This document shows positions 1 through 23,256 of a stretch of 23,256 nt of DNA, piece after piece. The notes below the pieces were generated by a model. The model worked only from the letters and a program-made list of their open reading frames with translations. It made no database searches and had not been told where the DNA came from. Source of the DNA: Deltaproteobacteria bacterium (GTDB taxonomy: Bacteria > Desulfobacterota > Syntrophia > Syntrophales > UBA8958); NCBI GenBank assembly GCA_029553375.1, contig JAKPCH010000020.1, forward strand, positions 1 through 23,256, in the 5' to 3' direction. Made by a program: the position numbers and the translations under genes. The first letter of the stretch is position 1. Each line of letters starts with the position of its first letter.

Positions 1-73
1 ACGCCCCCCGGAGCTACGGCGCCCAGGACTTCCGGGCCCTCGCCCGCGAAATCGCCGCCGGGGTCAGGTCTTG
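1..73 (+). CDS. 3' end of an unidentified protein-coding gene (partial, runs off the window start)
   Basis: The frame beginning at nt 3 is open with strongly GC-biased third codon positions (…AREIAAGVRS). It ends at TGA 71-73. Too short to assign a family. Confidence 0.3.
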
Positions 74-169
74 AAAATTAGCGTTTCATCGGCTGGCGAC
101 GGGGGGCGCTGAGACCCCTTCGACCCGGCGACGCCGGGCCGGAGGGGCAATATGAGGCAACCCCGAGGG

Positions 170-540
170 TCTTCTCGGCCCCGCCTCCGGGGGCGGGGAG
201 GAAAAATTCGCGGGGAAAATTTTTTGTCGATCGTCGATTTCTCAATGATTTCAGGTAGTCTACCTACGTCGGCGCGCCGACATACCCCCGCGTTCGGCCG
301 GTTTTGATCTAATAGAGCACACATAATAACCTGATAATATTGGCCGAAATTCGGCCCAAAAACGGCCGTTTTCGGGCCGTTTTCCGAGGCGGGAAATTTT
401 TTGGGCCAAAAAGGCCCGTTTTTTCCCCCTGGAAGGGCAAAACGGGCCAAAACGGAACGTTTTTCCCAAAACGCCCCCCGGCGGGGGGAAACCGGTCCAA
501 AAAGATCGTTTTCCCGGGCAGGCACCCCGGGCCCGGCGGC
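170..540. repeat. Structured non-coding region: cluster of short GC-core palindromes separated by helically phased A/T tracts
   Basis: Seen directly: hairpin CCCCGCC-tccggg-GGCGGGG (179-198); perfect palindrome GTCGGCGCGCCGAC (268-281); GGCCGAA-a-TTCGGCC (342-356); AAAACGGCCGTTTT (359-372); GGGCCAAAAAGGCCC (403-417); further imperfect A-run/GC-core/T-run units to about 515. A4-6 or T4-6 runs are centred near 360, 370, 381, 399, 410, 421, 440, 450, 462, 470, 490, 501 and 511, i.e. spaced about 10-11 bp or twice that. The overlapping + ORF 340..687 is low-complexity and not credible. Confidence 0.5.
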
Positions 541-596
541 GGGGCTTCTTTTGGTCTTCATTGTCTTTTGACGGAGAAGCTGCTACAGCGTCGGAC

Positions 597-875
597 ATGG
601 AGAGCCGAGGGAAAGAAAAGGGCAACGGCGTGGGCCGGCGGCCCGGCGACGGCCGGGTGCCCGCGTCCCTCGCGGCGTTTTGCCTGATCCTGGGGGGTAT
701 GGCCCTCGACCCCGTCATGAGGCTGTTCCTCTTCGCCGTCTCCGCCGCCCTCTCCTTGGCGGCCTTCATCAGGTCCACAGGCGGCCTCAGGGCCGTGGCG
801 GCCCTCATCCTCCTCCTCTCGGCCTTACCCGCCGCCAAGGAGCACTTCGAGGCCTACCGGGGCAGGCGGCCGTAA
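597..875 (+). CDS. Small (92 aa) membrane protein with two predicted hydrophobic helices
   Basis: ATG at 597 in an open frame with high GC3. Two hydrophobic stretches (LAAFCLILGGMAL, LFLFAVSAALSLAAFI and AVAALILLLSALPAA). Ends at TAA 873-875, 25 bp before the next gene, so probably co-transcribed. No family recognised. Confidence 0.45.
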   Translation: MESRGKEKGNGVGRRPGDGRVPASLAAFCLILGGMALDPVMRLFLFAVSAALSLAAFIRSTGGLRAVAALILLLSALPAAKEHFEAYRGRRP

Positions 876-900
876 GACATCAGATGAGAAAGGAAAGGTA

Positions 901-2082
901 ATGTCAAACCATCCCTCCCTATACCGGACCGCCGTCCTCTTCCTTTGCCTGGCGGCGGCCCTCTTTGCGGCGCCGGCCCGGGGCCAGGGGGCCCAAGAGG
1001 CGCCGACGACGGCCAAGGTGCGGGTCCTCATCCTCCCCCTTTCCGGGACCCCGCCGCGCGTGGGCTGGGCCAAGCCCCACGGGATCTTCCGGCGCGACAC
1101 CATCGCCGCCGTCTCCCGCATCCTCCTCGACCAGGGGTTCTTCGAGGTGGTGCCCGACGAGGAGGTCGTCGCGGCGGGGGGCGGGGAAGACATACCCCCG
1201 TGGAGGTGGCTCCAAGATGACCTGGACCTGGTGAAGCGGGTCGGCCGGGCCGTCCGGGCCGACTTCGCCGTCGTCAACACCAGGGAGTTCATCCAGGGGC
1301 ACAACTACCGGTCCCAGGTGATCTGCCTCAACCTCTGGACGGGGAAGAAATTCACCGACTCCTACATGATCGCCCCCTCCACCTCACCGGAGGCCTTCGG
1401 GGAGGAGAACCGGAAGGCCTTCCGGCGGTATTACCGGAAGCTGTTCCAGGAGGCGAAGGCGGACCTCCTGAAGATCAGCCTCCGCAAGGCCGAGTCCCTG
1501 GCGGCGGCCAAACCGGGGCTTCAGGCGGAGCGGGCGGCGGTAGCGAGGGAGGACCTGCTGGGGGAGACGAAACTGCCAGGGGGTCTGCCGGAGGACGCGT
1601 TTCTGGAGGCGGAGCCGCAGCCCCGCCCCGCGAGGAAGGGCGCGGGGGAGATCGCGCCCCTCCGCAAAGGGGCCCGGGCGGGGAAAACGAGGATCGTGGT
1701 CTACGATTTCGCCTCCCCGGAAAACCTGAGCGTCCCCTCCCTGATCCTCACGGAGGCCCTCAGGGAAGAACTCCTCAAGCGGGGCGACTTCGTCCTCGTC
1801 AACAGGGAGGACCTGGGAAGGCTGGCGGGGGAGATGAAGGTCCAGCAGTCGGGGATGATCGACGAAAAGCAGGCCGTGCGCCTCGGGAAGGGCCTCGCGG
1901 CCGCCGAGGCCGTCACGGGCAGGCTCCACACCCTGGGCAACACCTACATCCTCCAGGCGAAGAGGACGGACATCGAGACGATGGGGACCCTCTCCATCGG
2001 TTCCCTTAAGTGTCCCGTCGGCCGGGAGGAGGAACTCCTCGCCCAGATGCCCCTCCTGGCGAAGAAACTGGCGGGGGACTAG
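901..2082 (+). CDS. Secreted/periplasmic protein with a C-terminal CsgG / LpoB-like (TolB-N-like) domain
   Basis: RBS AGGAAAGG then ATG 901. N-terminal signal peptide (LFLCLAAALFAAPARG-QG). The C-terminal region RIVVYDFASPENLSVPSLILTEALREELLKRGDFVLVNREDLGRLAGEMKVQQSGMIDEKQAVRLGKGLAAAEAVTGRLHTLGNTYILQAKRTDIETMG matches the pattern conserved in CsgG and LpoB N-domains (…AVLPF.N..G………L.EL…….F.VVER..L..VL.EQ.LQ.SG.VD…AV.IGK.LGA.Y.VTG.V…G…………TG). Confidence 0.65.
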   Translation: MSNHPSLYRTAVLFLCLAAALFAAPARGQGAQEAPTTAKVRVLILPLSGTPPRVGWAKPHGIFRRDTIAAVSRILLDQGFFEVVPDEEVVAAGGGEDIPPWRWLQDDLDLVKRVGRAVRADFAVVNTREFIQGHNYRSQVICLNLWTGKKFTDSYMIAPSTSPEAFGEENRKAFRRYYRKLFQEAKADLLKISLRKAESLAAAKPGLQAERAAVAREDLLGETKLPGGLPEDAFLEAEPQPRPARKGAGEIAPLRKGARAGKTRIVVYDFASPENLSVPSLILTEALREELLKRGDFVLVNREDLGRLAGEMKVQQSGMIDEKQAVRLGKGLAAAEAVTGRLHTLGNTYILQAKRTDIETMGTLSIGSLKCPVGREEELLAQMPLLAKKLAGD

Positions 2083-2137
2083 GGGGGCAAGCCCCTTTGG
2101 GGGCGAAAAGGTAAAAAACGGGGATTATGGCCCCCCT

Positions 2138-2632
2138 TCAGGTATGGCGGAGACTGAAGGGGAAGTCGTACCTCAGGCACAGCCGGGTGAAGACCTCGAA
2201 GGACCCGTAATCGTTGAGGATATAACCTACACGCTCGTCCTGGAGCCTCGTGAGCCCCCTGTATTCCCGCTCCAGGTAGCGGTACATGGGGGGGATGATG
2301 GGGACCTCCCCCTCGTGGGGACGGTCGGTGAAGCACAAGAGGGCCCGGGGCGGCGAGACGTCACGGGGCCACAGCCTCACCGCCAGGTCGGGGCTGTGGG
2401 CCGTGGCCGCCACGGTCGCCGCCGCCACGATGGCACCGTCCCGGTAATAGAGGATGAGATCGTCGGGGGCCATCTCCTCCCAGAGGGCCCGGTTTGACCC
2501 CTCCTCGAGGATGCCCGTGACGTGCCAGGGGCCGGCGCCCCCGACCGTCTCCACCAGGGCGGGGGGGAGGGTCAAGGCCTCGACGGCGGCCATCTCCCCG
2601 ACACCCACGGGCACGACGAATATCTGATCCAT
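2138..2632 (-). CDS. Hypothetical protein (164 aa), no family recognised
   Basis: ATG at 2632 (minus) preceded by GGAGGA RBS. High GC3 throughout. TGA stop at 2138-2140. Convergent with the 901..2082 gene. Confidence 0.65.
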   Translation of the reverse strand: MDQIFVVPVGVGEMAAVEALTLPPALVETVGGAGPWHVTGILEEGSNRALWEEMAPDDLILYYRDGAIVAAATVAATAHSPDLAVRLWPRDVSPPRALLCFTDRPHEGEVPIIPPMYRYLEREYRGLTRLQDERVGYILNDYGSFEVFTRLCLRYDFPFSLRHT

Positions 2633-2727
2633 AGCAATCCTCCGCTGGGGGGAAAGGGAACGAAATGCCCGAGACGCCCGTTTTCCGGACCTTGTGCCGA
2701 GAAAAGGGGCCGTCGCCTCGGGGGGAC

Positions 2728-3462
2728 CTACAACTTCATGATGAGGGTGTGCTCCCGGCCCGTGTCGGCCTCCTTGAGGCGCAGCCTCAGCTCGGCGGGC
2801 TTCTTGGCCTCGCCGGGGAAGAAGATGAAACCGTGGGCGATCTCGCCGGGCTTCACGGAACGGCGGTCGAGGGACCGCCTCTCCAGGTCCGCCCTGATCC
2901 GCTCCTGGACGTCCCGGTCGCTCAGGCCCTTGGCGCCCCCCATGGTGATCCCCGTGGCGGCGCCGATGGCCGCCCCTTTCATGACGGCGTCCCCGACGTT
3001 GTGACCGGAGACGATGCCGATCGCCGCCCCGATGACGCCCCCGGCGATGCCCGCCAGGCCGCCGTACTTGGCCGCCTCGGGCGCCACCTTCCCGAACTCC
3101 GTCTTCTTGTGGATGCGGTCATAGGCCATCCCCTCGTCGAGGACGGGCCAGAGGTTGCCCTCGACGTCGATGAGGAAGGTCTGGGAGGCCACGATGTCCA
3201 GGGGGTGGGGGCCCTTGTTGTCGAAGACGACCCGCACGGGGATGATACCCGCCTCGACCATGTCGAACCCGAAGGCCTTCTGGGCCTCCGACCCCTCGGC
3301 GTAACCCTGGGCCGCCACCACCGCCCCGGCGACCTCCCGGGCGTTGGGATAGGCCGAGGGCATCTTGAAGGGCACGACGGTGGGCTCGTAGGTGGCACAG
3401 GCGCCCACCAGGATCAGGAAAGACAGCAGGGCCGTCAGGCTGAGGCATCTCTTCCGCATCAT
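2728..3462 (-). CDS. Lipoprotein with a glycine-zipper (SlyB / 17-kDa-antigen-like) membrane segment
   Basis: Start ATGATG at 3462 (minus) with RBS GGGAGAAGGGG. Signal peptide MMRKRCLSLTALLSFLILVGAC with lipobox LVGA-C. Gly-zipper GGLAGIAGGVIGAAIGIVSG…GAAIGAATGITMGGAKG. The longer track ORF (to 3687) has no RBS and adds a low-complexity N-terminal extension. Confidence 0.75.
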   Translation of the reverse strand: MMRKRCLSLTALLSFLILVGACATYEPTVVPFKMPSAYPNAREVAGAVVAAQGYAEGSEAQKAFGFDMVEAGIIPVRVVFDNKGPHPLDIVASQTFLIDVEGNLWPVLDEGMAYDRIHKKTEFGKVAPEAAKYGGLAGIAGGVIGAAIGIVSGHNVGDAVMKGAAIGAATGITMGGAKGLSDRDVQERIRADLERRSLDRRSVKPGEIAHGFIFFPGEAKKPAELRLRLKEADTGREHTLIMKL

Positions 3463-3710
3463 ATCCCCTTCTCCCAGGTTTTTCGTCATCCTAAAGGACA
3501 AAGGACAAATAGTCAACCGGCGCGACAGGGCCCCCCGCGTCGCCCCCGGCCCGGGCCCGGAGGGGGTCGGACCCCGGAAACGGGGGCAAAACGGACCTTG
3601 ACGCGGGGTGACGAGGCCCCTAAAATGAAGCGGCCGGGTCGGAGGAAAACAGGGGGCCATTGTTGTACCATTTCCCCTTTCCGGCAAAATTTCCTCGGAG
3701 GTGGCAAGAG

Positions 3711-4478
3711 ATGAAGAAGGTTTGCATCGTCGTGACGATGGTCCTGTTCATCGTGGCGGCCCGTGCCGGTATGGCCCAGGGGCAGGACGGTTGGGTCCAA
3801 TTCAAGGGTTTCAAGTACAGACTGACCACCGTGGAGGGGACCTGGTCGGAGGCCGAGGCCGAGGCCATCCGTCACGGCGGCCACCTGGCGACGATCAACT
3901 CCCGGGAGGAGAACGACTGGCTCGTCAGGACCTTCGGCAACGACAAGAGCTTCTGGATCGGCTTCTACCAGCCCGCCGGGTCCCAGGAACCGGCCGGGGG
4001 CTGGCGCTGGGTGAGCGGCGAGAGGGTGGTCTACACCAACTGGGACGGCGGTCAGCCCGACAACTACACGGGCCGGGACAACTACGCCATGCTCCTGAGC
4101 GGCGCCGGGGGCCGGTGGCACGACGTCCCCCTGGAGGGCTGGCCCATGACCTCCCGGTTCCGGGGGATCATCAAGGTCAAGGCCGAGCTCGAATGCGCCG
4201 TCTTCAGGGGAGTTGAGTACTGTCTCACCCCCTCCGAGGGCGACTGGAACCAGGCCGAGGCCGAGGCCATCCGTCACGGCGGCCACCTGGCGACGATCAA
4301 CTCCCGGGAGGAGAACGACTGGCTCATCAGGACCTTCGGCAACGACAAGAGCTTCTGGATCGGCTTCTACCAGCCCGCCGGGTCCCAGGAACCGGCCGGG
4401 GGCTGGCGCTGGGTGAGCGGCGAGACGGCGGTCAGCCCGACAACTACACGGGCCGGGACAACTACGCCATGCTTTTGA
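3711..4478 (+). CDS. Secreted tandem C-type-lectin-like domain (CTLD) protein; second domain truncated by a frameshift
   Basis: RBS GGAGGTGG then ATG 3711. Signal peptide MKKVCIVVTMVLFIVAARAGMA. Domain 1 (about 3790-4190) has the CTLD hallmarks WIGFYQ…WRWVSGE…YTNWDGGQPDN…YAML…GRWHDVP (QPD and W-H/N-D motifs) but no cysteines. Domain 2 (from about 4200) is a near-identical nucleotide duplicate. It lacks 22 bp (GGGTGGTCTACACCAACTGGGA) present in domain 1, so the frame shifts and terminates at TGA 4476-4478. Confidence 0.75.
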   Translation: MKKVCIVVTMVLFIVAARAGMAQGQDGWVQFKGFKYRLTTVEGTWSEAEAEAIRHGGHLATINSREENDWLVRTFGNDKSFWIGFYQPAGSQEPAGGWRWVSGERVVYTNWDGGQPDNYTGRDNYAMLLSGAGGRWHDVPLEGWPMTSRFRGIIKVKAELECAVFRGVEYCLTPSEGDWNQAEAEAIRHGGHLATINSREENDWLIRTFGNDKSFWIGFYQPAGSQEPAGGWRWVSGETAVSPTTTRAGTTTPCF

Positions 4479-4578
4479 GCGGCGCCGGGGGCCGGTGGCA
4501 TGACGTCCCCCTGGAGGGCTGGCCCATGACCTCCCGGTTCCGGGGGATCATGAAATTGAAATAGGGGGCGCGAGATGT
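4367..4578 (+). repeat. Direct repeat copy A (3' end of CTLD gene plus TAGGGGGCGCG junction)
   Basis: About 80-85% identical to 7414..7581. Both copies carry the same deletion junction GGCG(A/G)GACGGCGGTCAGCCCGAC. Both end …CCCATGACCTCCCG(G/T)TTCCGGGGG(A/G)TCATGAA(A/G)TT(G/C)AAATAGGGGGCGCG followed by an ATG. Confidence 0.7.
4426..4564 (+). pseudogene. Out-of-frame C-terminal remainder of the second CTLD repeat
   Basis: After the 22-bp deletion junction (about 4425/4426) the original CTLD reading frame continues intact (…GGQPDNYTGRDNYAMLLSGAGGRWHDVPLEGWPMTSRFRGIMKLK) to TAG 4562-4564. This frame differs from that of 3711..4478. Confidence 0.6.
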
Positions 4579-5840
4579 ACTGGGAAAGACTTTCGCGGGA
4601 AGAGATCAGAAGACGGGTCGCCATCGCCATCGACGGCAATGTAAACTACCACACCGACGCCGTCTTGGGTTTTCCCGGCACGCACCTCGACGCCGAGGAT
4701 TATTATGCCGACGGCTGCTCCGTCCTCACCAGGATCCCCTGGGCGTCTCCCCTCCTCGACGACGAGCCCTTTCTCAGGACCATCATCGAGAACCCCAACC
4801 ACATCGGCTGCCACACCGCCGCGGAGTCGGAGGTGGGCTTCCCCGGCACCCAGGCCCTCGAACGGGAGGCCCTGGCCATCTGCGCCGAGGAGATCATGGG
4901 CGCCCCCGCGGGCGCCTATGACGGCTACATCTCGCCGGGGGGAACGGAAAGCAACATCCAGGCCTGCTGGGTCCTGCGCAATCTCCTCCGCCGCACCCAC
5001 GCGGCCCGGCCGGGTGAGGTCGGCCTCGTCTTTTCCTCCGACACCCATTACTCCCTTTGGAAGGCCGCCGACCTCCTCGGTCTTCGTCCCTATCCCGTCC
5101 CCGTCTCCGACACGACGAGGGAGATGGGGGCAGACGCCGCGCACGCAACCGTGGCAGCCGCCGTGAGGGACGGCGTTCGTTGTGTCATCGGGGTGGTCAA
5201 CATGGGCACAACCATGTTCGGATCCATCGATGACCTCGACGTCCTCGTCGCGGCCTTCGAGGAACACAACCTCCCCTTCTACCTCCATGTGGACGGCGCC
5301 TTCGGCGGTTTCATCTACCCCTTCGTCGTCCCCGACCACCCCCTCGATTTCCGCAACCCCCTCATCGCCTCCATCACCATGGACGCCCACAAGATGCTCA
5401 AGGCCCCCTACGGCACGGGCATCTTCCTCTGCCGCAAGGGCCTCATCGACGAGGTCTGCACGACCCAGGCGAGCTATGTCCACGGGAAGGACTACACCGT
5501 CTGCGGCAGCCGGTCGGGTGCCAACGCCGTCGCCGTCTGGATGCTCCTGCGCGACGCGGGCTCCGAGGGGCACACGGACCGCTGCCGCCGTCTCGTGGAG
5601 CGGACCGACCGTTTCTGCAGCCGTCTCGACGCCATGGGCGTCGCCTATTACCGCCACCCGGCGATGAACCAGGTCGCCATCAGGGCCGAGTACGTCCCCC
5701 CGGAGACGGCGCGGCGCTTTCTCCTCGTCCCCGACCGCCACGACGACACGCCCCGGTGGTGGAAGATCATCGTCATGGACCACGTCCGGGATGCCCTCCT
5801 CGAATATCTCCTGGAGGAAATAGGGGAACAAAATACCTAG
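4575..5840 (+). CDS. PLP-dependent group II amino-acid decarboxylase (MfnA / tyrosine-aspartate-glutamate decarboxylase-like)
   Basis: ATG 4575 with G-rich RBS (AGGGGG). Family motifs ISPGGTESNI, HVDGAFGGF and SITMDAHKM (PLP-binding lysine) match the MfnA-type decarboxylase pattern SGGTEANL / HVDAAFGG / S.T.DPHK. Confidence 0.8.
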   Translation: MYWERLSREEIRRRVAIAIDGNVNYHTDAVLGFPGTHLDAEDYYADGCSVLTRIPWASPLLDDEPFLRTIIENPNHIGCHTAAESEVGFPGTQALEREALAICAEEIMGAPAGAYDGYISPGGTESNIQACWVLRNLLRRTHAARPGEVGLVFSSDTHYSLWKAADLLGLRPYPVPVSDTTREMGADAAHATVAAAVRDGVRCVIGVVNMGTTMFGSIDDLDVLVAAFEEHNLPFYLHVDGAFGGFIYPFVVPDHPLDFRNPLIASITMDAHKMLKAPYGTGIFLCRKGLIDEVCTTQASYVHGKDYTVCGSRSGANAVAVWMLLRDAGSEGHTDRCRRLVERTDRFCSRLDAMGVAYYRHPAMNQVAIRAEYVPPETARRFLLVPDRHDDTPRWWKIIVMDHVRDALLEYLLEEIGEQNT

Positions 5841-6131
5841 GCAATTTCTAACATTTTGTTTCACATTTTAAGGTTGCCTTATGGACTTAAAAGCTTATTA
5901 TGATTTGGTCAGCAGCGAGAGGAAGGCTCGAAAATATCGGCCGGGAACGGCTTCAGCCTGATGTGCTGCGGATATCGGCACCTGAAGGGGGCGGTCCCTT
6001 CTGTATCTGAAAGAACTCGAGCTCCGGCATCATAACCGTGGCTCGGACATCTTTGACCTCGTAGCCTGCTGCCTCTGTGATTTGAGGTTCAGGCATCCGA
6101 CGACGGACCGTCATTCGGAGGGGGAAACGGT
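5841..6131. other. AT-rich (about 45-50% GC) spacer of atypical composition
   Basis: GC content drops sharply relative to the flanking genes. Contains a stem AGGCAA…TTGCCT just after the decarboxylase stop and runs such as TTTGTTTCACATTTTAAGG. Only a 53-codon antisense ORF (5953-6114) is present. Confidence 0.5.
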
Positions 6132-7310
6132 ATGGGTACCCAAAAATCCGTTACGGCTCTTCCTTCAGAGTTTTCACGGCCTCGACTCGTTCAGGGCAGG
6201 GGGGTTGCCCGGCGTATCGTCGAAAACGTTCTTGCGCGGGCCGGCGTGGGAATAAACGGTCCCAACCCCTGGGACATCCGGGTTCACGATGAACGGCTCT
6301 ACGCGCGCGTCCTGCGGGAGAAAAATCTCGGGCTCGGCGAGGCCTACATGGACGGCTGGTGGGACTGCCAGCGGATCGACGAGTTCATCTGCCGCGTTCT
6401 GCGCGCCGGGCTCGACGAGGCCATCAGGGGAAGCGCGGCCTATCTTCTGCGTTTTTTCCCTTCCCTGGTGCTCAATCTGCAGTCGAAATCCCGCGCCCAC
6501 ATCATCGCGCAGCGCCACTACGACCGCGACAACGACCTCTTCCTTTCGTTCCTCGACCCATACAACCAGTACAGTTGCGCCTACTTCCAGGAAACGGACG
6601 ACCTGGCAGAAGCCCAGCAGAAGAAGCTGGAACTTCTCTGCCGGAAACTCAACCTGCAGGCGGGGAACCGGGTCCTTGACATCGGCGGCGGCTGGGGCGG
6701 CCTCGCCCGCCACATGGCCGAGCGGCACGGCTGCACCGTCACCTCCGTAAACATCTCCGGGGAGCAGGTCCGCTATGCCAGGGATTTCTGCCGGGGCCTG
6801 CCCGTGACCGTCATCCAGGCGGATTACCGGCAGATCGGCGGCACCTTCGACAAGATCGTCTCCGTCGGGATGTTCGAGCACGTGGGCTGGAGGAACTACC
6901 GGATCTTCATGAACATCGTACACAGGTGCCTGAAACCGGAGGGCGTCTTTCTGCTCCAGACCATCGGCGGCAACGAGTCGCGGGTCAGCTGCGATCCCTG
7001 GATCACCCGGTACATCTTCCCCAACGGCATGCTGCCGAGCATCGCCCAGATCGGCCGGGCCGTGGAGGGGCTCTTCGTCGTGGAGGACTGGCACAACCTC
7101 GGGCCGCACTACGACCGGACGCTCATGGCCTGGTACGAGAACTTCCAGCGGGCCTGGGACCGCCTGAAGGAGCGCTACGACGACCGTTTCAAACGCATGT
7201 GGGATTATTACCTGCTGTCCTGCGCGGGGGCCTTCCGCGCGCGGAGCATCCAGCTCTGGCAGATCGTGCTGACGAAACCCGGCACCGTTCAGCCTGCCTG
7301 CAGGATATAG
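6132..7310 (+). CDS. cfa: Cyclopropane-fatty-acyl-phospholipid synthase (SAM-dependent methyltransferase, Cfa family)
   Basis: RBS GGAGGGGG then ATG 6132. Near-collinear identity to the E. coli Cfa pattern: GINGPNPWDIRV, LGLGEAYMDGWWDC, LNLQSKSRAHIIAQRHYDRDNDLF, LDPYNQYSCAYF, VLDIGGGWGGLA, IVSVGMFEHVG, DPWITRYIFPNGMLPS, DWHNLGPHYDRTLMAWYENF, RMWDYYLLSCAGAFRAR.IQLWQIV. Codon usage is less GC3-rich than neighbouring genes. Confidence 0.9.
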   Translation: MGTQKSVTALPSEFSRPRLVQGRGVARRIVENVLARAGVGINGPNPWDIRVHDERLYARVLREKNLGLGEAYMDGWWDCQRIDEFICRVLRAGLDEAIRGSAAYLLRFFPSLVLNLQSKSRAHIIAQRHYDRDNDLFLSFLDPYNQYSCAYFQETDDLAEAQQKKLELLCRKLNLQAGNRVLDIGGGWGGLARHMAERHGCTVTSVNISGEQVRYARDFCRGLPVTVIQADYRQIGGTFDKIVSVGMFEHVGWRNYRIFMNIVHRCLKPEGVFLLQTIGGNESRVSCDPWITRYIFPNGMLPSIAQIGRAVEGLFVVEDWHNLGPHYDRTLMAWYENFQRAWDRLKERYDDRFKRMWDYYLLSCAGAFRARSIQLWQIVLTKPGTVQPACRI

Positions 7311-7413
7311 AACAGGTCTTGTCGTCTTGTCTCATGGCCGCCACGGGGGGACGACGAAAAGCGAAGAAAAGTTGATTCGACCGTATCACGCCGGTTCGTG
7401 CGTGAAAACCGGA

Positions 7414-23256: not shown

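Follow-up and report, generated by a model that had tools for sequence, protein, structure and literature searches.

The block of palindromes and A/T tracts that lies upstream of a small lipoprotein operon in the window (the whole stretch of 23,256 nucleotides of deltaproteobacterial DNA that was analyzed) is the right half of a longer unit. Positions ~196 to 512 constitute one copy of a dispersed, noncoding, orientation-specific repeat of ~0.3 kb, here termed X. We estimate a probability of about one-half that X is the relic of an IS21-derived nonautonomous element in which the array of A/T tracts provides a predicted built-in static bend. The annotation of the intergenic block should be that of a mobile-element-derived repeat, not of a regulatory region dedicated to the lipoprotein operon.

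We recovered 37 copies of X in 27 sequences from related uncultured deltaproteobacterial genomes, in at least 10 different flank contexts, in some of which X follows an acyl-CoA dehydrogenase gene, lies upstream of proC, or adjoins DUF499/Vsr/HsdM-like accessory genes. The repeat was found at 24 metagenome loci and at a single locus among 185,579 species representatives, and one MAG match (84% identity) has different flanks. A source-like contig (L001) carries two direct copies, and in one assembly three long contigs at 62 to 69x coverage carry three different subfamilies. The unit measures 0.3 kb, or 0.64 to 0.84 kb when the ends are included. Searches against Rfam, with the whole window at the gathering threshold and with positions 100 to 620 at E values of up to 10, gave terminator-like noise only; a tRNA/tmRNA scan of the window found none; and neither blastn of positions 150 to 600 against plasmids and phages nor scans of viral contigs for a core 20-mer and for the end motif returned a match. 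A coding reading was rejected, as a minus-strand open reading frame (ORF) with a conserved ATG and a 115-aa plus-strand ORF both lack called homologs. The GC3 of ORFs across the copies is 0.50 to 0.69, versus about 0.9 in neighboring genes, and, by our hand translation, the divergent F-type copy has ~65% protein identity versus 77% at the DNA level, with substitutions not biased toward synonymous changes. An integron attC site was likewise rejected: GTTAGGC is present at one boundary, but our reading of the sequence found no inverse core site or attC-like structure, and no integrase was seen in the listed ORFs.

Features of the repeat and its surroundings in the window
Feature	Position	Strand	Basis or remark
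3' end of ParA/Soj-like P-loop ATPase gene	1..73	+	full gene in L010 1356-2135
Left arm with GC-rich hairpin CCCCGCC-TCCGG-GGCGGGG (179-198)	170..198	+	sequence, repeat search
A-rich linker AGGAAAAATTCGCGGGGAAAATTTTT	199..224	+	81% identity between subfamilies over 199-225
Highly conserved core	225..320	+	89% mean identity between subfamilies over 226-320
Hairpin/dyad 1, GTAG-TCTAC-CTAC	255..267	+	97.5% of cells paired
Hairpin/dyad 2, GTCGGCGCGCCGAC (named in the sequence-only reading)	268..281	+	100% of cells paired
Promoter-like stretch TTGATC-17 nt-TAACCT	304..332	+	17-nt spacing and second-hexamer T1/A2/T6 kept in most subfamilies
Array part 1	342..432	+	aligns across canonical subfamilies; 77% identity between subfamilies
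Array part 2: 445 and 494 copies of GGCCAAAA-N-CGTTTT, plus CCCCCCGGCGGGGGG hairpin	433..512	+	
Possible decayed remnant of IS21-type terminal repeat	513..560	+	uncertain
92-aa membrane protein gene	597-875	+	gene calls in L001; Pfam
393-aa CsgG/LpoB-like lipoprotein gene	901-2082	+	gene calls in L001; Pfam

The segments of X differ in their conservation. The left arm shows only 46% identity between subfamilies over positions 153 to 198, although, in our reading of the alignments, a GC-rich inverted repeat occurs here in every subfamily. The core opens with an IS21-terminus-like motif, TGTCGATCGTCG (225-236), which is more like the IS21 terminus than shuffles are (p~0.0015; in the opposite orientation, the core is opened by an end-like TGTCGATCGYCG), and contains TCAATGAT (242-249); its 52 nt from 241 to 292 have only two variable positions among canonical subfamilies. 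In the AT-rich promoter-like stretch, the second hexamer reads TATACT or TATGCT in other subfamilies, and the hexamers of the window copy fail a sigma-70 consensus scan. Array part 1 alternates A/T runs (347-351, 358-362, 369-372, 380-383, 395-402, 408-412, and 419-424) with GC-rich stretches and includes a terminator-like GGGCC-AAAAA-GGCCC followed by T6 (402-424), with the match itself at 402 to 418 and the site conserved in all subfamilies. Array part 2 is variable, with units of ~50 nt gained or lost between copies, and its identity is 41% on average between subfamilies and 91% to the closest C-type copies. A global alignment of positions 513 to 560 to the C-type end gave a weak z of 2.1.

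The sequence-only reading had named five palindromes here, all of which are present: those of the left arm and of dyad 2, together with GGCCGAAATTCGGCC (342-356), AAAACGGCCGTTTT (359-372), and GGGCCAAAAAGGCCC (403-417). A repeat search further revealed four copies of a ~19-nt near-palindrome, GGCCAAAAA-N4-5-CGTTTT, starting at 354, 404, 445, and 494 and thus spaced by 50, 41, and 49 nt. A/T runs are concentrated here: positions 170 to 560 hold 17 of the 90 runs of at least 4 nt in the window, with 13 in the 200-bp bin 351 to 550 and no more than 5 in any bin outside 201 to 700, a density far above that elsewhere in the window. AA/TT periodicity in 340 to 520 peaks at 10.0 to 10.2 bp (power, 5.5, versus 0.11 in shuffles); the block ranks first among 770 sliding windows of 181 nt over the 23 kb, and all of the top 8 overlap the flagged region. 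The helical phasing is confirmed, but the period is nearer 10.0 to 10.2 bp than the 10 to 11 bp first given, and the phase is coherent within triplets of tracts and not across the whole block. This last observation suggests that the path may be superhelical rather than planar. The further suggestion of an array of dimeric regulator sites fared poorly, in that GGCCGAAATTCGGCC and AAAACGGCCGTTTT are not kept as palindromes in the family, which argues against such sites. The dyad 2 palindrome is kept, with its symmetry maintained by compensatory changes.

Helically phased A-tracts are the classic form of intrinsically curved DNA. We wrote a wedge-model script and ran it both with Bolshoy/Trifonov parameters and as an AA-wedge-only model; a strong static bend of the array is predicted under both, as the sequence-only reading had anticipated. 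Under the former, the ratio of end-to-end distance to contour length of 160-bp fragments starting at 300 to 420 is 0.79 to 0.81, versus a window mean of 0.961 (standard deviation, 0.030); under the latter, it is 0.58 to 0.74 versus 0.982, and none of 300 shuffles was as curved as the array. Static curvature from the phased A/T tracts is thus supported at the level of these models. The array resembles classic curved DNA in its 12 or more A/T tracts of 4 to 6 nt, its ~10-bp periodicity, and its strong predicted bend, but differs in mixing A- and T-tracts and in having GC palindromes between them.

The predicted bend is kept in all 16 copies tested (0.71 to 0.87, versus locus backgrounds of 0.94 to 0.97) and is present in every subfamily of related copies, each of which shows a periodicity of 9.6 to 10.2 bp. 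In array part 1, the canonical subfamilies all align with one 1-nt gap, and the A/T tracts occupy fixed columns; in one subfamily, A3T6 has flipped to A8T, so that the tract is kept and the strand is not. Changes of A to T or G to C, in either direction, make up 15 of 37 biallelic columns, an enrichment of W/S-preserving transversions. Tract positions, periodicity, and predicted bend are thus retained across subfamilies despite ~23% divergence, and we count this retention amid sequence drift as a sign of selection on DNA shape. As a natural example of A/T-tract placement, ~10-bp period, and predicted bend outlasting drift of the sequence itself, X is unusually clear.

The array often lies just inside an IS21-family left terminal repeat. 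Copies of the C and D types end in ...CGATCATTGACA, with flanks that diverge immediately beyond; this end starts with TGTCA and comprises three units of ~23 bp containing TGATCGCCG. Counted from the terminal TGTCA, 66 nt of it align without gaps to the left end that stands before istA in Burkholderia pINT23 (~82% identity; z = 18). Terminal repeats of IS21 are built from multiple repeats (PMC10122671), and a Tn7-like end was rejected, since the multirepeat end is of the IS21 type. On their other side, the C-type copies carry a 45-aa C-terminal stub of IstB (PF01695 matches) and repeats that resemble the right end in L029 (z = 11.5). The C-type copies are internally deleted IS21 derivatives, ordered, in the element's own orientation, as left end, array, AT-rich stretch, core, istB stub, and right-end repeats. 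Neither istA nor an intact istB was found in the window or beside any copy, and with only the C-type IstB stub present, X is at most a nonautonomous derivative. A search for an autonomous istA-bearing partner via the stub yielded 46 matches, all of them short stubs of 38 to 78 aa, and the contexts fetched for IstB stubs came from other organisms and had no X. The full inverted pair of ends was seen in one arrangement only (L013 6733-7575), around which our own reading of the sequence found no matching 5-nt flanks. A 5-bp target duplication is described for IS5376 (PMC10122671); recombination between copies could have erased such duplications. Recent structures show the helper protein of the family, IstB, bending DNA in step with the helical period (PMC11208146). 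For copies of the C and D types, we rejected the idea that the bent array is a target of IstB and not cargo, since the terminus is so oriented that the array falls inside the end.

On the basis of these features, we propose that X would have spread as a passenger or leader segment just inside the left terminal repeat of an IS21-family element and that the window copy, in which no intact end is recognizable, would be an immobile relic. The array would act at the DNA level: over ~170 bp, its A/T tracts recur in phase every ~10 bp with GC clamps between them, and this would precurve the DNA between the multirepeat transposase-binding end and the core, with its two dyad/hairpin sites and end-like TGTC..GATCGCCG motif. 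Proteins bound at the end and at the core might thereby be brought together without a host bending protein, and the GC hairpin plus T-run unit(s) may also terminate transcription through the element. IstA is described as organized like the transposases MuA and TnsB, and the left end of phage Mu has an HU-bent spacer between its L1 and L2 sites (PMC10122671). As an analogy only, the bend of X similarly lies between terminal transposase sites and a more internal site; unlike that of Mu, it would be encoded in the sequence itself and extend over about 170 bp. Should the bend, or an RNA from the same module, take part in IS21-type transposition, it would be a new cis-acting component for a well-studied transposon family. 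Neither the window copy nor, in general, subfamilies A, B, and E have an intact IS21 end, yet all of these retain the core and array, with about 90% identity or better to the nearest copies. This persistence suggests an end-independent function or gene conversion between copies and would be odd if X served transposition only. Further, the core is better conserved than the transposase-binding end, which counts against this proposal.

The main rival reading, possible though less probable, takes X as a small portable transcription unit, in which a promoter at the promoter-like stretch (TTGATC-17-TAxxxT) or further upstream drives a structured plus-strand RNA, consisting of the array hairpins and possibly the core hairpins, that ends at the putative terminator (with read-through into whichever gene lies downstream); the ~10-bp periodicity would then be a by-product of stacked A-run/GC-stem/U-run hairpins. 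The hexamer spacing and key -10 positions kept in most subfamilies, the terminator-like site in all of them, and the persistence of X where the IS end is gone are consistent with this, and the right-hand gene is co-oriented with X in about 10 of 13 cases by our own count from the ORF listing. The two core hairpins are kept by double changes at three pairs, with 98.9 to 100% of cells paired. In hairpin 1, the outer G:C pair becomes A:U in the F and G subfamilies; in hairpin 2, which reads GCCGGAGCTCCGGC in F-type copies and AUCGG-AACU-CCGAU in G-type copies, two pairs have double changes. None of 500 shuffles reached the observed score; the covariation derives from two divergent lineages. In G-type copies, U.G wobbles occur that fit the plus strand only, being C.A mismatches on the other strand; the array has one C:G to U:A covarying pair, in either direction, in its AAAACGG/CCGUUUU stem; and the plus-strand fold of 340 to 520 is better than that of shuffles (z = -2.97). 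The compensatory changes, wobbles, and array fold favor an RNA-level role. A long closing stem around the core showed no consistent covariation. Against a transcription unit stand the lack of an Rfam match other than terminator-like noise, the failure of the window's own hexamers in the sigma-70 scan, the derivation of the covariation from two lineages only, and the fact that the core, where conservation is highest, precedes the putative promoter. Moreover, the F-type change of CGCG to AGCT keeps symmetry at positions unable to pair in the hairpin, which fits double-stranded DNA better, and the A3T6 to A8T flip keeps the duplex A/T tract but turns the RNA U-run into an A-run. It is rather improbable that X is a gene for an undescribed structured RNA of IS21-type elements or a free-standing mobile regulatory RNA kept by hosts in many copies. 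In the first case, the RNA would be transcribed toward and across the transposon end, a position comparable, by analogy, to those of the IS110 bridge RNA and the IS200/IS605 omega RNA; its conserved hairpins and the TCAAUGAU segment, which is complementary to the terminus of the transposon, would serve transposition or its control.

That X is a REP/RAYT-like or other single-stranded DNA hairpin element, in which an HUH-type enzyme would read the core GC palindrome with its GTAG/CTAC flanks as folded single-stranded DNA and the IS21 association would be secondary, we regard as unlikely. The CTAC abutting the perfect 14-nt GC palindrome, the GTAG upstream, and hairpins kept by compensatory changes are in its favor, and divergent cores occur in inverse orientation at 200 to 280 bp from the canonical core, somewhat like REPIN doublets. 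The conserved unit, however, is about 300 nt and not 20 to 40 nt long, each genome appears to have few copies, we noticed no gene similar to a RAYT or IS200/IS605-type transposase in the ORF listing within about 4 kb of the copies, and the array-side end is clearly of the IS21 type. Very unlikely, too, is the sequence-only reading's own view that the block evolved at this locus to serve the 597-2082 operon, whether as an architectural region, a set of dimeric-regulator sites, or an upstream activating region. The array does lie upstream of the operon, 85 bp away and oriented alike, with a strong bend by prediction, and a copy is present there in all sampled strains that have the operon. The same block, however, recurs in the unrelated flank contexts noted above, its copies being scattered with no positional link to this operon, an outcome that the sequence-only reading itself had named as refuting it, and not confined to the upstream regions of orthologous genes; the two proposed operator palindromes in array part 1 are not conserved as such; and no promoter-like site was found between the array and position 597. 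The array may have a side effect on the operon, which in our proposal would be incidental to the landing place of the element. The gene ending at position 73 is real, as claimed, and its full version in L010 codes for a ParA-like ATPase by Pfam (AAA_31, E = 1e-52; also CbiA/ParA). With four repeated near-palindromes at 41- to 50-bp spacing next to it, a centromere-like (parS/parC-type) site for this ATPase was considered and rejected on distribution as scarcely credible: among the copies examined, a ParA-like gene adjoins X in the window context and in no other flank context, and no ParB or ParR gene was seen beside the ParA gene at the window locus.

Like REP/BIME sequences, X shows dispersed intergenic GC-rich palindromes with GTAG/CTAC beside a hairpin, but its unit is about ten times longer, with a highly conserved nonpalindromic core, low copy number, and IS21-type ends. 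The C- and D-type relatives share with the IS21 family terminal repeats of the 5'-TG...CA-3', multirepeat kind (here starting with TGTCA), opposite which are found an IstB stub and repeats of right-end type; unlike IS21, X has about 0.3 kb of conserved noncoding DNA in place of istA or an intact istB, and the window copy has no recognizable intact end and no 5-bp target duplications were found. The Correia elements of Neisseria are MITE-like, noncoding, intergenic, and multicopy, have promoter-like and terminator-like pieces and a bend-associated segment, and can alter the expression of neighboring genes. X matches this description in being noncoding, intergenic, and multicopy and in its promoter-like, terminator-like, and bend-associated parts; it is larger, however, and its bend is intrinsic, from phased A/T tracts, and not a binding site for the host bending protein IHF. 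Of the features of a MITE, X is noncoding and multicopy, and a clear, full inverted terminal pair is seen in the L013 arrangement only.

The window copy itself appears to record exchange between copies. In a sister strain, two direct copies of X surround 1.9 kb of foreign DNA, and the diagnostic positions of the window copy switch from those of copy 1 to those of copy 2 between about 390 and 425. To judge from these positions, the window copy looks like a homologous recombinant between the two direct copies, and a 2.2-kb presence/absence polymorphism among strains seems to arise through X. The ends of several contigs fall in or close to a copy of X, where the repeat may be breaking assemblies.

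All five palindromes named in the sequence-only reading of this intergenic block are present (179-198, 268-281, 342-356, 359-372, and 403-417), and a repeat search added four copies of a near-palindrome of about 19 nt, GGCCAAAAA-N4-5-CGTTTT, at 354, 404, 445, and 494 (spacing, 50, 41, and 49 bp). A/T runs are much more crowded here than in the rest of the window: the 200-bp bin that starts at 351 has 13 runs of 4 nt or longer, and no bin outside 201-700 exceeds 5. Between 340 and 520, the AA/TT signal has a period of 10.0-10.2 bp at its maximum (power of 5.5 versus 0.11 in shuffles), and this array ranks first among 770 sliding windows over 23 kb, the top eight of which all overlap it. The suggested curvature check was run with our own script under the Bolshoy/Trifonov wedge model and a second model with AA wedges only. 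Both predict a strong bend, with end-to-end/contour ratios for 160-bp fragments starting at 300-420 of 0.79-0.81 versus a window mean of 0.961 (SD, 0.030) in the former and 0.58-0.74 versus 0.982 in the latter; none of 300 shuffles equaled the curvature of the array.

The array is the right half of a dispersed repeat, X (window copy, ~196-512). The 393-aa protein encoded downstream led us to the sister-strain contig ena:ERZ27257469:k141_25900 (L001); from window position 195 on, the two sequences share 99.5% identity. Two direct copies of X lie in this contig, one at its end (1-313) and one at 2224-2560, and the 1.9 kb of low-GC DNA between them has an ORF for a HigB-like toxin, an ion-channel gene, and an rve_3 fragment. 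The window copy combines the left flank of copy 1 with the right flank of copy 2, and its diagnostic positions switch at about 390-425; it therefore seems to have arisen by recombination between two direct copies. Searches of 185,579 species-representative genomes with a 22-mer from the block gave one match, in a "Deltaproteobacteria bacterium" MAG (84% identity, unrelated flanks), and a 20-mer gave 24 matches in metagenome contigs; viral contigs, plasmids, and phages gave none. In total, we found 37 copies in 27 sequences, in at least 10 different flank contexts, with two copies 1.8 to 2.5 kb apart in six loci. A single assembly has three long contigs (62-69x coverage), each with a different subfamily, so that one genome probably holds several diverged copies. 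As to the host, the best clue is an IstB stub annotated "Syntrophales bacterium" that is 95% identical to the stub of the C-type copies.

Several contigs (L001 at position 1, L002, L012, L016, L024, L025, and L028) end within X or no more than about 200 bp from it. This is consistent with X breaking short-read assemblies, and its copy number per genome is therefore probably underestimated. In contig L013 (5068-11246), four copies lie in one array with a peroxiredoxin gene and a duplicated gene for a DUF3124 lipoprotein between them, along with one inverted IS21-type end copy (6733-6803) and an upstream DUF499 gene; the arrangement resembles a small cassette array made by repeated insertion and recombination.

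Segments of X in window coordinates, with mean identity between subfamilies, and divergent G-type core copies in other contigs (L numbers)
Feature	Sequence	Coordinates	Strand	Mean identity
Left GC hairpin	Window	153-198		46%
A-rich linker	Window	199-225		81%
Core	Window	226-320		89%
AT-rich promoter-like stretch	Window	321-341		69%
Array part 1	Window	342-432		77%
Array part 2	Window	433-512		41%
Beyond array	Window	513-577		15%
G-type core	L028	1850-1930	-	
G-type core	L018	5443-5522	-	
G-type core	L009	2734-2813	-	
G-type core	L013	4935-5015	-	
G-type core	L023	3290-3342	-	

Conservation peaks in the core, which includes a 52-nt stretch with just two variable positions among the canonical subfamilies. 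A single 1-nt gap suffices to align array part 1, and units of ~50 nt have been gained or lost between copies in part 2. The block is non-coding: 5.8 billion proteins include no called homologues of the two ORFs crossing X, the GC3 of ORFs across X copies is 0.50-0.69 versus about 0.9 in neighboring genes, and the divergent F-type copy retains only ~65% protein identity (hand translation) versus 77% DNA identity.

The A/T tracts of array part 1 fall in identical columns in every subfamily; in one of these, GGGAAATTTTTT is replaced by CCGAAAAAAAAT, retaining the tract on the opposite strand. Changes between A and T or between G and C account for 15 of the 37 biallelic columns, by a rough expectation an excess over neutral drift. 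The AA/TT period (9.6-10.2 bp) is likewise retained across subfamilies, as is the predicted bend in all 16 copies tested (0.71-0.87 versus locus backgrounds of 0.94-0.97). What the array conserves is its predicted shape rather than its sequence.

The core contains two hairpin/dyad sites, both of which are altered with their symmetry kept in two F-type copies (L012 and L013): dyad 1 changes from GTAG-TCTAC-CTAC to ATAG-TTTAC-CTAT and dyad 2 from GTCGGCGCGCCGAC to GCCGGAGCTCCGGC. The hairpins show three double substitutions, with 100% of the cells paired, a score reached by none of 500 shuffles. A covariance model of the core retrieved the still more divergent G-type group, which has no A/T-tract array and is always found inverted, at 200 to 280 bp from a canonical core or directly beyond an IS21-type end. 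G-type cores keep both stems with further G:C-to-A:U changes (A:U outer pairs), contain U.G wobbles that pair on the plus strand only, and have an asymmetric loop (AACT). On the evidence of these two lineages, both sites appear to be under selection. As to mechanism, the findings point both ways: the central CGCG-to-AGCT change of the F type fits a double-stranded dyad, and the G-type pattern fits a hairpin in plus-strand RNA or single-stranded DNA.

C- and D-type copies continue, at a fixed distance beyond the array, with ~70 bp that end in ...CGATCATTGACA; right after this point, the flanks of different copies diverge. Read in reverse, this end is TGTCAATGATCG... and has three ~23-bp units containing TGATCGCCG. 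From the terminal TGTCA, it aligns without gaps over 66 nt (~82% identity; z=18) to an IS21-family left end in Burkholderia pINT23, which is followed there by an IstA N terminus. Across X from this end, C-type copies have a 45-aa IstB C-terminal stub (its matches bear PF01695) and repeats resembling the IS21-type right end found in L029 (z=11.5). Taken in the direction of the element, the C-type unit thus has the order left end, array, AT-rich stretch, core, istB stub, and right end and is an internally deleted IS21 derivative containing X. IS21 terminal repeats are described as made up of several repeats, with 5-bp target duplications (PMC10122671); no such duplication was found around the sole unit with two inverted ends (L013 6733-7575). 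The core start, TGTCGATCGYCG, resembles this terminus in the opposite orientation (p~0.0015), and the core contains TCAATGAT, nucleotides 3 to 10 of the terminus. Window positions 513-560 hold at most a badly decayed end (weak alignment, z=2.1).

IstB stubs of this C-terminal kind, with ...HHSTTINIKGNSYRLKEKVKAGL, seem to be widespread (P0001-P0046; L029 4001-4265; L031 and L032). The 46 database clusters that resemble the 45-aa remnant are all short ORFs of 38 to 78 aa, from sources as diverse as Syntrophales, Asgard-archaeal MAGs, and low-GC contigs, and some of them close a conserved set of genes that includes an AAA_25 helicase.

X is similar to MITE-type or IS-derived intergenic repeats, with architectural and regulatory pieces. 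The lack of istA and istB keeps it from being classed as an IS21 element, and for a REP/BIME its unit is too long and its copy number too low. The combination of a highly conserved structured core with a ~170-bp phased A/T-tract array inside an IS21-type end is unusual; a limited literature search found no description of it, and X has no Rfam match.

As the most likely mechanism, we propose that the array would act as a static bend between the multirepeat transposase-binding end and the core, for which the HU-bent spacer of the phage Mu left end (PMC10122671) is a possible analogue. Such a bend would also suit the IS21 family, whose IstA synapses supercoiled ends (PMC10122671) and whose IstB bends DNA along the ~10.5-bp helical period (PMC11208146). 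Against this reading, subfamilies A, B, and E, including the window copy, have lost the IS21-type end and keep core and array nearly intact, and the core is more conserved than the transposase-binding end; this points either to gene conversion among the copies or to a transposition-independent function.

The main rival of the bend, that X is a transcribed module, draws on a promoter-like TTGATC-17-TAxxxT conserved in most subfamilies, a plus-strand array fold (z=-3.0), a conserved GGGCC-AAAAA-GGCCC plus T-run with a terminator-like score (402-424), and co-orientation of the genes to the right of X in about 10 of 13 cases by our own count; we regard it as less likely than the bend. An array of dimeric regulator sites, as suggested earlier, is unlikely because GGCCGAAATTCGGCC and AAAACGGCCGTTTT, two of the named palindromes, lose their symmetry in other subfamilies. 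An upstream activating region specific to the 597-2082 operon fails on the distribution of X over its many contexts. The sequence-only reading holds in its observation and, by prediction, in its curvature; the role it proposed for the neighboring operon is not supported. A ParA centromere fails on distribution as well.

The gene upstream of X (window 1-73) encodes an orphan ParA-like ATPase, with no ParB-like gene nearby, and follows a gene for a 450-aa protein with only a faint double-zinc-ribbon match (L010 2-2135). Directly after the ParA-like gene and outside X, an inverted repeat with 16-nt arms (115-147; CCCCTTCGACCCGGCG/CGCCGGGCCGGAGGGG, 88% complementary) may be its terminator, though it has no T-run. 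The long ORFs at 15272-17243 and 19909-23076, which include a 1,055-aa minus-strand ORF overlapping long plus-strand ORFs, had no Pfam match on the strands tested. A C-type-lectin gene (3660-4560) contains internal repeat units of ~320 bp (3850-4171 and 4252-4551) that are arranged differently in the matching stretch of L001 (5739-6614); the strains may therefore differ in domain copy number or by rearrangement.

Follow-up and report, generated by a model that had tools for sequence, protein, structure and literature searches.

Organization of the lectin locus

The stretch of DNA analysed here (the window) comprises 23 256 nucleotides from a Deltaproteobacteria bacterium (GCA_029553375.1, JAKPCH010000020.1:1-23256). 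An ATG at position 3711, with a GGAGG box 5' of it, opens a reading frame of 255 codons that ends with the TGA at 4476–4478 and encodes a lectin built from C-type lectin-like domains (CTLDs). The features of the locus are collected in Table 1. No lipobox was found on reading the sequence of the signal peptide, and in the model of the two-domain protein a helix at residues 3–19, ahead of the domain, matches the signal-peptide region. The neighbours of the lectin gene encode a PLP-dependent decarboxylase, a CMAS-type methyltransferase, YeeE/TusA, SelB and lipoproteins. Scanning the window for Rfam families and for tRNAs gave no hits.

Table 1. Coordinates of the features at the lectin locus, counted from the first nucleotide of the window
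Feature	Position	Strand	Basis and remarks
Putative promoter-like site TTGACG-17-TAAAAT	3598..3626	+	Upstream of lectin gene; consensus scan, 10/12 matches
Lectin ORF in contig	3711..4478	+	255 aa = 238 native residues + 17-residue out-of-frame tail, then TGA
Sec-type signal peptide MKKVCIVVTMVLFIVAARAGMA	3711..3776	+	Read from sequence; inferred cleavage site
CTLD 1, intact	3786..4181	+	Pfam E = 1.7e-12; WIGF 82-85, QPD 115-117, D123, WHD 136-138
Homogenized core, repeat unit 1	3851..4170	+	98-99% identical to unit-2 core
CTLD 2, N-terminal two-thirds only (residues 162-238)	4194..4424	+	Copy 2 aligned to copy 1
Homogenized core, repeat unit 2	4253..4550	+	22 nt shorter in contig
22-bp gap junction GGCGA|GACGG	4423..4424	+	Alignment; intact-allele comparison
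Displaced CTLD 2 3' end	4424..4564	+	46 codons in +1 frame, plus TAG 4562-4564
PLP-dependent decarboxylase	4575..5840	+	Downstream of lectin; Pfam Pyridoxal_deC
Decayed CTLD fragment	7331..7586	+	Spacer after CMAS methyltransferase gene; blastn, tblastn E = 2e-16

The frame terminates at 4478, as the original prediction had it, and the claim that the 3' end is kept in another frame as far as 4564 also proved right. Read in the +1 frame from 4424, the DNA gives DGGQPDNYTGRDNYAMLLSGAGGRWHDVPLEGWPMTSRFRGIMKLK followed by the TAG, a flawless run of lectin codons that corresponds by amino-acid identity to residues 246–291 of the intact protein P0124. This displaced end carries the QPD and WHD motifs, which are now untranslated, and 53 native C-terminal residues are missing from the product. 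The 255-residue product is identical to the cluster member P0126, which is known from one contig; an exact look-up found no called gene on record for it.

Rescue by a programmed frameshift was rejected from the sequence. The preserved 3' end is read in frame +1; a single site looks slippery, UGC UUU UGA at 4470–4478, but it comes after the QPD region has already been mistranslated, and slipping by +1 at this site would lead into the third frame. An internal start at ATG 4469 was also rejected: it would yield only a 31-residue peptide with no significant family match.

Fold and family of the lectin domains

The Pfam family Lectin_C (PF00059) matches two stretches of the ORF with 80.5 bits, and domain 1 alone scores 48.5 bits against a cut-off of 22.6; no NCBIfam family matches the lectin. 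Domain 1 matches 155 distinct CTLD sequences in the PDB at E ≤ 0.01, with best single-domain E-values of ~1e-12. It was modelled with AlphaFold2 using an alignment of 36 single-domain homologues, and the predicted structure has a mean pLDDT of 94 and a pTM of 0.89. The elements follow the expected order (β0, β1, α1, α2, β2 and β3–β5). Foldseek against the PDB returned CTLDs in all 50 matches listed, with TM-scores of ~0.8, the first being the carbohydrate-recognition domain (CRD) of human macrophage galactose lectin (PDB entry 6py1; TM-scores of 0.79/0.84, r.m.s.d. of 1.7 Å). The intact two-domain protein P0124 was modelled as two CTLDs with a pLDDT of 89.6. The CTLD fold that had been proposed for domain 1 is thus borne out by the model, and a non-CTLD outcome did not occur. 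The Pfam result agrees with the proposal of CTLDs in tandem that carry a QPD motif, and the landmarks WIGF, WRWVSGE, QPD and WHD are all present in the sequence.

A canonical CTLD has a WIGL-type motif in β2, a long loop with E/Q-P-D/N and WND motifs, and four conserved cysteines that form C1–C4 and C2–C3 disulfides (PMC6468738). The lectin agrees with the canonical long form in its profile match, its predicted fold and its WIGL-type and long-loop motifs. It lacks the classical four cysteines, as do more than 90% of its closest bacterial homologues, and it deviates from the canonical motif in that the Asn of WND is replaced by His (WHD). We conclude that the lectin consists of two canonical long-form CTLDs in a Sec-secreted protein.

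Cysteine content and bacterial relatives

The positions of C1–C4 are occupied by residues other than cysteine in both domains, and alignments to PDB sequences and to homologues place Ala in the C1 and C2 columns. Cys162 and Cys171 open domain 2 (ELECAVFRGVEYC) and a further cysteine, Cys5, lies in the signal peptide; the frameshifted tail holds one cysteine and the intact sequence has none past residue 171. The description of the protein as cysteine-free therefore holds for the canonical C1–C4 in both domains and fails for the mature protein, which has Cys162 and Cys171.

The lack of cysteines had been called unusual for the fold and rare in bacteria, neither of which the homologues bear out. 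Among the candidates scored, 827 proteins were found with E ≤ 0.001, and the named homologues among the 120 listed are bacterial, with source names that include Planctomycetota, Phycisphaerae, Myxococcota, Verrucomicrobiota, Acidobacteria, Heliorestis and Glaciecola. Many have a single CTLD and many carry PEP-CTERM anchors; tandem two-CTLD relatives also exist (P0003 and P0008), and in P0005 the lectin part is joined to an M48 peptidase domain. Columns were counted over 132 domains of nearly full length, taken from 97 of the best-scoring proteins. Cysteine occurs at the C1 column in 11 of the 132 domains and at the C2 column in three, so that more than 90% of these closest domains are without C1 and C2. 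The WIG columns hold W in 105, I in 75 and G in 127 domains, and the site columns read E72/Q37, P128, N69/D46; N92; E78/D36; and W129, N97/H10, D123. Each lectin domain has Q-P-D, N, D and W-H-D at these positions, the greater part of the Ca2+/sugar-site pattern. The His variant and a PLEGWP segment after WHD are common to the nearest relatives P0002, P0004 and P0005 (52–66% identity).

On these column counts, cysteine loss is a trait of a large bacterial CTLD clade and not peculiar to this gene. A literature search for canonical bacterial CTLDs lacking cysteines found no specific study, and no bacterial protein is named as such among the PDB matches listed, 60 by sequence and 50 by fold. Canonical CTLDs devoid of these cysteines occur widely in bacteria but appear not to have been characterized by experiment.

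Repeat structure and the 22 bp gap

The two domains are encoded by direct repeats, which pair 3801–4031 with 4203–4433 at a spacing of 402 nt and 4044–4174 with 4424–4554 at a spacing of 380 nt. The 22 nt difference in spacing is accounted for by a single 22 nt gap in copy 2 in the global alignment to copy 1. The bases missing from copy 2 correspond to 4022–4043 of copy 1, GAGGGTGGTCTACACCAACTGG, which cover the codons for RVVYTNW; the gap had rightly been said to break the second domain, and its assignment to the YTNWDG codons was slightly off. The junction follows position 4423 and has a microhomology of 2 nt (GA). A hairpin or repeat hotspot for recurrent 22 nt deletion was considered and set aside: there is no more than this 2 nt microhomology and no strong inverted repeat.

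The second unit had been described as an almost exact copy of the first and the duplication as recent. The first description applies to a core of 320 nt, which is 98–99% identical between the units; the first ~80 nt are only ~55% identical and the 3' ends have diverged. The identity shifts abruptly at 3851 and at 4170. Near-identity confined to a core with sharp edges is a signature of homogenization, and the claim of a merely recent duplication was therefore not upheld. As far as the sequence goes, the mosaic pattern of the repeats indicates gene conversion, not simply recent duplication. Copies 1 and 2 are both resolved in the contig with copy-specific SNPs, including CTTTTG in copy 2, 50 nt past the junction.

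Intact and variant alleles in the population

Restoring the 22 bp from copy 1, a check that had been suggested, yields an intact second domain in a protein of 291 residues that is identical residue for residue to P0124. Intact tandem versions were thus found among the homologues: P0124 occurs on six or more independent contigs from metagenomes in ENA and JGI, where its gene has the same neighbours, and belongs to one 90% cluster with P0126, the product of the contig. Members of this cluster are labelled 'Syntrophales bacterium' by NCBI. At the DNA level the contig differs from the intact allele L001 by the 22 bp gap and two SNPs only, and the start codons (ATG) of lectin and decarboxylase are 864 bp apart in the contig and 886 bp apart in L001–L006. 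The flanks are 99.0–99.9% identical across all loci, which places them in one species-level population; the reading frame in the contig is broken relative to intact orthologues of that same population, in which the normal product is a protein of 291 residues with two complete CTLDs. A scan of GTDB representative genomes for the junction or the intact pattern gave no match.

Other structural alleles are also present. L011 is an intact one-domain allele of 484 bp, a one-copy chimera in which the switch between copies lies within a shared stretch of 59 nt; we rejected an assembly collapse as its origin because this stretch is too short for k = 141. L007–L010 and, partially, L018 are one-domain genes with the identical gap junction together with an 18 bp gap, giving five other assemblies with such alleles. 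The 18 bp gap lies between 9 nt direct repeats, GACAACTAC, and could recur by slippage, unlike the 22 nt gap. The junction with A before the break (A-type) was found in ten contigs from several pipelines; in copy 2 of a two-copy gene it is present only here, so that a two-copy gene with the gap in copy 2 only is known from a single assembly, the contig itself. A C at −15 (position 3696) is found in the contig, L007 and L008, all of which bear the gap, and in none of the six gap-free alleles, a linkage in the sequences that hints that the allele of the contig is real.

A third, decayed copy downstream

A scan for the junction pattern led to two JGI contigs that matched 3 kb downstream of the lectin gene and not within it. 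The same position in the contig holds a decayed CTLD fragment, absent from the original prediction, that is homologous to unit positions 83–404. It ends like the lectin gene, with ...GVMKFK* and then GGGGGCGCG. Its 5' part is ~70–77% identical to the gene with several indels and its 3' part is ~90% identical. The fragment has the same 22 nt gap, with the junction GGCGG|GACGG in place of the GGCGA|GACGG of copy 2 and a fragment-specific left flank, …CCGCTGCCAGCCCGCC; it also has the 18 nt gap between the 9 nt repeats and further indels.

All 13 contigs among the fetched loci that reach this position have the fragment with the 22 bp gap. Nine of them carry a common form with the G-type junction and the 18 bp gap, to which the contig's own fragment belongs. 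The remaining four (L013, L014, L020 and L023) are mosaic, with an A-type junction identical to that in copy 2 of the contig. In these the 5' ~96 nt are gene-like, the 18 nt are present and the 3' part is fragment-like; the stretch that they share with the gene extends from the junction 26 nt leftward and about 70 nt rightward. In contig L003/L012 the end of the gene runs directly into post-fragment sequence, reflecting either a 3 kb deletion or a mis-join.

Origin of the gap

The allele in the contig is, in our judgement, probably real: a segregating loss-of-function allele that arose by exchange between the repeats, with the gap moved into copy 2. Non-allelic gene conversion and unequal crossing-over would pass sequence among copy 1, copy 2 and the decayed fragment; such exchange would keep the 320 nt core of copies 1 and 2 ~99% identical and would generate the one-domain alleles and the mosaic versions of the fragment. 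The 22 bp gap, fixed in the fragment, would have been transferred into copy 2 in the contig, and a mosaic fragment, identical to the contig around the junction, is a plausible donor. A shared indel, mosaic SNP patterns and sharp identity boundaries, the marks of non-allelic gene conversion, are all found at the locus. Because a 22 nt deletion with a 2 nt microhomology is very unlikely to recur, the gaps are best taken as one lesion passed between the repeats, and the existence of a third copy with the same gap makes the lesion a probable case of transfer between repeats and not of fresh deletion. With the gap polymorphic in the gene but fixed in the fragment, parsimony favours a move from fragment to gene. 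The difference in the junction base, A in the gene alleles and G in the common fragment, counts against this reading. The alignment shows no fragment-type SNPs co-transferred with the gap into copy 2; a donor tract from the common fragment would be at most 15 nt long, a longer tract requires a mosaic donor, and the origin of the mosaic fragment requires patchy repair.

The original prediction had left three options: a very recent pseudogenization, an assembly collapse within the tandem repeat or a truncated variant that still functions. A recent inactivating allele is the best supported of these. Simple collapse does not agree with the resolution of both copies by copy-specific SNPs. A rival reading is mis-threading by the assembler: the genome may hold an intact two-domain gene, reads over the junction of a mosaic fragment, whether of this strain or of one that co-occurs with it, having been threaded into copy 2. 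The 26 nt and ~70 nt that the mosaic fragments share with the gene on either side of the junction would create a bubble on the gene path at k ≤ 26, and the repeat clearly troubles assemblers, with many assemblies breaking inside it, many cluster members being partial proteins at contig ends and seven of the ten decarboxylase contigs among those listed beginning within the lectin gene. L003 jumps from the gene end to post-fragment sequence, and the configuration of the contig was observed only once. We nevertheless hold mis-threading to be unlikely. The copy-specific SNPs of both copies, including CTTTTG in copy 2, are in place, the contig's own fragment is of the common form and not mosaic, gap-bearing genes with gene-specific flanks occur in k = 141 MEGAHIT and JGI assemblies, and the contig shares the C at −15 with gap-bearing genes. 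An independent fresh deletion of 22 bp in copy 2 by slippage or end-joining, unrelated to the fragment, corresponds to the very recent pseudogenization of the original prediction. The 2 nt microhomology at the junction and the absence of remnant-type SNPs beside the gap are what such an event would leave, but 13 contigs have in their fragment a gap of the same length, positioned within 1 nt, and five further alleles of the gene have it too. Recurrence of such a loss with so little microhomology is very unlikely, and the mosaic fragments demonstrate exchange across exactly the same segment; we regard a fresh deletion as highly improbable.

A different question is whether the truncation is tolerated or even selected, with the product working as a monovalent lectin and the variation in copy number and frame serving, as an adaptation, to turn the lectin on and off or to set its valency. 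In favour of this, the complete domain 1 gives a confident model by itself, intact one-domain alleles occur naturally (L011), many of the homologues have a single CTLD, the >99% identical population contains several structural alleles side by side, and copy 1 could template repair of the gap. A functional truncated variant with one working CTLD is possible on these grounds. However, the five L007-type alleles destroy their sole CTLD, which speaks for dispensability more than for tuning, a misfolded two-thirds domain may destabilize the whole protein, and reversibility, regulation and dedicated recombination machinery are without support; this reading as a whole seems to us rather improbable. 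The most elaborate version, to which we give little credence, is a conversion switch in which the fragment would serve as a silent cassette that writes the frameshift, copy 1 would restore the frame and unequal crossing-over would set one or two domains. If true, it would amount to heritable and reversible on/off and valency control of a secreted glycan-binding protein in an uncultured syntrophic anaerobe, and might serve to evade a phage or predator exploiting the lectin or to alter aggregation with partner cells.

Consequences for the lectin and its neighbourhood

The intact lectin would be expected to bind glycans bivalently, probably with the help of Ca2+, either in the periplasm or extracellularly. 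The rule that QPD denotes galactose specificity stems from animal lectins; glycan binding as such is a reasonable expectation from the site pattern. The truncated product keeps the signal peptide and the complete CTLD 1. Its CTLD 2, deprived of β3–β5 and of the QPD/WHD site, would be unable to fold, and the product would be at best a monovalent lectin and at worst unstable. The allele of the contig would thus have lost its function partly or completely, segregating beside the intact one. That the L007-type alleles destroy the only CTLD indicates that null alleles are tolerated in the population.

In the intact allele the decarboxylase gene starts 10 nt after the lectin stop codon, and the synteny is conserved in all loci. 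The best NCBIfam matches of the decarboxylase, MfnA tyrosine decarboxylase and histidine decarboxylase, fall under the cut-offs of those models. No terminator-like site was found in 3400–4700, and the lectin and the decarboxylase are probably co-transcribed; a mild polar effect of the premature stop on the decarboxylase is possible. Beyond this probable co-transcription, no functional link between the lectin and its neighbours is supported.

Relation to known systems

The genetic event resembles pseudogene-templated inactivation. Human CYP21A2 receives an 8 bp deletion from CYP21A1P, a textbook case of pseudogene conversion, and the silent-cassette systems of Neisseria (pilE/pilS) use the same conversion mechanics. 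As in CYP21A2/CYP21A1P, a decayed paralogue a few kilobases away contains a gap that shifts the frame and turns up again in the functional copy, and mosaic donor and recipient alleles are found at the lectin locus as they are in pseudogene conversion. The lectin locus differs in that it has a single short donor fragment, the direction is inferred and the population data come from metagenome contigs, not from pedigrees or clones; programmed or reversible switching is without support here. The lesion is an ordinary, neatly documented phenomenon and not a new kind of protein. The gene should be annotated as a frameshifted allele of a two-CTLD lectin with a known intact form, not as a novel truncated protein. 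The locus is a natural example of repeat-driven structural polymorphism in a >99% identical population, with one- and two-domain alleles, a gap common to gene and pseudogene fragment, and mosaic fragments. It also cautions that frameshifts within repeats of metagenome-assembled genomes need checking at the level of reads.

Compared with the CRDs of animal CTLDs (CLEC10A, PDB entry 6py1; langerin; CD23; the mannose-receptor family), the lectin belongs to the same Pfam family, Lectin_C, and its model has the same fold (TM-scores of 0.79–0.84, r.m.s.d. of 1.7–2.1 Å). The WIGx strand, the Q-P-D of the long loop and W-x-D are common to both, as is an acidic residue where E193 would align. The lectin differs in lacking the C1–C4 disulfides, in having WHD and not WND, and in an extra PLEGWP after WHD that it shares only with its nearest bacterial relatives; it is a bacterial protein with a Sec signal and is without collagen, neck or transmembrane parts. 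A structure and a glycan array of the intact 291-residue protein, or of domain 1, would be informative.

The variable proteins of diversity-generating retroelements also have a C-type lectin fold in bacteria; neither a reverse transcriptase nor a template repeat was noticed among the annotated neighbours of the lectin. The terminal domains of intimin and invasin are compact CTLDs (PMC6468738). Both groups share with the lectin a CTLD-type fold in a bacterial protein, but they are compact or divergent and are without the long-loop QPD/WND site, whereas the lectin matches the canonical family in its sequence. Closest to it are the uncharacterized bacterial Lectin_C proteins, which form the same cysteine-poor clade at 35–67% identity, have signal peptides and, like the lectin, conserve E/Q-P-N/D and W-N/H-D. 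Within this clade the lectin is distinguished by having no PEP-CTERM tail and by its place in a sub-clade that combines QPD, WHD and PLEGWP.

Alleles of the lectin locus

The contigs of this population include lectin genes with a single C-type lectin-like domain (CTLD), which are 484 bp (locus L011) or 444 bp (L007–L010) in length versus 886 bp for the intact allele. These short genes are chimeras, with the 5′ end taken from copy 1 and the 3′ end from copy 2. In L011 the switch point falls inside a 59-nt stretch common to both copies, so that this allele looks like the product of a real unequal crossover rather than of an assembly collapse at the k-mer size of 141. A different junction is found on contig Ga0208824_1002259 (L003/L012; positions 6870–6997 of locus L003), where the lectin stop codon is joined straight to sequence that is normally 3′ of a downstream CTLD fragment, skipping the decarboxylase and methyltransferase genes. 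Only 14 nt are common at this switch point; either 3 kb has really been lost between repeats, or the contig is mis-joined here.

That fragment is a third, decayed CTLD. It shares the 22-bp gap of copy 2 and also has an 18-bp gap and additional indels, and two allelic forms of it, common and mosaic, occur across the assemblies.

Features of the lectin neighbourhood (window coordinates)
Feature	Position	Strand	Location
CsgG/LpoB-like putative lipoprotein gene	901–2082	+	Upstream of lectin gene
12-nt indel TTTCACATTTTA	about 5858–5869		Spacer, decarboxylase to methyltransferase gene
Decayed third CTLD fragment	7331–7586	+	Spacer, CMAS methyltransferase gene to YeeE-like gene
YeeE/YedE-type sulphur or selenium transporter, TusA-like and SelB genes in a row	7956–11839	+	
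404-aa protein, chagasin-type peptidase inhibitor (I42) domain at C-terminus	11954–13168	+	

Other polymorphism and neighbouring genes

The neighbourhood has a second structural polymorphism, at the lipoprotein gene. The putative lipoprotein has 393-aa and 379-aa versions (among the window gene and its matches in L002–L005, L010 and L011), and contig-to-contig similarity breaks ∼2.1 kb before the lectin gene starts. The window, L001 and L007 carry the 12 nt of the indel, which L002, L004, L009 and L011 lack. The downstream SNP haplotypes do not track the lectin allele states, a pattern suggestive of recombination or of consensus contigs of mixed strains.

The spacer that separates the fragment from the YeeE-like gene (7590–7955; ∼365 nt) is unusually long. 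It includes an AT-rich stretch, although the rest of the contig is GC-rich, and it matched no Rfam family. The row of genes at 7956–11839, including that of SelB, the selenocysteine elongation factor, looks like a selenium-handling cluster with no relation to the lectin. The small TusA-like gene of this row was observed in the related loci.
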